Virus record (IMG/VR): IMGVR_UViG_3300028588_000812
Strand: one strand, 5' to 3'
Source: an uncultured virus (IMG/VR IMGVR_UViG_3300028588_000812)
Lineage: Duplodnaviria; Heunggongvirae; Uroviricota; Caudoviricetes
Length of the DNA: 64,000 nucleotides
Positions 1 to 64,000 of the stretch are shown here, in pieces; the first letter of the stretch is position 1, and the number at the start of each line of letters is the position of its first letter. Made by a program: the position numbers and the translations under genes. The notes under the pieces were generated by a model. It saw nothing but the letters and a program-made list of their open reading frames with translations, was not told the origin of the DNA and searched no databases.

Positions 1-669
1 ATGAATACCGAACAAATACACTTTACAAGCGACCACCATTTCCAACATGAAAATATAATCAAATTTGGAAGAGGTCATGGACAGTTCAAAACCATTAATC
101 ATCACGATAAGATACTTTGTGACAATTGGTACAGAACTGTTGCGCCTTCAGATAAAATTATCCTACTTGGAGATATCGCCCTTGGGGATGCAGAAAAAAG
201 CCTAGATTATTTCAGATGGCTACCAGGAATTAAACTTCTAGTGCCAGGAAATCATGACAAGATTTTTTCTGGTAACTCAAAAACACATGTTGAAAGATGG
301 TGGAAGAAATATGAAGAAGTAGGTTTTGAAATTCTACCAGAAACATATCATATGGATATTCCTACTAAGAATGGTAATGTTGAAGTAGTTCTTTCACATT
401 TCCCTTATGGAAGAACTCAACATGAAAGCATTAAAGATAAGCATAAAAAGTATCGTCCAGAGTTTGAAGGTAAACCTCTTATTCATGGGCATACTCATTC
501 AGAGAATAAAACAAATGCAGAAAACCCCTACGAATATCACGTAGGGGTTGACGCGCATGATTTTACGCCAGTGCCAATGTCAACAATAGTTGACTGGCTC
601 GAAAACACGCCAGAACTTACATCTTCAAAGAAGAAACCAAATCTAGCGCAAAAACATAGCCAACTTTAG
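1..669 (+). CDS. Calcineurin-like metallophosphoesterase
   Basis: Motifs SDHHFQH, LGD, PGNHD, SHFP, HGHTH. Confidence 0.9.
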   Translation: MNTEQIHFTSDHHFQHENIIKFGRGHGQFKTINHHDKILCDNWYRTVAPSDKIILLGDIALGDAEKSLDYFRWLPGIKLLVPGNHDKIFSGNSKTHVERWWKKYEEVGFEILPETYHMDIPTKNGNVEVVLSHFPYGRTQHESIKDKHKKYRPEFEGKPLIHGHTHSENKTNAENPYEYHVGVDAHDFTPVPMSTIVDWLENTPELTSSKKKPNLAQKHSQL

Positions 670-886
670 GTTTCCAAACAAGATGACCAGCTAAACCGGA
701 AGGTAGAGAAACTTCTACAGAAGGAATCATCTTGACGTAAGAAGCATCTAAACGCCTAACATGAGACATAATATGAAGCAAAGAACGCAAATCCGTTTCA
801 GTCAAACCAGAAACTTCTGTTTCAGCTTTCTTATTTAAATTAATAACCTCAGTGAGGTCGTTGATTTCTTTGTTGTCATCACTCAT
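617..886 (-). CDS. Hypothetical protein (start probably MSDDNK)
   Basis: ORF track; co-oriented with neighbours. Confidence 0.55.
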   Translation of the reverse strand: MSDDNKEINDLTEVINLNKKAETEVSGLTETDLRSLLHIMSHVRRLDASYVKMIPSVEVSLPSGLAGHLVWKPKVGYVFALDLVSSLKM

Positions 887-925
887 ACATACAATACTAT
901 CATAAAAGATAATCAAACGCTAGCT

Positions 926-1180
926 TTAAATAGTAGACAGATGTGTTTCAAAAGCATCATATGTATAAAAAGTTTTACATGACCTTACAATACATGAAGG
1001 TCCACCTAATACATCTACATATGACAAAGCTCCGTCTAAAGCTAAACTCACATTACCGTACTCAAATTCAACATCGCTTAGCACATCAGTATCTTTACTG
1101 AAAGAAATATGCCAACGCCAAAACATTAAAACATCATCGTAGAAAGCCGAAACATCACAAAAAGTCATATTACGCATCAA
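926..1180 (-). CDS. Hypothetical protein
   Basis: ORF overlapping the upstream ORF end. Confidence 0.55.
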   Translation of the reverse strand: MMRNMTFCDVSAFYDDVLMFWRWHISFSKDTDVLSDVEFEYGNVSLALDGALSYVDVLGGPSCIVRSCKTFYTYDAFETHLSTI

Positions 1181-1382
1181 ATCTACGAGAGCGAACTAGT
1201 TCTAGCAAACTGTTTAATGCATCTTCACCATTTTCAAAATGACGACCATCATGGCGACCACGTACCATCATAATATGGTCACAAATAGCATCATCTAGGC
1301 TATAACCATCTAGAACCCAAGGTGTGTCGGGAAAACCATCCCAAGGGTCGGTAATAGCTTTATATTGTTCAGAATTAGTCAT
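1170..1382 (-). CDS. Hypothetical protein
   Basis: ORF with promoter-like sequence just upstream. Confidence 0.6.
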   Translation of the reverse strand: MTNSEQYKAITDPWDGFPDTPWVLDGYSLDDAICDHIMMVRGRHDGRHFENGEDALNSLLELVRSRRFDA

Positions 1383-1647
1383 AGCTCTATCATAGCAAAT
1401 ATTGCGATAAACCCTTATAAAAAGCTCTATCTCAATATTTTACTTAATTATTTTGGGCAACAAAAAAGCCACCATTTCTGGTGGCTTTAAAGCTATCTTT
1501 GTTTGATTCGCACAACCCGGAATTGTACGCGTCCCCTGACGCAGAAAGAAAAAACTGCGACGAACCTATGCTGATTGCGTAATATTCAATATAGATAACC
1601 TATCACAGTTACCTAAAATTGAGTGATAGATATTACCAACCAGCGAG

Positions 1648-1729
1648 TAGCCCCCACGGGAGTCGAACCCGCACTTCCTAAGAAACTAGAGCCTAAATCT
1701 AGCGCGTCTGCCAATTCCGCCAAGGAGCC
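1648..1729 (-). tRNA. tRNA-Leu(TAG)
   Basis: Cloverleaf, long V arm, loop TT-TAG-GC. Confidence 0.92.
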
Positions 1730-1858
1730 ATAATCCGAATGGTGCCTAGCCTAAGCCAGAGGACCGAGACCACCGGAAATCTTATTTTTAATTATTTGTT
1801 ATTACGTAGGAACCCAAACCGTCATTCCAAATTTAGACTGAAACGCTGCGTAAGGGGC

Positions 1859-1935
<77 letters not shown>

Positions 1936-1978
1936 ATTAGTTTGTTACTTTATCTTGCCTGTTTGACTTGATATATCT

Positions 1979-2007
1979 ATCATAGCATAGATTTCTTAGT
2001 CGTGCAA
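1979..2007 (-). promoter_or_regulatory. Sigma70/SigA-type promoter
   Basis: TTGCAC-N17-TATGAT with TG extension, upstream of tRNAs. Confidence 0.7.
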
Positions 2008-2145
2008 CAAATATCGGCATATTTTAGAAATATTTTTACATTTTGACTAATATTTATCTAAAGCTTACTATAATACCTGGTCAGAGACTATTTTTATTTA
2101 CGAAAACTTTGAAATATTTGTAAATTAGTTTTAAATTACTTCACA

Positions 2146-2412
2146 TTAATCCTTATTATCCTGTTTCGGCTCCACTTTTTCTGTAGATAATACTTCTGGT
2201 CTTACTTTTCTGCTAAACATAAGAGGGTCTGTTTCTTGCAAAGAATCTTTGTTTGTTACCAGAGAGCCAGCTAGAAAACCTATACCCAAAAAGATAAGAC
2301 TAGTATTACTAGTAAAAATTCCTGTTGCCACAAAAACTATACCTAAAACAATTAAAGTTACACTTAGAATGCCTATCTTCATAAATGGTTCTTTATTCGT
2401 TGTCATCTTCAT
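2146..2412 (-). CDS. Small 2-TM membrane protein
   Basis: Two hydrophobic segments. Confidence 0.75.
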   Translation of the reverse strand: MKMTTNKEPFMKIGILSVTLIVLGIVFVATGIFTSNTSLIFLGIGFLAGSLVTNKDSLQETDPLMFSRKVRPEVLSTEKVEPKQDNKD

Positions 2413-2608
2413 CTTCCTCCTCTAAATTCTGTTCCTCTCTTTCGTGTTTCCACGTTATTCCGTAAAGGATACTCAAAGCCATTGAACTTAAACTTATAGA
2501 ATAGTATAAGATGCTTTCCTGCATCAAACCATAATAGATAAAAACCAAGCCTAAAATAGCAAAAACTAGACTTGTTGCTTCTTTAGTTCTCTGCTTAGCT
2601 GTTTTCAT
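2393..2608 (-). CDS. Small 2-TM membrane protein
   Basis: Two hydrophobic segments; overlaps neighbours. Confidence 0.75.
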   Translation of the reverse strand: MKTAKQRTKEATSLVFAILGLVFIYYGLMQESILYYSISLSSMALSILYGITWKHEREEQNLEEEDEDDNE

Positions 2609-2816
2609 TATTAAGATTGACTTCTTTTGCTAATCGTTTTTGCATAGTTTTAGAGACATATACGAAAACACCACCCAAAATAAGAAATGTTATTCCACAT
2701 ATAACGAATACTAAACTGTTTGTAACAAATCCAGCAAGAAAACATAATAAGCTTATAGGAAAGTATGTAAGACCTACTAAATGATAAACTTTTTGGGTAT
2801 CTTGTTGAGTTGCCAT
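2595..2816 (-). CDS. Small 2-TM membrane protein
   Basis: Two hydrophobic segments. Confidence 0.75.
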   Translation of the reverse strand: MATQQDTQKVYHLVGLTYFPISLLCFLAGFVTNSLVFVICGITFLILGGVFVYVSKTMQKRLAKEVNLNNENS

Positions 2817-2817
2817 T

Positions 2818-3039
2818 TTATTTTCCTTTACTGCTGCTATTAGCAGCTATCTTTCGTAAATAATGTATTGGATTTTCAAAAGCAAATATAACACCTGATG
2901 TAAGGAACACTATGCTTAATACACTATATATTATAAAATCTTCTGATATACCTAGCATGCCATAAACTATGGCTAATACTAGGTATATCAGACTGATTAT
3001 ATTTAATCTAGGTTTTTCTGCTTCTGTACTTTTATCCAT
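2818..3039 (-). CDS. Small 2-TM membrane protein
   Basis: Two hydrophobic segments. Confidence 0.75.
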   Translation of the reverse strand: MDKSTEAEKPRLNIISLIYLVLAIVYGMLGISEDFIIYSVLSIVFLTSGVIFAFENPIHYLRKIAANSSSKGK

Positions 3040-3221
3040 TAAGAGTTTGAAGCGCTAGTAGTTTCAAAAGGTGGCTTTAAACCATATTTTATACCCAATA
3101 ATAGCCATACAATACCTAACGCAGCAAAAGCAATACTACTTGCTGGGAAACTTAATACTATGAAAATTACTCCTAAAATTAAATAAGTTACATTTAAAGT
3201 GTTAAATTTCCAGTTTTCCAT
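3039..3221 (-). CDS. Small 2-TM membrane protein
   Basis: Two hydrophobic segments; TAATG coupling. Confidence 0.75.
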   Translation of the reverse strand: MENWKFNTLNVTYLILGVIFIVLSFPASSIAFAALGIVWLLLGIKYGLKPPFETTSASNS

Positions 3222-3247
3222 TAGTTTCTCTTTTCTTAATTAGTGAA

Positions 3248-3616
3248 TTATTCTGATTTTTTATCTTCTGTTGATGTACTAGGTACATCGCCTGTATCAG
3301 TTTCTAGGTATTCAATGTCATCTTTTTTGTTCTCATCTATTTTATCTAGATTTTCACGGGTAAACGGTTCTGTTTTGTCTGCAACAGGTTTTTCTGGCGC
3401 ATCTTTTTTATTACCGAACCAGTTGTTAACATTGAATGGGTCATTATTGTTGTTTGCACTAATAGCGTAAAATACAATACCGACTGCTACGAAAGCGAAA
3501 TTGGTTGTTGCAAAACCTATAATAATGAATACTAATCCAAGTGTAATATACGTTTGGTCATTAGATTTTTGCGTATTTGGGTCTAAATTGTCTTTGTTTG
3601 GTGATTGGTTTGTCAT
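3248..3616 (-). CDS. Membrane protein (start trimmed to MTNQSP)
   Basis: GAGGGAAG SD before ATG; longer ORF runs into tRNA-Thr. Confidence 0.7.
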   Translation of the reverse strand: MTNQSPNKDNLDPNTQKSNDQTYITLGLVFIIIGFATTNFAFVAVGIVFYAISANNNNDPFNVNNWFGNKKDAPEKPVADKTEPFTRENLDKIDENKKDDIEYLETDTGDVPSTSTEDKKSE

Positions 3617-3702
3617 AATACTCTTCCCCTCAGTTGAGTTGTTACTATCTATTATAACAAATATCGCCCATTTAACCAGATTTAGGTTAAATGGGCGATT
3701 AA

Positions 3703-3777
3703 TGGAGCCGTCTACGGGGATTGAACCCGTGACCTCTTTCTTACCAAGAAAGTGCTCTACCACTGAGCTAAGAAGGC
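3703..3777 (-). tRNA. tRNA-Thr(GGT)
   Basis: Cloverleaf, CCA encoded. Confidence 0.93.
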
Positions 3778-3802
3778 ATATACAGAATATTCAATTGTAT
3801 TT

Positions 3803-3879
3803 TGGAGCGAGTGACCAGATTCGAACTGGCACGATCAGTTTGGAAGACTGAGATGCTAACCATTAAACATCACACTCGC
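3803..3879 (-). tRNA. tRNA-Gly(TCC)
   Basis: Cloverleaf, CCA encoded. Confidence 0.93.
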
Positions 3880-3932
3880 ATTGTTAAATTTTTCAGTAAC
3901 CTTATTTTCATAAGTTTAACATGTTACTTTTG

Positions 3933-4006
3933 AGGGGTAAACGGGACTCGAACCCGCGACCTTCACCTTGGCAAGGTGACGCTCTAGCCAACTGAGCTAT
4001 TACCCC
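3933..4006 (-). tRNA. tRNA-Gly(GCC)
   Basis: Cloverleaf. Confidence 0.93.
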
Positions 4007-4037
4007 AAATATTACTTGCTGGGGTTGTTATACTACT

Positions 4038-4066
4038 ATCATAGCATAAACTTTTTTGTTGTGCAA
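4038..4066 (-). promoter_or_regulatory. Sigma70/SigA-type promoter
   Basis: TTGCAC-N17-TATGAT. Confidence 0.7.
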
Positions 4067-4087
4067 GTAATATCGGCAAAAATTATT

Positions 4088-4906
4088 TTAATTGCTATAT
4101 AATCCATATCCAGACGAATGATTACTAGTAATTGAGCCATGATTACCAAGAATGAAAGGTACATCTTCTAATTTCCAACTGAAATTATCCAGACCGTTAC
4201 CAACAATAAACATAATAATCTTCACAAGCTCGCTAGGGCTATCATCACCATCTAAATAATAATCATAGTCATAATCATCTTCTACCCTCAATACAACAGT
4301 GTTGTAATAGTTTGGGTCGCTTTTTTCAAGATAAATTGAATCTTTAGGGGGTTCATAAACCTTAAATTCCATAAGCCTGACTATTTCTATGTCATCGTTC
4401 TGATTTGTAATCTCAGCTAGTGGTTCTGCTTTTACATCATTTGACTTAGAATTTTCTATTTCTTCGTCACTATACATGTCATCAAAATAGTCATCATGCT
4501 TACGAGCTTCTTTGATTTGTTCACCATAAGATTTCATTTCAGCATGTCTAGCTGCTCGTGTAGCTTTTTCTCTCGCTGCTGCTACTCTAGACTCGTTTAT
4601 TCTACGTATGACTTGATTTTGACGTTGAATTTCTTCTTCTGTTTCTGTCCAAGTCTCAATTTCGTTAATAATAAAGTTTAATCCAGCTTTTTCAAGTTTT
4701 TCCACTTTATCTCTGTTAATAGCGTACTCTTCGTATTCACTGAAAAGATTATCAGCACTAAAACCGAGAGCTTCAGAATTTTTAGCATAATTATCAGACA
4801 ACTGCTGATGAGTAAGGTTTAAATTATCTGGAATGGTTACGATGTATGTTCCTGTTTTCCCATGTCCATCGTCTGACCAATCGCCTAATACTATTTGAAA
4901 TAACAT
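4088..4906 (-). CDS. Hypothetical protein, paralog of 4990-5508
   Basis: Shared N-terminal LGDxSxDGH and C-terminal GYGxYxN. Confidence 0.8.
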   Translation of the reverse strand: MLFQIVLGDWSDDGHGKTGTYIVTIPDNLNLTHQQLSDNYAKNSEALGFSADNLFSEYEEYAINRDKVEKLEKAGLNFIINEIETWTETEEEIQRQNQVIRRINESRVAAAREKATRAARHAEMKSYGEQIKEARKHDDYFDDMYSDEEIENSKSNDVKAEPLAEITNQNDDIEIVRLMEFKVYEPPKDSIYLEKSDPNYYNTVVLRVEDDYDYDYYLDGDDSPSELVKIIMFIVGNGLDNFSWKLEDVPFILGNHGSITSNHSSGYGLYSN

Positions 4907-4989
4907 AATTTAAGCTTACCAGATTATCCATTTTGGATACAGTTTTGCCCTATCTAAAATACTATTAGATAGGGCAAAATAAGTTTTAT

Positions 4990-5493
4990 TTAGTTACCGT
5001 AGAAGCCGTAGCCAGGGTTTCCTTCACCTTGAGCATTAAGGCTTTCAGCTTTGATATCTTGAAAGCTCCAAGTGAAACCTTCTAAGCCTTTGCCAAACAT
5101 ATGCATTACAATTCTAATGTAACCAATATTAGAATAGTCTTCTTCATAGAAGTAGAAGTTACCTTTATCGTTTGCTTCTTCTTCTAGAACAACAATATTC
5201 TGGTCTGTGCGACTTTTTGGGTCAGTGTAACTTTCTGGTAATTTAGTTCCCCAGTCAGCTTTAACAAATGTTAAACCGTCTTCTTCTAATGCGGCAATTT
5301 GTTTTGGGCGAATTGTTGGCGAATCATACTCGTCAGCAATATCACTATAACCAAAACCAAGGCGTTTACGGTTGACCTTGTAATTCGCTCGAAGTTGAGC
5401 TTTAGAGATTTCATCTGAAACGTTTACATAAAATGCTTCACTGATTGAATGTCCATCGCCGGAAGCATCGCCTAATTCTAATTTAAATAACAT
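4990..5493 (-). CDS. Hypothetical protein, paralog of 4088-4906
   Basis: LGDASGDGH motif; start at MLFKLE. Confidence 0.8.
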   Translation of the reverse strand: MLFKLELGDASGDGHSISEAFYVNVSDEISKAQLRANYKVNRKRLGFGYSDIADEYDSPTIRPKQIAALEEDGLTFVKADWGTKLPESYTDPKSRTDQNIVVLEEEANDKGNFYFYEEDYSNIGYIRIVMHMFGKGLEGFTWSFQDIKAESLNAQGEGNPGYGFYGN

Positions 5494-5584
5494 AGTTAAG
5501 TATAACATTATTTTATACTATTTGCAACTAAAGCACCTATAAGTATTGCCTTCAAACTGAATATGTTTGAAGGCAATACTTATT

Positions 5585-5845
5585 TTATTCGCACTCTAAA
5601 AGAAATTTAGCGTTACGTAGCATACGAGACTTATTGAAGTACCTAGTGAAGTTATCGTTAGGTTGGATAAGAGTTACACGGTCAACTTTTTGTTCTACAA
5701 ATTGTTTACATAACTCGTCTGCATAACCTTGCGCCATGCTTTTTACAGCGCGAGCATCAATAATTGGGCTTTTATCTCTGTTAGAAGATACAAGTTTTTG
5801 GGCACTAGAACGTACACCGCAGAGGGCGGGTAAAATAATTGTCAT
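5585..5845 (-). CDS. Hypothetical protein
   Basis: AGGAAGGAG SD. Confidence 0.75.
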   Translation of the reverse strand: MTIILPALCGVRSSAQKLVSSNRDKSPIIDARAVKSMAQGYADELCKQFVEQKVDRVTLIQPNDNFTRYFNKSRMLRNAKFLLECE

Positions 5846-6075
5846 GCTTAACTCCTTCCTGTAGATACTTAAATAGGGTAATCATTGATACTCAATATGA
5901 TTACCCTACCTTCCCTATTGGGATAAAAACCATGAAAACACCACGCTTAGGCATTCCTGTTTTTTGTTACCACGCTACCGTACTGTAACATCTTATACCG
6001 CCGCCCGAAACCCCTAGGTCAGAGTATCTTGCTAGGACATTGCGACAATATAAGCGGGAGGTTTAACCCTCTTTG

Positions 6076-6149
6076 TCGCTGCAACTGGATTTGAACCAGT
6101 GACCGCAGGAGTATGAAGCCTGTGCTCTACCAGACTGAGCTATGCAGCG
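6076..6149 (-). tRNA. tRNA-Met/Ile2(CAT)
   Basis: Cloverleaf, loop TT-CAT-AC, C31:U39 mismatch. Confidence 0.8.
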
Positions 6150-6217
6150 TTACTTTGTTACATTTATAGTATAACATGTTTTCTAAGTTCATGCAAATAT
6201 TTTATTCAGTTATTTTG

Positions 6218-6292
6218 TCGCTTCAATTGGATTTGAACCAATGCTCACAACACTCGGAAATATTGCGCTCTACCTGACTGAGCTATGAAGCG
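6218..6292 (-). tRNA. Atypical tRNA with 8-nt anticodon loop (TTTCCGAG)
   Basis: Body near-identical to 6076-6149; 18-nt anticodon arm. Confidence 0.65.
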
Positions 6293-6324
6293 GTACATCT
6301 TAAAGGATGTAGAAGTTGTTTAAA

Positions 6325-6981
6325 TCATTCGTCATCGTTTTCATCTTCATCAGATAATAGCTCAACGGTATGATTTAGATAATTTTCTTTTAAGAAATCA
6401 TTATTATTAATAATATCTGTTATTTTAGCTTTGATTTTAGCAATGCTTTCTTCGCTACCATTTGAGCCTTCATAATAGAAGCAAAAACCTCCATCTTTAC
6501 TACCGCTACACAAATCAGAAGTAACCCATTCATTTTCATCTAACTCAAAAGAGCGAAAGATATCAAATACAACTTCAAAACGTTCATCTTCTATAATGCC
6601 GTTTTCTGTTGGCTTCACATACAAATCCATTGTTACTGTTGGTTCGTAAATATTAGAAGTTTCTTCGTATTCTTTTTCACGTTCTTCTTCTGATTTTTCG
6701 TATTCTACCTCAATAGTTTCTAAACCTTCAAGAACAGCAGTGGCGAAGCGATGCGTACCGTTAAGCACTGCCTGGTACTCGCTGTCGTCCTCTCTAACGG
6801 CAGTTCCCACGTAGATGGGGTGTCTGAACGCACCATCCCTCTCTAGCGCCTTAGAAAGCCTTTTAATGATAATGCTTTCTGTTGGAGAGTTAACTAAATA
6901 CGAAATTGTTTCTTCCCAATTTGCATCTTTTGGATAAATTGGTTTAACGTGTTGAAGAATTTCTTGTACTTTAACTTGCAA
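6325..6981 (-). CDS. ParB/Srx N-terminal domain protein
   Basis: PIYV...VLNGTHRF motif. Confidence 0.65.
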   Translation of the reverse strand: MQVKVQEILQHVKPIYPKDANWEETISYLVNSPTESIIIKRLSKALERDGAFRHPIYVGTAVREDDSEYQAVLNGTHRFATAVLEGLETIEVEYEKSEEEREKEYEETSNIYEPTVTMDLYVKPTENGIIEDERFEVVFDIFRSFELDENEWVTSDLCSGSKDGGFCFYYEGSNGSEESIAKIKAKITDIINNNDFLKENYLNHTVELLSDEDENDDE

Positions 6982-7377
6982 TTATGTTCCTAAAATTTTA
7001 TGTGACATGGTAAGTTTACCAAGCTGAATAGTTTTACCATCAATAACTTTATCAACAGTAATATGGGGAGTGTATTCACTATAACGAGTATCTAAAATTT
7101 GGTTTTTCTCGGTTAACAGTTGTTTAGCTATTTCGTAGCTTTCACTAATTGATTTCGTAGACTTGATTTTTGCTACTAACATATCATGATTGTCACCGAA
7201 AAGTTCGTGACTTTCAATTTCTACTCTTGGGCTTAAATCTTGTAAAGAAAGTTTAAGCATCAGTTCTGCAAAGAGTCCATGACAAACTTGATAGTTTGTT
7301 TCTTCGCTGGTGATTAGAGTTAGATGGGCATAAGGTACATTGATTTCTTCTGAGATTACAGGATAATAAATAATCAA
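6982..7377 (-). CDS. 2H phosphoesterase (LigT / Acb1-like)
   Basis: Two HxT motifs (AHLTL, YTPHITV); TTG start inferred because the longer ORF overlaps tRNA-Arg. Confidence 0.75.
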   Translation of the reverse strand: MIIYYPVISEEINVPYAHLTLITSEETNYQVCHGLFAELMLKLSLQDLSPRVEIESHELFGDNHDMLVAKIKSTKSISESYEIAKQLLTEKNQILDTRYSEYTPHITVDKVIDGKTIQLGKLTMSHKILGT

Positions 7378-7395
7378 TGCACTTCTTTCTCTGTA

Positions 7396-7470
7396 TGGTG
7401 CCCCCAGAGGGATTCGAACCCCCGACAAACTGGGTAGAAACCAGTTGCTCTTCCGCTGAGCTATGAAGGC
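7396..7470 (-). tRNA. tRNA-Arg(TCT)
   Basis: Cloverleaf, CCA encoded. Confidence 0.93.
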
Positions 7471-7536
7471 AAAACCCACCATAAACTGAAACTTAATTCC
7501 AATTCAGCTTTCTAGAAGTCGCAAGGTGGGACTGCG

Positions 7537-7621
7537 CGGAGAGTGAGAGATTTGAACTCTCGGTAGTTTTACCTACTTTAGTTTTCAAGACTAACGCATT
7601 CGGCCGCTCTGCCAACTCTCC
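7537..7621 (-). tRNA. tRNA-Ser(TGA)
   Basis: Cloverleaf, long V arm. Confidence 0.93.
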
Positions 7622-7685
7622 ATTGTTACTGAAATATTCCTCAGTAACTGTTCTTTATTACTATACCATATTATCGGCGTTTATG

Positions 7686-8159
7686 TCAATTCTTAATAGG
7701 AATATCAGAAGAATTTTTATTATTTACTAATTTAAAGCTTACTTCGTCAGGATTTATCTTCGCACCAACCAAGCTAATCTCTGTTGCATATAAACGGAAG
7801 TCCATTGTACACATACGGTCTTTGTCTGGTTCTTTGTACGTTATTGTAATAAGGTTTTGTGGGTCCATATCAATTGTATCAATTACATTGGGGCACGTTC
7901 CACTTGCTCCATTAAGTAAAACAAAACCGTTTTCTTTAATTTGCGCAATTGCAGGTACATCTTCAAACTGTTCGCCAAAGTCCCATTTGTCTGATATATC
8001 TTGGGTTGTGAACTCTAATGTTCCTTGGTCAACTATATCTGATTTAGAAGGTCTAGGTTCAATCTGTTTACCAGGTGTATCTGAATTACTATTGATGCTG
8101 CAAGCGGTTAATGAAGTTAACAGTAATACAGCAAAAGATAGCCCTACAAGTTTTTTCAT
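7686..8159 (-). CDS. Lipoprotein
   Basis: Signal peptide with lipobox LTAC; CP..CTMD motif. Confidence 0.8.
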   Translation of the reverse strand: MKKLVGLSFAVLLLTSLTACSINSNSDTPGKQIEPRPSKSDIVDQGTLEFTTQDISDKWDFGEQFEDVPAIAQIKENGFVLLNGASGTCPNVIDTIDMDPQNLITITYKEPDKDRMCTMDFRLYATEISLVGAKINPDEVSFKLVNNKNSSDIPIKN

Positions 8160-8209
8160 GGTGTTCCTTTAAATAACATGTGTTGATTAATTGTACCACA
8201 TATTGTATA

Positions 8210-9238
8210 TTACCATCTACGAGCATTACGCTCAGCCGTGCGTCGAGCATTTTCATTTCTATTACGAATATATTCAGCTTGCTCATTTCTTCTTAGTTGA
8301 GCATCAAAGCTTTCTTTATCTTTTCTACGCTTTTCAGCAGATGGGACAACCATACTTGCAATACCAGCTAATCCCATAAGGGCAACTTTACTTGCTTTAG
8401 CTGTCACTTCTTTGCGAGCAGCAGCTTGCTGAGCTAACCTTTGTGCTTCTACTTGTTGTGCTGCTGTTTGGGCTTCGAGTTGTGCTTTAATAGCAGCCTG
8501 GTATTCCTGTTCTGCTTCTTCATAACCTTTAGGAACATAAAGCATGTCTTCTGCATAACGGTTTAAGTTAACAGGCATGGCACCAGTTGCTTCCTGCTGC
8601 ACTTGGGAATGTAGATAAAGCATTTCGCCAAAAGTAGGTACTACTACCGCTTTTGTAAAACCATTTCCTACTGCCTCAACGAAATCTACAGCATTTAGGT
8701 ATGCTTGTTTTTGGAAACTAGGTTGTAGACCTAAAGCAATGTTAGCTTTCCAAACTAAGGTGATACTTACGCTAAGTTTTTGTTGAGCGGCAACCAAAGA
8801 AATGCCAAACTTATCTTGATTAACAGAGCTTGCTGTAATTGCTGCCTCTAAATCATTGTCAAGGTATGGAAATAGGTTAGCCATAATACCTTCACGTAAA
8901 CTCCACGCTTTGTTGTTACGAGCAGCATTATCTTGTACATCAAAGCTGGGTAGCCAACGGAATGATTCTACTCTTGTTGCCATAGCAACTTGGTCTTGAA
9001 CATGGTTAGCCATATAAGTGTATGACTGGTCATAAGTAGTTACAGATGATGGAGCTTCACCGTTAAGACGTTGAAAGTCTTTCCAAATGGAAACATAATT
9101 GTCTTTGCTGACTTCAACTTCTGGATTAGGCTCTAAGTGCGCTCCAATAATTCTGTGAGTTAAACACATTTGGGATGCATGAAATGTTCTCGCATCGTGG
9201 CCTTGGATTGGCGCAATACAACGAAAAGCTGTAGTCAT
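8210..9238 (-). CDS. Hypothetical protein
   Basis: 342 aa ORF, AGGAA SD. Confidence 0.8.
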   Translation of the reverse strand: MTTAFRCIAPIQGHDARTFHASQMCLTHRIIGAHLEPNPEVEVSKDNYVSIWKDFQRLNGEAPSSVTTYDQSYTYMANHVQDQVAMATRVESFRWLPSFDVQDNAARNNKAWSLREGIMANLFPYLDNDLEAAITASSVNQDKFGISLVAAQQKLSVSITLVWKANIALGLQPSFQKQAYLNAVDFVEAVGNGFTKAVVVPTFGEMLYLHSQVQQEATGAMPVNLNRYAEDMLYVPKGYEEAEQEYQAAIKAQLEAQTAAQQVEAQRLAQQAAARKEVTAKASKVALMGLAGIASMVVPSAEKRRKDKESFDAQLRRNEQAEYIRNRNENARRTAERNARRW

Positions 9239-9361
9239 AGTATTTCCTATTCTAAAATGAAATGGTTTAGATACAAAACATGCGTTACCTTAGCTAAAAG
9301 GTAACGCATGTAGATGAAGGGGGCGTGAGGCCGCTACCCACGTATGTGGACGACATCAGCG

Positions 9362-9434
9362 TGGAGCCTAGGAGAATCGAACTCCTGACATCCTGCTTGC
9401 AAAGCAGGCACTCTACCAACTGAGTTAAGGCCCC
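9362..9434 (-). tRNA. tRNA-Ala(TGC)
   Basis: Cloverleaf, G3:U70. Confidence 0.95.
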
Positions 9435-9463
9435 ATTAGATTTAGAAAATATTTTCTAATCCG

Positions 9464-9536
9464 AGCGGAAGACGGGACTCGAACCCGCGACATTCACCTT
9501 GGCAAGGTGATGCTCTACCAACTGAGCTACTTCCGC
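9464..9536 (-). tRNA. tRNA-Gly(GCC)
   Basis: Cloverleaf. Confidence 0.95.
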
Positions 9537-9614
9537 ATATAAACAATATGTTTCAATTGCTTATATAATTACTATACCACAATATCGGCAAGAATAGCAA
9601 CTTTTTGAATAAAA

Positions 9615-9971
9615 TTATTTATCTTTATTTTCTCTCCACCATTTTGCATAAGCTTCTGCATTAAATGGACCTACGCGAACTTCATCTGAACGAGATAGTC
9701 TTTCAGCAATTTCTATTGCTTCTTCTAGAGTGAAACGGAATTTATTGACAAATTCTTCTGTAATTTCGTCAGGGCGATTTTCATATTGGTCATTTAAATC
9801 TGTGTCATAATTATCGCTAAGATATGACACAACCCATTTGCCTTCGCGGTGAAGCTTTACATGAACATCGAACTTGTAGCTTTCTGATGCTTCAACTTTT
9901 ACATCTTCTGGCAAAGCATTAAATGTGAAAGTTGTTGCCTTTTTAAAAAGTTCTTCATTAGTGTAAGCCAT
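9615..9971 (-). CDS. Hypothetical protein
   Basis: ORF in operon. Confidence 0.75.
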   Translation of the reverse strand: MAYTNEELFKKATTFTFNALPEDVKVEASESYKFDVHVKLHREGKWVVSYLSDNYDTDLNDQYENRPDEITEEFVNKFRFTLEEAIEIAERLSRSDEVRVGPFNAEAYAKWWRENKDK

Positions 9972-9974
9972 TGT

Positions 9975-10175
9975 TTACATGCCATTCTTCTGTAGTTCAA
10001 GCTCAATACCTTCACGGAGACTTTCATCGCCATGAAGCACGTAACTTAAAGCACTTTTGGTAATGTTAGACCATTTTTCCCAACCTGGCTCATTTTGTTT
10101 TGCATTAGCTAGATTGTAAAGACGTTCTAAACGTTTTCTTTCTTCGGAGTTAAGCATTTTTATAGTGTCGCCCAC
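9975..10175 (-). CDS. Hypothetical protein
   Basis: ORF in operon. Confidence 0.65.
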   Translation of the reverse strand: MGDTIKMLNSEERKRLERLYNLANAKQNEPGWEKWSNITKSALSYVLHGDESLREGIELELQKNGM

Positions 10176-10507
10176 CTAAGAATTTCGGAAGCAAATTTAA
10201 TTCGTTCTTGATTGATAGCCATATTGAATGAGTCGCCTTCGTGACTAACAAAGCTATATTGGCGAACTGTCCACAAAACCTCTTTTATGAGAACGCTCAT
10301 GCTATCTTCTTCGCTTGCGTCTTCGATAGCTGTCAAATAGTGACCAGCTTCGGTTTTGCGAATACTTGCTTTCATATAATCAATATTCACATATGTAGGA
10401 ATAAAATCTTGTTCTTTTACACCTAGATTATGATTTGCATGCCTTGATAAGAAATGCAAAATTGATTTGGCATCGCGTAATTCTAAGTCAATACTTAAAT
10501 TACTCAT
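10160..10507 (-). CDS. Hypothetical protein (start trimmed to MSNLSI)
   Basis: GAGG SD; longer ORF overlaps RNase P RNA. Confidence 0.7.
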   Translation of the reverse strand: MSNLSIDLELRDAKSILHFLSRHANHNLGVKEQDFIPTYVNIDYMKASIRKTEAGHYLTAIEDASEEDSMSVLIKEVLWTVRQYSFVSHEGDSFNMAINQERIKFASEILRWATL

Positions 10508-10534
10508 TTTCCTCATTCTTGTAAAGTTAAATAG

Positions 10535-10771
10535 AGAGCAAACCTGTAAGCCGGGTTTTGTCATTTAAGACTATCATCTATCTAAGCCACCTACCCGTTT
10601 TTCATAGGGGTGCAAGTCCCTCAAACTGTTTGGTGTTGCTGAATCCCTCACCTTGCTTTTTAAGTTAGGCTTAGTGGTACGAACGACAACTCTAGGTTAT
10701 CTCCCACACGGTACTTGCACAACAGCCCGGACTTTCCTCAATCTTACGACCGCGATAGTCCAGCTTGCTCT
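10535..10771 (-). ncRNA. rnpB: RNase P RNA, compact (about 240 nt)
   Basis: GAGGAAAGTCCGGGC (CR-I), AGATAGATGAT (CR-IV), ACAAAACCCGGCTTAC (CR-V), P1 AGAGCAAGC/GTTTGCTCT. Confidence 0.92.
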
Positions 10772-10781
10772 GTATATAACT

Positions 10782-10810
10782 AGATTAACACATTTAATCT
10801 ATCTTGTCAA
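10782..10810 (-). promoter_or_regulatory. Promoter for RNase P RNA
   Basis: TTGACA-N17-TAATCT just upstream of the RNA 5' end. Confidence 0.7.
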
Positions 10811-10993
10811 CTAAAACATGAATGGCCCATAACCGAAGCTATGAGCCATTCATTACAGAAAACCGAGTTCCTATTTTCGAGAAACCCCCAAGAATAATAG
10901 CGCTATTCTTCTTGGACAACCATGATACACATATGTTGCTCGTGTAACAGAGAGTTGGGTGTTTATTCTTTAAACAAACCTAAGTTTGTTTTG

Positions 10994-11066
10994 CTCCCCC
11001 ACCTGGACTCGAACCAAGAACCCACAAGTTAACAGCTTGTTGCTCTACCAATTGAGCTACAGGGGA
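10994..11066 (-). tRNA. tRNA-Asn(GTT)
   Basis: Cloverleaf. Confidence 0.95.
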
Positions 11067-11116
11067 ATATGTTTTCTAACTATTGTTAGTCTAACATATT
11101 ATCGGCATAAAAGCAA

Positions 11117-11701
11117 TTAGAAAAGAGCTTTTTCTTTATGTAGATTGTTAATCATTTCATGGACACTAGGAATAACAAGATTATCAAACATTTCTCCGGT
11201 CACTACTCTATTACGAACTAAAGTTGAGCTAATATCTAAACATTCAATGTCAAGCTTAGTGATATGTTTAATTTTTTCATTTACATCAAAACCTGTTCTG
11301 TTGACAGCGATAATGTTTGCATTGTCAACAATCCAATCCCCTTGGTGCCATTCATGCATTGTTTGAGTTGAATCTGCACCAAATACCCAATAAAACTCGC
11401 GGTCAGGATATAAAGATGCTAATTCTTGCATTGTGTCATACGTTTCAATAGCAACAGGTCTAAACAATTCTAAATCTTTGATTTGAATTAAATTAGTCAA
11501 ATTATCATCTTGACGCATTGCTTCTAAGAAACCTAAACGAACGTCAAGAGGAACAGAAATTGTTTTATCAGTACGGTTTCCACTGGGAAGTAACCATACT
11601 TCTCCATCCATTTGTTCTGCTAAGTCAGTGCAAGCAGAAAGGATAGATTGGTGAGCTACTGTAGGCGGATTAAAAGCTCCCCCATAAATTATAGTTTTCA
11701 A
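11117..11701 (-). CDS. nadD: Nicotinate/nicotinamide-nucleotide adenylyltransferase
   Basis: GGAFNPPTVAH, FGADS, ISSTLVR motifs; TTG start with AAGGA SD. Confidence 0.9.
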   Translation of the reverse strand: MKTIIYGGAFNPPTVAHQSILSACTDLAEQMDGEVWLLPSGNRTDKTISVPLDVRLGFLEAMRQDDNLTNLIQIKDLELFRPVAIETYDTMQELASLYPDREFYWVFGADSTQTMHEWHQGDWIVDNANIIAVNRTGFDVNEKIKHITKLDIECLDISSTLVRNRVVTGEMFDNLVIPSVHEMINNLHKEKALF

Positions 11702-11852
11702 CCAATCTATCCTTTCTTATAAAGATTATGCGCTAGGTGTTTTGATTTCTTATAGTGGTTCAAAAGAATAAACCTCGATAGACAACATAGTTCATAAGTT
11801 CACTTAGCGCTTTCAACCTAGCTATGTTGTTCGTTACTATTTTAGCACACTT

Positions 11853-12629
11853 TTAAGCTTTTGGTGACTTAAAAGTCTTACTGACGAAAATTTCTTCATA
11901 CATAGGTTCTTTAGAATATTGATTATAAAAAGGATTTTCTGTCCAAGCGTAAAGGTCAGAAATCATAAGACCTTCGCTGTAGGCATCTTCATCCCAATTA
12001 TCACCGAATAAGGCATATTGGTAATACTCTCCAAGGTGCCCTTTGTAAACAATGACATCATCTTTACTTAAAATTGTGTCATATGTAGGAATAATATTTG
12101 CATCATCTTTTAAGAACTCTACGTTATCAACTAGCGTAGGTGAATGGTAATTGAAAAGCTCTGTCAGTTCTTCAATACTTGCAATGCTAACTTTGTTGTC
12201 ATGGAACACCGAACCATTTAGAAGGCTTTTGTCGACAGTGACAGTCACAGAACCTTCTATACTATCTTTATCCCAACCAGAAATTTTGTAATGAACAATA
12301 TTACCTAACTCTACAGGTAAATCGCCAACATACATTTGTTGTTTTACCTGTGAAATTTGTTTATATTTTTCTGTTTTTAGGCTTTCATCAATAAATTCAT
12401 CCATATAATGGAAAACATTGTAGCCATATTGTTCTAAGTATTTATTTTCATACTCATCTTTAAACTCATCAAAAGTTTTATTGTGAACAATATCCCATAA
12501 GTCACGATAAAGGCGAAGTAAAAAATATAGATAGTCTGGTGGACTTTCTTGATTTTCTCTAGCATAAGATGAGCATGCTCTTGCATAACCATCTGTAAGG
12601 TCTGCTAATTTTTCTATAAATTTTTCCAA
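11853..12629 (-). CDS. Hypothetical protein
   Basis: 258 aa ORF. Confidence 0.75.
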   Translation of the reverse strand: MEKFIEKLADLTDGYARACSSYARENQESPPDYLYFLLRLYRDLWDIVHNKTFDEFKDEYENKYLEQYGYNVFHYMDEFIDESLKTEKYKQISQVKQQMYVGDLPVELGNIVHYKISGWDKDSIEGSVTVTVDKSLLNGSVFHDNKVSIASIEELTELFNYHSPTLVDNVEFLKDDANIIPTYDTILSKDDVIVYKGHLGEYYQYALFGDNWDEDAYSEGLMISDLYAWTENPFYNQYSKEPMYEEIFVSKTFKSPKA

Positions 12630-12706
12630 AACAAAATCCCTTTAAAAGTGTAAACCAAGTTTAACATAAATGTCTATGGTTTGCAATCTTTCAAAGGGAC
12701 TACTTG

Positions 12707-12781
12707 AGGTGACGGTGGGATTCGAACCCACGGTTGTACGGTTTTGCAGACCGTTTCCTTGGGCCACTCGGACACGCCACC
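12707..12781 (-). tRNA. tRNA-Cys(GCA)
   Basis: Cloverleaf, U73. Confidence 0.92.
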
Positions 12782-12878
12782 AAGGTTGTTTGCTACATTT
12801 ATATACTAACATACTTATAGTCAAAATGCAACTAAAAAGGCGACATAAAGAAAAATCCTTATATCGCCTTTTATTTTG

Positions 12879-12952
12879 TTGCGGGAGAGGGATTTGAACC
12901 CCCGGCCTCTAGATTATGAGCCTAGCGAGCTACCGAACTGCTCCACCCCGCT
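12879..12952 (-). tRNA. tRNA-Met(CAT), initiator-like
   Basis: 1:72 mismatch, fMet-type D arm. Confidence 0.88.
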
Positions 12953-12993
12953 GTACAATATATATTATCGGCAGATGTGGAACAAAATAAGCT

Positions 12994-13206
12994 CTAGTTC
13001 TTAATCTTTTTGTTTTTATTCTTCTTTTTATTCTTTTTGCGGTACTTTTCAGACTTTTCCGCTTCAATAGCTCTCATCATAGGTGAAACTGGTGTTTGGC
13101 CAGCATAAAATAGTCGCCATTGTTCGCGGCATACATGACATTCTTTAAAGAAAAAGACTGTACGCTTTTTATTCTTACAAGTTTCGCAAAGTTTACGTTT
13201 CAACAT
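12994..13206 (-). CDS. Small basic CxxC-CxxC protein
   Basis: CETC...CHVC; AAGGAG SD. Confidence 0.7.
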   Translation of the reverse strand: MLKRKLCETCKNKKRTVFFFKECHVCREQWRLFYAGQTPVSPMMRAIEAEKSEKYRKKNKKKNKNKKIKN

Positions 13207-13249
13207 AAATTCTCCTTTGCTAATACATCTAGTATATCACACAAATCTT

Positions 13250-14113
13250 CTATTTCAAAGGAACATGAATATCAGAATAAATTCCGTAATGGTCGCTTAC
13301 TTCACGAGCATCATTATATTTTTTATCTCCAAAACGCTCAAAGCTAGTTGGGTAGCCTGGACGGCCATAACACCATTCGTAACTAAAAATATAATCAATT
13401 CTACGAGTAGGAAGCTCTAAATGGTTGTGGATACCAACAAGCTTTGCAGTGTGTGCGCCCCAATAAGTATCTGGGTCTGATGTAGACCAGTTATCTTCAT
13501 TACCATGTAGTTTCCATGCGTCAATCCATAAAGTAGATTCCTGTTTTAAGTTGGTATCTAAACCAGTTAAATAACGAACTGTGGAAGACTGCTCTATAGC
13601 ATTTAAATCTCCACCAAGAAGAATGATACATTCAGGGTCTTCGTGTCTCAAATTATCAGCATATTCGCTAAGAAGAGTTGCTTGACGAATTCTATTTCCT
13701 TCGTTCTTGCCTCCCCAAGAAAAATGAGCGCTCATAGCATAAACGTTCCTATTATTGTATTGGAAATGAGCTATGACAGCAGGAATGATTTCGCTTTTTG
13801 CCAAAATATCGTCATTTGTGAAATCAAAATTAGTATATGTAATAGGAACTATTTTTGAAAAGATAGCGTTTCCATTAAAACCGCCCCTGCGGTTATCTAA
13901 TGTGCCACCATAAGAGCAACTAGTAAACCCTAGCTCAAATAAAGCTGCTTCAAGTTCTTCATGTACATCATCAAGGATTTCTTGTAAAGCAAAAATTTGA
14001 ATATCTTTATCTTTAATTTCTTCAACTAAAGATTGTACTCGTAAACTAAAATTTTCTTTCTTGTTTAAAAAATTTAAAGTAGCAAAACGTAAATTGTTAT
14101 TTATCTCATTCAT
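13250..14113 (-). CDS. Endonuclease/exonuclease/phosphatase (EEP) family protein
   Basis: TLN, ALQE, GGDLN, RIDYIF, SDH motifs. Confidence 0.9.
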   Translation of the reverse strand: MNEINNNLRFATLNFLNKKENFSLRVQSLVEEIKDKDIQIFALQEILDDVHEELEAALFELGFTSCSYGGTLDNRRGGFNGNAIFSKIVPITYTNFDFTNDDILAKSEIIPAVIAHFQYNNRNVYAMSAHFSWGGKNEGNRIRQATLLSEYADNLRHEDPECIILLGGDLNAIEQSSTVRYLTGLDTNLKQESTLWIDAWKLHGNEDNWSTSDPDTYWGAHTAKLVGIHNHLELPTRRIDYIFSYEWCYGRPGYPTSFERFGDKKYNDAREVSDHYGIYSDIHVPLK

Positions 14114-14596
14114 CTTAATATATAAGTAACGGGAACGTAAATAAGATTAAAGTTGAAGAGGTTCCGTAGCTTTTGTTCCTTCAACATGTTCACTTGAAAT
14201 CCTTATTCATAGGAATGATTTTTGTACGCCGTCGCCACATTTGTCAGATTTTAACTGCATTTTCAAGTAACCTTCACTCTGGTTATATATTCACTGTATC
14301 ACAGGCTTATAGGAAATACAAGTGCACAAAAGAAAACTAGCCGCCTCTCTTTAACAGAGAAAAACGGCTAGTCGTGATAGTTATATTATAACAGGCTATT
14401 GTAGAAAAAACAAGTTTTTTGCACTTTTTGCGGCAAAAAAGAACTGGTTACCCTTCTAACTTAGAAAAGTAACCAGTCGTATTATTTATATTCTAACATA
14501 AGGAATACAAAAACCGCAACTATTTACATAGTTACGGTTTTTAAGTGGAGCCGAGCGGGCGGAAGTAAGCTCTTCCGGCTTTTCCCTTACTCGACA

Positions 14597-14673
14597 TGGA
14601 GCCTCCTGTCAGATTCGAACTGACGACCCTCGCTTTACAAGAGCGATGCTCTGGCCAACTGAGCTAAGAAGGC
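14597..14673 (-). tRNA. tRNA-Thr(TGT)
   Basis: Cloverleaf, CCA encoded. Confidence 0.95.
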
Positions 14674-14905
14674 GTAAAGTTTTTGTCTGCTAGTTACCCA
14701 ACAGGTTTGTTCTCTATCCCCCCGAGAATTACCCGAGACAAGTTATTGGTTAATATAACTTCCTACCTTTGCTAAAATTTAGCTGTTTTTCTCAAAACAT
14801 AGTTAACCAATATCTAAAAGGTGATTTGTACCTAGAGAGGACCATTTAAGAATACGTCCTAAATGTTCTTCATAGGTTTATACAAAGGCATGACCCTTTG
14901 TATTG

Positions 14906-14979
14906 AGCCGCTTGTCAGATTCGAACTGACGACCCTCGCTTTACAAGAGCGACGCTCTGGCCAACTGAGCTAAAGCGGC
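14906..14979 (-). tRNA. tRNA-Thr(TGT)
   Basis: Cloverleaf. Confidence 0.95.
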
Positions 14980-15015
14980 AAATGTGCACTTTATTTCTAA
15001 AGCCACACACTATGT

Positions 15016-15044
15016 AGTATACATGAATTTTGTTTATTTGTCAA
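15016..15044 (-). promoter_or_regulatory. Sigma70/SigA-type promoter
   Basis: TTGACA-N17-TATACT. Confidence 0.75.
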
Positions 15045-15130
15045 CATGCAAGCCGGTACCTTGTCCGACTATACTTTTATTATATCATACATCTGAACCA
15101 AAAATAACCACTTTTTGGTAAAACTTCAAA

Positions 15131-16459
15131 TTAAATGCTATAACGGTATTTCTTTTGCTTATAAGCTTTCAAACGATTGTAGTTTTCAATGCTCTTAGTC
15201 ATTTCATTATCGGCTTGCATAGCAGGTAAACCGTCAATAAACTTAGAGAAAGCTGCACGAATATCTGCTGGAACAGCACCCCTGTTGAACCTAGAGTTAA
15301 TTTCCCCTAATCTCCATCTATTATTTACAAGAGTAAGAGAACCGTTATAGATTTCTCCATTACGGTGAACACGGTAAAGTACGTATTTACCATCTTCCAT
15401 ACGGTTTTTGTAAGACCAAGTACAGTTTCCCATGTAAGTTCTATTAGCAGCAAGGTCTGTAGCTGTTTTTACAACTTCAAGCTTTGCAACGTTCGCAAGG
15501 TCTTTACCATCTGTAGATAAAATAGAGTTAGGGAAAGGAAAGTTAGCCCCACCATAGAAAGTAATGTTAGGGAACAACGCTGAGAACGATTTAGGTTTCT
15601 CAGGGAAATCAAACTCAATCTCATTTTTCAATGTAATTAAGTTATCAATCAAGCTTCCAACAGGGCTTTCAGGGCGCTCATCAATTTCTAGCCACTTAAT
15701 ATGAGAAGCAAGCAAAGCGATATCAGGGTCTACAACTTTACCTTTAAGCAAAGCGTTGTTGTAGTTAGTTAAAGCTTCACGAATATCATTATTTTCTTTC
15801 AAACGAGAAATTTGGTGAACGTTTGCTGGGTTAAAGGTAAGGCTGAACTTAGAGAAAGCTTCAATAAGGTCTTTTTCTGGTAACAATTCATTTTCAGCAA
15901 AAACAAAATTATCAGCATCTTCCAATTGTGGGTTAACAATACCAGTTGTTAAGTCCCACCAACGACCTTTATGAGACTCAACCCATAAACTGTATGCTAG
16001 CTTTTCGCGTCTTTCATCGTTAAAGCTAGAAAGAATTTTACCTAACTTATGTGAAAGTTGCAAAGTGTAACGAGCAGGTGCATACGCTGTTTCAACTTCA
16101 TTCATAGCAGTAAACAAGCGAGCTAATCTATCAGGCTCTAGCAATGGAGATAAAGCTGCAATATATGCAGCTAACTCAACTGCATGATGATATTTGCCCT
16201 CTGTAGTTAAAGCAGTATTTAATGCACGAATAACATTTTTAGTTGTACGTGTTGGACCACTCCAATTGAACAGACCCGCTGCAACGTCACGCAAGTTAAC
16301 CTGATGCTCAATCATTTTTTCAGGTGAACTGTTAGCAAGCAAATCAATAGCAGCACGAGCTTTAGCGGTAGGCAAAAGATTAGCGGACTTTACCTCTTTA
16401 TTTTGTTCAACGCCAACTAAAGAAAGCGCATTACGAATAGCAAATAAGCTATCACTCAT
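15131..16459 (-). CDS. Hypothetical protein with possible PcfJ-like C-terminal domain
   Basis: MGNCTWSY...EINSRFN resembles PcfJ-like motif. Confidence 0.6.
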   Translation of the reverse strand: MSDSLFAIRNALSLVGVEQNKEVKSANLLPTAKARAAIDLLANSSPEKMIEHQVNLRDVAAGLFNWSGPTRTTKNVIRALNTALTTEGKYHHAVELAAYIAALSPLLEPDRLARLFTAMNEVETAYAPARYTLQLSHKLGKILSSFNDERREKLAYSLWVESHKGRWWDLTTGIVNPQLEDADNFVFAENELLPEKDLIEAFSKFSLTFNPANVHQISRLKENNDIREALTNYNNALLKGKVVDPDIALLASHIKWLEIDERPESPVGSLIDNLITLKNEIEFDFPEKPKSFSALFPNITFYGGANFPFPNSILSTDGKDLANVAKLEVVKTATDLAANRTYMGNCTWSYKNRMEDGKYVLYRVHRNGEIYNGSLTLVNNRWRLGEINSRFNRGAVPADIRAAFSKFIDGLPAMQADNEMTKSIENYNRLKAYKQKKYRYSI

Positions 16460-16477
16460 AATATTAAAACCTAACTA

Positions 16478-17287
16478 TTAAAGGAAGTTGACGTTACCAA
16501 CAGCTTGAACGCGACCAAGACCAGGGAATACGTGGATACCCTTGTAAACGGCAACATTGTAAGCTAATGTTTTAAGCATGTTTTTGTTTTCTTCTGCAAC
16601 AATGAATACAGCATCTTTTGTAGAAGCTTGTTCTGTATCTTGGATACGACGAAGGTAGATATCACCAATACGCTTTAAGTTTTCGCTGATTGGATGCTCA
16701 ATGATAGCTTTTGTGTCCTCTTCAGTAAGCTCTTGACCATCTAAACGTGAATAACGTACTGTAACAAGGTTCTCTGGGATACGCTCTTCGCCGTTTTCTT
16801 CTTCAAGGTCAGCAATCAAAGCTTCTGCTTCATCTGCGCTTTCATCAAAGTTTCCAACTTCAACAAGTTCACCGTTTTCATTTGGTACTAGACCAGCAAC
16901 AGGAATTCCACCATTTTCAAGAATTTGTTGTGCTGTTTCCTCATCAAAGTTATCTTCAATAAGATTACGGTAGTTTTCTTCTGACATGTTTTCAGGGACA
17001 ACAAGAGGTACAACTTCTGCTTCACCAAAAATATCAGCTAAGTCAGGGTTGGCATCAAGAATTTCTCTGAAATTGGTTGGCTCAACAGGCGCATGAGTTA
17101 CTGCGGGAGCAGCAGCAAATGGGTCAGCCGCACCATTCGCAAGTCTATCTTGAAGCTTCTCTAATTCAGTAAGAGTAGAGCTTAGGATAGCAATAAGTGG
17201 TTTGTTGTCAGGGTGGTTGATTTCCGTTTCAATACGAATTGTGCGGATTTGAGAGGCGACTAGATCGGTATGCAATTTTTCGTTCAT
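16478..17287 (-). CDS. Acidic hypothetical protein
   Basis: 269 aa ORF with strong codon bias. Confidence 0.8.
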   Translation of the reverse strand: MNEKLHTDLVASQIRTIRIETEINHPDNKPLIAILSSTLTELEKLQDRLANGAADPFAAAPAVTHAPVEPTNFREILDANPDLADIFGEAEVVPLVVPENMSEENYRNLIEDNFDEETAQQILENGGIPVAGLVPNENGELVEVGNFDESADEAEALIADLEEENGEERIPENLVTVRYSRLDGQELTEEDTKAIIEHPISENLKRIGDIYLRRIQDTEQASTKDAVFIVAEENKNMLKTLAYNVAVYKGIHVFPGLGRVQAVGNVNFL

Positions 17288-17378
17288 ACATTAATTTTAG
17301 CACATTTATTTCATACGCGCAATACTTGCAAAATATTGATTTCTATAGTAAACTAGTATTACACAAGGAGAAACTATA

Positions 17379-20024
17379 TTGTCTGATTACAAACACCCAA
17401 CCAAACTACTATTCGAAGTAGAGGATACTGACCGACCATTATCACGCTTGCTTAATGAAGCTATCATCCAAGCTGAATGGGGAGTATCACCCGAACTTAA
17501 TGCTCTATTCGAGAAGCATGAATTTACCCAACGAGGTCGTACCAGTTGGGCAATTTCTACACGTAATAACGGTGGAAAAATTCGTGCATGGCTTAAAGAA
17601 TACGTAGACAACTTCCTACCTAATACTCTTGTTTCTTCTATGGAAATGGGACGCGAAGTTGATTTTGATTATGATGCGGCATGGAGAAGTTACAATCGCT
17701 ACATGGCTGGCACTAATCATACTGCACTTCAAGGAACACGTTTCCTACGTGTTCTTGAAGGTATACAAGACTTTACCATGCCTCAGTTTAAGAAAGACCG
17801 AGACTATGACGCTTTAGGGGCAGCTTACCATCGTTCTGGTGACCGTTTCAAGAAATACTTCAGCTTAGGTGCTGTTGCTGTTGAAATTAAAAAAGATATT
17901 CTATGGGTTCGTCTAGTTCCTGCTGAAAGTATCAAGAAGTTTGGAAACATTATCAAACTTCCACGTGAAACAGGTGCAGGTTATACAACTCCTGTTGCTT
18001 TGCAACCTCGTAAAGTTGTTAAACTACTTAAAGACCTATCGTTCCTTCCAACAGAAGCAGTCATTGACGAACGCAGCGACGACGTACTACCTTTACTTGA
18101 ACAAACCAAAAAAGTAATTACAGTAGGTTATGCACCAAATGAACCTGCTACAGTACAAATTTGCCGTGGCGAAAATGTTGAAGTTGGTCGCACAAGCCGT
18201 CTAAGTAAGTACAAAGTTAATGTTGAATCCAAAATTCCTTTGTCAGATGTTTTAAACTTACAAACTAAGAACAAAAACATTGACTTTGTTATTCACGAAG
18301 GTCTAACTGACATCGTAAACATGGTTAACTCTGAGCCTTATGAGGGTGAACCTCGTCTACGTGAATACCAAAAAGAGGCCGTTGGTTTACATCTTGCAAC
18401 CAAAATTGGTTACCTTCAAACTTGTTCACCAGGCATGGGTAAAACTGTTATTCAACTTACAGCTATGCGTGTAAAAGCAACCCAAAAAGCTGCTTACCGT
18501 GGTTTAGTTGTTTGTGAAGCTAACGTTCGCACCCAATGGTCCGAAGAAGCAGAAAAGTGGTTCCCAGAAGCCAAAGTATTTGTTCTTCGTAAAGGTACAG
18601 ATGACGAAGCATTAATTGAAGCACTTTCTTCAACGGAACCTGTAATCATCATTATGTCTTACAGCCACACATTGCTAGCAAACGAAATCAAAGAAAACCG
18701 TAAGGCTATCGTTGACGAACTTGCTACAATGAAATTTGCTGACAAAATGAAAGCATTACAAGATGCACCAGTTGAAGAACTAACTGTAGGTTCAATGTTA
18801 CTTGACAGCAAATGGGATGACATTTGTGCTGACGAAGCTATGATTATTCGTAACGGTAGCTCAAAACAAGCACAAATTCTTTGGGACTTACGTAAAAACA
18901 GTAGCGTTGCTACAGCGTTAACTGCTACACCAATCAACAAATCTCCTAATGACATTGGACGTTTGATTGCTTGGGTTCGTAATGACAAGAACTTGTTTAC
19001 TGGTCAACCTTTGGATGAACGTTACGATACAACTTCTGTATCAGGTGCAACTAAGTTGTTCAAAATTTTTGGACCATTAGTGTTCCGTCGTGACATTTCA
19101 GAAATTGCTGATGAGCTACCAGAAGCTAAACCTTCTGTTATGCTTCTAAAGCCTTCACCTGCTGAAAAAGCTTTGGTTAACGCTGCTGAGCGTGAGCTAA
19201 AGCGTTGCTACCTTGAACTTGTTGCTGCGTTAGAAGAAATTGAACAAACTAACAAAGCTGATAAAGAAGATATTGCTAAAGCCAAAGAGCAACTACGTGC
19301 TGCTAATGGAGCATGGCTTGGTGGTACACAGCTAGCTCGTATGGCTACAAGTGACCCATCAGCGCTATTATCTTCTGAGTCAACTGGTGCAGCTTTACTT
19401 GCTGGTCAAGGTCTTATCCAAGCTGCTATGGTAGAAGAACCAACCAAGCGAGCAGAGTTCATGCGTCAAGTTCAAGAGCGTATCGCTCGTGGTGAACAAG
19501 TTGTAGCATTCACCGAATTCGCTACAGTAGCAACAACTCTTGTTCAGGCTTTACAGGACAACGGTATTAACGCTAAAGCTTACACTGGTAAAAACGGTAC
19601 AACACGTGACCGTGCTAGAAAAGAATTCCAAGAGGGTCAACTTGATGTGTTAGTTTGCACACAAGCTGGTGAACGTGGTTTGACACTCCACAAAGCCGCT
19701 GCAATCTACCACTACGACCTACCTTGGACACTAGAGAAGATTATTCAAAGAACAGGACGAGGAATTCGTATTGGTTCTGAGAATAAAACATGTGAAATTG
19801 TGTTCCTTGTTATGGAGGGAACAGTTGAACAGCGCATGGCTTCTCGCCTTGTCCAACTTGGTGTTTCTTCTTCTCTTGTTCTAGACAACTCTAGAGGAAT
19901 TGACCTTAAACAAACTGACACAGCAAACGCTATGGGCGGTTTGATTACAGTTATGAGCAGCAAGAGCGACAGCAAGAACCTTATTGATTTCGGTAAGATG
20001 CTTCTTGAAGATGTAGCAGCGTAA
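17379..20024 (+). CDS. SF2 / SNF2-family helicase
   Basis: PGMGKT, CADEA, LTATP, GERGLTL, QRTGRGIR; AAGGAG SD with TTG start. Confidence 0.92.
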   Translation: MSDYKHPTKLLFEVEDTDRPLSRLLNEAIIQAEWGVSPELNALFEKHEFTQRGRTSWAISTRNNGGKIRAWLKEYVDNFLPNTLVSSMEMGREVDFDYDAAWRSYNRYMAGTNHTALQGTRFLRVLEGIQDFTMPQFKKDRDYDALGAAYHRSGDRFKKYFSLGAVAVEIKKDILWVRLVPAESIKKFGNIIKLPRETGAGYTTPVALQPRKVVKLLKDLSFLPTEAVIDERSDDVLPLLEQTKKVITVGYAPNEPATVQICRGENVEVGRTSRLSKYKVNVESKIPLSDVLNLQTKNKNIDFVIHEGLTDIVNMVNSEPYEGEPRLREYQKEAVGLHLATKIGYLQTCSPGMGKTVIQLTAMRVKATQKAAYRGLVVCEANVRTQWSEEAEKWFPEAKVFVLRKGTDDEALIEALSSTEPVIIIMSYSHTLLANEIKENRKAIVDELATMKFADKMKALQDAPVEELTVGSMLLDSKWDDICADEAMIIRNGSSKQAQILWDLRKNSSVATALTATPINKSPNDIGRLIAWVRNDKNLFTGQPLDERYDTTSVSGATKLFKIFGPLVFRRDISEIADELPEAKPSVMLLKPSPAEKALVNAAERELKRCYLELVAALEEIEQTNKADKEDIAKAKEQLRAANGAWLGGTQLARMATSDPSALLSSESTGAALLAGQGLIQAAMVEEPTKRAEFMRQVQERIARGEQVVAFTEFATVATTLVQALQDNGINAKAYTGKNGTTRDRARKEFQEGQLDVLVCTQAGERGLTLHKAAAIYHYDLPWTLEKIIQRTGRGIRIGSENKTCEIVFLVMEGTVEQRMASRLVQLGVSSSLVLDNSRGIDLKQTDTANAMGGLITVMSSKSDSKNLIDFGKMLLEDVAA

Positions 20025-20041
20025 ACTACGCTATAAAAATT

Positions 20042-20068
20042 AGGGCCAGTCATTTTGACTGGCCCTAA
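20042..20068. terminator. Bidirectional intrinsic terminator
   Basis: Perfect hairpin AGGGCCAGTCA/TGACTGGCCCT between convergent genes. Confidence 0.8.
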
Positions 20069-20078
20069 TTTTGTTTAT

Positions 20079-21038
20079 TTATCTATTATTGTTGCTATTG
20101 TTCTTTTCGTCTTGTGCTGCATTAATTTCGTTTGCCATTAAGCTAACCCAGACAGCATCTTGTGCTTGAACATCTGCCTTTTCAACTTTCTTTTCAATTG
20201 ATACACTATCTCCAATTGAAACTAAAGCTTTAGAAACGGTGTACTCTACTTCACCGTTAGCATCTTTTACATCAAATTTCATACCAATAGAGAATTTTTG
20301 TTCAGCAGTTCCGACAACGTTACCTTTTCCATCTTTAATGGTGTATTTTTGAAGAATAGGTGTTATGTTTCTGTCAATACTTCCACGTTCATTATTGTCA
20401 TAATCGTACATTGTTGCAGCTTGCATAACAGTTGCAGTTTTTTCAGCTTCGGAGCCTACCAAATTGCCTTCTGGGGTAAACATGCTGTAAGTATCGCCAA
20501 GAACAGCAATAGCTTGACCTTTCACAGAGCTAATTTCGCTACCACCAGCTTTAACCGTCCAGTTATCCCCAATACTGATAGCTGACTTCTTTAACTCAAT
20601 GCTATCAGAGCTATTTAATGTATCTAATACGCTTTGTGAATTAGCTTTATCTGCTGTTTTGTCTGGAAGTTCAGCGACAGTAACCCCACAACCAGTTAAG
20701 GAACCAGCAAGAATAGCTCCACCAGCAAGCACAGCCGTTCCACGACCTATTGCAGTAGTATAAGCTTTCTTCTTAGGTACTCTTTTGAGCTTCTTTAGCG
20801 CATTGTTTGTTTCTTTGCGTGCTTGATTAACAGCTTTACCGTATTCACGTGGTGTAATTTCACCATTAAGCATTGATGATCGTGCAATGCTTTCCATGTT
20901 AACATAACTGCTTTTTAGTTCTTGGCTGGTTTTATTAGCCATGCTAAAGTGCTCGCTTGATTTTGGGCAATGCACTTCAGCTTTACATGGAAAGAACCCA
21001 CTTTTAGGGGTCCAATGCCTTTTTGTCTCTGTCTTCAT
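20079..21038 (-). CDS. Lipoprotein-like protein with LURP-one/scramblase-like domain
   Basis: Internal lipobox LTGC; beta-repeat pattern (SIGDNWTV, KFSIGMKFDV). Confidence 0.6.
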   Translation of the reverse strand: MKTETKRHWTPKSGFFPCKAEVHCPKSSEHFSMANKTSQELKSSYVNMESIARSSMLNGEITPREYGKAVNQARKETNNALKKLKRVPKKKAYTTAIGRGTAVLAGGAILAGSLTGCGVTVAELPDKTADKANSQSVLDTLNSSDSIELKKSAISIGDNWTVKAGGSEISSVKGQAIAVLGDTYSMFTPEGNLVGSEAEKTATVMQAATMYDYDNNERGSIDRNITPILQKYTIKDGKGNVVGTAEQKFSIGMKFDVKDANGEVEYTVSKALVSIGDSVSIEKKVEKADVQAQDAVWVSLMANEINAAQDEKNNSNNNR

Positions 21039-21057
21039 ATTCTATATATAACAGGTG

Positions 21058-21366
21058 TTAACTAGTTACTTTTCGTAAAAAATTAATTAAAGGTTGAACG
21101 TTTATTGCTATTCCACTAGTAGATACTAAATATTTGTTTTTATCTAATGTGAATTTGGCATTAACAGTCACATCAATGTCAGAATAAATTTTACCATCTT
21201 CATCTTTAGCTGCTTCTACACTAAAGCTAACACCTTCTGGCATTTGTGATGGTTTAACGTTCTCTAGAAAATTAAGTAATTGTTTTGCTTCATTTAATGC
21301 TTCTTTAGTAGGGTTAATGTAACTACTTGTGGTGGCTCTGGTTAATAGTGTTGTAAGAAATAGCAT
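21058..21366 (-). CDS. Hypothetical protein
   Basis: ORF; GCCGATA element just upstream. Confidence 0.6.
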   Translation of the reverse strand: MLFLTTLLTRATTSSYINPTKEALNEAKQLLNFLENVKPSQMPEGVSFSVEAAKDEDGKIYSDIDVTVNAKFTLDKNKYLVSTSGIAINVQPLINFLRKVTS

Positions 21367-21410
21367 GTTTTTGATATCGGCTTTGACTTTAATTGAAAAA
21401 TATTAATAAT

Positions 21411-21431
21411 TTAGCGTCAACTTGACGAAAA
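21411..21431. promoter_or_regulatory. NrtR-type operator
   Basis: 21-bp TTAGCGTCAACTTGACGAAAA with GT-N7-AC core, upstream of pnuC-nadR. Confidence 0.6.
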
Positions 21432-21498
21432 ATCTGTTATAGATAAACAAAACAGTGTATACTAAAAATATAACTACAAGACAAGGATAAAACCTAAC

Positions 21499-22230
21499 AT
21501 GATCAACAAATTGAATTTTCTTAAAAACTGGACACTCTTTGAGAAAATATGGCTTTTCACATCAGCCGCAATCCTATTTGTTCTAAGCCTCATCTGGCAT
21601 GACACGCCATTAGGCTTCGTTTCATCAATTACAGGTATCCTTACCGTAGTATTCGCAGCTAAAGGTAAAATAGCGACCTTCTACTTCGGTTTAATCCAAG
21701 CTGGAACTTACGCTTACATCGCTTACGGTTACGGATTATATGGAGAAGCAATGCTTAACGCTTTCTTCTACTTCCCAACACAAATTATTGGTTTAATTCT
21801 ATGGATGCGCCACAAGAAAAACCAGACAACAGCAGTTAACGGTGAAGACATTTACGCCAAACGTCTTACAAAGAAACAACTACTTATTTTCAGCCCAATT
21901 GTTCTCGCAGCAGTTCTTGGTTACGCGGTTATTCTAGAAACAATTAACGCTCAACAAGTAAGACTAGACAGCATCGCAGTTGTTCTTTCAATCGCAGCAC
22001 AAATACTTCTACTATTACGTTACGCCGAACAATGGATAATGTGGATTGTAGTTAACGTTCTAACAATTGCGTTATGGTTCTTCACCTTAGTTCAAAGTGG
22101 TGGAAACGACTGGGCAATCTTCGCCATGTGGGTAGCCTTCCTAGTTAACTCAGTATACGGTTACATTAACTGGCGTAAACTTTCAAAACCAGAAAACGTA
22201 GAAAAGAAAAAACAGGAAGTTCTCGCATAA
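21499..22230 (+). CDS. pnuC: Nicotinamide riboside transporter
   Basis: Multi-TM; AKGK, YGEA, EQWxxW, NSVYGYINW. Confidence 0.92.
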   Translation: MINKLNFLKNWTLFEKIWLFTSAAILFVLSLIWHDTPLGFVSSITGILTVVFAAKGKIATFYFGLIQAGTYAYIAYGYGLYGEAMLNAFFYFPTQIIGLILWMRHKKNQTTAVNGEDIYAKRLTKKQLLIFSPIVLAAVLGYAVILETINAQQVRLDSIAVVLSIAAQILLLLRYAEQWIMWIVVNVLTIALWFFTLVQSGGNDWAIFAMWVAFLVNSVYGYINWRKLSKPENVEKKKQEVLA

Positions 22231-23303
22231 TGGATTTTGGACCAGAGATAGAAACATACAAAGGCAAAACCATTGGAGTATATGGAGGCAAATTCTTCCC
22301 CTTCCATAACGGACACCTAAGCTTCATACTTAAAGCCCAATCAATGGTAGATATCTTATTCGTAGTATTACAATATGATGAAGACCACGAAAAAGCGTTA
22401 ACCAAAAATACACCATACGAATGGGTAGAACCACGCAAACGTGAAAGATGGATTACCGAAGAACTCAAACAGTTACCAAATATCCGTGTAACATCACAAT
22501 ACGAAAGACGCTCACCAGAGCATATGTCAGACCCAAGTATAGCTGTTACATACAATCAACTGTTAGAAGAAGTAGGTGGTAAAATTGACATTATATTCAG
22601 TAATACACATGATTATGATGAATACTTTGCCAAATATTTGCCTCAAAGCAAACATGTAGTTTTCTATGAAAACAGAGAAGAAATCAATATCTCCGCAACA
22701 CAAATTAGAGAACAGAACGTTTACAACACATGGGAATACTTACCTCATTCTGTTCAAACGTTTTATACCAAACGTGTGGCCTTATGTGGAATAGAATCAG
22801 TAGGTAAAACACACATGAGTAAAATGTTAGCTAAAAGTTTCTCTACTGTGACAGCACCTGAATATGGCCGTTTCTATTATGACGAACTGAATGCCTACAC
22901 AGGAATTGACCAAGAAACAGATTATATTGATATTGCAACAGGTCATTGTTATCTTCTTAACCAGGAAGTGAAAAAAGCACACAAAGTTCTTATTGCTGAT
23001 TCCGACTTAATCTACACACAGTTTTTCTACATGCAATCATATGGTAAGAAAAATGAAGTGTTAGATTTAATGATTAAACAACATGCAGATAAGATTGACG
23101 AATATTTATACATTGAGCCATACAATTTTCATGAATTAGATGGAACAAGGTTACATGTAGATGATGAAAAACGTGCACAAAATAATGCTCAACTTAAAGA
23201 ATTATATTTAAGTTATGGTGTAAAAATTACTTTCATCGCAGAAGCAGATAGAGACAAACGTTATCAAGCATGTGTTAACAAAGTAAAACAAATATTAAAC
23301 TAA
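22230..23303 (+). CDS. nadR: Bifunctional NMN adenylyltransferase / NR kinase (NadR without HTH)
   Basis: GGKFFPFHNGH, ISATQIR, GIESVGKT, EYGR; TAATG coupling to pnuC. Confidence 0.92.
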   Translation: MDFGPEIETYKGKTIGVYGGKFFPFHNGHLSFILKAQSMVDILFVVLQYDEDHEKALTKNTPYEWVEPRKRERWITEELKQLPNIRVTSQYERRSPEHMSDPSIAVTYNQLLEEVGGKIDIIFSNTHDYDEYFAKYLPQSKHVVFYENREEINISATQIREQNVYNTWEYLPHSVQTFYTKRVALCGIESVGKTHMSKMLAKSFSTVTAPEYGRFYYDELNAYTGIDQETDYIDIATGHCYLLNQEVKKAHKVLIADSDLIYTQFFYMQSYGKKNEVLDLMIKQHADKIDEYLYIEPYNFHELDGTRLHVDDEKRAQNNAQLKELYLSYGVKITFIAEADRDKRYQACVNKVKQILN

Positions 23304-23309
23304 AACAAA

Positions 23310-23342
23310 ATGAGCCTCACCATTAATTTGGTGAGGCTCATT
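23310..23342. terminator. Bidirectional intrinsic terminator
   Basis: Hairpin ATGAGCCTCACCA/TGGTGAGGCTCAT. Confidence 0.8.
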
Positions 23343-23354
23343 TTGTTTAATTAC

Positions 23355-23615
23355 TTAGTTAGTTACATACTCTTCGTTCTTACCAACAATAGTAACTTCC
23401 CAGCTAACAAACCAATCAAGGTCTTCGGTTTCGCTGTGAGGATAATGTTCATCAATGACAGCAGCTTTTCCTTTTGCGAAAACAAACCATACAGAAGTTT
23501 CGCCTTTATCCGCGCCACCGTGCAGAGCTTTTCCTACAAGGATGATTGACCCTACTGGGATATCCATAAGGTCATCAGGTGCAACAACCTGATTGCCACG
23601 TAAAGTATTTACCAT
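23355..23615 (-). CDS. Hypothetical protein (start trimmed to MVNTLR)
   Basis: AGGAA SD; longer ORF overlaps tRNAs. Confidence 0.65.
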   Translation of the reverse strand: MVNTLRGNQVVAPDDLMDIPVGSIILVGKALHGGADKGETSVWFVFAKGKAAVIDEHYPHSETEDLDWFVSWEVTIVGKNEEYVTN

Positions 23616-23681
23616 TAATAGTTTCCTAACTAATTGAACAAAAACAAATATCCCAGAAACATTTTCTGGGATATTTTCAAA

Positions 23682-23759
23682 TGGTTGCAGAGGACGGATT
23701 CGAACCGACGCTCTCTTGGTTATGAGCCAAGCGGGATGACCGAACTTCCCTACTCTGCG
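23682..23759 (-). tRNA. tRNA-Met(CAT), initiator-like
   Basis: C1:A72 mismatch, CCA encoded. Confidence 0.88.
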
Positions 23760-23760
23760 G

Positions 23761-23834
23761 TACCCCGTACCGGGTTCGAACCGGTGTCCTCCTGAGTGAA
23801 AGTCAGGCATCCTAGACCACTAGACCAACGGGGC
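23761..23834 (-). tRNA. tRNA-Glu(TTC)
   Basis: Cloverleaf. Confidence 0.95.
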
Positions 23835-23943
23835 AGATATAGTAACAGAGCTTACTGGCAGAGAGTTGAACCACCAGCCTTGCAAAGAAACTTGCCGTGC
23901 ATAATTCTCTTACACTACGCTAAGTTACTACATTTTGTTGCTA

Positions 23944-24062
23944 TTACAAATTACTTGTGTTACAAATTACTCATTACAATTACAAATTACTATATTGCAT
24001 TTCATTTATTACTTGTTACAAATTACTCATGTTACAAATTACTTGTTACTATTTACAAATTT
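23944..24062. repeat. Degenerate direct repeats of TTACAAATTACT
   Basis: About 5 full copies plus partials, irregular spacing. Confidence 0.8.
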
Positions 24063-24121
24063 AAATTAATCTATTTCAAGAAGCGTGATTAATTTAAATT
24101 AAAAACCAATTAAGGTTTTCG

Positions 24122-24196
24122 TTGCGGGAGCAGGATTTGAACCATGCGACCTCTTGGTTATGAGCCAAGCGAGCTACCGAACTGCTCCACCCCGCT
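24122..24196 (-). tRNA. tRNA-Met(CAT), initiator-like
   Basis: Paralog of 12879-12952. Confidence 0.85.
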
Positions 24197-24245
24197 TCGT
24201 TATATTAACTATAGCACACTTTTAGAAAAGAAACAACTTTTATTG

Positions 24246-24626
24246 TTACATTCCGTATTTTTTATCGCTATGATATTGTTCCCAGCCTTCAGGACTACTC
24301 ATATCTTTCCAACCAAGAAGAAATACCCTAGGTGCAACATAAGGTTGACCAGCAGAATTTACAGCTTTGTATCCATCGTGAACAGAAAAGTGAACATCAA
24401 TATAATTAGCAACAAATTCTTTAACTCCGTTACCAGAACCATAAAAACTCTTAGAACCTTCTTCAGCAGAAAGTTTTATGTTTAGTTCTACTCTTATCTG
24501 TAGCTCTTTACCTCTATGACGGTAAGTTGCATCAGAAGGGTAGTTAGAGTTACCAAAGTAAAAGAGTTCTTCAACCCATTTTTCTTTACTGCTAACTGTC
24601 TTAATGTTTTCAGTGTTATCTGACAT
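24246..24626 (-). CDS. Hypothetical protein
   Basis: AGGAA SD. Confidence 0.75.
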   Translation of the reverse strand: MSDNTENIKTVSSKEKWVEELFYFGNSNYPSDATYRHRGKELQIRVELNIKLSAEEGSKSFYGSGNGVKEFVANYIDVHFSVHDGYKAVNSAGQPYVAPRVFLLGWKDMSSPEGWEQYHSDKKYGM

Positions 24627-24677
24627 GTTTTCCTATTCTGTACAAATAAAATCATACCAGAAAAGAAAGAAACCCCG

Positions 24678-25046
24678 TTAAACTAAAGCTGAAACAGTAG
24701 AAATGCTAACATCCACGTTCTCTTCTGAAATAAGAACAGAAATGTTTTCTTCCTGAGTAACAAAAGAACGTAAAACTTGTTCAGATAAAGCAACATTGTT
24801 TACACTAATACGTAAATCATGTTCAGAGTTACGTAACTCAACAAGTAACAAAGCAATTTCAGCAAAATTACCATGACGGACAGCTTTATCATAAGCTAAC
24901 TTATTGAAAGCAAAAAGGGAAGAAGCTCCACTAACTTTACTTTTAACAATAAGAAGATCGTTTTCTAAACGTTGTTTCATTTCAATAAAACGTTCGTTTA
25001 CAGAAGAAGTTACATTAGGCACCATTGCCAGAGAAATATTATCCAT
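24678..25046 (-). CDS. Hypothetical protein (start trimmed to MDNISL)
   Basis: Longer ORF overlaps tRNA-Leu. Confidence 0.6.
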   Translation of the reverse strand: MDNISLAMVPNVTSSVNERFIEMKQRLENDLLIVKSKVSGASSLFAFNKLAYDKAVRHGNFAEIALLLVELRNSEHDLRISVNNVALSEQVLRSFVTQEENISVLISEENVDVSISTVSALV

Positions 25047-25127
25047 GATGTTTATATTATAACAAGATAAAGTTTCAGGGAAAACAAAAATGGTAACTAA
25101 ATTAACTTTAGTTACCATTTCTTGATG

Positions 25128-25211
25128 TAGCCCAGGTGGGACTCGAACCCACACTCCCGTTCGGGAACTTGATTTTAAGTCAAGCGCGTCTGCCAATTCC
25201 GCCACTAGGCC
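25128..25211 (-). tRNA. tRNA-Leu(TAA)
   Basis: Cloverleaf, long V arm. Confidence 0.95.
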
Positions 25212-25276
25212 AAAGGCGTTTCTTTGTTACTTGTATTACTATAACACATAAAACGTTTTAACGCAATTTTGTGTTG

Positions 25277-25360
25277 TAGCTCAGATGGGACTTGAACCCA
25301 CATGTCCTCACGGACAGAGCATTTTGAGTGCTCCGCGTCAACCAATTGCGCCACTAAGCC
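25277..25360 (-). tRNA. tRNA-Leu(CAA)
   Basis: Cloverleaf, long V arm. Confidence 0.93.
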
Positions 25361-25453
25361 TTACTTGTTACAACATTACTATCGGTACAAATAAATGAAA
25401 GAGAACTACAAATCATGGTAATATTACAATAATACTTCACAGAACGGAAATAT

Positions 25454-25852
25454 ATGACAAACGCAGATAGCATTCGCAACCGTCAACAAAAACTTCAACA
25501 TAACATTGCCAAAGGCAGAGAACGTGGCGCAGCGCGCAGAGAAAAAGAACAAGCATCATATCAATACAATGTTCTTGTCCAAGGAATTATTAACAAAAAA
25601 GCTCAAAATAAAGCAAAGCTTAATGCATTAGCTACTAAATACGACAAAGAGTTGACCGTTGCAAAGAAACGAGCTAAAGCAACCGGCAACCCAGAACATA
25701 AAAAAGAAGCAAAAGAATTAGCTAAACATAACGCTTTTGAATACGCCAAAACTCGTTATGCTTTAAAAGCAGAATACAAAGCTGTCAAAAAAGCAAACAG
25801 GGAAAAACAATCTGAAATTAGCCTACTCAGAACAGCGATTTTCCCCTACTAA
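25454..25852 (+). CDS. Basic helical hypothetical protein
   Basis: K/A-rich ORF followed by terminator hairpin at about 25861-25903. Confidence 0.75.
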   Translation: MTNADSIRNRQQKLQHNIAKGRERGAARREKEQASYQYNVLVQGIINKKAQNKAKLNALATKYDKELTVAKKRAKATGNPEHKKEAKELAKHNAFEYAKTRYALKAEYKAVKKANREKQSEISLLRTAIFPY

Positions 25853-26085
25853 AAGATTGCATAAGTTCGGCCCCACCAGAATTAACTGGTGGGGCCGAAC
25901 TTATATTACAAGCCTGTTTAAGCTCTTATATGTGGACTACCGACAACCACACCAGAAACGCTTAAAACCCTCTCAAATGAGCTACAGCAGCCGCAGGATA
26001 GCAACTGTGGTTAACGAATAACTACACATAGTTTTGGGCAAAAGTTAAGGGCCAGACAAGTATCTGTCTGGCCCTGATTTAGGGT

Positions 26086-26292
26086 TTAACCCCTAATTGC
26101 TACCCCACCTACCTTAGTAGCGTAGAAGTTAGCGGCCTTAAAGCCATTGAACCCATCAAGGGTTTTGGTGTAAGCCCTCCCCTTCTCGTCAATCTCTTGA
26201 CTTGTTAGGGTAACTCCTTGAACACTCACAACTTTCCAGTTGTTAATATCCAAGCCGTTGTAGCGGTTTTTCTTTTCTGTGTTTTCGCGCAT
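26086..26292 (-). CDS. Hypothetical protein
   Basis: AAGGA SD; terminator at about 26049-26075. Confidence 0.7.
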   Translation of the reverse strand: MRENTEKKNRYNGLDINNWKVVSVQGVTLTSQEIDEKGRAYTKTLDGFNGFKAANFYATKVGGVAIRG

Positions 26293-26424
26293 AATTTGCG
26301 TCCTTTCTTGATAACGAAATTATGCGAGTCACGTTTTGTGCAAAATACTTTGCCCTTTCATTTACAGCTACTATCGCGGCTGTAAAATAACTATAGCACA
26401 GAAATTAAAATAATCCAGAAATTA

Positions 26425-26688
26425 TTACTCCCTGAAATCTCCATCAATAGCGCTTTCCTCTTCAACCTCAGTAGTAGGTTCAGGACTGCCCGATTCAGCA
26501 TCACTAACTGCCTTCTCAAAGTCCTTTTGAGATTGCTCTTGTCTAGCCTTAACCTCTTTAGCATTTTCAACTATAGCGGAAAATGCAAACACGCCTCCCA
26601 CAGAGAGTGCAACAACAATACTGGTCGTGACAATGCCATCAACAAGGCTAAAACCTTCTTCATTGTCTCTATGATTGAAAGATTTCAT
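26425..26688 (-). CDS. Type IV pilin-like mini-protein (ends DFRE)
   Basis: EEGFSLVD prepilin-like site plus TM helix. Confidence 0.8.
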   Translation of the reverse strand: MKSFNHRDNEEGFSLVDGIVTTSIVVALSVGGVFAFSAIVENAKEVKARQEQSQKDFEKAVSDAESGSPEPTTEVEEESAIDGDFRE

Positions 26689-26689
26689 A

Positions 26690-26866
26690 TTATTTCCTAA
26701 AATCTTCCTGCTGAGATGAGCCAGCTTTCATGTTATCTAGTTGACTTTGCATAGCAGAGAAACTTATTACCCCGCCAACCATTAACGCACTAATAATAGC
26801 GAAAGTGATAACAGCATCAATAAGGCTAAAACCTTCTTCATTGTTTCTATAATTGAAAGATTTCAT
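26690..26866 (-). CDS. Type IV pilin-like mini-protein, 58 aa (not in ORF track; ends DFRK)
   Basis: Translated by hand: MKSFNYRNNEEGFSLIDAVITFAIISALMVGGVISFSAMQSQLDNMKAGSSQQEDFRK. Confidence 0.8.
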   Translation of the reverse strand: MKSFNYRNNEEGFSLIDAVITFAIISALMVGGVISFSAMQSQLDNMKAGSSQQEDFRK

Positions 26867-26867
26867 A

Positions 26868-27029
26868 TTATTCCCTAAAATCTAACTGTTGAGAGAAACT
26901 AGTTTTCGTATTGTTACTTTGGTCGTGCGCAGTAGAGAAACTTACTGAAACAACCATAGCAAGCGCTCCAAAAAGCATGATAAAAACAAGTAACTCAATA
27001 AGAGAAACCTCACTACTTAATTTTTTCAT
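26868..27029 (-). CDS. Pilin-like mini-protein, 53 aa (not in ORF track; ends DFRE)
   Basis: MKKLSSEVSLIELLVFIMLFGALAMVVSVSFSTAHDQSNNTKTSFSQQLDFRE. Confidence 0.75.
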   Translation of the reverse strand: MKKLSSEVSLIELLVFIMLFGALAMVVSVSFSTAHDQSNNTKTSFSQQLDFRE

Positions 27030-27075
27030 CTAAAATTGTATATCTTTCTATATTAAATTATTTACCCTAATGTGT

Positions 27076-27246
27076 TTAAGGTAAGAAGTCAGGGTCCATA
27101 AAGTCATCACCAAGATAACCAACAGAGTTAGTAGCATCTAAAATATTATCAAACACAACAAATGTGGCAACCGCTGCCGCAATGGCAAACAACACAGCCA
27201 CAGTAAAGAAAATCTTAGGTCCAGTTAAAGCAAAATTAGTTTTCAT
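27076..27246 (-). CDS. Single-TM mini-protein, 56 aa (not in ORF track; ends DFLP)
   Basis: MKTNFALTGPKIFFTVAVLFAIAAAVATFVVF...DPDFLP; GAAGGA SD. Confidence 0.7.
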   Translation of the reverse strand: MKTNFALTGPKIFFTVAVLFAIAAAVATFVVFDNILDATNSVGYLGDDFMDPDFLP

Positions 27247-27471
27247 AGTATTTATCCTTCAATATACTCATACAAACAGTTTAACAAACATCCATAGAAA
27301 AACTCATAATTGTACTAGCACAAGTTATCTAACGCTCGCGCTTACCTAACTGGTCAACCTTACTAATAAAAATAATAATATTGATAAACATAGGAAAAAT
27401 AATTGGTCTACGATTGACCTTAGGTTTAGCATTTGACTTGCGTTTAAATAACTTCATGATAACCAGATAAC

Positions 27472-27717
27472 TTATGGAAGGAATGTTGGCGCAGCAGCTT
27501 TAATAGCGTCAGCTTGAAACAAAAAATAAACAGTTGGAATACTAAAAGTAACTATAGCAGCCACAAATGTAGCAACATAGTTATTTAGAGTAGGCTCCAA
27601 ATAACCATCCCCAGTGAAAGTAATAAATCTCTTCTTAACTGGCTTTGTTTCAGCCTTAGCTTCTGTTTCAACCGTAACAACAGTTTCCTCTAAGACAGCG
27701 GCATGTGCTAGTGACAT
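27472..27717 (-). CDS. Single-TM small protein (ends TFLP)
   Basis: GAAGGA SD. Confidence 0.7.
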   Translation of the reverse strand: MSLAHAAVLEETVVTVETEAKAETKPVKKRFITFTGDGYLEPTLNNYVATFVAAIVTFSIPTVYFLFQADAIKAAAPTFLP

Positions 27718-28022
27718 AATATATCCTTCTCTATAATAAATTCTTACTCAAAGATTAGCATGAATGCCAAAGATACCTCATAATGAACCGCCTAACTGCT
27801 TCAACCACCGTTCACACGGCTGTGGGTCTTTCGGGCATTCAGGTTTGCGGCCACTACTACAATGCCTTGTTCGTAATATAAGTATAACAGATGGGATATG
27901 ATTAAACCAGACAACTTAGTATATTTATGCAATAAATATTATCTAATAAAAAGAAATAGCCTATATACTATAACAACCGACCTGGCGGAAACCAGACACA
28001 AACAACTAATAAAGGAATAATT

Positions 28023-29015
28023 ATGTCAAAAACTGACAAAAACAAAAAATTTGTGACACTTGAAGGTGTACGCGCAAGCTATAAAGCTAAAGATGACACC
28101 ATTCATCTAACCTCAACTGACCCAGACGTACAAGCAAGTGGTTTTCATTTAAGCCTTAACAAAGGCACTCAAACCGAAAAGACGTTACGTAATTTATTAA
28201 CAAAAAATGGCGTAATACAAGCGCAAGATGAGTTCAGTGCTATTACTTCTACAGAACAAAACTTTAATGTTAGTCAACACAAAGGGACAATAATAGCAGT
28301 AAATTCACCAAAAAACGGAACAGGAACAACCACCTTTGTTACCAATCTTGCCCAAACAATTATTGATAAATCAGAACACACCAAAAAAGTAATAATTGTA
28401 GAACTACCCGGTCTTATTGGAGAATATGTTTGGCTTACAGGTCAACATTCGCCAACAACACTCAACTATTATCTTGAGCAAGAAAAAACTTTTATTAACT
28501 TACAAAAAAGCATCATAAAACATGGTGAACAACTAGATATTCTTATGGCACCCCAAAAAGTGTCATCAATACCCGTAGAAGAGCTATATACAAATATTTT
28601 TATGCATCTGAAAAAAGAATATGATTATATTATTCTTGATGTTCCAGCTAATTCAGGCCAAGAACCATTAATTGTAGCGAATGCAGATGCAATCACATTT
28701 ATCTCAGACCTTGCAGTGTTATCATTAAGCAGACTAGCATACTTAATACAAAACATAACCGATGAATACAAAAATCAAGACAAAGAGTATAAAAACAAAA
28801 TAGGTATTGTTCTTAACAAAACATATCCAAATTCCGGATTAGATATTAAAATAATAAAACGTTTCATTGGTCCGCACGATTTCCCTATTTTAGCAGCAAT
28901 ACCCATGAATGAAGATATCTTCCAAGAAACAAACAAACCGTTAAAAGAAAGAAAAATAATTCCAAGTTACGTTAACCCAATCAAAAGAATAGCGCAACTA
29001 CTACTTATGAAATAA
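28023..29015 (+). CDS. CpaE/TadZ-like MinD/ParA-family ATPase, degenerate Walker A
   Basis: SPKNGTGTTT, YDYIILDVP, IVLNK. Confidence 0.75.
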   Translation: MSKTDKNKKFVTLEGVRASYKAKDDTIHLTSTDPDVQASGFHLSLNKGTQTEKTLRNLLTKNGVIQAQDEFSAITSTEQNFNVSQHKGTIIAVNSPKNGTGTTTFVTNLAQTIIDKSEHTKKVIIVELPGLIGEYVWLTGQHSPTTLNYYLEQEKTFINLQKSIIKHGEQLDILMAPQKVSSIPVEELYTNIFMHLKKEYDYIILDVPANSGQEPLIVANADAITFISDLAVLSLSRLAYLIQNITDEYKNQDKEYKNKIGIVLNKTYPNSGLDIKIIKRFIGPHDFPILAAIPMNEDIFQETNKPLKERKIIPSYVNPIKRIAQLLLMK

Positions 29016-29081
29016 GCTTGCATACATATAGGTGAGGCCCAACTGAATTAACAGTTGGGCCTCACCTATATACAATCCAGT

Positions 29082-29312
29082 TTACTTATTGAAATCAGTG
29101 TTCTCATCAGCAAACGAAATACCACGATCATGCAACTGGGTCATAGCTTCACTACGACCTTGAAACCCACCACTTATAGAAATTAACATAAGTACCATTG
29201 CCGCCACAAAAGGTACCAAAATTATTGTACTCGTAACCGAATCGCCATGCTCATTTCTAGCAAACCTAGACCTAATCATTTTTAACATATTATTTTCAAC
29301 TTTCATATACAT
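29082..29312 (-). CDS. TadE/Flp pilin-like mini-protein (ends DFNK)
   Basis: RNEHGDS plus TM helix. Confidence 0.7.
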   Translation of the reverse strand: MYMKVENNMLKMIRSRFARNEHGDSVTSTIILVPFVAAMVLMLISISGGFQGRSEAMTQLHDRGISFADENTDFNK

Positions 29313-29314
29313 TC

Positions 29315-29554
29315 TTATTTTCTAAAATTATTCACAACGCTCAACCCAGTGGCAGATACGCCAGGAAAAGCAGTAGGTAAAATGGGCACACTATGACCAA
29401 AAGCAATTTCAGCCACAGCATTAACTATCAAAGCAACCAAATTGTAAGCAATAAAAAACAATAACGCTAAAATTACAATTCTAAGGATTAAAGCTACAAC
29501 AAATTCAGCTAAACGTAACAAAACAAAGCGAATTTCTAATACCAATGAGAACAT
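29315..29554 (-). CDS. Hydrophobic small protein (ends NFRK)
   Basis: TM helix; shared C-terminal motif. Confidence 0.7.
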   Translation of the reverse strand: MFSLVLEIRFVLLRLAEFVVALILRIVILALLFFIAYNLVALIVNAVAEIAFGHSVPILPTAFPGVSATGLSVVNNFRK

Positions 29555-29591
29555 TAAATCACCACAGCTTTAGCTAAAATGTATTCCATCG

Positions 29592-29912
29592 TTACTTCCT
29601 GAAATCTGTCTCAACAGTAGGCGAAACGCTCTCAGAAGGTTCCTCATACTCAGCACAGGCAGCCCCAGAAGAATTCTCAATACAATCAGAAATAGCTTTT
29701 GCTTTGCTAGCAACAGCACCACCTATAATGGAAACAATAATGCAAAAACCTATCGCTATAGGCAACATGTATCCAATACATTGAATAATATCAACAAAGC
29801 TATGTTTTGGTTTCTCAACTTTAGTTTTGCCAACCTCAGATTGTGGCAAAACTTTCTCTTTAACTAATGTATCTTCTATCATTGCTTTCTCTTTAATTAA
29901 TATGTCTTCCAT
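29592..29912 (-). CDS. Pilin-like protein, paralog of 29915-30175 (ends DFRK)
   Basis: Shared IxDCIE...C.E...PSES..PTVETDFRK tail. Confidence 0.75.
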   Translation of the reverse strand: MEDILIKEKAMIEDTLVKEKVLPQSEVGKTKVEKPKHSFVDIIQCIGYMLPIAIGFCIIVSIIGGAVASKAKAISDCIENSSGAACAEYEEPSESVSPTVETDFRK

Positions 29913-29914
29913 TA

Positions 29915-30175
29915 TTACTTCCTGAAATCTGTCTCAACAGTAGGCGTGGTGCTTTCAGAAGGTTCAAATTCGGAACACTCAGGGTTACTCTGAGGGCTTT
30001 CAATGCAATCAGCAATCTTGCTAGCAGAATTACTCAAACCATTAGACATCAAAGTTACAACCAAAAGGGCCATAACAATAAAACCACAAATCATCAAAAC
30101 AGACTCAACAATAGAACCTTCCTCATTGCTGCTTACAATACCCAGCTTGCTTTTAGCAAGCGCAACTATATTCAC
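29915..30175 (-). CDS. Flp/Tad pilin-like protein (ends DFRK)
   Basis: NEEGSIVE plus TM helix; Cys pair. Confidence 0.75.
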   Translation of the reverse strand: MNIVALAKSKLGIVSSNEEGSIVESVLMICGFIVMALLVVTLMSNGLSNSASKIADCIESPQSNPECSEFEPSESTTPTVETDFRK

Positions 30176-30192
30176 TCAAATATTCTTTCTAC

Positions 30193-30375
30193 TCACTTAT
30201 TAAAATTATCCGAAGTAGAGAAAGAAGAACTCATTTGCTGTTTATTATTAATATGGTACATACTAACCATGCTTGTAATCACTACAATTCCAGTGACCAC
30301 AGCCAAAACAATCCAAGTTTGTATCGCACCAGTTTCCTTATCAGAAACCTCAGGTAATGCTGCCAATGTCGACAT
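30193..30375 (-). CDS. Pilin-like mini-protein (ends NFNK)
   Basis: KETGAI plus TM helix. Confidence 0.7.
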   Translation of the reverse strand: MSTLAALPEVSDKETGAIQTWIVLAVVTGIVVITSMVSMYHINNKQQMSSSFSTSDNFNK

Positions 30376-30510
30376 GTTACTCTTTCTACATTCTCTAAAA
30401 ACTACTTGAAAATAAAGAATAGCATGATAACAAAAAAGGCCACCGAAAACAACTAAAAAAGAGGCCCCGCATAAATTAATATGCAGAGCCTCTTAAAAAA
30501 ACATCAAAAA

Positions 30511-31050
30511 TTATTCACCAACAACAACAAACTTACCAGTCTTAGGAGAATACAAAACACCAAAACCAGACATAGCGGCCTTCTGGTTAGCCTCAGTCAA
30601 CTTAACTGAACCATCAAGTACAGGAGATAAATTAGCACTCAACAACTCACCAGGAGCAATATTACTGTTACTAGCATAAATGTAATAAGAATTCCAAGCC
30701 CCATCCATTCTCAAAAATGTATTAGCATCAGACTTCACAACATCAAACCTATAAATTTCAGTTGCACCACGAATAGTAGCCAAATTAGAAGTATTAGTAT
30801 CACCAGCAGGGCTTTGAGCCGCAATCTGCAAAGCACTAGGAATCTTAACCAACGCAGTAGCAACATTAGCATTCGTGTTCTTCACATCAGACTTAATACC
30901 CGCAATCAAAGCACTCTTCTGTTGGTTAGCGAAAATAGGAATAGCAATAGCAGCCAAAATACCAATAATCACAACAACAATCATAAGTTCAATAAGGGTA
31001 AACCCTTCCTCAGAACCACGAGTCCTCAAATTTCTTAACCTAGAAATCAT
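30511..31050 (-). CDS. Type IV pilin with class III signal peptide
   Basis: EEGFTLIELMIVVVIIGILAAIAIPIFANQQ; start MISRLR with GAAGGA SD. Confidence 0.9.
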   Translation of the reverse strand: MISRLRNLRTRGSEEGFTLIELMIVVVIIGILAAIAIPIFANQQKSALIAGIKSDVKNTNANVATALVKIPSALQIAAQSPAGDTNTSNLATIRGATEIYRFDVVKSDANTFLRMDGAWNSYYIYASNSNIAPGELLSANLSPVLDGSVKLTEANQKAAMSGFGVLYSPKTGKFVVVGE

Positions 31051-31167
31051 ATCTATCCTTCTGCAATATAAATCAACAAGAATAGTATCCGCCCAACAAA
31101 AGATAAACAAACAGCCAAACAATAACTATGAAATAATGTTATCGTTTATGTTCATATGTTCTAAAAA

Positions 31168-31950
31168 TCAGACCAATCTTTTAGGACCAGACGCAAAAGG
31201 CGACAACGATTTAGGGTCAACATTATTACGCCTCAAATGCTTACGTAAAGAATTACCAGAAAGCCCCAAATCGCGCCCCACAGCCTCAAAGCCCTTCTCC
31301 CCAATAGAGACAAGCAAAGCATCTAAAGGAGGGTACACATCGCTTACAACAGATTTCTGATAGCATTCCATGCAAGTCTTACCAGCTTTAGTTTTTGGCC
31401 CTTTACATTCAGGACATGTTCTCAATGGAGAACGTTTGTTATTTGCACCTTTATATGTAGATGTTTGAGAGTGGCAATTGGGACAAAGGAAGCGAAGGTT
31501 TACAAGACGGTTATCAGTGTTGTCCCCGTTTATATGATCCAAGTCCAAAACAATAGGTTTTCCATTCCAGAGTAATTTATCTTTATTGGATGTATTTAGC
31601 ATACAATTTTTAGTGTTACATTTGTAAGGAATTAAATCATGTTGTATAACCCATTTGCGCAATACGGAACCTACGTAGTTATCGCTTTTTATAAAGCGTT
31701 CTAGGATTTGCTCTTTAGATAAAACGTTCTTATCACTAGCAATAGTTCGGACATATGCTTTTATTTGTAAATTATTCGCTTCTAAGAATGAGATAAGTTT
31801 TGAGCGAGCAGACATATTTGTAGAGTTTAAGCCTACACTTTTCATAAGTGCGGATAAGGAATATGTCTCATGATAAGCAGCAATAACCTCTGCTTGATGA
31901 AAAGCCAATAAATCTTTGATAGTTAAGTTATTTAAATTATTTGTTCCCAT
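31168..31950 (-). CDS. HNH endonuclease (homing-type)
   Basis: LDHINGDNTDNRLVNLRFLCPNCH plus C-terminal CxxC pairs; adjacent to tRNAs. Confidence 0.9.
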   Translation of the reverse strand: MGTNNLNNLTIKDLLAFHQAEVIAAYHETYSLSALMKSVGLNSTNMSARSKLISFLEANNLQIKAYVRTIASDKNVLSKEQILERFIKSDNYVGSVLRKWVIQHDLIPYKCNTKNCMLNTSNKDKLLWNGKPIVLDLDHINGDNTDNRLVNLRFLCPNCHSQTSTYKGANNKRSPLRTCPECKGPKTKAGKTCMECYQKSVVSDVYPPLDALLVSIGEKGFEAVGRDLGLSGNSLRKHLRRNNVDPKSLSPFASGPKRLV

Positions 31951-32072
31951 TAAGTAATCATACCGCATTACGCGAATTGAACTCATTATTGATGTTCACA
32001 ATATTTAATATTTACTATTTGCATAGCTATAAAATGCGAAAAACCCTTGATTAATCAAGGGTTTTTCTAATG

Positions 32073-32148
32073 TACCGCAGGGGGGATTTGAACCCGCCTA
32101 CCTTTACGTTATAAGCGTACTGCAAATACCGGAATTTGCTTCTGCGGC
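32073..32148 (-). tRNA. tRNA-Ile(TAT)
   Basis: Loop CT-TAT-AA. Confidence 0.75.
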
Positions 32149-32166
32149 ATACATTATGGTGTTCCG

Positions 32167-32240
32167 CGACCCGTACCGGACTCGAACCGGCGACCTCTAC
32201 CGTGACAGGGTAGCGCTCTAACCAACTGAGCTAACGGGCC
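32167..32240 (-). tRNA. tRNA-Asp(GTC)
   Basis: Cloverleaf. Confidence 0.95.
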
Positions 32241-32385
32241 TTACTGTGTTGCTATGTTTCTAGTTTAGCATACTTTTATATTATCGGCAAGTTTTGTGTG
32301 ATGTTTTCGTTTTTTGTTTACATGTTTTCTTGCTGTGTTATTAGTTTAGCATAGTTTGGTTGTGTGGGCAACTTGTGGGTGTGTT

Positions 32386-32958
32386 TTATATTTGTTTTGC
32401 TCTTTTGTATTCAAGTTCCCATATGTCTTTTAGGTTGATGGGGATGTTGTTTAAATTTAGGGTGTTTTGTGTGTGTGAGGTAAGGTAATCGCTTTCTTGG
32501 GGATATCTGCCTGTTTTTGGGCAGACTTGTTTTAGTTCTATTTTTTCTTCTTTTGTGGAGAAGTTTATTTCTGCTTTTGCACGGAGTAGAAGGTGTTGTT
32601 GTTCGTGTTCTTTGCCGCATGGGCATGTCATGTTATCGCTGGTATCAGGGCTGTAGTTGATGTTGATTGGTAAAAATGTGTCATCTGGTGTTACTTTGGT
32701 TGAATTTGTGTAACCGTACATTTGGTTGAGTAGCGGTTTGATTGTTTGTATTCTTTGTTCATCTGCTTCGTTTTGTACTGGTTGTGCTAGTGCTAGTAGG
32801 TGTTCTAGGAATTGTACTATTTCTTGTGGCTCGGTGATGACAGTGTTGTTTCTTTTGTAGGTGTGTTTTAGAGTTATGGTGTTGTTTGCTAAATTTATAC
32901 CTATTTTGATTTTGTCGTAAGCATACTTTTTGTATGTGATTTCTTGGTAAATAAACAT
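32386..32958 (-). CDS. Tandem paralog family, copy 10
   Basis: MFIY, FLEHLLALA, LNQMYGY, CPCG. Confidence 0.85.
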   Translation of the reverse strand: MFIYQEITYKKYAYDKIKIGINLANNTITLKHTYKRNNTVITEPQEIVQFLEHLLALAQPVQNEADEQRIQTIKPLLNQMYGYTNSTKVTPDDTFLPININYSPDTSDNMTCPCGKEHEQQHLLLRAKAEINFSTKEEKIELKQVCPKTGRYPQESDYLTSHTQNTLNLNNIPINLKDIWELEYKRAKQI

Positions 32959-32988
32959 GAGTTGTTGTTTTCCTGTTCTATATGTGGC

Positions 32989-33591
32989 TTATATTTGTGT
33001 TGGTTCGGGGTAGTGTGGTTGCCAAAGTTTTTTGTATTTTTCTGGTATTTGGTTGAGGTCTAAACTGTTTTGTTGGTAAACTGTTCGGTATTCTTTTATG
33101 GGAGTGCGGTAACCCATTAACTGAATTCCTGTTTTGGGGCATCCTTGTAGTAGTTCTAGTTTTTCTTCTCCTGTTGTGAAGTTTTTGGATGCTTTGCCTG
33201 CCGCGTTTATAGCTTGTTTGTGTTCTGTTCCGCAAACACATGGTAACACTATGTGCGGTATGTAGTGCCATGTGTTTAAATTTATTTGTAATGAATTGTC
33301 ATCTGGTTTTGTTTTTGGTGATTTTATGTAACCGTACATTTGGTTGAGTAGTGGTTGTATTGTTTTTATGTTTCGTTCGTCTTGCCAGTCTTTTGCTGGT
33401 TGTGCTAGTGCTAGTAAATGTTCTAGGAATTGTATTATTTCTTGTGGGTCTGTGATGACAGTGTTGTATTCTTTACGGTCTAACCCTGTGTAGGTGTGTT
33501 TTAGTTTAGTAGTATGTTTGGTTAGATTGATACCTAAGTGTATGGTGTCGTAGGTGTATCTGTTATAGGGGAGTTCTTTATAAATGAACAT
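32989..33591 (-). CDS. Tandem paralog family, copy 9
   Basis: Same motifs plus NFTTGEEKL. Confidence 0.85.
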   Translation of the reverse strand: MFIYKELPYNRYTYDTIHLGINLTKHTTKLKHTYTGLDRKEYNTVITDPQEIIQFLEHLLALAQPAKDWQDERNIKTIQPLLNQMYGYIKSPKTKPDDNSLQINLNTWHYIPHIVLPCVCGTEHKQAINAAGKASKNFTTGEEKLELLQGCPKTGIQLMGYRTPIKEYRTVYQQNSLDLNQIPEKYKKLWQPHYPEPTQI

Positions 33592-33594
33592 GTT

Positions 33595-34188
33595 TTATAT
33601 TCTCGTTGCTGCTCTGTAGTGTAGTTTCCATGCACTTTTGTATGGTTCTGGGATGCGGTTTAGGTTTAGTGTGTCTTGGGTGTAAACTGTAAGGTATTCT
33701 TCTTCTGGTGTCCAGGCCACGATACTTTTTGGGCATTCTTGACGTAGTTCTAGTTTTTCTTCTCCTGTTGTGAAGTTTTTGGATGCTTTTGCTCTTACCC
33801 CTATTGAACGCCTTTTGTGTCGTTCGCCGCATGGGCATGGTACGTCTGTTGGACTTACGCTGGAGTAATATCCAAGGTCTACTTCTAGGAATGTGTCATC
33901 TGGTTGAATTTCTGCTGATTGGATGTAACCGTACATTTGGTTTAGGATTGGTTTAATTGTTTCTATTCTTTGTTCATCTGCTTCGTTTTGTACTGGTTGT
34001 GCTAGTGCTAGTAGGTGTTCTAGGAATTGTACTATTTCTTGTGGCTCGGTGATGATGGTGTTGTGTTTTGTTCGGTCTAAACCTGTGTAGGAGTGTTTTA
34101 GTTTGGTAGTATTTTTGGCTATGTTGATACCAAATTTTACTTTGTCGTAGGTATATTTGTTGTAGTAGAATTCTCGGTAGATGAACAT
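33595..34188 (-). CDS. Tandem paralog family, copy 8
   Basis: Same motifs. Confidence 0.85.
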   Translation of the reverse strand: MFIYREFYYNKYTYDKVKFGINIAKNTTKLKHSYTGLDRTKHNTIITEPQEIVQFLEHLLALAQPVQNEADEQRIETIKPILNQMYGYIQSAEIQPDDTFLEVDLGYYSSVSPTDVPCPCGERHKRRSIGVRAKASKNFTTGEEKLELRQECPKSIVAWTPEEEYLTVYTQDTLNLNRIPEPYKSAWKLHYRAATRI

Positions 34189-34215
34189 TTTGTGTGGTTT
34201 TCTATTTGATGGTGG

Positions 34216-34857
34216 TTAGAGTCTTGTTGCTTTGCTGTAGCGTGGTCGCCAGATAGCTTTTAGGTCTTCTGGTATGAGTGCTAGGTTTAGGTTTTCTTGT
34301 TTGTATGTTATTGAGTGGTAACCTAATGTTGGTATACGTTTTCCGTGTGTGGGAAAGTAGTTGTTTATTTCTGGTGTTTCAGGTAGTTTTGCTTTAACAC
34401 ATGTGTGATGTAGTTCTAATATTTCTTGACCTGTTGTAAAGTTTTTACCTGCTCGTACTATTAACCCTATTTGTTTAGCGTCGTGATTTGTTTGATAGTC
34501 GGGACATGCGATATCTACATTAAGTTTGTAAGTATCGCATTCTATGTCTACTGGTAAATATTTGTGGTCTTGGGTTGTTTCTGACGATTTGATGTAACCG
34601 TATATTTGGTTTAAGAGTGGTTTGATTTCTTTTATTCTTCGTTCATCTTCTTCATCTTGCGCAGGTGTTACTAATGCTATTAGGTGTTCTAGGAATTGTA
34701 CTGCTTCTGCTGTTTCAGTAATGGTGGTGTGATATCTTTTACGATCTATACTCACGTAGTTGTGTTTTATTTTTAGGGTGCGTTTATAAAGGTTGATGCC
34801 TATTTTTATAGTTTTATACGTGTATTTATTGTATTCGACTTCTTGGTAGATGAACAT
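34216..34857 (-). CDS. Tandem paralog family, copy 7
   Basis: Same motifs. Confidence 0.85.
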   Translation of the reverse strand: MFIYQEVEYNKYTYKTIKIGINLYKRTLKIKHNYVSIDRKRYHTTITETAEAVQFLEHLIALVTPAQDEEDERRIKEIKPLLNQIYGYIKSSETTQDHKYLPVDIECDTYKLNVDIACPDYQTNHDAKQIGLIVRAGKNFTTGQEILELHHTCVKAKLPETPEINNYFPTHGKRIPTLGYHSITYKQENLNLALIPEDLKAIWRPRYSKATRL

Positions 34858-34884
34858 TTTGTGTGATTTCTAGGTTGTGGTGGT

Positions 34885-35487
34885 TTATATTCTTTTTGCT
34901 TTGTAGTATTGTGGTTGCCAGATAGCTTTGTATTGTTCTGGTACGCTATTTAAGTTTAGTGTGTTTTGTGTGTAGGTTATGAGAAAATCTTCTTCAAGCA
35001 TTAAGTTTGCGTTAGATTCTGGGCATTCTTGGCGTAGTTCTAGTTTTTCTTCTCCTGTTGTGAAGTTTTTTCCTGCATTTCCTATTATGCCTATTATACC
35101 TATTTTACAATGGTCATGCTTTTGCCCACAGGGGCATGGTAATAAGTCTATATTTGACAAAAAACGAACCGTCATACCGACTGATAGAAAAGTGTCATCT
35201 GGTTTTACTTTTGCTGATTTTGTGTACCCGTACATTTGATTTAGTAGTGGTTCAATTTTTTTTATTCTTTGTTCATCTGTTTCATCTTGTGCGGGTTGAG
35301 ATAACGCTAATAAGTGTTCTAAGAATTCCACTATCTCTTGTGGTTCGGTGATGATAGTGTTGTGTTTTATGCGGTCTGGGCCTGTGTAGGTATGTTTTAG
35401 CTTGATAGTGTTTTTAGCTAAGTTAATACCAAATTTTATTTTGTCAAAAGTGTACTTGTTATAATCAAATTCTCGATAGATGAACAT
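34885..35487 (-). CDS. Tandem paralog family, copy 6
   Basis: Same motifs. Confidence 0.85.
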   Translation of the reverse strand: MFIYREFDYNKYTFDKIKFGINLAKNTIKLKHTYTGPDRIKHNTIITEPQEIVEFLEHLLALSQPAQDETDEQRIKKIEPLLNQMYGYTKSAKVKPDDTFLSVGMTVRFLSNIDLLPCPCGQKHDHCKIGIIGIIGNAGKNFTTGEEKLELRQECPESNANLMLEEDFLITYTQNTLNLNSVPEQYKAIWQPQYYKAKRI

Positions 35488-35540
35488 TTTGTGTGGTTTC
35501 TAGGTTGTGGTGAGTGTTTAGTGTGTTGTTAACGTTGATG

Positions 35541-36143
35541 TTATCTTGTGTACCATTTGGGTTCCTCTACATCTGTTATATATTTGGGTATTTGCGTGAG
35601 GTCTAAGGTTTTTTGTTTATGGAACGCTACGTCTTTATGTTGGTGTCGACAGTTGAATGTTACTTTTAGTTTTTCTTCACCTGTTGTTAAATTGATTTTA
35701 GCTTTAATCTCTGCTGTTAGGTTGTAGTTATTGTTTGGTTGACCACAGGCGCATGTTGTATAGAATGGTCCTTCGTGTTCTTCATATGCACTATAATCTG
35801 GACCATATTCTAATCCTACTGGCAAGAATTTGTTTGACTTCTTTGCGTTTGGTAAGTTTAGGTAGCCTCGCACTTGGTTAAGTGCCTCTTCTGTGTCTTT
35901 TATTCTTTCTTCATTTTGTATTTGCAGATATTCATTTATTTCTGGTGGGACTGTTTCTGCTAATGCTAGTAGCTGTTCGAGGCATGCAACAATTTGTTCA
36001 GGCTGTGTTTCTTTTGTTTCATGGTGCTGCTGACGCTCATAGTAATCATGAATTAATTCAACTGTATGGTTTTCTAGGTTGAAAAATATTCGTACAGTAT
36101 GGTATGTATACCTACGGTAATATATGTTTATTGTTGTGAACAT
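35541..36143 (-). CDS. Tandem paralog family, copy 5
   Basis: LEQLLALA, CACG, NLTTGEEKL. Confidence 0.85.
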   Translation of the reverse strand: MFTTINIYYRRYTYHTVRIFFNLENHTVELIHDYYERQQHHETKETQPEQIVACLEQLLALAETVPPEINEYLQIQNEERIKDTEEALNQVRGYLNLPNAKKSNKFLPVGLEYGPDYSAYEEHEGPFYTTCACGQPNNNYNLTAEIKAKINLTTGEEKLKVTFNCRHQHKDVAFHKQKTLDLTQIPKYITDVEEPKWYTR

Positions 36144-36167
36144 AATCTATTTACACTTTCCATAGTT

Positions 36168-36797
36168 TTATTTAGTAATTGTTGCGCCTGCATATGTATA
36201 CCATTTTGGTTTTTCTATTTTTGTTATATATTCAGGTATTTGTGTTAAGTCTAATGTATCTTGTTCATGAATTATAATATCTTCATGTTGGTGTCGACAT
36301 TTTAGTGTTACTTGTAAGTTTTCTTCACCTGTTGTGAAGTTAATTTTAGCTTTTATGTCTGCTGTTAAATTACGACTTTTATTTGTTTTGCCACAGGCGC
36401 ATGTTGAATAGAATGGCCCTTCTGTTGTTGCGTAGGCTGCACCACCTGGTCCATGATGTACTGGCATTGATACAAAATAATCTGTTATTTCTGCTTTTGG
36501 TAATTTAAGATATCCGCGCACTTGATTGAGGATTTCTTTTGTTTGTTGTAGCCTTTGTTTATTTATTTCTTGCAAATCTTCTGCTGCTTCTAGGTGGCCT
36601 GGTTCTGCTAAAGCAACTAGCTGTTCTAGACATGCAATTATTTGTTCTGGCTCTGTTTCACGTGTTGTATAACTTTTACCGTCATCATCACGATATTCAT
36701 GGATTAAGTTAATTGTATGGTTTTCTAATTGGAACGTTACTTCTACGAAAGTATATGTATATTGGTTATAAGATATATTTAGTGTAATATGATGCAT
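36168..36797 (-). CDS. Tandem paralog family, copy 4
   Basis: LEQLVALA, CACG, NFTTGEE. Confidence 0.85.
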   Translation of the reverse strand: MHHITLNISYNQYTYTFVEVTFQLENHTINLIHEYRDDDGKSYTTRETEPEQIIACLEQLVALAEPGHLEAAEDLQEINKQRLQQTKEILNQVRGYLKLPKAEITDYFVSMPVHHGPGGAAYATTEGPFYSTCACGKTNKSRNLTADIKAKINFTTGEENLQVTLKCRHQHEDIIIHEQDTLDLTQIPEYITKIEKPKWYTYAGATITK

Positions 36798-36805
36798 AAT
36801 TTATT

Positions 36806-37426
36806 TTATGGCTCCCATAACTCTACTTTGTCATTCCATGCTATCTGCATTTTTTGTTTCCATATTTCAGGTATTTGTTCAAGGTCTAAGGTATTTTGTT
36901 CATGTACGGTGTCATATGTGTGTCTATGTTGACACCAGTTTGTTATCTTTATTAACTCTTCACCTGTTGTAAAGTTTTTGGTTGCTTGTGCATAGTTCAC
37001 TACGACAGTTTCTGCTGTAGTTAAACCACAGGTGCATCTTACATGGCGAACGACATTGTTATGGTATCCCGTGTAATCACGGTGTTGGTAACTTAATAGA
37101 ATTTCTAAAGGTTTTTCTTGAATTTCTACATCAGGGAAACCGAAGAAAGCGCGGGTATGGTTAAGTAATGGCTTGATTGCTCGTATTCTTTGTTCATCTA
37201 GCTCGTCTACTTCAACTAATTCATCTGTTGAGGGCCTTGCTAACGCTAAAAGTTGTTCTAGGGCTGCGATTACTTGTTCGGGGTCAGTTACTTTTGTGGC
37301 GTAACGTGTCCACGATCTATCATAATAGTCATGAACTAAAGCTACTTCTTTGGTCACCAAATTTAGCCTATATTGTATGGCATTGTAATTATATTTAGCA
37401 TATTGAATGTTTTGAAAAATATACAT
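36806..37426 (-). CDS. Tandem paralog family, copy 3
   Basis: LEQLLALA, CTCG, NFTTGEE. Confidence 0.85.
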   Translation of the reverse strand: MYIFQNIQYAKYNYNAIQYRLNLVTKEVALVHDYYDRSWTRYATKVTDPEQVIAALEQLLALARPSTDELVEVDELDEQRIRAIKPLLNHTRAFFGFPDVEIQEKPLEILLSYQHRDYTGYHNNVVRHVRCTCGLTTAETVVVNYAQATKNFTTGEELIKITNWCQHRHTYDTVHEQNTLDLEQIPEIWKQKMQIAWNDKVELWEP

Positions 37427-37428
37427 TT

Positions 37429-38070
37429 TTATTTTACCTTTAGTGGTTTGGTGTATTGCGGTTGAAAACGTTGTACTAAGTTTTCGGGAAGCATATTGAG
37501 GTCTAAGGTGTCTTGCCTATAATAGCTGTACCAACCTCCCATGTGGGAACAATATTGGTCTACGCTTGTAATTTCTTCTTTGGTTACTAAGTTTATGAAA
37601 CCATTTACTTTATATGTGTATGGTGCTGTTGTATTTTCTGGTGTTTCTTGTATTCCACAGACACAAAGAAGCGGGGCATCAGGGTTATTCCATTTATTGA
37701 CATGTTTGTTATTTTTCAACGAAATATGCATTGCAAGATATTGTTCTTCTGCAATTTCTTCTGTAGTTTTAACTAACTCTATGCCTAAATAATGTTTTAT
37801 CTGGGTGAGCCAAAAGTTTATGCCAATGTCTATACTTTGGCCATATACGCCTTGATTTGAGTTAATTGCTAATAAGTGTTCTAAAATAACAATAATTTGT
37901 TCTGTATCTGTTTCTTCCGTTGTATGGATTTTAACGTTATTTTCACCAAGTTCAGTATGTAACTCTCTGTAGGTATGGGTAAGCATAAGTTCTTTTGTGT
38001 CAAGATTAATTGTTAAATACAAATAATCATATGCATGTTGGGAATATGCTATGTAAGAGTAAACGTACAT
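37429..38070 (-). CDS. Tandem paralog family, copy 2
   Basis: LEHLLA, CVCG, QDTLDL. Confidence 0.82.
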   Translation of the reverse strand: MYVYSYIAYSQHAYDYLYLTINLDTKELMLTHTYRELHTELGENNVKIHTTEETDTEQIIVILEHLLAINSNQGVYGQSIDIGINFWLTQIKHYLGIELVKTTEEIAEEQYLAMHISLKNNKHVNKWNNPDAPLLCVCGIQETPENTTAPYTYKVNGFINLVTKEEITSVDQYCSHMGGWYSYYRQDTLDLNMLPENLVQRFQPQYTKPLKVK

Positions 38071-38072
38071 AT

Positions 38073-38669
38073 TTATTCGTAGCTTTTTTCGAAGTGGAAT
38101 GGTTTGTTATTAGCCTGAATTTCTTGTGGTAGGTATTCAAGGTTTAGACTATCTTGGGTGTAGATAGTGTTGTACTCATCTGTGTGGTAGCAGTATTCTT
38201 GTACTGTAATTTCTTCTTTGTTTTTGGCTACGTCAATAAGTCCACGGATGGTAATGAATGGGCGTCCGTATTCTGCGTTGTCAATTGTTTTGTTACAATG
38301 ACAAATGCTTTCACCTAGTGGGTTCCAGCTACGGTCTGTGATACCTACTTCAATGTCAAGGTAATAGTCCTCTTGTCCGCTGTCTGCTGGCCCTGTGAGC
38401 GCTTTAATCTGGTTTAGCATGTGGTTGAGCGCAGCCGCGTTTTCGGGCTGTTCTACGGCGTTTAGGTCAGCTAGAAGCTCTGCAATGTACTGTGCTGCTT
38501 TCTCATCTTTGAGTTCTTCGCAGCCGTAACATCCGTAGCTGTGCATTAATTCTACAGTTTTGTTTGCTAGGTCAAATGTGACATGAAGTTCATCACGATC
38601 ATAACCTCCACATGTTGAACATGAGGAAGTTGAGGTAGTAGGAAAATCAATTTGTTGGCTTGCAAACAT
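38073..38669 (-). CDS. Tandem paralog family, copy 1 (most divergent; extra CxxC pairs)
   Basis: LNQIK, CHC, YCYH, QDSLNL. Confidence 0.78.
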   Translation of the reverse strand: MFASQQIDFPTTSTSSCSTCGGYDRDELHVTFDLANKTVELMHSYGCYGCEELKDEKAAQYIAELLADLNAVEQPENAAALNHMLNQIKALTGPADSGQEDYYLDIEVGITDRSWNPLGESICHCNKTIDNAEYGRPFITIRGLIDVAKNKEEITVQEYCYHTDEYNTIYTQDSLNLEYLPQEIQANNKPFHFEKSYE

Positions 38670-38683
38670 TATGTTTCTTTCTG

Positions 38684-38920
38684 TTAAAGTAGGTTTTCTA
38701 AGTTTGTATCTGTTCCACCATTTGGTTGTTTACCGTGGGTGTTTACGTAACGATTATGTGCTGTTAGCTTTAGTTGCTCTAGTTGGTAGCTTTTTTGGAA
38801 ATCGTTTAGGTTCGGATCTGTGACAATATCATCCAACTTTTCCCAATCTTCTTTAATGAAAGTATTTTTCATTTCTAGAAGAGTATTTAGCTCATATTCG
38901 TTGAGATCGTTTAGTTTCAT
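38684..38920 (-). CDS. Hypothetical protein
   Basis: AAGGT SD. Confidence 0.7.
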   Translation of the reverse strand: MKLNDLNEYELNTLLEMKNTFIKEDWEKLDDIVTDPNLNDFQKSYQLEQLKLTAHNRYVNTHGKQPNGGTDTNLENLL

Positions 38921-39002
38921 TTTTACTACCTTTATTTTTTCTTACTTATTAGTATAGCAGATTAGTGTGGTTTTTGCTACCTATATGTGGTAGCATTAAT
39001 AC

Positions 39003-39374
39003 ATGACTTATGCTAATGAGGATTTAATTAAAGCACAAAATGAAGCTATTGTTTCTGTGTTAAACACTTTTGGTCCTCTAAATTTTGAGGCTTTACGTGT
39101 TTTTGTCACTCGTGAGTATAATATTCGTTTAACTGTGAGTGATATTGTAACTGCAATGAAACGTCTTAGCGATGTATGCGGTATTGACCCTACTTTGTCT
39201 GTTGTGTTTTTACTTGATGATGACAGCAGGGAACCTTCTGTTCCTTTCCATCAAGATTATGTTGTAGCTTTTTACGAGCTTGCGGAAAGGTATAAGTTTG
39301 TTAAGTCTATTTCAGATTTAAGGGATATGCCTGAAAGTATTATTTCTGATTTGCAGGAGACTGCTAAAGGCTAA
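39003..39374 (+). CDS. Hypothetical protein (possible winged helix)
   Basis: ORF followed by terminator hairpin at about 39376-39418. Confidence 0.7.
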   Translation: MTYANEDLIKAQNEAIVSVLNTFGPLNFEALRVFVTREYNIRLTVSDIVTAMKRLSDVCGIDPTLSVVFLLDDDSREPSVPFHQDYVVAFYELAERYKFVKSISDLRDMPESIISDLQETAKG

Positions 39375-39424
39375 AAACGTATGGCCCCTTAGAATATATT
39401 CTAAGGGGCCATACGTTTGGTGGT

Positions 39425-39814
39425 TTATTTGTGGAAGTAAAGCCAGTCTAATCTAATACCAACAACAACGTAGAATTCGTCATCTAGTTCATCGTATGAG
39501 GGGATGAAGATTTCCCATCCTCTACTTACTGAGCCGTCAATATCATCTTGTGGACTGTTTTTGGTATGAGTATCTTTTGCTTCTTCTGAGCTTAGGTGGT
39601 CCCAAGCGATGTTAACTAACGTGTCAATGTTGTTAGTTTTAGGTAGTTTATTAACATTCTCTTCATCACTGTGCCAGTAAAAGTAAATGGCTTGGTCAAT
39701 GATACGGTAACCTTCAATTTTACTATTTGAGAGGTCTAATGCTAACTGTAGAGCTTTGGTTAGCATTGTTTTGCTTTCGCCGTTTACACGGAACTGTTGT
39801 TCGCTGCTGAACAT
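39425..39814 (-). CDS. Hypothetical protein
   Basis: ORF. Confidence 0.75.
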   Translation of the reverse strand: MFSSEQQFRVNGESKTMLTKALQLALDLSNSKIEGYRIIDQAIYFYWHSDEENVNKLPKTNNIDTLVNIAWDHLSSEEAKDTHTKNSPQDDIDGSVSRGWEIFIPSYDELDDEFYVVVGIRLDWLYFHK

Positions 39815-39855
39815 TTTGCTCTTTCTTTTGATGACTTCATAGAGAAGAATATTTG

Positions 39856-39928
39856 TACCTATACCGGGACTCGAACCCGAAATACAACGTTATGAGTGTT
39901 GCGTGATAACCAATTTCACTATACAGGC
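39856..39928 (-). tRNA. tRNA-Met(CAT)
   Basis: Cloverleaf. Confidence 0.9.
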
Positions 39929-40007
39929 ATAGGGTGTTACTTTTGCAATCTGTAACCTAAGCAATTTAGTTAATCTTTCAAACCAGGGATTGTTCAAAGG
40001 TTTTGCG

Positions 40008-40078
40008 AGGGGATGACGGGAATCGAACCCGCGTCATCTGATTGGAAGTCAGAAGCTTTACCATTAAGCTACATCCCC
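40008..40078 (-). tRNA. tRNA-Gly(TCC)
   Basis: Cloverleaf. Confidence 0.93.
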
Positions 40079-40201
40079 ATTTTCGGATGAATATTCTCCC
40101 GGCGCGCTTTCCGGTACCTTTTTCTGAGAAGACCTGCATAACCTCCGAATTGGATTATACATTTTAAGCCGTGTATCATTTCTGAAAATAGCTGGTCTGT
40201 G

Positions 40202-40275
40202 TGCGGATACTTGGACTTGAACCAAGGGCCTTCACATTATCAGTGTGACGCTCTAACCGGCTGAGCTATACCCGC
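40202..40275 (-). tRNA. tRNA-Ile(GAT)
   Basis: Cloverleaf. Confidence 0.95.
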
Positions 40276-40442
40276 ATGTTTTGTTGCTATAGTAATAGTA
40301 TAACATATTTTTTATTGCTATGCAACTATTATCGGCAGTTTTAAGTTTTAAGGTGAACCCACATACCCGTCAGAGCATAGTTACCCTTGCTACGTTTCCG
40401 TCCTGGGGGAGTTAGCCATGATAACGTCATGTGAGCCACCAG

Positions 40443-40515
40443 AGCCTCCTGCCGGACTCGAACCGGCCACCTTTTCATTACGAGTGAAACGCTCTACCTG
40501 ATGAGCTAAGAAGGC
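40443..40515 (-). tRNA. tRNA-Thr(CGT)
   Basis: Cloverleaf. Confidence 0.93.
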
Positions 40516-40737
40516 ATGTTGTTACACAACTAAGTGTAACACATTGTTACTAAAGTTGGTGCCTAGTTTTGAGAGAACCGGCAAACTCTGCGGCGGGCGC
40601 GCAACCCTATTCGTGTTCCCTTAGCACTTTACCTGCTCTGAGGACTCGAACCCCACATTCTCCATACTCATCTAATACCATTATGTAAAGTTTGTGATAT
40701 TAAACTAATGGGACTCGAACCCATTTACCTACACTTT

Positions 40738-40926
40738 TTAGTTACTAAATTCCCATTCTCCGCTAGGCCAGTCACGATGAACTAAACGAGGCGAAGACGA
40801 AGGCTCATCTGTATCCCATGCTTCTTTAGCAGCAAGAGCATCAGCTTTAACCCCGCAATTAATATAATTAACAGTGGTTCCACGAATAACGCGAACGCCC
40901 CAGTTAACATCTTCATTGCTTTTCAT
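40738..40926 (-). CDS. Hypothetical protein
   Basis: ORF. Confidence 0.6.
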   Translation of the reverse strand: MKSNEDVNWGVRVIRGTTVNYINCGVKADALAAKEAWDTDEPSSSPRLVHRDWPSGEWEFSN

Positions 40927-40949
40927 ATTATTAGTATAGCAAATAATGT

Positions 40950-42275
40950 TTAGTTTCGCAACTCTTGAAGCTCATAACTATGAGGAATATCAACAATTTG
41001 ATAACCGTGTTGACGAATTTGTTCACGAAGAAAATATGATTGCGCCCATTCTTTATTAGTACGAGCTTTCAAACGTTCTTGCGCTAACTGTTCAACTTCC
41101 TGAGGAACGACAACTGTTCTAATGGAAAACACTTTCATAAAACCATTAATCTTTTTTATGAAATCAATGAATGACTGATTTGGCTTTAAATTATTTGTAT
41201 TAGCTTGTTTAACTAAAGTCATAAGAGCAGCTAAAGCCATTGGGGTATTAAAGTCATTGTTTAGGGCTTCAAAGAAAACATTTTTAAGTTGTTCAACTTG
41301 TTCATTAGTAATTTCGTCACCTGACGTTTTGTTATAAAAATCGTTAATACGTGCAAGTTCTTTTTCTGCTTGCAATAGTGTCGTGTTATTGATTTCTATA
41401 TTAGAACGGTAATGATGTTTAATGAAATAGTATCTTAATATCTCAGGTTGTGTTGTGGAATGGAAATTTCTGATGCGTGTAAAGTTACCTAAGCTTTTGG
41501 ACATTTTAGTTCCGTTGACTTCCAACAAACCAGTATGCAACCACATTTGTGCTAAGGGATGTTTACCGGATAAGCTTTCCATTTGAATAATTTCAGCTTC
41601 ATGATGAGGGAAAATTAAATCACTTGCTCCACCATGAATTTGATATTGTTCCCCAAACACTTTTTCAGTAATAGCGGTATCTTCAATATGCCAACCTGGT
41701 CTACCGTTACCGAAATTAGCTTCCCAGTATGGTTCGTTAGGTTTGTTATATTTCCAGATAACAAAATCGCCTTCATTAATTTTATTGCTTGTATTAATGC
41801 GACTGTGTTCCTGGTTTTCGCTATGATAGAACCTAGGTTCAGATGGAGCTTTATTCAAATCAAAATATACACCATCATTTTTGATAATATATGCTTTACC
41901 CATATCAAGTAGCCTTTGGACTTGACTGACGATTTCTGGAATGAAATCACTAGCGTTAGCTATTTGGTCATATGCATTATTTTTAAGCCATGCCATATCC
42001 ACAAAAAATTCTTTACTGTATTGTTCAGCTACATCTTTATAATCAACATTTAATGTGTTAGCTTTATTGATAATTTTGTCATCAATATCAGTAATGTTGA
42101 TAAGATATTTGACTGTTGTGAGTTGTTTTAAATACTCTATGATGAAGTCAAATTGTGTGTATGTTTTGGCGTGACCCAGATGACTGTAATCATATACAGT
42201 TGGTCCGCAGACAAAGAAATTAATGTGTTGCTGTGTATTGAATGTCTCTAACTGTTTAGTTAGAGTGTTGAACAT
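40950..42275 (-). CDS. cysS: Cysteinyl-tRNA synthetase
   Basis: CGPTVYDYSHLGHA, NITDIDDKII, GRPGWHIED, DLIFPHHE, KMSKS. Confidence 0.95.
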   Translation of the reverse strand: MFNTLTKQLETFNTQQHINFFVCGPTVYDYSHLGHAKTYTQFDFIIEYLKQLTTVKYLINITDIDDKIINKANTLNVDYKDVAEQYSKEFFVDMAWLKNNAYDQIANASDFIPEIVSQVQRLLDMGKAYIIKNDGVYFDLNKAPSEPRFYHSENQEHSRINTSNKINEGDFVIWKYNKPNEPYWEANFGNGRPGWHIEDTAITEKVFGEQYQIHGGASDLIFPHHEAEIIQMESLSGKHPLAQMWLHTGLLEVNGTKMSKSLGNFTRIRNFHSTTQPEILRYYFIKHHYRSNIEINNTTLLQAEKELARINDFYNKTSGDEITNEQVEQLKNVFFEALNNDFNTPMALAALMTLVKQANTNNLKPNQSFIDFIKKINGFMKVFSIRTVVVPQEVEQLAQERLKARTNKEWAQSYFLREQIRQHGYQIVDIPHSYELQELRN

Positions 42276-42331
42276 TTTACTTCCATAATGGAAATCGTTT
42301 CCTTTCATATAAAATGTTATGCATTAATGCG

Positions 42332-42402
42332 AGCCTCTTACGGGAATCGAACCCGTGTTGTTCCCATACCAAGGGAATAGTTTACCATTAAAATAAAGAG
42401 GC
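42332..42402 (-). tRNA. tRNA-Thr(GGT)
   Basis: Cloverleaf with weak D arm. Confidence 0.8.
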
Positions 42403-42571
42403 AAGTGTTGGATAAAATTAATTAAAATCTTATCCAACATTTCTAAACATATTAAGGCCCGACAACTGTTTAGCGTTATCCATGAGTTTTATTAAGGTGA
42501 TCAATCCTTGTTTACACATGTTCTCATTTGAGCAATTCTTCATAGAAGAGTAAGCTTGAAAGGGTGGTCTT

Positions 42572-43060
42572 TTAAAATTTTGGTTTTGGTTCTACAATTT
42601 CTTTTGTAAAAATATCACGAACTGGATTATCTACATTTTTAGGTTCTACAATACCAAGAATAGAATTCTTTTCCTCTTCTGTGATACCTTTTCTCCAACC
42701 GCTTTCATCAAATAAGCTAGGGTCAGGTAAATCAAAATCACCTAAATAATATGATAATGCAATTCCGTGGTCTTCTCCAAGTTGTTGCATTTCTTGGTAA
42801 AGTTCCATAAAGCGTTTATCAGATGTTTCTTCTTCGCTAAGATATTGTTCACTATTTATGGTAACTTCTGAATGGTACCATTTCCCAGTGTAGTTTCTCG
42901 CTGTTGTTACAATTACTTCCATATCATTTGCTGTTGGGTAATCGTAACGGATGATATCCGTGTCTTCTGAAATTAAATGCTGCTCTTCAATTAGCGCATC
43001 AATTTCTTCATCAGTGCATTCATGTTCAGGTGAACATTTTTTCTCATATCTTGTCTTCAT
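42572..43060 (-). CDS. Hypothetical protein (start trimmed to MKTRYE)
   Basis: AAGGA SD. Confidence 0.7.
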   Translation of the reverse strand: MKTRYEKKCSPEHECTDEEIDALIEEQHLISEDTDIIRYDYPTANDMEVIVTTARNYTGKWYHSEVTINSEQYLSEEETSDKRFMELYQEMQQLGEDHGIALSYYLGDFDLPDPSLFDESGWRKGITEEEKNSILGIVEPKNVDNPVRDIFTKEIVEPKPKF

Positions 43061-43081
43061 AATATTATCCTTATCATGTAG

Positions 43082-43170
43082 CGGAAGCGAAGGGATTTGA
43101 ACCCCCGGTGGTTTTAACGCCACTTTCGTTTTCGAGACGAACGCCTTAAGCCGAACTCAGCCACGCTTCC
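43082..43170 (-). tRNA. tRNA-Ser(CGA)
   Basis: Cloverleaf, long V arm. Confidence 0.93.
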
Positions 43171-43175
43171 TTTTT

Positions 43176-43376
43176 TCAAACAAATTTGGAGAAGCACTCA
43201 TAGTCACTTTCATGCCAACCAAGCTCTTCAAGCTTTTTCTTATCAGCTTCTGAAACATCCTCTGGGGATGGTCCAGCAAAGATTTCATCATGCTCAGCAG
43301 CAAAGCTACCTGCATTATTATCTTTATATTTTTTGAAAATAGTTAAACCTTCAATGATTTGGTCATAAGTGCTCAT
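43176..43376 (-). CDS. Small hypothetical protein (AEHDEI motif)
   Basis: AAGGA SD. Confidence 0.75.
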   Translation of the reverse strand: MSTYDQIIEGLTIFKKYKDNNAGSFAAEHDEIFAGPSPEDVSEADKKKLEELGWHESDYECFSKFV

Positions 43377-43443
43377 AATATATCCTTAATAAGTTGTATA
43401 ACTATTATACCTCATATCAAACAAAACATCAACAACTTATTTA

Positions 43444-43538
43444 TGGCGGAAGCGGCAGGATTTGAACCCGCGCCAGCAGTTACCTGCTGCTAACACATTT
43501 CCAATGTGTCCCCTTAAACCAGACTTGGGTACGCTTCC
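43444..43538 (-). tRNA. tRNA-Ser(GGA)
   Basis: Cloverleaf, CCA encoded. Confidence 0.93.
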
Positions 43539-43573
43539 AAAATGCAAAACTAGTTTGCATCAATTTTTGTTGT

Positions 43574-43912
43574 TTAGGTAGCAACAACAGTAAAACTTGG
43601 GTTCTCCCAAATTTCTTCAAACTCTTCTACATCAACATCACCAGTTGGCGTGATAATTGATAGCGCAGGGTCACTGTCGCGGTCAGGACGTTCAGTTACT
43701 TCAATATCCCAACCGAATGGGTTTTCTGCACGTAGTTTCCATTCAACACCATCTTGACCGTAGCTAACATGCAAACGTAGGTATTCCCCGTTAGCATCAG
43801 TTACCTGACCAAACCATTCAGCGCCAGAAGTGTTGTATTCTTCATAGAAAACGCCGTCAAATTCTACAAGGTCATCAGAAGCGCCATAAACAATTAATTC
43901 ATTATCAGTCAT
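43574..43912 (-). CDS. Hypothetical protein (YGASDDLVEF motif)
   Basis: ORF; start at MTDNE. Confidence 0.75.
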   Translation of the reverse strand: MTDNELIVYGASDDLVEFDGVFYEEYNTSGAEWFGQVTDANGEYLRLHVSYGQDGVEWKLRAENPFGWDIEVTERPDRDSDPALSIITPTGDVDVEEFEEIWENPSFTVVAT

Positions 43913-43991
43913 ATAATCAGTATACCATAATCGTAACTGCAAACCTAACAAAATAGTGCTTTATGGCTTTATATTATGCTAAACTAAATAT

Positions 43992-44480
43992 ATGACTTAT
44001 AAAAATTTCCTTGCTTTACCGGAAGCAACACAAGCTGCATTATTAGCTGGTTATAATTTGCCTGAACTTGAATTCCGTGAAAAGCATAGTTTGTTTATGA
44101 ACAACAATTATAAGCTTGATGTAGTTGAAAGTATTTTTGGGCCACTTGTTGCTCAAGATATTGATGCTTTAGTTCATGGTTTTGAATTGTGTGCACAAAT
44201 GAACTTTGTTTTCAGTGCTGACCATATGAGCGAATTGAAAAACGATATCGAAAACTACAATTTGGTATCTACTTACCTAAACAAGCAATACGGCGACATT
44301 GTTGTTCCTGATGGTGGAGAAAAAGCTATTGGTATTGTCGGCCACCGAAAAATTCCTTTTGCTATCATGACTTCAACAACATATAACAAAGTTACAGGGG
44401 AACGTGAAGTTGCTACGCACAATCTCAAAGAAGAGCTAGAACAGGAAGATGCTGCTATTCGTGCAGCAGGGTTATTGTAA
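43992..44480 (+). CDS. Hypothetical protein
   Basis: ORF. Confidence 0.75.
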   Translation: MTYKNFLALPEATQAALLAGYNLPELEFREKHSLFMNNNYKLDVVESIFGPLVAQDIDALVHGFELCAQMNFVFSADHMSELKNDIENYNLVSTYLNKQYGDIVVPDGGEKAIGIVGHRKIPFAIMTSTTYNKVTGEREVATHNLKEELEQEDAAIRAAGLL

Positions 44481-44482
44481 AG

Positions 44483-44557
44483 TACCGTTGGTGGGAGTCG
44501 AACCCACACATAAACTAGGTTTGAGCTAGCCCCCTCTACCAATTGGGGTACAACGGC
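44483..44557 (-). tRNA. tRNA-Leu(CAA), short V arm
   Basis: Loop CT-CAA-AC. Confidence 0.8.
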
Positions 44558-44794
44558 ATAAGTTAAGGGTGACCTCAGTAGGTGTAAAAATCTACCAGGG
44601 GTCACCCTTAATTTGGATTTAAGAACTAACAACTTTTCTCATACCAATAATCTTCTCGTAGATTACGCGAACGTCAACTGTTTCACGACCGTTGAACCAC
44701 TAGGGGCTTCTGTACCTCGCCGTTTATGGCCTTCTCCATAAAAGTATCCTATGTTTCAAACATCATAGGCACTGTATTCCGAGTTATTGGAATG

Positions 44795-44868
44795 TGCTCC
44801 CGGTGGGACTCGAACCCACACTATACTAGTTTTAAGCCAGCCTTCTCTACCGATTGGAATACAAGAGC
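44795..44868 (-). tRNA. tRNA-Leu(TAA), short V arm
   Basis: Loop CT-TAA-AA. Confidence 0.8.
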
Positions 44869-45249
44869 AAAAGTGGAGACAGTGTTTTCTGTGATATCTC
44901 CACATATACTGCAACTTATTGCTTTAAGTTCAGAAAAGCAGCGAATGGGCTATAACGTGGCCTATACCATTCAACAATGAGGAAAGCAATCCTCACCACG
45001 ATTTTTAGTTACCCGTAAAGGGTTATCACAAGTGAAGTTCTAAGAACCATGTTAGTGACCCGCATTACTTGCTGTGTACATCAGCAAACAATACTTAAAG
45101 AAGACAACTCCGAAGGCGCGGCCTGTATTATCGTCATATTTCCCGAAGGAAATGCCCAGTGGCTCGCTACTTGCCTCCCATCCACTAACGCTCAGGTGGG
45201 AGGCTTACACACGATACAACAATACTTTCTGTATTTGTTCATTCTTTCG

Positions 45250-45322
45250 CTGGGGTAACTGGACTCGAACCAGTAACCTTAAAGTTAACAGCTTTCTGCT
45301 CTGCCAATTGAGCTATACCCCA
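45250..45322 (-). tRNA. tRNA-Asn(GTT)
   Basis: Cloverleaf. Confidence 0.93.
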
Positions 45323-45753
45323 ATGAAGATTGATTATCGCACCAATCATACGTCCGGTTCTACGGAAAGCCAAACAGTTGCACACAACTTCTCTCAACAT
45401 TTGACTTATGAACGCCTCTAATCGCAACTCTACGTTCTCAACAAAGCTAACCCTTACGATGCGATTTCTCTACGGACCTTGCGGTGTATAAGGACGCCTC
45501 ACTTCGTTGCACAAATTGAACTGTCACTGACCGCGTGCCTAGGGTTGCGACCCCTAACTCACCTCCGTTGTCAAGCAACGGCCTCCGGTATAGAACATGC
45601 TTAATACATGTTCCTGACGCAACTAAATAAATTAGTTACCCAAACGACGCATATAGTTACTCACCTGGCTTTGCCGTTCTTTCCAGTTCAAAACTTACTC
45701 TATTGAATTATTAAGAATGGTCCACATAATCTACTATGCGGACCATTCCTTCG

Positions 45754-45829
45754 GGTGACTGACGGGATTCGAACCCGCGGCTGTACTCCTTCACAGGGAG
45801 TTGCGATGGGCCACTCTGCCACAGCCACC
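45754..45829 (-). tRNA. tRNA-His(GTG)
   Basis: G-1:C73. Confidence 0.9.
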
Positions 45830-45951
45830 ATGAGTTATCTATGTTTACTTTTCAGTAAAATTTAATAACTTGTTTCTTGCTTTGTTACATTAAGTATAAC
45901 ATACTTTTTATAATAAAGCAAATACTTGTGGAAGAATTTTTTGGTGGGACG

Positions 45952-46149
45952 TTAAATATCCCACCATCCTTGCCACCAGCATGTTGTACATTCCCAATGT
46001 TCTGTCATGTTGTTTCGGATTTCTTCTGCAAAAGCATCAGTTGTCCACATAACACCTAAAGGTTTTGTACCATGTTTGGCTTCCTGAGATTTGAATTCTT
46101 GGTTGCCTATGATGTTTCCTTTATAACCACAATAATAACATGTTTCCAT
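45952..46149 (-). CDS. Small CxxC-CxxC protein
   Basis: CYYC...CTTC; AAGGA SD. Confidence 0.7.
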   Translation of the reverse strand: METCYYCGYKGNIIGNQEFKSQEAKHGTKPLGVMWTTDAFAEEIRNNMTEHWECTTCWWQGWWDI

Positions 46150-46214
46150 AATATTGTCCTTTCATTGTTTTACTTAACTTTAAAAGGTTAATATCTTATT
46201 TTGTTACTTGTGTG

Positions 46215-46287
46215 TGGGTCCACAGGGAATCGAACCCTGATTTTCTGGGTAAGAGCCAGGAGTAATCAGCCGTTATACGATAGACCC
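46215..46287 (-). tRNA. tRNA-Lys(CTT)
   Basis: Cloverleaf. Confidence 0.88.
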
Positions 46288-46303
46288 GAAATACTTGTAC
46301 CAT

Positions 46304-46462
46304 TATCCGCAACAGGAGTCGAACCTGCAAACCATAACTTAGCTGGCAATGAGTTTCCTCATTGTAACCTTATGATAGTGGAGTTTGGGCATATGTTTTA
46401 ACGCATCCGTTAAACACTTAGCACCTAGTCCACCGCGTGTATGCCAGTTCCGCCATACAGAA
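46304..46462 (-). ncRNA. Expanded tRNA-like RNA (extended anticodon and V arms)
   Basis: Acceptor pairing, Leu-type D arm and GGTTCGACTCC T arm flanking about 100 nt of hairpins. Confidence 0.6.
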
Positions 46463-46530
46463 CAGGTACAAGCTGAAAGGAACAAGGAATGTCTTCCCCT
46501 ATTTACTTTCAAGTTTATTTAGTTTTCAAG

Positions 46531-46615
46531 CTCTCCGGGTAGGAATCGAACCTACGTTCCAGTTAAGGTTACTAAGTTCAGAGCCTAGCTGCCCATGCCA
46601 ACAGAGCACCGAAGA
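46531..46615 (-). tRNA. tRNA-Gln(CTG), long V region
   Basis: Loop CT-CTG-AA, U1-A72. Confidence 0.75.
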
Positions 46616-46631
46616 ATATTTAGTTGTTGCG

Positions 46632-46703
46632 TGGTCCCCCCGAGGATCGAACTCGGCTCGGCTTCCGTGTAAAGGATGCGTGCTTAAACCCAGAGCGGGG
46701 ACC
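46632..46703 (-). tRNA. tRNA-Val(TAC), atypical D arm
   Basis: Loop TT-TAC-AC. Confidence 0.7.
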
Positions 46704-46850
46704 ATTATGCTTACCACGGTGAAGCCTGTAAGCTCTGAACAAGGTGTTCTACAAGTTGAGGTACCATCCTCAGCGCTTAATAGAACTATGTAAATCCTTG
46801 TTCAGTTGTATTGAAATCTCCTGCCTGGTAGCATTCAACAATTTCAACCG

Positions 46851-46923
46851 TACCCCGTACCGGACTCGAACCGGTGTTCTCTTGGGTGAAAACCAAGCGT
46901 CCTAACCGCTAGACCAACGGGGC
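46851..46923 (-). tRNA. tRNA-Glu(TTC)
   Basis: Cloverleaf. Confidence 0.95.
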
Positions 46924-46954
46924 ATATTATTTCACTATTTTATTATATGTTGCG

Positions 46955-47029
46955 TACCTCGTACCGGATTTGAACCGGTGTTCTCCTGAGTGAAAGTCAG
47001 GCGTCCTAACCAGACTAGACCAACGAGGC
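46955..47029 (-). tRNA. tRNA-Glu(TTC)
   Basis: Cloverleaf. Confidence 0.95.
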
Positions 47030-47098
47030 TCACTATTCTAAACTTTTACATTTAGAATAGGAATTGGCCGCAAGCACATTCTAGAAAACTTGCTACCG

Positions 47099-47172
47099 CG
47101 ACCCGTACCGGACTTGAACCGGCGACCTCTACCTTGACAGGGTAGCGCTCTAACCAACTGAGCTAACGGGCC
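47099..47172 (-). tRNA. tRNA-Asp(GTC)
   Basis: Cloverleaf. Confidence 0.95.
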
Positions 47173-47318
47173 AAAACTCCCTCGTCGTCACCCAAGACTT
47201 GCGCACCGCCACCACAGCGACCGCCTCAGTCTGGAACTCATATCCCGAGATACTAACTTGAACTCACCGCCCCCGTGAAAGATGGTTAATCTCGCACAAG
47301 GGGCAGCTATCCAAGCAG

Positions 47319-47395
47319 TGGTGCGGATACTTGGACTTGAACCAAGGACCTTCACATTATCAGTGTGACGCTCTAACCAACTGAGCTATACCCGC
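47319..47395 (-). tRNA. tRNA-Ile(GAT)
   Basis: Cloverleaf, CCA encoded. Confidence 0.95.
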
Positions 47396-47663
47396 ATATT
47401 TGTTTTTCTTTATGTTTTAAGTGTATCACACTCTTTTTCTAAAGTCAAACTTATTTTTCTTTAATTGTTAAAATACGATTTTTATTTTAAGTGGTAAGGG
47501 TTGCTAGATTTCTACTAACTACTTTGCATAACTTTACACAATGTGATGTCTTATCATAGCTTTGCAAACAAAACTGTTTACAAGTTCGCTGTGATTCCAA
47601 CCTATTTTTTGTTAACTTATCGCGTTCAGTTAACAAAAAGTTTAGTTTTTCACTAAACCCTTG

Positions 47664-47715
47664 TACAAGTATGAGGATTCGAACCTCTATCGCTTACCAA
47701 CTAAACTATACTTGT
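47664..47715 (-). ncRNA. Anticodon-armless mini-tRNA
   Basis: ACAAGTA/TACTTGT acceptor, D arm and T arm with no anticodon arm. Confidence 0.65.
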
Positions 47716-47720
47716 TTTTG

Positions 47721-47794
47721 TAGGCCCCCAGGGACTCGAACCCTGCACCCACGGATTAAAAGTCCGTTGCTCTAACCAGATGAGCTAGAAGCCC
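47721..47794 (-). tRNA. tRNA-Lys(TTT)
   Basis: Cloverleaf. Confidence 0.95.
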
Positions 47795-47866
47795 TCACAT
47801 TATTTCTTTTGTTCTTAACTGCTTATATAACTATAATATCATACAATTTTTCTTTACGCAACTCAA

Positions 47867-47892
47867 TATCGGCATTTTTTGGAAAAACTTTA
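47867..47892 (-). promoter_or_regulatory. Sigma28/WhiG-like promoter
   Basis: TAAAGTTT-N11-GCCGATA. Confidence 0.55.
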
Positions 47893-47936
47893 ATTTTTCT
47901 TTTCTTTCCAAATGTTAGATATTATATGGAGACATT

Positions 47937-48812
47937 ATGACCAAATTTTCAAGAATACCTGTAGGTAACGGAAGCTATTGCTATTCCGGCCCTAACTGTA
48001 GTTTACATGGAGCTAAACCAACTGTCAACTTAGATGAAACCAAAGACCAAACTGCTTTGCGCCACATTCAAGATAGCATTCGTGACAACATTGAAGACGC
48101 ACAAAAAACAGAACAGAAATTTCTATGCAAATCTGACCAAAATGCAGAAGATATGCAAGAAATATATCAAGGTTTAGTACATTCAAGACGTTCCGCTCGT
48201 TGGTGCCCTGAACACAAAACTAATCATATTTATACAATTAGAACTTTTGCTCACCAAATGAAGTCAACAAACTCTAAAAACTTGAATATTCTCGTTCTTA
48301 ACACTTTAAAATCATTAAATGTTGATCTAAAAGGTATGTCTGTCATGCTTGAATACGCTCGCAATTACGAACAAACTTTACGTACCCAAAGTATGAAACA
48401 TGACCAAGAAAATCTACGTTCTATTGACCCTGAGTTTTATGACAAAGTTACTGGTTATCATAATCTCATGAAACAAACCATGAAAAATGGCGAAGTTTTT
48501 AGAAGCGATAAAGATAAATACGATAAACCACTTATGTTAAGCCAAGAAAAAATTTCTGATGAACAGATGCTTCATTATTGGCAATGTGGTAGAAAAGTAA
48601 AACATCCAACTTTTGAAAAAGCTGAAACACACCAAATTATGGTAAATGACACTGGAATGGGAGCATATAAATGTTCTCATTGTGGTAATTATCATAATGG
48701 TCACGGGGATGGTCAAACTAAACGTGAAGTTCAGATTGAAAAAGCACGTGAACATTGGACAGAAAATCCTGAGAAAGCTAATTCATATATAGAAACAATG
48801 AAATTAGCGTAG
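47937..48812 (+). CDS. Hypothetical protein with C-terminal Zn-ribbon-like motif
   Basis: CGRKVKH...YKCSHCGNYHNGH; GGAG SD. Confidence 0.78.
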   Translation: MTKFSRIPVGNGSYCYSGPNCSLHGAKPTVNLDETKDQTALRHIQDSIRDNIEDAQKTEQKFLCKSDQNAEDMQEIYQGLVHSRRSARWCPEHKTNHIYTIRTFAHQMKSTNSKNLNILVLNTLKSLNVDLKGMSVMLEYARNYEQTLRTQSMKHDQENLRSIDPEFYDKVTGYHNLMKQTMKNGEVFRSDKDKYDKPLMLSQEKISDEQMLHYWQCGRKVKHPTFEKAETHQIMVNDTGMGAYKCSHCGNYHNGHGDGQTKREVQIEKAREHWTENPEKANSYIETMKLA

Positions 48813-48828
48813 TTTAGAATACTGTCTG

Positions 48829-48901
48829 AGCCTTCTAAGGGAATCGAACCCTTATTTTCACTTTACAAGAGTGGTGTTCTGAACCGTTGAACTAAGAAGG
48901 C
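48829..48901 (-). tRNA. tRNA-Thr(TGT)
   Basis: Cloverleaf. Confidence 0.9.
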
Positions 48902-48944
48902 AAAAATATGGCTTACATTGATTACAATGTAAGCCATATTTTAT

Positions 48945-49643
48945 TTAACCTTGGTAAGGGTTACGATTTGGGTCGTTTTGCCCTGTATAAGGATTAGGTT
49001 GTTGTGGAGCGCCATAAGGATACTGTTGACCAAATTGTTCTGGTCTTGGTGGTAATGGATTAGCTCCATAAGGCCCTGGTTGCTGCTGTGGGGCTGCAAA
49101 AGGTTGCTGTGGAGCCTGGTAAGGATTGGGCTGTTCAGGCTGCGCATAGCCCTGCTGAGGCTGGTATGGAGCCTGGTAAGGATTAGGCTGCTGAGGCTGT
49201 GAGTAGCCAGCATAACCACTTTGCTGTTGACCTTGGTTGTAAGGGTTTTGTTGACCACCATTTCCACCATTGAAAGGTGGCTGGTTATTATAACCCTCCG
49301 CTGGAAGACCCCATTGGTTTGGTCCAACGCTTTCTTTAACGAACCATACAATGAAGAGAATAAGCCCTACAATTGGAATGAAGAACCATAATACGTTCCA
49401 TCCATTTTTACCAATATCATGGAAACGTCTTACAAGAATTGATAAGCTAGGCAAGAAAATCACTAATGACCATAAGCCGTTGATAAGAACGCTATCATCG
49501 CCAATCAAACCATCAAGTAGGCTTGTAAGAATATTACCTATAATTAGGAATACGTAAGCCCACCAGAATTCAGCGCGACCGGCTCTACCCGAGAAGTTGA
49601 CATAATTTGTGAAGAAAGCTTTAACAGCTTCTGAAAAATTCAT
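48945..49643 (-). CDS. DUF805 (YhaH-like) membrane protein with Gln/Pro-rich tail
   Basis: NFSGRAGRAEFWW, VRRFHDIGKNGW, GPNQWG. Confidence 0.9.
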   Translation of the reverse strand: MNFSEAVKAFFTNYVNFSGRAGRAEFWWAYVFLIIGNILTSLLDGLIGDDSVLINGLWSLVIFLPSLSILVRRFHDIGKNGWNVLWFFIPIVGLILFIVWFVKESVGPNQWGLPAEGYNNQPPFNGGNGGQQNPYNQGQQQSGYAGYSQPQQPNPYQAPYQPQQGYAQPEQPNPYQAPQQPFAAPQQQPGPYGANPLPPRPEQFGQQYPYGAPQQPNPYTGQNDPNRNPYQG

Positions 49644-49715
49644 TATATTATCTTTCTGACACACCCAAATAGTGTCTAGTTAATAATTAGTATCGGTTAA
49701 AAGATGAATAATTAT

Positions 49716-49801
49716 TGGTGCGTATGACGGGATTCGAACCCGCACGCCCTTACGAGCACTAACCCCTCAAGCTAGCGTGTCTACCATTCCACCACACACG
49801 C
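49716..49801 (-). tRNA. tRNA-Leu(GAG)
   Basis: Cloverleaf, CCA encoded. Confidence 0.93.
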
Positions 49802-49814
49802 GTAAAATATAAAG

Positions 49815-49886
49815 TATCCCCAGAGGGATTCGAACCCCCGACCTCTTCGTTCGTAGCGAAGCGCTCTTCCGCTGAGCTATGGAGAC
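49815..49886 (-). tRNA. tRNA-Arg(ACG)
   Basis: Cloverleaf. Confidence 0.93.
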
Positions 49887-50124
49887 ATAATAGAAAGTTT
49901 TTACACTTCCTATTGTCCTACAATGAATGACCTGACGAGCCATTCAGAAAGTTACCGCCAACCGTGCTTACCAAAAGATATACAGGATTGGAACTGCCAT
50001 AACTTACCGACAAACCTTCGCATTCAGAACCTTAGATTCCAATGCTCTCTTTCCGGGGGTTGCGTCCCTGCCTAGCTTTAACAGTGACCTTTGTACTAAA
50101 GTACATGGTTTCACAAACCGTGCG

Positions 50125-50196
50125 CTCCCCGTCAAGGACTCGAACCTCGAATGATAGGACCAAAACCTATAGTGTTGCCAATTACACCAACGGGGA
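50125..50196 (-). tRNA. tRNA-Gln(TTG)
   Basis: Cloverleaf. Confidence 0.93.
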
Positions 50197-50259
50197 ATAG
50201 CATATTTCTATGCCGTATATTTATTATAACAGATAAATTTCTATCTGATACGTTTTTAA

Positions 50260-50841
50260 CTAAATTTTATATTGACTTAAATCAATACCTACACTAGTTG
50301 TTTTAATAACACTATCAGGTTTAACTGAATCGTTGCTAAGTTCACTGTTATCATCAACTTTAGCTTCTGCATCTTTCTGAGCAAATAAATCGCTTTGTGT
50401 CAACTGTGGTTGAGTGTTGAACGTTGCACCTTGTACAGGTTGTTTGCTTACTTTACCTGTTTTTAGAACTTGTGCAAGATGTAAACGAGCTTTTTGGTTA
50501 GCTGGGTTTGTATAAGATGCTTCTGTTTTAGGATGAATTGGTGTTCCGTCCCTGTTTCCAGCTTGTGAGATTGTTAAATGCCACCCATCAGGTAAACGAA
50601 CTAAGTATGTTAGTAATGCTGTTGCAAAAGCTGAACCTACTGATATTTCACCAAAGTGTTTTGGCATATTATCATGGTCGTGTACATTTGTTAACTGGTC
50701 AACCCATTCTGGATCATATTGAGCGATACCATAATTGTTTCTTAACCATTGACGGGTGAAACTAATACGCTCTGCGTCATCTACATTTTCGTCTGCAAGA
50801 ATTTGGTCAAAATTGTGATACTGTTTAGTTACTTTTGTCAT
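50260..50841 (-). CDS. Hypothetical protein (start trimmed to MTKVTK)
   Basis: Longer ORF overlaps tRNA-Gln. Confidence 0.7.
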   Translation of the reverse strand: MTKVTKQYHNFDQILADENVDDAERISFTRQWLRNNYGIAQYDPEWVDQLTNVHDHDNMPKHFGEISVGSAFATALLTYLVRLPDGWHLTISQAGNRDGTPIHPKTEASYTNPANQKARLHLAQVLKTGKVSKQPVQGATFNTQPQLTQSDLFAQKDAEAKVDDNSELSNDSVKPDSVIKTTSVGIDLSQYKI

Positions 50842-50901
50842 AACAGAATTATAACATATATAACAAAAAGCCCTTAACTGATTAAAGGCTTTTTGTTTTT
50901 G

Positions 50902-50973
50902 CTCCCCATCAAGGATTCGAACCTTGAACAATACCTTCAGAGGGTAGTGAGTTGCCAGTTACTCCAACGGGGA
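50902..50973 (-). tRNA. tRNA-Gln(CTG)
   Basis: Cloverleaf. Confidence 0.92.
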
Positions 50974-51020
50974 ATATATTGTATATCTATCATTGCTAAT
51001 AAATATTTGCATTATATGCG

Positions 51021-51093
51021 TGTTCGTAGAGGGACTTGAACCCCCAACCGTTTCCGAGTCATGGAAGTGCTCTACCAATTGAGCTATACGAAC
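51021..51093 (-). tRNA. tRNA-Val(GAC), atypical loop
   Basis: Loop AT-GAC-TC. Confidence 0.75.
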
Positions 51094-51237
51094 AAGTTAA
51101 CGCACCCAAACCCGCTTCAATAGTATTTACTTGATGGAATTCGTTACGTTGCGGGAGGCATACGTTTCTCTTTGTGACCTTCTACCTCCTGTGCCAAGCT
51201 AAATTTGCAACTTTAACTTGACAATATCTTTGTTACG

Positions 51238-51311
51238 TGGAAACGACGAGAATCGAACTCGCCCCACGAACCCTGCCAGGGTTCATCGCCTTCCTTGGTA
51301 CATGCGTTCCC
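51238..51311 (-). tRNA. tRNA-Ala(GGC)
   Basis: G3:U70, atypical D arm. Confidence 0.8.
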
Positions 51312-51324
51312 ATATTTTGTTTTG

Positions 51325-51400
51325 CGACCGTAAAGGGATTTGAACCCTCGCTCTCTACCGTGACAGGGTAGCGCTTTAACCCAGACTAAGCTATACGGCC
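51325..51400 (-). tRNA. tRNA-Asp(GTC)
   Basis: Cloverleaf. Confidence 0.93.
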
Positions 51401-51405
51401 ATGCT

Positions 51406-51576
51406 ATTTAAGTAGGTGTGCTGTTACGCTAAAGGCAATCGGGAGGTTACTCCACAAAATGAAGACAGGTCAGATTATTCTCTACAAACTCTTCGCTTCC
51501 AGGGAGCTAACTAGGTTAACTCTTGGCACCACTCTTTAAAAGATGGCTGCTTCTAAGCCAACTTCCCTACTTAAAT
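51406..51576 (-). ncRNA. 23S rRNA GTPase-associated-centre (H43/H44) mimic RNA, copy 1
   Basis: GGAAGTTGGCTTAGAAGCAGCCATCTTTTAAAGAGT-[insert]-GCGTAACAGCACAC closed by ATTTAAGTAG/CTACTTAAAT. Confidence 0.8.
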
Positions 51577-51584
51577 GTATTGCG

Positions 51585-51658
51585 TGGCTAAGGTGAGAGT
51601 CGAACTCACTATGTCCTCCTTATCAGAGAGGTACCTATACCTAATTGGAGTCTTAGCC
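51585..51658 (-). tRNA. tRNA-Ile(GAT), atypical D arm
   Basis: Loop CT-GAT-AA. Confidence 0.78.
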
Positions 51659-51718
51659 ATAACTTGCTGTTTAGCCAGTGCAAGTAATTCCTGGTTCTCT
51701 CACAAATCTGTGAGTTCG

Positions 51719-51803
51719 AGACGCTGACCGGATTCGAACCGGCGTGCGGGTTTTATCCCTAACTGGTTTGCAAGCAGCTTCCTAACCATTCGGACACAGC
51801 GCC
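51719..51803 (-). tRNA. tRNA-Cys(GCA), long V arm
   Basis: Loop TT-GCA-AA, U73. Confidence 0.75.
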
Positions 51804-51857
51804 ATATGATTATACATTTCAGGTTAATCTTCCTGCTAGGTGCGTTTCCTAGATGCG

Positions 51858-51930
51858 TGGGTCCACAGGGAGTCGAACCCTGATTTCATGGGTAAAAGCC
51901 AAGAGTATTAAACCATTATACGATAGACCC
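51858..51930 (-). tRNA. tRNA-Lys(TTT)
   Basis: Paralog of 46215-46287. Confidence 0.85.
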
Positions 51931-52050
51931 GCAAGTGTTTTGCTACGTGTTACAAAACATGCCTAACTTTGTTTTCACGCTCCCGTTTCCTGTAGAAACA
52001 ATTAACGTTCTTCAACTTATGTCAAAGAACAGGGTAGGTTAGGTTTTGCG

Positions 52051-52139
52051 CGGAAGCGATGGGGTTCGAACCCACGTCAGAGTTTGACCCCTGCTAACGG
52101 TTTAGCAAACCGTCCTCTTTACCATTTGAGTACACTTCC
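52051..52139 (-). tRNA. tRNA-Ser(GCT)
   Basis: Cloverleaf, long V arm. Confidence 0.92.
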
Positions 52140-52145
52140 ATGTTG

Positions 52146-52219
52146 CAGCGTGAGAAGGACTTGAACCTCCAACTGACATCCATATCTGGACCGCCTCTTG
52201 CAATTTGGGCTACCACGCT
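52146..52219 (-). ncRNA. tRNA-like RNA, anticodon undeterminable
   Basis: Acceptor and T arm present; anticodon loop collapsed (TCCA-GATA-TGGA). Confidence 0.55.
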
Positions 52220-52300
52220 ATATCCCTTATATGCTAAGGGAAGCAGTCAAGAGTAGTGCCACCGTATTGTGGTCTATGCCTTGAAAGTTTATTTGTTACG

Positions 52301-52375
52301 TGCCTATGAGAGGACTCGAACCTCCAACTAGCTGCTTCTAAGACAACTTCCTCTACCAGATTGGGATACATAGGC
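52301..52375 (-). tRNA. tRNA-Leu(TAG), short V arm
   Basis: Loop CT-TAG-AA. Confidence 0.8.
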
Positions 52376-52420
52376 AAAGTTTTGATTATAAGTTTATTTA
52401 CAACCAAAACTATGGTGGTG

Positions 52421-52606
52421 TTAAAGATAAAATTCTTTACCTTCATATTCAACGATGCGAACTTGCACGTCCGAACGGCAGTAGTCGCAGCAACCTTGTG
52501 TTTCAATATCAAAACGAATATCTAGGATATCTGTATCAATATTTTCATAACCTAATAATGTGAGAAGGTTAATTGCTTCGTTAAATGTTTCTTTGTAACT
52601 TGTCAT
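52421..52606 (-). CDS. Small hypothetical protein (start MTSYKE)
   Basis: AAGGA SD; CCDYC motif. Confidence 0.6.
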   Translation of the reverse strand: MTSYKETFNEAINLLTLLGYENIDTDILDIRFDIETQGCCDYCRSDVQVRIVEYEGKEFYL

Positions 52607-52770
52607 TATGGTCCTTACTTTCTGTCCTCTGTGGACCAAATTCCAAGATACTTCATGGGTAAGGTATAACGTTTGTTCGGTAGTAGAAGAGCCGGAATCC
52701 AACCGACCTCTCTTGACGTGCGCCAAGCGGTGCCATTTCCTTAGCAGCGACCTGTCTTTTACTACTTTGC

Positions 52771-52842
52771 TCCCCCGGAAGGACTCGAACCTTCAACATC
52801 CTGGTTAACAGCCAAGCGCTCTGCCAATTGAGCTACAGGAGA
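52771..52842 (-). tRNA. tRNA-Asn(GTT)
   Basis: Cloverleaf. Confidence 0.93.
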
Positions 52843-53119
52843 ATATAGTGATTGTTTAGCCACGTTCACTTAGACGCGGAAGCTTATGTGGAACTATTAG
52901 CGGCCTACCGCCTAATCGACATAGTTACTGTGCCGTTCACGTTATACGTGAAATGATATTACTTACAAGGTCTTATATCAAGGTTTCCTTATAAGTCGTC
53001 CTTAGGGACTTTATTACAGCAATGTTTCCTTGTGCCGTTCATTTGTACAACAACCCCTACCGCTATTGTTGTCTGTAAACACTCACACCACCATTTGTGT
53101 TTACGCCAATTCTTTTACT

Positions 53120-53590
53120 CTATACTGATTTTTCCCAAATCATAAAGTCAGTGCCAACATAATAAACAACGTGAGGGTCCACATGGGTTGCTGTGAAACC
53201 AGACGTAGAAAGAACATGCTGCATAGCTTTTGAACCAGGATGCACACTTGCAGTGAAATGTTTAGTTCCAGCCGCTGTAGCCTTTTCAAGTAGTTTATCT
53301 ACAATTAAGCGACCAGTACCATGTCCTCGGTTGGAAACATACACACCAGAAATATATCCGGTAGTTGTATCAATAAAGCCGGTTCCAACGATGTTGTTAT
53401 CATGTCGTACAATGAGACAAATACTTGTTTCAAGTTTTGAAAGAACCTCAGCAGGATTATATTCACCATTAAGCCATGCACCAATATTAGGATGGTCAAG
53501 ATGTGGTGAAGCAAGTGATACGCTTGTTACATGTTCAATCACTGATTGAACATCTTCAGCAGTCATTGGGTTGATTACTAAATCAGTCAA
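53120..53590 (-). CDS. GNAT-family acetyltransferase
   Basis: YV.NRGHGTGR.I acetyl-CoA motif A; TTG start with AAGGA SD. Confidence 0.8.
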   Translation of the reverse strand: MTDLVINPMTAEDVQSVIEHVTSVSLASPHLDHPNIGAWLNGEYNPAEVLSKLETSICLIVRHDNNIVGTGFIDTTTGYISGVYVSNRGHGTGRLIVDKLLEKATAAGTKHFTASVHPGSKAMQHVLSTSGFTATHVDPHVVYYVGTDFMIWEKSV

Positions 53591-53612
53591 GCTTTGTTCC
53601 TTTTCATTTGCG

Positions 53613-53686
53613 TCGGGATGACAGGATTTGAACCTGCGACCCCCTGTTCCCAAAACAGGTGCGCTACCAAACTGCGCCACATCCCG
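53613..53686 (-). tRNA. tRNA-Pro(TGG)
   Basis: Cloverleaf. Confidence 0.95.
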
Positions 53687-53782
53687 AAATAAGTTTCCTT
53701 GCGGTTGCTTACATATATTACTATACACTATTATCGGCTTTAGTTCAAGTTTTTAACAACTTTTACTAAAACTTGTATAGAG

Positions 53783-53870
53783 TGACGCGGACGGGAATCG
53801 AACCCGCAATCTCTTTTAAGAGACACTAGATTGAAAGTCTAGCTGCCCATGCCAGTAGAGCGACCGCGCC
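53783..53870 (-). tRNA. tRNA-Glu(TTC), long V arm
   Basis: Loop CT-TTC-AA; V hairpin TCTCTT/AAGAGA. Confidence 0.78.
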
Positions 53871-54040
53871 ATATCTTCACTTTTCATGTGTCAAATAAAT
53901 CACTACTTTATTTTTAACATGCGTTGTGAAGGGTTTTCTTATCCTATTCCCATCAAATATTATGATGACAGTTGGATACAAGTAGTGAACTTGTACCCAT
54001 TTCTGCTAGAAGACCTATCTAGGAGGTTTAAGAAGTTGTT

Positions 54041-54269
54041 GGTGTCCAGTGTGCTTTTACGCCAAATACTCTAACCCAAGTATATCCAAAACCGGGCGGT
54101 CCTTACACCCGTTACATTTTCATGGTTAGTTAGTAATACCATTACTTGCTATTTCGGCTTACCCTGAAAGGAACTTACTTCCAGGCTCTAGGTGCGGGCC
54201 TTACCTAACGTCTGTCCCGCTTGTAACTCTTTAAAAGGTGGCTGCTTTTAGGCCAACTTCCTGAGCACC
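54041..54269 (-). ncRNA. 23S rRNA GTPase-associated-centre (H43/H44) mimic RNA, copy 2
   Basis: CAGGAAGTTGGCCTAAAAGCAGCCACCTTTTAAAGAGT-[insert]-GCGTAAAAGCACACTGG closed by GGTGCTCAG/CTGGACACC. Confidence 0.8.
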
Positions 54270-54271
54270 TG

Positions 54272-54345
54272 TGCCCCCTCAGAGACTCGAACTCTGGACC
54301 CACTGGTTAAAAGCCAGTTGCTCTAACCAACTGAGCTAAGGAGGC
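54272..54345 (-). tRNA. tRNA-Lys(TTT)
   Basis: Cloverleaf. Confidence 0.95.
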
Positions 54346-54385
54346 AAACATAGTTTCCTATGTAAACTTTGGTTATTTACTAAAT

Positions 54386-54571
54386 TTAGTAACTATTGTG
54401 GTGGCCTGCACCATACGACATTCCACCGGCTGTACCACGCATGGTTTCTTCGCTGGTAGGAATTTCTCTAGGGTCGTAATATGAATCAAGTTTTGCGTTA
54501 TTTCTCCTACTGATAGCTAAATAAATTGTTAATCCAATAATTGCTATTAATAGTACCGCTATAATCCACAT
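54386..54571 (-). CDS. Small single-TM protein
   Basis: N-terminal hydrophobic helix. Confidence 0.7.
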   Translation of the reverse strand: MWIIAVLLIAIIGLTIYLAISRRNNAKLDSYYDPREIPTSEETMRGTAGGMSYGAGHHNSY

Positions 54572-54613
54572 ATTATTTCCCTTTTGTTAGTATTATTTAA
54601 TATACTAACGTTG

Positions 54614-54687
54614 AGCCGCTTGTCAGATTCGAACTGACGACCCTCGCTTTACAAGAGCGATGCTCTGGCCAACTGAGCTAAAGCGGC
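54614..54687 (-). tRNA. tRNA-Thr(TGT)
   Basis: Cloverleaf. Confidence 0.95.
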
Positions 54688-54787
54688 ATAGTGGAAGTTT
54701 TTGGCTCCAAAATGTGACAGGCCCCATTTTGGTTTTGTTCTTCCTCGCCCGAGAGGTTACCCCGAGTTTGCTAATAAATTAGCTGTG

Positions 54788-54861
54788 AGCCGCCTGTCGG
54801 ATTCGAACCGACGACCCTCGCTTTACAAGAGCGACGCTCTGGCCAACTGAGCTAAGGCGGC
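54788..54861 (-). tRNA. tRNA-Thr(TGT)
   Basis: Cloverleaf. Confidence 0.95.
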
Positions 54862-54905
54862 GTAATTACTATCTAATCCTACTTGCGTATAAAAGATAGT
54901 ATACG

Positions 54906-54979
54906 TGGGCAATGAGGGACTCGAACCCCCGACTTCCTCCGTGTTAAGGAGACACTCTAACCAACTGAGTTAATTGCCC
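54906..54979 (-). tRNA. tRNA-Val(AAC)
   Basis: Loop TT-AAC-AC; body like Val(TAC) at 1862. Confidence 0.9.
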
Positions 54980-55134
54980 ATAAACCCTACCGACGAACTT
55001 CAATATCGGCGTCTTTCTAGTGTATCCGGGTATCAGATACTGGAAACCAAATTGCTTTGCCTTCCACGATTATTAACATTCAATAGTTGTTCAAGCTATT
55101 TCATATTTTGCAACATGTGTTAATCTACTTTCGT

Positions 55135-55205
55135 TGCCCTTACCGGACTCGAACCGGTGACACACAGCCTAGAATGCTGCTGCTCTTCCAACTGAGCTAA
55201 AGAGC
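55135..55205 (-). tRNA. tRNA-Arg(TCT)
   Basis: Loop AT-TCT-AG. Confidence 0.82.
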
Positions 55206-55318
55206 GGGTTGAGTAAATAGGTTCCGTGTACTTTGTTCATTTACTCTAGAAACTTCCAGTCACTTAGAAAGGCTACCTCTTGCCTTACATAATGTGGCCA
55301 CATTATGCAGTTTCATTG

Positions 55319-55392
55319 TCGGGATGACAGGATTTGAACCTGCGACCCCCTGTTCCCAAAACAGGTGCGCTACCAAACTGCGCCACATCCCG
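55319..55392 (-). tRNA. tRNA-Pro(TGG)
   Basis: Identical to 53613-53686. Confidence 0.95.
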
Positions 55393-55443
55393 AAGTTATT
55401 ACTATTGTATCATATTTCTCTGCTAAACACTGGTTAATGTTTA

Positions 55444-55522
55444 TGGCGACCGTAAAGGGATTTGAACCCTCGTTCTCTACCGTGACAGGGTAGCGCTTTG
55501 AGCCAGACTAAGCTATACGGCC
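55444..55522 (-). tRNA. tRNA-Asp(GTC)
   Basis: Cloverleaf, CCA encoded. Confidence 0.93.
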
Positions 55523-55535
55523 ATATTGTGTTGCG

Positions 55536-55618
55536 CTCTGGTAGCAGGACTCGAACCTACATGCATATTTCAGCGGGGCATTAACAGTGCCTTGGGACGC
55601 CAATTTCCCATTACCAGA
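55536..55618 (-). tRNA. tRNA-Asn(GTT), long V region
   Basis: Loop CT-GTT-AA. Confidence 0.75.
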
Positions 55619-55729
55619 ATACATTCAGATATAACGACCAACTGAATTAATTGGTTAGTGCTTACGCCACTACTCTGCCTCACCAAGGCCCAGCTTCTTC
55701 ATCTGGGAGAGCATGTGGGATACGTTACG

Positions 55730-55816
55730 CGGATAGGATGGGAGTCGAACCCACACGCGACTTTCGCCGCAGACTGTTTTCTAGACAGTTGCCGCCACCA
55801 TTCGGCTGGCCTATCC
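55730..55816 (-). tRNA. tRNA-Ser(AGA)
   Basis: Loop CT-AGA-AA; duplicate of next gene. Confidence 0.88.
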
Positions 55817-55858
55817 ATATGCAAACATTTCTGTTCACTATGGTGTTATTTTGTTACG

Positions 55859-55945
55859 CGGATAGGATGGGAGTCGAACCCACACGCGACTTTCGCCGCA
55901 GACTGCTTTCAAGGCAGTTGCCGCCACCATTCGGCTGGCCTATCC
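55859..55945 (-). tRNA. tRNA-Ser(TGA)
   Basis: Loop CT-TGA-AA. Confidence 0.9.
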
Positions 55946-55982
55946 ATAAAATTATAAGTTATTCACTTGTAATTTAAGTGGT

Positions 55983-56056
55983 TGCTCAGAGGACAGTCAT
56001 GACTCTGCCCTGTCTGCTAATGAAACAGACACTTTACGTAAAGGTTGTTACTGAGC
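55983..56056 (-). pseudogene. Degenerate tRNA-like element (CAT loop)
   Basis: GCTCAG/CTGAGC acceptor and anticodon-like arm; D and T loops non-canonical. Confidence 0.4.
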
Positions 56057-56059
56057 TTG

Positions 56060-56132
56060 TCGGGATGGTGGGACTCGAACCCACGATATCTTGTATCCAA
56101 AACAAGTAGCCTAGCCGCTGGCCCACACCCCG
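56060..56132 (-). tRNA. tRNA-Pro(TGG)
   Basis: Loop TT-TGG-AT. Confidence 0.88.
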
Positions 56133-56153
56133 TTAGTGTGTATATGTGTTACG

Positions 56154-56227
56154 TGGAATATGTGGGACTCGAACCCAGTCTTTTGCTGCCGTCTAACAGC
56201 CGTTCTCACCCGTTGAACTAATATCCC
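56154..56227 (-). tRNA. tRNA-like RNA with Ala acceptor (G3:U70) and 6-nt anticodon loop
   Basis: GGGATAT/ATATTCC-A; arm GCTGT-TAGACG-GCAGC. Confidence 0.6.
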
Positions 56228-56391
56228 AGAAGTTTACATCGCCCTCATGTGACAAAAGGGGGATGTAAACTTTAGCTTATGCAATAAGTAACCCTTACGT
56301 TGCGCTTCGATATCGAGGAGTGCTCACTTCGCATATTTTCATATGCGGGGATATTTCCTACATTACCGGAAAACTACAACCCTAGGGTATG

Positions 56392-56464
56392 TGGAATCTA
56401 GGGGACTTGAACCCCTCGCCTCTGCCTTGCAAAAGCAGCGCTCTACCAGATGAGCTAAGACCCC
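56392..56464 (-). tRNA. tRNA-Ala(TGC)
   Basis: Cloverleaf. Confidence 0.92.
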
Positions 56465-56478
56465 TCAAAATCTATTTA

Positions 56479-56631
56479 TTCCCCATATAGGATTTGAACC
56501 TATACGAAATTTTACGCAAAATGTTTCCATTTTGTTTATCCTTCGCCACTCTGCTTAGCACATGTTAACCATACTGTTTGTTGTTAATTTAGTGTCATCA
56601 CAGCCGCTGTGTACCGTTTCAGCAATGGAGC
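56479..56631 (-). ncRNA. Expanded tRNA-like RNA (same plan as 46304-46462)
   Basis: CTCCAT/ATGGGG acceptor, D arm, T arm GGTTCAAATCC, GAAA-capped V hairpin. Confidence 0.6.
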
Positions 56632-56656
56632 TAGATTTCTTTGATATAAAATATCG

Positions 56657-56729
56657 TGGAGTCTAGGGGACTTGAACCCCTCGCCTCTACCTTGCAAAAG
56701 TAGCGCTCTACCAGATGAGCTAAGACCCC
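56657..56729 (-). tRNA. tRNA-Ala(TGC)
   Basis: Cloverleaf. Confidence 0.93.
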
Positions 56730-56866
56730 ATATTAGTATAATAAAACTATACTAAGAAAAACGAGTTGTAAACCATACCAGATTGTTTTATCCCTTCAAC
56801 CAGAAGGCAAGGAATTGAACCTTCAATAATTTACCTAACAGAATCGAACTGTAATACAACTCTTCG

Positions 56867-56940
56867 TATCCCCGACGGGGCTCGAACCCGCAATCTTCAC
56901 CTTGAGAGGGTGACGAGATAACCAATTACTCCACAGGGAC
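56867..56940 (-). tRNA. tRNA-Glu(CTC)
   Basis: Cloverleaf. Confidence 0.9.
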
Positions 56941-56970
56941 ATATTTGATACGTTTGTTACTTTATTGCAG

Positions 56971-57100
56971 TGGAACCAGAGGGATTTGAACCCTCAGTCT
57001 TCCCGATTATCCACAGGTCGCTTTATCCACGGGTGCTTTCTTTCTTAAACAGTTACTAGTATGATTAAGACTTACTGATACCTTTTTAAGCTATAGTCCC
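56971..57100 (-). ncRNA. tRNA-like RNA with large D-loop insert and G3:U70
   Basis: GGGACTA/TGGTTCC-A acceptor, canonical T arm. Confidence 0.6.
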
Positions 57101-57204
57101 ATATTTCACAAAGGATTACTTTGTAAATGTTTGGATGAGATAAGCCTAAACTTTTCCCGCTGAATAATTTCAGCCATACACTTCAAAAGCGGTGTATATT
57201 CCAG

Positions 57205-57277
<73 letters not shown>

Positions 57278-57393
57278 ATATACCTATTTCAACAGGCTTT
57301 CATAGGCATTTCCTGTTATAGCATTTTTGGTGAGCTAGATGGGTTCTTATGTCAACGTCTAACTTTCTCGTCAGTTTGCAAAAACTGGCCTCG

Positions 57394-57466
57394 TGTCCCC
57401 AGAGGGATTCGAACCCCCGACCTTTTGGTTCGTAGCCAAATGCGCTATCCGCTGCGCCATGAAGAC
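57394..57466 (-). tRNA. tRNA-Arg(ACG)
   Basis: Cloverleaf. Confidence 0.92.
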
Positions 57467-57572
57467 ATGTTCACGTTCTTTTGTGTTACTTGTTACATTA
57501 CGAACGTAATAATGTGACAAAAACTGTCTCCCCCAACCTGACGGAACAGGCTTCCGTATGGGTTTGACTGAG

Positions 57573-57656
57573 TGCTCCCAAGGGGACTTGAACCCCTACG
57601 CCATTTCTGGCACTAGCTTCTTAGACTAGCGTGTCTGCCAATTCCACCACAAGAGC
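57573..57656 (-). tRNA. tRNA-Leu(AAG)
   Basis: Loop CT-AAG-AA, long V arm. Confidence 0.9.
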
Positions 57657-57830
57657 ATGTGGGTAAGGTGTCTTTAAGCGAACCGAATTCCGGTTCACCT
57701 TTGTCACAATGAGTATACAAGTGTTTGCGCAACTTTATACTTCACCTTTGGCTATTTCTCTGACACCCCTAAAAAGGAATGCCAGTGCATCATAACCAAG
57801 TCCGAATATCGCAAAATAAACGAACTTTTG

Positions 57831-57910
57831 TGAGGTCTATGGGATTCGAACCCATTCAGCTAAGCAACAGATTTACAGTCTGTCCCGGCTCTCCAACTCC
57901 GGCGCGACCC
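57831..57910 (-). tRNA. tRNA-Tyr(GTA)
   Basis: Loop CT-GTA-AA. Confidence 0.85.
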
Positions 57911-57942
57911 CTCAGTGTGAATAAACATTAATGTTTATATCG

Positions 57943-58023
57943 TAGGAGCAGAGGGATTCGAACCCACTCAGCTAAGCAACTGGTTTACAGCCAGCCCCGG
58001 CTCTCCAACTCCGGCGTGCTCCC
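57943..58023 (-). tRNA. tRNA-Tyr(GTA)
   Basis: Paralog of previous gene. Confidence 0.85.
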
Positions 58024-58109
58024 ATATTTGCTACATTTCTGTAGCAGTTTCTCTCTTGTATTATCAAAAAGCTTCGTAAACTTTGTTTAGCTGTTTACTT
58101 GATATATCT

Positions 58110-58138
58110 ATCATAACATACCATTTTTATGTTGTCAA
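58110..58138 (-). promoter_or_regulatory. Sigma70/SigA-type promoter
   Basis: TTGACA-N17-TATGAT. Confidence 0.75.
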
Positions 58139-58139
58139 C

Positions 58140-58376
58140 TCAATCATCTAAAACTTCTAAATAATTTTTATAAGCTGTTTCTTTTGTTCTTTCCCAAAAG
58201 TCTTCATTTTCGTAAACTTTAGAAAGCTCTAAAGCTAATTCATAATTTTCACTTTTAAGTGTTGTTACTGTATCAATGATTTTGTCTAAAGCTACACCAA
58301 CTAGATGACCGTAATCTTCTGCCATATAGTTTAAAGTGTAAAGGTTTAGTTCTAGTTCATTGAGTTGTAATTCCAT
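58140..58376 (-). CDS. Hypothetical protein
   Basis: ORF. Confidence 0.65.
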   Translation of the reverse strand: MELQLNELELNLYTLNYMAEDYGHLVGVALDKIIDTVTTLKSENYELALELSKVYENEDFWERTKETAYKNYLEVLDD

Positions 58377-58424
58377 AAATATAGTTTAACATACTTTATT
58401 GTTATTAACAACTCATTGATACCG

Positions 58425-58504
58425 TGCTACGTGAGGGACTCGAACCCCCGTACCCGAAAGATGTGATTTACAGTCACACGCAATTGCCGCTCTGCCAACG
58501 TAGC
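58425..58504 (-). tRNA. tRNA-Tyr(GTA)
   Basis: Cloverleaf. Confidence 0.92.
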
Positions 58505-58568
58505 ATATTCCCGTTATATAACTATAACCACGACAAGTAGCACGAGAAAACACTACTTGTGAAAATTT

Positions 58569-58896
58569 TGGTGACATTCAGGGGGACTTGAACCCATATC
58601 CATCTGCGGTTTCTAATCGCATACGCTGTCCGCCGCTTTTCCGAAAACCTATTTTCTAAAATCTAGTTTACAGTTACTTACGCTTCTACTCACTTTGATA
58701 CTTGCAACAGGTTAATAACTGGTTCCACATCTTGACCCTGTTTGGGGTTTCACCAAACACCTTTTTATAGCTTATACGATTGTTAATCAATCAGCTTTCC
58801 CAGGGTTCTTCTGTTGTTTTTTCGCCGCTTTCAATTTGCTTTCATTGTAAACCTCGTTGGAGAAAACCACCACGGTTTAATTAAGCTATGAATGCT
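58569..58896 (-). ncRNA. Large (about 330 nt) tRNA-ended RNA, tmRNA-like
   Basis: GCATTCA/TGAATGT terminal pairing, GGGTTCAAGTCCC T arm, encoded ACCA end; no G3:U70. Confidence 0.5.
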
Positions 58897-58906
58897 AGTT
58901 TTTGTT

Positions 58907-58985
58907 TGGCTCCCGGTGCAGGAATCGAACCTACAATGACAACGGATTCAAAGTCCGCGTTGCTACCGCCAATGGACAACCGGGA
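58907..58985 (-). tRNA. tRNA-Gln(TTG)
   Basis: CCA encoded; atypical D arm. Confidence 0.8.
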
Positions 58986-58988
58986 ATA

Positions 58989-59137
58989 TAAACTGGTAAG
59001 TATTGAACTTACATTTCTTGCTAACCTACTATGTAGGTATGTCTTACTTAGACGACAGGATCTCATCCTGGTAGGTAACGAGCCTACATCTTTTGATTAC
59101 CTGCTATGCAGGTGCGTCTTACTTAGACGACAGTTTA
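58989..59137 (-). ncRNA. Two-unit tRNA-like (double-elbow) RNA
   Basis: Two repeats of CTGTCGTCTAAGTAAGAC-ACCTRCATAGYAGGT-T-arm with compensatory changes. Confidence 0.6.
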
Positions 59138-59148
59138 AGCATGTTGCG

Positions 59149-59224
59149 CTTCTGGGGTAGGAATCGAACCTACGTCGTGCCCGCGTTCAAAGCGCGGTTG
59201 GCCCTGCCAGCAGACCACCCAGAA
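59149..59224 (-). tRNA. tRNA-Gln(TTG)
   Basis: Loop CT-TTG-AA. Confidence 0.8.
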
Positions 59225-59299
59225 ATATGTGTCAGAAAGCCCCTTGCCTCGCGTCTGACAGATACGAACTTACCACCAATTTCGTATTCCCCTTTTTCG

Positions 59300-59374
59300 T
59301 GCTGCCAGCTAGAATCGAACTAGCGACCCCTGTATTTTCAATACAGTGCTCTCCCATAACTGAGCTACAGCAGC
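59300..59374 (-). tRNA. tRNA-Phe(GAA)
   Basis: Cloverleaf. Confidence 0.92.
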
Positions 59375-59397
59375 ATATTTGTTACTTTGTGTTACAG

Positions 59398-59470
59398 TGC
59401 CACCTGTCGGGGTTGAACCGACGACCCTGCGCTCTTCAGGCGCATGCTCTACCAACTGAGCTAAAGTGGC
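59398..59470 (-). tRNA. tRNA-Phe(GAA)
   Basis: Cloverleaf. Confidence 0.93.
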
Positions 59471-59750
59471 ATATAAGATTGTGTTGCTTGTTTATCTTAT
59501 GTATTAATCATAGCACATCTTTTTTGTTTTTGCAACTTTTGCGCTATCTTTTTGTGAATTTAAAACTGTCAGATTGCCCCTTGCCTCGCCTCTGACTTAT
59601 GTAAGCTTTACCACCATTATGCCTTACATACCCTATTTGTTGCCCAAGAATACTTGGAACATTTTTAAAGTTTGTGTCTGATGACTACTAGGCGTTTCCC
59701 TCCTAATAGGCTGATATTTAATTCACGAACATCAAACAATTCGTGACACA

Positions 59751-59824
59751 TCCCCAAGGCGCGCTTCGAACCGCAATTCGGTTTACTATCTAACCGCGTT
59801 TTACCAGTTTAAACTACAAGGGTT
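59751..59824 (-). ncRNA. tRNA-like RNA, non-canonical anticodon loop (AGATAGTA)
   Basis: Good D arm, acceptor and T loop; no U33. Confidence 0.55.
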
Positions 59825-59861
59825 GTTATCTACGTTTGAATAAGATTATTAATCTTTTTCG

Positions 59862-59934
59862 GGTGACCGGTGGGACTCGAACCCACACAATACAGTACCA
59901 CAGACTGTCGCATTAGCCTTTCTGCCACGACCAC
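59862..59934 (-). tRNA. tRNA-His(GTG)
   Basis: Cloverleaf, C73. Confidence 0.9.
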
Positions 59935-59947
59935 ATATTTTGTTACG

Positions 59948-60068
59948 CGGAATAATCAGGACTTGAACCTGCACTTTCCTCTTCAGGGAGGCCGTGCTAC
60001 CAAATGCTTTCAGTTGCAAGTTTAGCTAGCATGCTATACAACTTAATTACATATTACACTACTATTCC
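59948..60068 (-). ncRNA. tRNA-like RNA with large D-loop insert
   Basis: GGAATAG/TTATTCC acceptor, GTGT/GCAC D stem around about 50 nt, T arm CAGGTTCAAGTCCTG. Confidence 0.55.
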
Positions 60069-60080
60069 ATTTGTGTTGCG

Positions 60081-60153
60081 TGCCCTCGGAGGGATTCGAA
60101 CCCCCGACCGACTGGGTAGAAACCAGTAGCTCTATCCACTGAGCTACGAGGGC
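60081..60153 (-). tRNA. tRNA-Arg(TCT)
   Basis: Cloverleaf. Confidence 0.95.
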
Positions 60154-60166
60154 ATATTTTGTTTCG

Positions 60167-60240
60167 GGTGACCGGTGGGACTCGAACCCACAGAAGACAG
60201 TTTCATAGACTGTTGTATTAACCAATTCTACCACGACCAC
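60167..60240 (-). tRNA. tRNA-His(ATG)
   Basis: Loop CT-ATG-AA; acceptor and T arm match His(GTG) at 59862. Confidence 0.85.
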
Positions 60241-60266
60241 ATGTTTGTTTTAGAAGTTACCTTCCG

Positions 60267-60340
60267 TGCCGACAGTCAGAGTCGAACTGACAACCTTCCG
60301 GGCTTCAACCGGACGCTACTACCATCTGAGCTTTGAGGGC
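60267..60340 (-). tRNA. tRNA-Phe(GAA)
   Basis: Cloverleaf with weak acceptor. Confidence 0.78.
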
Positions 60341-60353
60341 ATATTTTGTTACG

Positions 60354-60425
60354 TGCTCTTAGCCGGAATCGAACCGACGTATACTGGTCTTCAATCAGTC
60401 ACTTTACCTACTAAGTTATAAAAGC
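60354..60425 (-). tRNA. tRNA-Phe(GAA)
   Basis: Cloverleaf. Confidence 0.82.
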
Positions 60426-60458
60426 ATAAGTTTTAACGTACATAAACTTTAACGTTTG

Positions 60459-60531
60459 CTCCCCCGGCAGGACTCGAACCTACAATACACTGGTTAACAG
60501 CCAGATGCCTTACCAATTTGGCTACAGGGGA
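60459..60531 (-). tRNA. tRNA-Asn(GTT)
   Basis: Cloverleaf. Confidence 0.93.
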
Positions 60532-60585
60532 ATAAAAAGTTCCTACTTGTCCAACAGCCAAGTGTCACTAGCAACCACCGCCTCG

Positions 60586-60659
60586 TCGGAATGACAGGAT
60601 TTGAACCTGCGACCCCCTGTTCCCAAAACAGGTGCGCTACCAAACTGCGCCACATTCCG
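60586..60659 (-). tRNA. tRNA-Pro(TGG)
   Basis: Cloverleaf. Confidence 0.95.
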
Positions 60660-60674
60660 ATGTTTCATGTTACG

Positions 60675-60748
60675 TCGGGATAGCAGGATTTGAACCTGCG
60701 ACTTCTCGCATCCTAGGCGAGCGACCTACCAAACTGGCCTATACCCCG
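60675..60748 (-). tRNA. tRNA-Pro(AGG)
   Basis: Loop CT-AGG-AT; C1-G72, A73. Confidence 0.88.
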
Positions 60749-61097
60749 TTAATTGGTGGGGAACTTTCTATCCGAAGATATCCGGTTCCCCACCAAAATG
60801 GTACCTAACCCTTGGCAAACATATTGTAAAAATAACACCCGAAGGTGCAAACAAAAACGATATGTTTAGGGGTTAGGGCGACAAGGTTAATTTTATTTTG
60901 GATTGACAAAATTTCGAGCCATTGGCTCATCCTGTTTCACAAAACAAGATTTACCTTGTCTGTATTCTTCTCTATGTAGTTTTCAAGCGACTTTCGCTCC
61001 CCAATTGGAGGATTAAATAACTTTGTTTGATATACAAACTATGTTACAACTAAGTTTCTTTATTATATTATTTTATATAAAACTCTTGCGAGCTTTG

Positions 61098-61170
61098 CAG
61101 GGGTAGAGGGATTTGAACCCCCGTTCTCGGGTTTGGAATCCGATGCACTAGGCCACTGTACTATACCCCT
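61098..61170 (-). tRNA. tRNA-Trp(CCA)
   Basis: Cloverleaf. Confidence 0.93.
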
Positions 61171-61259
61171 AGGTATTTTTTATTATGTTTTTTGTTACAT
61201 TTACTACTGTATTACGTTTTTCTTACTTTGTCAACTCCAACTTTATGTTGATGTTTCCG

Positions 61260-61330
61260 CAGAGATAGCAGGAATCGAACCCGCGTCAAGAGGTTTGGAA
61301 GCTCTTGTGTTACCATTACACCATATCCCT
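61260..61330 (-). tRNA. tRNA-Trp(CCA)
   Basis: A1-U72, G73, loop TT-CCA-AA. Confidence 0.85.
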
Positions 61331-61383
61331 ATATGGTTGTGACCTTGATAACAAGCTGTTAAAGCCTATTCTCATGTGTCCCG

Positions 61384-61455
61384 TGCCAGCAATGGGAATC
61401 GAACCCATATTTACTCTTTAGGAGAGAGTAGTCGTATCCATTGGACTATACCGGC
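61384..61455 (-). tRNA. tRNA-Arg(CCT)
   Basis: Cloverleaf. Confidence 0.9.
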
Positions 61456-61528
61456 ATACACTGTTCTTGTGAAAAGAACCTAACTGAATTGAAAACTGAA
61501 AGTTTTCTAAAATGTGTTATTCAGTTAT

Positions 61529-61687
61529 TTAGCGTTGGGTATTGCGCCAGAGAATAGGCTTAATATTCGCTTGGTGTTTAGGCTGATACTCAAAGGAGCG
61601 GTGCTTCGACTTTGAGCATGCTTGTCTAAAATCAACAGGCGCGCTAAAGGAAGGTGTTACATCAAAGTTGAATGCTGTTGCGCTCAT
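61529..61687 (-). CDS. Small ORF, 52 aa (not in ORF track)
   Basis: AAGGAAGGT SD; MSATAFNFDVTPSFSAPVDFRQACSKSKHRSFEYQPKHQANIKPILWRNTQR. Confidence 0.55.
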   Translation of the reverse strand: MSATAFNFDVTPSFSAPVDFRQACSKSKHRSFEYQPKHQANIKPILWRNTQR

Positions 61688-61863
61688 CTGAGTTACCTTC
61701 CTTAATCATTGTAATTTGTAGTCACCGTTTGTGCCTACATTTATATACTAACATAGTTATCGTCACTTCGCAACATTTTTTGGTGTTTTTTCTAAACTTT
61801 TTCTAAAAATGTTTAAAAAGCGACTAAAATCCTTGAAAAATCAAGGGTAAAACTTTAAATAAA

Positions 61864-62289
61864 TTATTCTTCAATTATCTCTTTAGGAAGCAAAACGCCT
61901 TCCAAAGGCAAATCTTTAGTTTTAATACTAGAAGAACTAGTATATACGAAGTAAGGATAAGTAATCGTAGTTACATCCCCAACTTTACGAGAGAATGTTT
62001 GTGTTCCCATAAGAAAATTGATAGTTGTTTCATCTAGGATAGCACTTTTGATATCAATTTCTTGATTATTTAATTTATCAAAAACATTAACATCAAAAAC
62101 AGAAGCTAAATAGGTAGCAACACCTTCTTCTTCTCGTTCTTCTTCAATTCTGTTAACAAAAAGTCTTCTACCAGAATTTTCATGTGGGTAAGTTAAATAT
62201 GTAAGCAAGCTATTGTCATACCAAACAATATCCCTATCCAGTTCAAGCCATGTATATTCTAAAATTTCTTTTACAGTCATTCTAGGCAT
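61864..62289 (-). CDS. Hypothetical protein, paralog of 62289-62714
   Basis: WYDNSL / WHDGPL, AIL, C-terminal LP.E..L. Confidence 0.75.
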   Translation of the reverse strand: MPRMTVKEILEYTWLELDRDIVWYDNSLLTYLTYPHENSGRRLFVNRIEEEREEEGVATYLASVFDVNVFDKLNNQEIDIKSAILDETTINFLMGTQTFSRKVGDVTTITYPYFVYTSSSSIKTKDLPLEGVLLPKEIIEE

Positions 62290-62687
62290 TAGTTTGGTTC
62301 TCCTAAATAGTAATCTTCTGCTGGCAATAGCTCTTCTTCTACTTTGTCCCCGTCAAGATAAACACGGTTAACAATACGTTCTTTAGAGCCTAACTTATCC
62401 GAAACAATAAAGTTAGTTGTATATCTATGTAAAATTGCATCACGTACACTCATTCTACCTTCACGAAGATATAATTCAATATCATCATCTAATATAGAGT
62501 AAAGATAGCTACCTGTTGTGTCAGCAATTGTAGGAATTTCTTGTACAAATGCTTTTACAATGTAACCAGGGTAAGGTTCAACAGGCACTGTAAAACAGAA
62601 AAGTGGACCGTCATGCCAATCATATGTAAGATTAGTGTCAACTTCTGCATACATTAGTTGACGTGCACGTAATAAACTGGTAGACAT
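62289..62687 (-). CDS. Hypothetical protein, paralog of 61864-62289
   Basis: Same shared motifs; TAATG coupling; start uncertain. Confidence 0.72.
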   Translation of the reverse strand: MSTSLLRARQLMYAEVDTNLTYDWHDGPLFCFTVPVEPYPGYIVKAFVQEIPTIADTTGSYLYSILDDDIELYLREGRMSVRDAILHRYTTNFIVSDKLGSKERIVNRVYLDGDKVEEELLPAEDYYLGEPN

Positions 62688-62715
62688 AATAAAAAGTTTA
62701 CCAGATTTAAACAAA

Positions 62716-63951
62716 TTATGCTACTTTTGCCCAACGATTTGTAGGGAAAGGTGTAGAAATAGCTGGGGCATTAGCTCGGGCGGCTTTAGCTTTCCAAGCT
62801 TGACGGACCTTTTTACGCGCTGTGAAGAAAACGTCTACATGTTCATTATCTGTAGCACCTTTTTGAGAGCTAATGAGTTGGCTCTTAACAAACTCATTAG
62901 AGTAAGAAGGCAAATCAAAATGTTTAGTAATAAATTCTCTACTATCAATGGTAGATTGTTTATTTCTAAGCTTATGTGCAATATCTTGTTCTGTTGAGCT
63001 TGACAAAAGAATTTTACCTTCTAGCTCATGAGATACACTGGTCATTAAGTTTGGAGCGCTAACAAGATTAACGCTTTTAACTTGTTTCCCAGTTGTATTG
63101 TATGAAGAAACTTGGATTGTTGTTCCTGAACCATCTTGGCCTTTAATAGTTTGAATAGAAACATATTGTTTAGATTGTTTCATATAATCAGGAATAGCGT
63201 TTTCATCTGAACGTAAACGGTACATTGCGTACATGCTAGCTTTGTCATGTGGAGCAAAACGGCTTGTTGGGTCTTGTGTGTAACCAGAATTCTTAAATTC
63301 ACCTTTTACCCAACTTTCTGGTGGGTTAGGCTGGTCTACTGCATCAAGTTTTGAGAAATCATTTTGGTATTGTTCACGGTATGCATCATAGTATGTCTGA
63401 GCAATTTTAGGTGAAGTATTCTGTAAAGCAGCAACATTAGTAATTTGTTGTTCTAATTGATTTTTAGAATGTTGAATAATATGAGGTAATGTTTCATAAG
63501 TTTTAAGGTTAACTTCATCAGGAGTACCTAAAGACCTTAGGGTTTGAACAGCATCTTGAACTTCTTTGGATGCTCCATCACGTTGAGACTCATTATTAAA
63601 AGTTTCTAACGTGTTGATGAGCTTATTGTATCTAGCTGTTCTGTCATCTAAAGAAGTTTCATTGATTGAACCATACAAGTTTTTCTCTTCTTGTAGTTCT
63701 CTAGAAGACTCAACAACTGACACTATTTCTTCTTTAGTAAAGAATGATGAGATAGCTAGGTAAGCCGTGGCAACACTATCAACTCTTTTGTTTTTGATTT
63801 CAGCTAGAGCATTTGATTGCATAGAACGGATAGTGGTTGCATTATTTAATCTACTTTGGGCACGTTCATCAGCAGGGTTATCTTGAATTTGTTTTTTGAG
63901 TACATCTAAACCTTCTGGCGTAGCATCATAGTCTAGCTGAGCATTAAACAT
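62716..63951 (-). CDS. Hypothetical protein (may extend beyond the window)
   Basis: 411 aa ORF. Confidence 0.8.
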   Translation of the reverse strand: MFNAQLDYDATPEGLDVLKKQIQDNPADERAQSRLNNATTIRSMQSNALAEIKNKRVDSVATAYLAISSFFTKEEIVSVVESSRELQEEKNLYGSINETSLDDRTARYNKLINTLETFNNESQRDGASKEVQDAVQTLRSLGTPDEVNLKTYETLPHIIQHSKNQLEQQITNVAALQNTSPKIAQTYYDAYREQYQNDFSKLDAVDQPNPPESWVKGEFKNSGYTQDPTSRFAPHDKASMYAMYRLRSDENAIPDYMKQSKQYVSIQTIKGQDGSGTTIQVSSYNTTGKQVKSVNLVSAPNLMTSVSHELEGKILLSSSTEQDIAHKLRNKQSTIDSREFITKHFDLPSYSNEFVKSQLISSQKGATDNEHVDVFFTARKKVRQAWKAKAARANAPAISTPFPTNRWAKVA

Positions 63952-64000
63952 TTTAGCTTTTGATAGTAAAGCTTCTGGGGAGGTTTTCCCATGCTTTTTG

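Follow-up and report, generated by a model that had tools for sequence, protein, structure and literature searches.

The minus strand of the window (the whole 64-kb stretch of DNA analysed here) carries a homologue of the type A bacterial RNase P RNA, and it can be stated with high confidence that this homologue is under selection and expressed. The RNA is probably an active, miniaturised derivative of the type A ribozyme belonging to a tRNA-rich phage or phage-like element, in which it would serve as a tRNA 5'-maturase together with the host protein RnpA.

Identity and catalytic domain of the RNA

When 701 nt of the window (10300-11000) were scanned with Rfam at an E-value threshold, RF00010 (RNaseP_bact_a) gave a single strong match at 10531-10771 on the minus strand (86.3 bits, E 1.1e-26), running end to end over model positions 1-367. 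An RNase P RNA had been proposed here in an earlier note made from the letters alone, which had asked for a comparison with this model; the comparison bears the proposal out and assigns the strand. The curated gathering threshold (GA) of RF00010 is 100 bits, so that the window RNA, with 86.3, is missed by standard annotation, and a gathering-threshold Rfam scan of the 64-kb window listed 90 other RNAs and no RNase P match. A family covariance model, R1, found exactly one copy in the window, again at 10531-10771 (-), over model positions 1-222 and with 187 bits, a score that is partly circular since the window sequence is part of the R1 seed; non-seed relatives score 46-180 bits. The length is 241 nt by the covariance models and 251 nt (10527-10777) by a junction in an RNA-library contig, in keeping with the roughly 240 nt first estimated. 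The features referred to below, with structural elements as predicted, are listed from upstream to downstream.

10993-11066 (-): tRNA-Asn, upstream of the RNA
10818..10853 (-): 16-bp terminator-like hairpin, between tRNA-Asn and the RNA and upstream of TTGACA
10805..10810 (-): perfect -35-like TTGACA, 27 nt upstream of the putative 5' end; candidate promoter element
10527..10777 (-): whole RNase P-like RNA, 251 nt; a metatranscriptome contig joins 10527 to 10777 (covariance models: 10531-10771)
10763..10771 (-): P1 5' strand AGAGCAAGC, pairing with 10535-10543
10754..10761 (-): P2 5' strand, pairing with 10568-10575
10739..10752 (-): P3, a minimal 5-bp hairpin with a GUAA (GNRA) tetraloop
10725..10739 (-): CR-I and P4 5' strand GAGGAAAGUCCGGGC, including the bulged U
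10713..10720 (-): P6 pseudoknot 5' strand GUGCAAGU, 8 bp with 10610-10617 in the P16/17 loop
10642..10712 (-): S-domain remnant, 71 nt between P6 and the P5 3' strand; three-way junction
within 10642-10712 (-): P7, CC/GG, 2 bp in the window RNA and 2-3 bp across the family
10674-10707 (-): hairpin PX, with an internal loop and distal stem GAUAAC/GUUGUC
10650-10670 (-): hairpin PY, 4 bp, with a conserved 13-nt A-rich loop AACUUAAAAAGCA at 10654-10666
10635..10639 (-): J5/15 GCAAC, from the alignment
10586..10635 (-): P15-P16/17 module, comprising P15 CACC/GGUG, a hairpin and CGGGUA
10606-10621 (-): hairpin AGGG[ACUUGCAC]CCCU, whose loop forms P6
10592-10597 (-): CGGGUA with GGU, in the P15-P16/17 module
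10575..10585 (-): CR-IV / J15-2 UUAGAUAGAUG, directly after P15
10543..10562 (-): CR-V and P4 3' strand GACAAAACCCGGCUUACAGG, from the alignment
10535..10543 (-): P1 3' strand GUUUGCUCU, pairing with 10763-10771
10160..10507 (-): downstream ORF of 115 aa, ATG after a GAGGAAA ribosome-binding site, no family match

As judged from the alignment, the catalytic domain lacks only P18; it comprises P1-P6, P15-P16/17, CR-I, CR-IV, CR-V, J5/15 GCAA and the GGU of L15. CR-I is identical to the RF00010 consensus while CR-IV and CR-V are close to it, so the three signatures that had been read from the letters are indeed there; P1-P3, P5 and P15-P17 are also aligned. P4 is formed by 10725-10739 with 10548-10555 and keeps its bulged U, the extended P6 and the GGU of the P15 loop are both found, and beyond a C.C mismatch three further pairs lengthen P1 to the contig-mapped ends. 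In type A enzymes the GGU of CGGGUA binds the 3' end of the tRNA. CR-IV follows directly after P15, leaving no P18, and the 24 RF00010 model positions of P18 align to 0 nt. The window RNA thus matches R1 over its full length with the P18-less J15/2, the extended P6 and the PX-UAAG-PY remnant of the family. One departure counts against the active-ribozyme reading: in CR-V the window copy has an A where 31 of 33 relatives have a G (ACAAAA vs ACAGAA).

A shifted or remodelled outer P4 was observed in L003, L004 (Zooman, Big4), L027, L086, L092, L100, L109, L088 and L067, for example GGAAGUUCC with GGGCUA, or AACUUCC/AACCUCC with GGGGUA. The remodelling is compensated on both strands and adjoins the catalytic bulged U.

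Covariation and the specificity-domain remnant

A structure was built by hand on a model-made alignment (A5) of 33 mini RNAs, in which 89.6% of 1797 cells are paired; shuffles reach 68.8%, and sliding the partners by 1-3 columns gives 35-42%. Compensatory changes occur in 44 of the 59 pairs and none of 500 shuffles reached any observed measure, although these pair counts lean towards the structure because A5 was fitted to nested helices. Covariation extends to the P4 and P6 pseudoknots, which the model used for the alignment did not contain. In P4 the pairing reaches 99.2% of cells and four of the eight pairs show compensatory changes (variants GGG/CCC, GGA/UCC, GGU/ACC, GAG/CUC, GCG/CGC and GUG/CAC), and P6 keeps 7-8 pairs with sequences that are entirely different between members. 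The single-stranded motifs are conserved among members whose helices differ almost completely. Such patterns make a strong case that the fold is under selection; the minimum-free-energy z-score of -1.45 is uninformative, as the RNA is pseudoknotted.

The clearest departure from the type A enzyme concerns the specificity (S) domain. In the alignment 81 nt take the place of about 140 RF00010 model positions (~73-213), and no P7-P14 domain with canonical CR-II (ACAGAAA) or CR-III (GGGUGAAA) is found, which agrees with what had been read from the letters; a complete S domain, the finding that would have spoken against a reduced ribozyme, is likewise absent from the alignment. Against the 367 positions of the model, the 241-251 nt of the window RNA appear to have lost P18, P8/P9 as such and P13/P14, with P3 cut to 5 bp, P6 lengthened to 8 bp and the S domain brought down to a 71-nt three-way junction. 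The earlier description of an RNA lacking a normal specificity domain is right as to the reduction and the complete catalytic core, but the domain is not simply missing, since the 71 nt at 10642-10712 form a conserved, covarying remnant. The window RNA is without a normal S domain, yet 'lacking an S domain' is the wrong description of it.

Within the remnant, the 4-bp base of PX (GUGG/CCAC in the window RNA) covaries across the family (GUAG/CUAC, CUGG/CCAG, GCAG/CUGC, CCGG/CCGG), and the stretch that it encloses ranges between 5 and 178 nt in length. In the family alignment PX is followed by a fixed UAAG and PY by GMRGG, and the PY stem covaries as well (GCUC/GAGC, GCAC/GUGC, GUCG/CGGC, GGCC/GGUC). 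Conservation and covariation across the family argue that the remnant is under selection. As to its descent, PY may be a shrunken P12 flanked by relics of CR-II and CR-III, or PX and PY may have descended from P8 and P9. The arrangement CCAC-UAAG-CC...GGU-GMRGG resembles the consensus CcAC-AGAAA...CC...GGu-AAGGGUGAAA around P12, a resemblance and not a test, and the UAARA in the PY loop could, speculatively, form a T-loop-like turn. In L063/L084 (180 nt) PX and the PY 5' strand are lost while the PY loop and all else are kept; these may be either a further reduction or a dead copy.

CR-II and CR-III form the tRNA-elbow reader of the normal enzyme, and with their canonical forms absent the efficiency on normal tRNAs could be poor. 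The earlier note had suggested completion in trans by another non-coding RNA. More generally, a split enzyme might obtain its specificity domain from a second phage RNA or from an unrecognised phage protein, given that many window ORFs lack a family match and that the window is 64 kb of a possibly much larger genome; in the archaeal and eukaryal enzymes, moreover, proteins replace functions of the RNA. The window itself offers no support for completion by a second RNA, as R1 finds a single match there and CR-II/III-like motifs occur at chance level (2 found against 5.8 expected, and 27 against 21.9). Nor is there a conserved protein neighbour, the gene being flanked by tRNAs in relatives, and the conserved S remnant suggests that the remnant does the job itself. 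A split enzyme is accordingly considered very unlikely.

Carriers, distribution and expression

By blastn against cultured phages, the 3' half of the RNA was found in four Microbacterium foliorum phages of ~192 kb. A3Wally, Zooman, Big4 and one more Microbacterium phage each carry a 221-nt RF00010 match of 51-72 bits, and the 221-nt copy exactly fills an unannotated gap between tRNA-Arg(ccg) and tRNA-Arg(cct) in the four phages. The same search with the RNA of L076 returned A3Wally again and nothing else, and with that of L021, the closest IMG/VR relative, it gave no match. Further relatives were collected by pattern scans of IMG/VR and metagenome contigs, by nhmmer and by R1 (ten seed sequences); CGGGUA formed part of the pattern that collected most of them, which qualifies its conservation. 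With nhmmer and R1, 56 matches were recognised that represent 55 distinct RNAs, giving a family of at least 55 distinct sequences, all of them on phage or metagenome contigs and mostly inside tRNA arrays.

Two exact patterns were of limited yield. The first, CCGTGTGG...CCACTAAGC, gave 35 loci of which only five looked real by their exact CR-I/CR-V motifs, and nhmmer later added L027 and L030. The pattern GGAAAGTCCG N{150,180} CCGGCTTA in viral contigs gave 21 loci; among the 17 new ones only L047 is an RNase P RNA, the rest being chance matches.

No cellular copy was found, as two independent exact patterns gave 0 matches in 185,579 bacterial and archaeal species genomes (one genome per species), the first exact pattern recovering, by a rough check, about five of seven members found by other routes. 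The 51 complete RNAs measure 180-395 nt, 36 of them being no longer than 250 nt, and the relatives, scoring 34-178 bits, grade continuously in size into forms above the RF00010 cut-off. The largest members above the Rfam threshold, L074 (347 nt, 178 bits), L077, L093 and L100, keep P7-P12 with recognisable CR-II and CR-III and are without P13/P14 and P18. Because the largest forms retain these elements and the small ones do not, the family looks like a reduction series.

The locus was called phage-encoded in the earlier note, and this is supported by its tRNA-rich, phage-like surroundings and by relatives in bona fide phages. An identical RNA was found on a metagenome contig of 791,393 bp (L096); other carrier contigs are of 358, 232, 218 (with direct terminal repeats, 100% complete), 203, 171 and 115 kb. 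No phage structural or hallmark genes were found within the 64-kb window, and L021, on the contig of 203 kb, is classed as a 'provirus'. Together with the 791-kb contig match, these observations leave room for an integrated or otherwise unusual element, and the carrier may be either this or a very large phage. Among the 54 loci other than that of the window, same-strand tRNAs are present in 40 and an opposite-strand tRNA in none, and in 32 one end of the RNA is no more than 10 nt from a tRNA.

The window (GC content 38%) contains 92 tRNA genes by ARAGORN and 90 Rfam RNA matches, all on the minus strand, and in 71 of the 92 tRNA genes position -1 is a T, the base that bacterial RNase P prefers. 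By a crude test CCA is encoded in only about 10 of the 92, so that the GGU-CCA contact may go unused at the time of cleavage. Many of the tRNAs are duplicates, for instance several Thr(tgt) and Pro(tgg). Two tRNA-like genes at 6217-6292 and 56153-56227 (-) have four-base anticodons (tccg, agac; ARAGORN) and could be frameshift-suppressor-type tRNAs or mis-calls, and two long-arm tRNAs at 55729-55945 (-) match tRNA-Sec best in Rfam (47.1 and 50.2 bits, GA 47) and were called tRNA-Ser(aga) and tRNA-Ser(tga) by ARAGORN. A bacterial small SRP (4.5S) RNA at 40346-40443 (-) (55.8 bits, GA 40) adjoins tRNA-Thr(cgt) at 40442-40515 inside the tRNA array, and a full-length class I cysteinyl-tRNA synthetase (PF01406, E 7e-87) is encoded amid tRNA genes at 40950-42308 (-).

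Other genes of the window include an NAD-salvage set at 11117-11701 (-), 21499-22230 (+) and 22230-23303 (+), namely an NMN adenylyltransferase-like protein, a PnuC NMN transporter and a NadR-like protein (cytidylyltransferase + AAA_28). About ten tandem head-to-tail ORFs of roughly 190-213 aa at 32389-38669 (-), without a Pfam match, look like a paralogue array. An HNH endonuclease is also encoded, and most window ORFs have no family match.

A full-length RNase P RNA was also found in a cultured jumbo cyanophage, Microcystis phage MaAM05 (L118 862-1261, record 115284-115683; RF00010 251.8 bits). The record leaves this 400-nt class A RNA, which lies in an intergenic gap, unannotated, and the MaAM05 genome gave no rnpA match. 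It shares with the mini family the status of an unannotated, phage-borne rnpB-like gene; its S domain is complete and P18 is present, however, which marks it as a host-like copy outside the family.

An 801-nt stretch around the gene is present in leaf-litter and straw metagenomes and in six metatranscriptome runs. RNA-library contigs cover the gene in four runs (four studies, leaf litter) at depths of 11.1, 26.7, 15.5 and 58.9, and separate flank contigs in three of these four runs are at 3.3, 3 and 2.6, below the gene. Assembled contigs cannot give the strand, the true ends or proof of transcription, DNA carry-over into RNA libraries being possible, and missing contig cover in the 801 nt, as over tRNA-Asn, does not indicate silence; the contigs are good, though not conclusive, evidence of expression. 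They stop at 10757, 10764, 10772 and 10777 on the 5' side of the RNA, and one runs from the ribozyme into the 115-aa downstream ORF. One metatranscriptome contig (run X16) closes on itself as a cycle of 251 nt, position 10777 coming directly after 10527 without any shared letters, a junction that suggests the termini of a discrete 251-nt molecule. The closed form could reflect a circular RNA, ligation of the P1-apposed ends during library preparation, or template switching. In Microbacterium phage A3Wally an RNA ligase gene lies at the end of the tRNA array.

A promoter upstream of the RNA is plausible. The dedicated promoter claimed in the earlier note is upheld as far as the perfect TTGACA at 10805-10810 (-) goes, but a sigma-70 consensus scan of the minus strand returned no site ahead of the RNA, and the -10 candidates, read by eye, are weak.

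The view that the RNA is a functionless relic, a captured fragment of host rnpB eroding in tRNA islands, would account for the score under the Rfam threshold and for the large deletions, and in L063 (180 nt) even more of the remnant is gone. Erosion fits poorly with compensatory changes in 44 of the 59 pairs, with single-stranded motifs that are kept despite near-complete divergence of the helices, and with an RNA that is present in RNA libraries and maintained as at least 55 distinct sequences. Decay is therefore scarcely credible.

Proposed function, relation to known systems and significance

In the favoured interpretation, an active miniaturised ribozyme, the RNA would be made during infection alongside the element's roughly 90 or more tRNAs and would assemble with host RnpA into a hybrid holoenzyme of phage RNA and host protein. 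This enzyme would cleave the 5' leaders of the phage pre-tRNAs, giving extra processing capacity for a sudden flood of substrate. As the gene abuts tRNAs in most relatives, RNase P itself would do part of the work of releasing the ribozyme from the tRNA transcript, and the cut that removes the leader of the next tRNA would at the same time create the ribozyme 3' end. The elements for chemistry and for binding of the acceptor end all appear to be retained, namely the P1-P4 core with the bulged U, CR-I, CR-IV and CR-V, J5/15, the enlarged P6 and the GGU of the P15 loop. The partnership with a host protein is suggested by the failure to find a phage RnpA: PF00825 (RnpA) is absent from nine of nine related phage records, complete genomes included (the positive control was detected in 10 of 14 genomes), and from the 71 window ORFs scanned.

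The same absence of RnpA from the nine records would also suit an RNA that mainly binds the host RNase P protein, as a sponge or specificity switch that shuts down or retargets host tRNA maturation and is not chiefly a booster of capacity. The bacterial RNase P protein binds the catalytic (C) domain, which is the part kept here, and the depth above the flanks in RNA libraries would be in keeping with such a role. A sponge would not need the catalytic-core nucleotides, the P4 bulged U, J5/15 and the GGU loop, all of which are conserved family-wide, and the phage's own tRNA genes, 92 in the window alone, need RNase P too. This reading is distinctly unlikely.

A bolder extension of the maturase reading is that phages run their own RNase P, with virus-specific, self-releasing minimal ribozymes in which PX/PY, with its T-loop-like UAARA loop, is a new tRNA-reading module and the processing of tRNA arrays is independent of, or preferred over, the host RNase P RNA. 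Though unlikely, this would mean that a phage RNase P could help when defence systems or host shut-off attack tRNA pools or their processing, and that the closed 251-nt junction is a circularised, exonuclease-resistant form of the ribozyme.

The RNA, whether or not active, can be compared with several known systems. With the type A RNase P RNA (RF00010; E. coli M1 RNA, rnpB) it has in common CR-I, CR-IV, CR-V, P1-P5, the P4 and P6 pseudoknots, the GGU of the P15 internal loop and J5/15 GCAA; in contrast to E. coli-type rnpB, it is located on a phage-like element without rnpA. The archaeal type T RNA of Pyrobaculum (Thermoproteaceae) has kept its catalytic domain and lost most of the specificity domain, but it has archaeal features and works with several archaeal proteins, whereas the window RNA is of bacterial type A in every retained element and has RF00010 as its best clan match, in a scan that lists only the top-scoring member of the clan. 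By these sequence criteria the likeness to type T is probably one of convergent reduction and not of membership.

According to Lui et al. (2021, PMC8172020), CPR bacteria have diverged RNase P RNAs without P12/P13/P14/P18. Like the phage mini RNAs these are type-A-derived and fall below the Rfam threshold through helix loss that includes P18; they differ in being described there as the sole cellular rnpB of small-genome bacteria, whereas the phage family occurs in phage tRNA arrays and had no match in the 185,579 species genomes. An engineered 'Eco CP RPR', consisting of the E. coli C domain only, cleaves without an S domain (Mao et al., 2018, PMC5839562). In that paper the P6-type interaction matters for C-domain activity, and P18, whose docking partner is P8, can be dispensed with when there is no S domain. 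The phage RNA matches this design in its strong, enlarged P6 and its lack of P18, and differs from it in being natural and in keeping the conserved 71-nt S remnant.

Mycobacterium austroafricanum and M. sp. YC-RL4 have been described as carrying second RPR copies whose S domains are aberrant, with conserved catalytic residues and an adjacent endonuclease gene, and horizontal transfer was suggested by the authors (Behra et al., 2022, PMC9569102). They lie in bacterial genomes, whereas the phage family is on phage or metagenome contigs, and the two are likened here by description only. A literature search, with subscription journals and supplements outside its scope, found no paper on a phage-encoded RNase P RNA, and in a 2024 review (PMC11143913), checked by term search, 'phage-encoded' is used for tRNAs only. 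Reduced RNase P RNAs are known already from Pyrobaculum, CPR bacteria and engineered constructs, and the phage-borne mini family appears to be new.

To our knowledge, RNase P RNA has been regarded as a strictly cellular, near-universal gene. Annotation pipelines overlook the phage mini RNase P genes, whose scores lie under the Rfam threshold, and with a widespread lineage of this kind in phages, the translation-related functions carried by viruses would come to include a ribozyme. The family amounts to a natural experiment on how small a bacterial RNase P RNA can become, its members reaching about 210-250 nt with a conserved replacement for elbow reading. Its members in cultured, harmless Microbacterium phages make the roles of the S domain, P18 and P6 testable in vivo, and in the same phages it can be tested whether an RNA of one source works with the protein subunit of another.

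Follow-up and report, generated by a model that had tools for sequence, protein, structure and literature searches.

The RNA element described here, present as copies 1 and 2, belongs to a large phage family of non-coding RNAs. Every member closes on itself with its own helix and is homologous to the part of 23S rRNA that binds uL11, the GTPase-associated centre, which comprises H43, H44, the junction and the tip of H42. An inserted helical domain always lies between the positions numbered 1090 and 1091 and is followed by a UUUR linker, the whole RNA gene measuring 100-440 nt. The family is apparently undescribed. We found no description of a phage GTPase-associated-centre-like RNA in the open full-text literature (subscription journals and supplements lay outside this search), and the accessible part of the genome paper of Xanthomonas phage XacN1, a carrier, has 0 occurrences of '23S' (PMC5852040). 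Searches of copies 1 and 2, the XacN1 copy and related loci likewise revealed no Rfam 15 entry for the family. The E. coli numbers used here follow what we take to be the numbering of the 58-nt rRNA domain (1051-1108). They were anchored on A1067 and the 1095-1098 loop as named in the available portions of PMC2719339 and PMC8661411.

Two copies in the 64-kb window

Copy 2 is a 229-nt RNA unit at 54269..54041 on the minus strand of the window, by which we mean the whole 64-kb stretch of DNA that was analysed, and it starts 2 nt past tRNA-Lys(ttt). The features of both copies are given below, where R1 denotes a covariance model trained on 35 short-insert members of the family, a set that includes copy 1 and leaves out copy 2.

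54271/54272-54345, minus: tRNA-Lys(ttt), found by ARAGORN and as an Rfam tRNA (71.1 bits, 54272-54345); its 3' end lies 2 nt before copy 2
54261..54269, minus: copy 2 closing helix (H42-like), 5' strand GGUGCUCAG; pairs with 54041-54049 at 8/9 positions
54226..54260, minus: copy 2 H43-like hairpin, junction and H44 5' strand (Rfam LSU match, R1 alignment)
54067..54225, minus: copy 2 inserted domain, with P1 (3 bp), a GCGGG/CCCGC hairpin, a CCUGGAAG/CUUUCAGG hairpin, further hairpins and the conserved GGAUAUAC
54063..54066, minus: copy 2 linker UUUG, ending the 163-nt insert; UUUR is family-specific and absent from rRNA
54050..54062, minus: copy 2 upper H44 hairpin with the hexaloop GUAAAA, plus the 3' strand (1091-1103)
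54041..54049, minus: copy 2 closing helix, 3' strand CUGGACACC
51577..51405, minus: copy 1 (R1 and Rfam LSU match)
51401..51584, minus: inter-tRNA spacer, all of it taken up by copy 1, between a tRNA (51585-51658, Rfam only) and tRNA-Asp (51324-51400)
51566-51576 with 51406-51416, minus: copy 1 closing helix
51531-51565, minus: copy 1 core
51430-51530, minus: copy 1 insert plus UUUA
51417-51429, minus: copy 1 H44 part

The sequence layout that the initial annotation had proposed for copy 2 beside tRNA-Lys(ttt) was thus borne out. The unit runs from GGUGCUCAG through GAA and the hairpin GUUGGCC-UAAAAGCA-GCCACC to UUUUAAAGAGU, and from there through the 163-nt insert to GCGUAAAAGCACA and the closing strand CUGGACACC. 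Its segment 54226..54260 presumably corresponds to E. coli 1056-1090, the junction with its 1082:1086 pair and the H44 hexaloop closed by G-C and C-G, both features of the GTPase-associated centre, are present as UUUUAAAG and GCGUAAAAGC, and the insert has the family's arrangement of a P1 helix (UAC/GUA) and then UUUG. Against the Rfam bacterial LSU model, the hairpin and junction of copy 2 matched positions 1097-1144 with 14.8 bits (E 0.024 in a 551-nt search) and copy 1 matched positions 1093-1148 with 23.5 bits (E 2.4e-5). The closing helix of copy 2 is present in its MFE fold, and closing-helix positions covary family-wide; the fold energy of copy 2 was no better than that of shuffles (z -0.54), unlike that of copy 1, for which a z-score of -2.76 provides thermodynamic support. 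The closing helices and inserts of the two copies are unrelated, as had been claimed (both are singletons in BLAST clustering), and the insertion point is identical.

A search for further copies, which the initial annotation had called for, was run with R1 over the 64-kb window and returned exactly two matches, copies 1 and 2, the next candidate scoring 8.3 bits; the copy number of two applies to this window. Copy 1, as a member of the training set, scored 106.2 bits, and copy 2, from outside the set, scored 72.6 bits (E 1.2e-18) over the full length of the model (positions 1-152). For the 19-nt H43 motif, 3 occurrences were counted in the window (0.09 expected), and 0 of 100 shuffles reached this count; the third match is the anticodon arm of a tRNA-Leu. 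ARAGORN identified 92 tRNA genes in the window, all on the minus strand, and Rfam also identified a bacterial SRP RNA; the window derives from a phage-like element of very large size. Near the two copies, sites resembling promoters or terminators were no more frequent than expected by chance. Downstream of copy 2 lie tRNAs and, 0.3 kb away, a GNAT acetyltransferase gene. We considered this product as a RimL-like stalk acetylase and dropped the idea, as only generic GNAT matches were obtained.

The family and its covarying core

An exact IUPAC scan of IMG/VR with a 32-nt H43-plus-junction motif returned 32 loci, none of them a real rRNA. All 32 carry an insert at the same point, followed by the 3' core and then by a strand complementary to the bases preceding the core, and 0/32 run straight into the H44 loop as real rRNA does; variant 3' cores were seen in four of the 32 loci (three distinct elements). 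Scanning with the family 3' motif (UUUR plus H44 loop) gave at least 120 loci, and R1 matched 76 of the 80 that were searched (L033-L112, among the matches listed) at E <= 0.001, although one of these 76, L111, is doubtful at 19.8 bits. In total, 97 distinct full elements were collected, with inserts of 27-369 nt (median 131). Most of the 3' core is prescribed by the retrieval patterns, which are also weighted towards the 5' core, and conservation counts over these 97 members are biased accordingly; bias is least in the 5' cores of the second (3'-motif) scan and the 3' cores of the first (5'-motif) scan. UUUR, for instance, is fixed by the search patterns in 97/97 members, and it also precedes every 3' core shown in the 5'-motif set, where retrieval did not fix the linker.

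Covariation was scored in an alignment of 35 sequences over the pairs derived from rRNA, those of the closing helix and the first four of the insert. Paired cells made up 89.3% versus 65.3% in shuffles, and the covariation score was 0.626 versus 0.163 in shuffles (0/500 as high), while sliding the partners gave 0.174 at most. In these 35 sequences: (i) all 11 pairs of the closing helix vary on both sides; (ii) the H43 hairpin is formed by 1057:1081, 1058:1080, 1059:1079 and 1062-1064:1074-1076 around a 9-nt loop, with 99% of cells paired and covariation in 4 of the 6 pairs; (iii) 1057:1081 is AU in 30 and CG in 5, 1058:1080 is UA in 20, AU in 7 and GC in 5, and 1082:1086 is UA in 18, CG in 10 and AU in 2; and (iv) 1090-1101 is U-A in 35/35, with 1101 dictated by the retrieval pattern for most of them. 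Covariation is also seen in the helix at the base of the insert, which begins directly after U1090 and closes just before UUUR, so that H44 becomes a three-way junction. The proposal that the two copies represent a selected RNA family and not a chance rRNA fragment is strongly supported by this covariation together with the 32/32 and 76/80 loci.

These data also dispose of the idea that the elements are dead fragments of host 23S rRNA or host contamination of the assembly. There is a precedent, as a blast match in the record of Paenibacillus phage Pd_22F proved to be real 23S rRNA, continuing into neighbouring rRNA sequence, and was dropped. Copy 2, however, has its own closing helix, insert and UUUR linker and is flanked by tRNA genes, not rRNA. 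Furthermore, covariation and more than 100 independent loci of the same design exclude decay, and we regard this explanation as refuted, with next to no probability left to it.

Sequence conservation in the unpaired positions is pronounced. U1060, C1072, A1077, A1085, G1087 and U1090 are invariant in 97/97 unique members of the pattern-biased set, and the H44 loop form G-U-A-R-N-A is kept by most of the 5'-motif set, in which the 3' core was not fixed by retrieval, with variants at three of the 32 loci. At position 1067, 80 of the 97 members have A, 15 have G and 2 have C or U; at position 1061, 62 have U and 24 have A. According to the available part of PMC2719339, the 58-nt domain is able to fold in isolation and is bound by L11 and thiostrepton, A1067 is the main thiostrepton-binding determinant and its mutation gives the greatest thiostrepton resistance, and U1061A stabilises the tertiary fold. 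The family therefore retains the requirements of the fold, often with the stabilising A1061, but relaxes a main factor- and drug-contact base, and the replacement of A1067 in 17/97 members means that some ribosomal function or functions of the site are not preserved.

Inserts, genomic neighbours and RNA-library contigs

Although both window inserts are BLAST singletons, recurrent insert classes were found by motif analysis. Class B inserts are present in 23/97 members and also in the cultured phages pf16, UNO-G1W1 and 4_4572; they end in a conserved module made up of an outer 3-bp stem (GYC/GRC), an internal loop (ACC / UAAG) and, inside it, a second 3-bp stem whose third pair covaries (G-U, A-U, G-C, U-A) and whose cap is of the GNRA (GAAA, GAGA) or UAAC type. 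Class A inserts occur in phages XacN1, GAP32, RSP15 and ME3 and in several IMG/VR contigs, with a frame consisting of P1 (3 bp), RAG, a hairpin domain (Pa), P2 (AGGG/CCCU), a conserved 5' loop, P3, UAGA and the P1 3' strand. Two relatives share this type of insert with copy 2, namely L158 (its ortholog in the related phage G001) and L172 (a metagenome contig), and all three have the class-A frame. Among them P1 covaries (UAC/GUA, GAC/GUC and GGC/GUC), the GCGGG/CCCGC stem of copy 2 shows a compensatory change to GCGGC/GCCGC, and the CCUGGAAG-bearing hairpin is kept as CCUGAG/CUCAGG; in L158, the upper stem of H44 additionally carries a compensatory U-A.

The initial annotation had suggested a pseudoknot in the copy 2 insert. 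The GCGGG/CCCGC stem and the UAGGU/ACCUA pairing on which this was based do exist, but the ACCUA segment has an alternative partner in the 3' region, with which it can build a nested long-range helix in all three sequences of this insert type (ACCUAG/UUGGGU in copy 2, ACCC/GGGU in L158, ACCCAG/CUGGGU in L172), whereas the pseudoknot analog has 4 of 5 pairs in L158 and none that we could see by eye in L172. Three sequences prove neither pairing, and the nested helix appears the better supported of the two. It had also been pointed out that both inserts contain CCTGGAAG. This is correct, and the sequence occurs nowhere else in the window; its significance did not hold up, as an 8-mer in common was also found in 827 of 5000 pairs of shuffled inserts. 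Moreover, CCTGGAAG is present in 3/97 family inserts, and the MFE fold of copy 1 pairs it differently. Rfam searches at E <= 10 over copy 2, copy 1 and the XacN1 copy detected LSU similarity in the core and no match in the inserts, and a by-eye idea that inserts mimic other parts of rRNA (the sarcin-ricin loop, the base of H42, H45/46) found no support from Rfam and was abandoned.

The 'handle plus variable cargo' design put forward for the two copies, with its putative uL11 handle, is partly supported. It fits the recurrent insert classes, which have covarying helices of their own and are combined with varied core variants; the core may nevertheless work alone, given that some members have inserts of 27-45 nt. 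The same observations bear on the possibility that the core is a stable, self-folding platform and the insert the real effector, with no ribosomal protein or factor involved. The two insert classes and the stabilising A at 1061 in 24/97 members would be expected on such a reading. We nevertheless consider it unlikely, because a platform under folding constraint alone should drift in a compensatory manner and the unpaired bases are instead nearly identical to rRNA, and because in the members with the shortest inserts the insert is a bare hairpin.

Matches in isolate phage genomes were unannotated; they were obtained by blastn, and the fetched loci were scored with R1 as listed here, together with one IMG/VR record.

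Pseudomonas phage UNO-G1W1: 95.9 bits, full length
Pseudomonas phage pf16: 92.2 bits, full length
Aeromonas phage 4_4572: 87.8 bits, full length
Cronobacter phage GAP32: 84.7 bits, full length
Xanthomonas phage XacN1: 84.1 bits, full length
Ralstonia phage RSP15: 70.3 bits, full length
Vibrio phage 2.275.O: 36.7 bits, full length
Acinetobacter phage ME3: 27.4 bits, match stops inside the insert
Pectobacterium phage CBB (IMG/VR record): 42.4 bits

ME3 was not counted as complete because its match stops inside the insert, leaving seven cultured phages with full-length matches. All seven matches lie outside annotated genes of the same strand, and in UNO-G1W1 there is an overlap with a CDS on the opposite strand. 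The UNO-G1W1 element lies between two tRNA genes and leaves just 7 and 6 nt of the gap unoccupied; the pf16 element likewise lies between two tRNA genes, with 8 nt separating its end from the next tRNA. The copies in GAP32 and XacN1 sit between protein genes; by eye, a terminator-like hairpin follows the XacN1 copy. The hosts of pf16 and UNO-G1W1 are Pseudomonas putida and P. fluorescens, respectively. Among viral records, an ortholog of copy 2 was found in G001 only. This relative (IMG/VR) encodes a GNAT protein 85% identical to that of the window and carries its copy 2 ortholog about 14 kb from the GNAT homolog; there is no element near that homolog and no ortholog of copy 1. Among 9 metagenome loci examined for orthologs of copy 2, 2 carry an element, one of them identical to the window. 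A 791-kb metagenome record contains sequence identical to copy 2.

With regard to genomic context, the examined flank contains a tRNA on the same strand for 51 of the 93 unique elements from IMG/VR and tRNAs on the opposite strand only for 0/93. The distance from the end of an upstream tRNA to the closing helix is at most 15 nt in 23/93 (mostly 0-9 nt), and a downstream tRNA starts within 15 nt in 19/93. Given this tRNA-flush anatomy, release of the RNA by tRNA-processing enzymes is plausible. The remaining 42/93 have no tRNA within the examined flank, so that tRNA-linked processing cannot be universal.

Six leaf-litter metatranscriptome runs contain 40-44% of the sampled words of 51300-54400. 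Copy 2 was covered by contigs in 4/4 runs examined (beginning at 53890, 53922, 53928 or 54041 and reaching 54286-54400) and copy 1 in 2/4 (51403-51521 and 51416-51567), where RNA-library contigs speak to presence only, not to ends, strand or level, and may include DNA carry-over. Contig-free stretches of this 3.1-kb region include most tRNA genes, an observation that carries no evidential weight. Two contigs of run X16 stand out. In one (157 nt, depth 4.2), 51583 is joined back to 51403, or possibly 51584 to 51404; this head-to-tail joint spans almost exactly the inter-tRNA spacer and hints, as one contig in one run, at a circular form of copy 1. The other (631 nt, depth 23.7) matches 54286 to 54041 and continues into sequence unlike the window, departing from it exactly at the last base of the closing helix of copy 2.

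A cis-acting role, in which the structure would serve as a spacer organising the processing or transcription of neighbouring tRNAs with no function as a free RNA, must be weighed against this context. Many members are indeed flush with tRNAs on one or both sides, and copy 1 takes up the entire gap between two of them. However, a spacer would not account for the elements with no flanking tRNA or for the GAP32 and XacN1 copies among protein genes, would have no need to retain rRNA loop and junction sequences, and sits poorly with the coverage of the elements by contigs from RNA runs. We consider this explanation very improbable.

A possible role off the ribosome

Our working model is that the element binds uL11 away from the ribosome, serving either as the handle of an RNP or as a sponge. 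We hold this model at about even confidence, the choice of uL11 being suggested by homology to the rRNA site. According to the model, the RNA would be co-transcribed with the tRNAs of the array, after which enzymes of tRNA maturation would release it, its 5' end being generated by RNase Z or E and its 3' end by RNase P. The freed RNA would then fold like the isolated 58-nt rRNA domain and act off the ribosome by presenting the GTPase-associated-centre fold to its recognisers. Host uL11 would be the most likely partner, held in a stable RNP or titrated, and the inserted domain may add a lineage-specific function, although the insert could hinder uL11. Our reasoning is that the unpaired loop and junction bases remain rRNA-like in phages of Pseudomonas, Aeromonas, Xanthomonas, Ralstonia, Cronobacter and Vibrio and in many uncultured ones; such conservation across varied hosts goes beyond the needs of folding and points to a conserved ligand. 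A uL11 domain is encoded by 0/5 element-bearing phage records (controls were positive in 14/14 genomes), and a putative uL11 partner would therefore be that of the host.

A more elaborate scenario, which we regard as speculative and rather improbable, is that phages excise the copies from tRNA transcripts and seal at least some of them into circles that strip exchangeable uL11 from host ribosomes or capture a weapon of the host or of a competitor directed against the GTPase centre. Ends made by RNase Z and RNase P would be juxtaposed by the closing helix for joining by an RNA ligase of phage or host, and the nuclease-resistant products would accumulate. Translation control, such as uL11-dependent stringent signalling, might thereby be rewired during infection, while the variable insert would direct the particle to lineage-specific partners. 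RNA ligase genes are present in 4/5 element-bearing phage records, G001 being the exception; such genes are common in large phages and their presence says little for this reason.

The main rival to the uL11 model is that the elements are decoys for weapons directed at the GTPase-associated centre, the free RNA, alone or with uL11, absorbing a toxin or antibiotic aimed at H43/H44 and so protecting host ribosomes during infection. tRNA arrays replace attacked tRNAs, and the location of the elements among them fits a translation-protecting island; the H44 loop form kept by most of the 5'-motif set is a further point in favour. The available part of PMC8661411 describes suitable agents: Tre23 ADP-ribosylates H44 of 23S rRNA, with protected fragments overlapping 1095-1098, and thiostrepton, nosiheptide and micrococcin bind H43/H44. 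Tre23, however, is a toxin delivered between bacteria, and the presence of G, C or U at 1067 in 17/97 members means that a thiopeptide sponge cannot be the general function. We know of no phage-defence system aimed at the GTPase-associated centre, and our literature search found none. Decoy activity would also leave the variable inserts unexplained. We assign it a low probability.

The uL11 model has partial parallels in known systems. The family resembles the GTPase-associated centre of 23S rRNA, the sole Rfam similarity found, in keeping the H43 hairpin and loop, 1082:1086, the junction and the H44 hexaloop, in having near-identical unpaired bases and in covariation at the same pairs. It differs in that the phage RNA stands alone, outside the ribosome, with a freely varying closing helix, in that H44 is interrupted by an insert plus UUUR (163 nt in copy 2), and in that A1067 is variable. 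Leaders of ribosomal-protein operons (e.g. the L10 leader, RF00557) are likewise extra-ribosomal RNAs imitating an r-protein site on rRNA. Such leaders are cis-acting mRNA elements ahead of r-protein genes with a loose resemblance to rRNA, whereas the phage RNA is near-identical to rRNA and has no r-protein gene downstream; copies 1 and 2 gave no match to r-protein leader families of Rfam at E <= 10.

Phages carry tRNAs, tmRNA, some ribosomal proteins and translation factors. Like tRNA arrays, tmRNA, SRP RNA, ROOL and GOLLD, the family occupies the neighbourhood and strand of tRNA arrays; unlike the tRNAs and SRP RNA, which are complete functional homologs, it represents one domain of a 2.9-kb rRNA. 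ROOL and GOLLD are treated alongside tRNA arrays in the accessible part of PMC12286853, but neither gave an Rfam match in the window (gathering score) or in 20 related loci (E <= 1).

As to what the family means for phage biology, a first consequence is a correction of annotation, since the regions of the element are currently blank or given a spurious ORF. The family also offers many natural variants of a well-studied RNA tertiary fold, each with a natural three-way-junction insertion. Since members are plentiful and some are carried by cultured phages whose hosts are tractable in the laboratory (pf16, UNO-G1W1, GAP32 and 4_4572), the question of its function is directly testable. If our model is correct, a free-standing, conserved rRNA domain would represent a new form of viral interference with the factor-binding site of the ribosome or with its attackers.

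tRNA genes and their neighbours

The window carries 92 tRNA genes in 64 kb (1-64000), every one of them called by ARAGORN on the minus strand, which is more than the 56 given as the largest number in the abstract of the XacN1 paper (PMC5852040). Two of the ARAGORN calls have a four-base anticodon:

6217-6292, minus strand: tRNA, anticodon call tccg
56153-56227, minus strand: tRNA, anticodon call agac

Other RNA and protein genes of the window are as follows:

21499-23300, plus strand: PnuC-like NMN transporter, then NadR-like adenylyltransferase/kinase
32389-38669, minus strand: tandem array of about ten ORFs, each of about 200 aa
40346-40443, minus strand: bacterial small SRP RNA (Rfam, 55.8 bits against a gathering score of 40)
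40953-42308: cysteinyl-tRNA synthetase gene, near the SRP RNA

The SRP RNA adjoins a tRNA-Thr gene (40442-40515). Together, the PnuC-like and NadR-like genes of this phage-like element have the look of a pair for NAD salvage. The tandem ORFs gave no Pfam match when ten were submitted and no PHROG match when three were submitted.

Family elements in phage records

In the Xanthomonas phage XacN1 (L154), a gene annotated as a 2'-5' RNA ligase directly precedes the element, which is followed by a strong terminator-like hairpin. In the Pseudomonas phage UNO-G1W1 (L178), a 'hypothetical protein' is annotated inside the element on the opposite strand (1573-1680 of this locus); this annotation is probably spurious. 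The record of Paenibacillus phage Pd_22F (L175, MZ092003.1) was rejected as a source of a family member, as the sequence near its end, at about 83.9-84.0 kb, is genuine 23S rRNA and is host DNA or contamination.

RNA library contigs at the two copies

Both GAC-like RNAs of the window are touched by contigs from X16, a leaf-litter metatranscriptome run in which contigs show presence in the RNA library and DNA carry-over is possible. Directly upstream of copy 1 lies a further tRNA:

51585-51658, minus strand: tRNA (Rfam, 45.1 bits), missed by ARAGORN

At copy 1 itself, 51583 is joined back to 51403 on the minus strand in one contig of this single run (157 nt, depth 4.2), with the position of the joint uncertain by one place, so that it could lie one further on. 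The joint connects the entire spacer between the two tRNAs head to tail, the arrangement that a circular RNA would produce.

At copy 2, a contig of 631 nt (depth 23.7) matches the window over 54286..54041 and departs from it exactly at 54041, the 3' end of the copy 2 closing helix, beyond which the contig runs on in sequence that does not resemble the window. The copy 2 sequence is also present, identical, in L164, a metagenome contig of 791,393 bp that may be the record to which the window itself belongs; if this contig is a single phage genome, its size, at 791 kb, would be exceptional.
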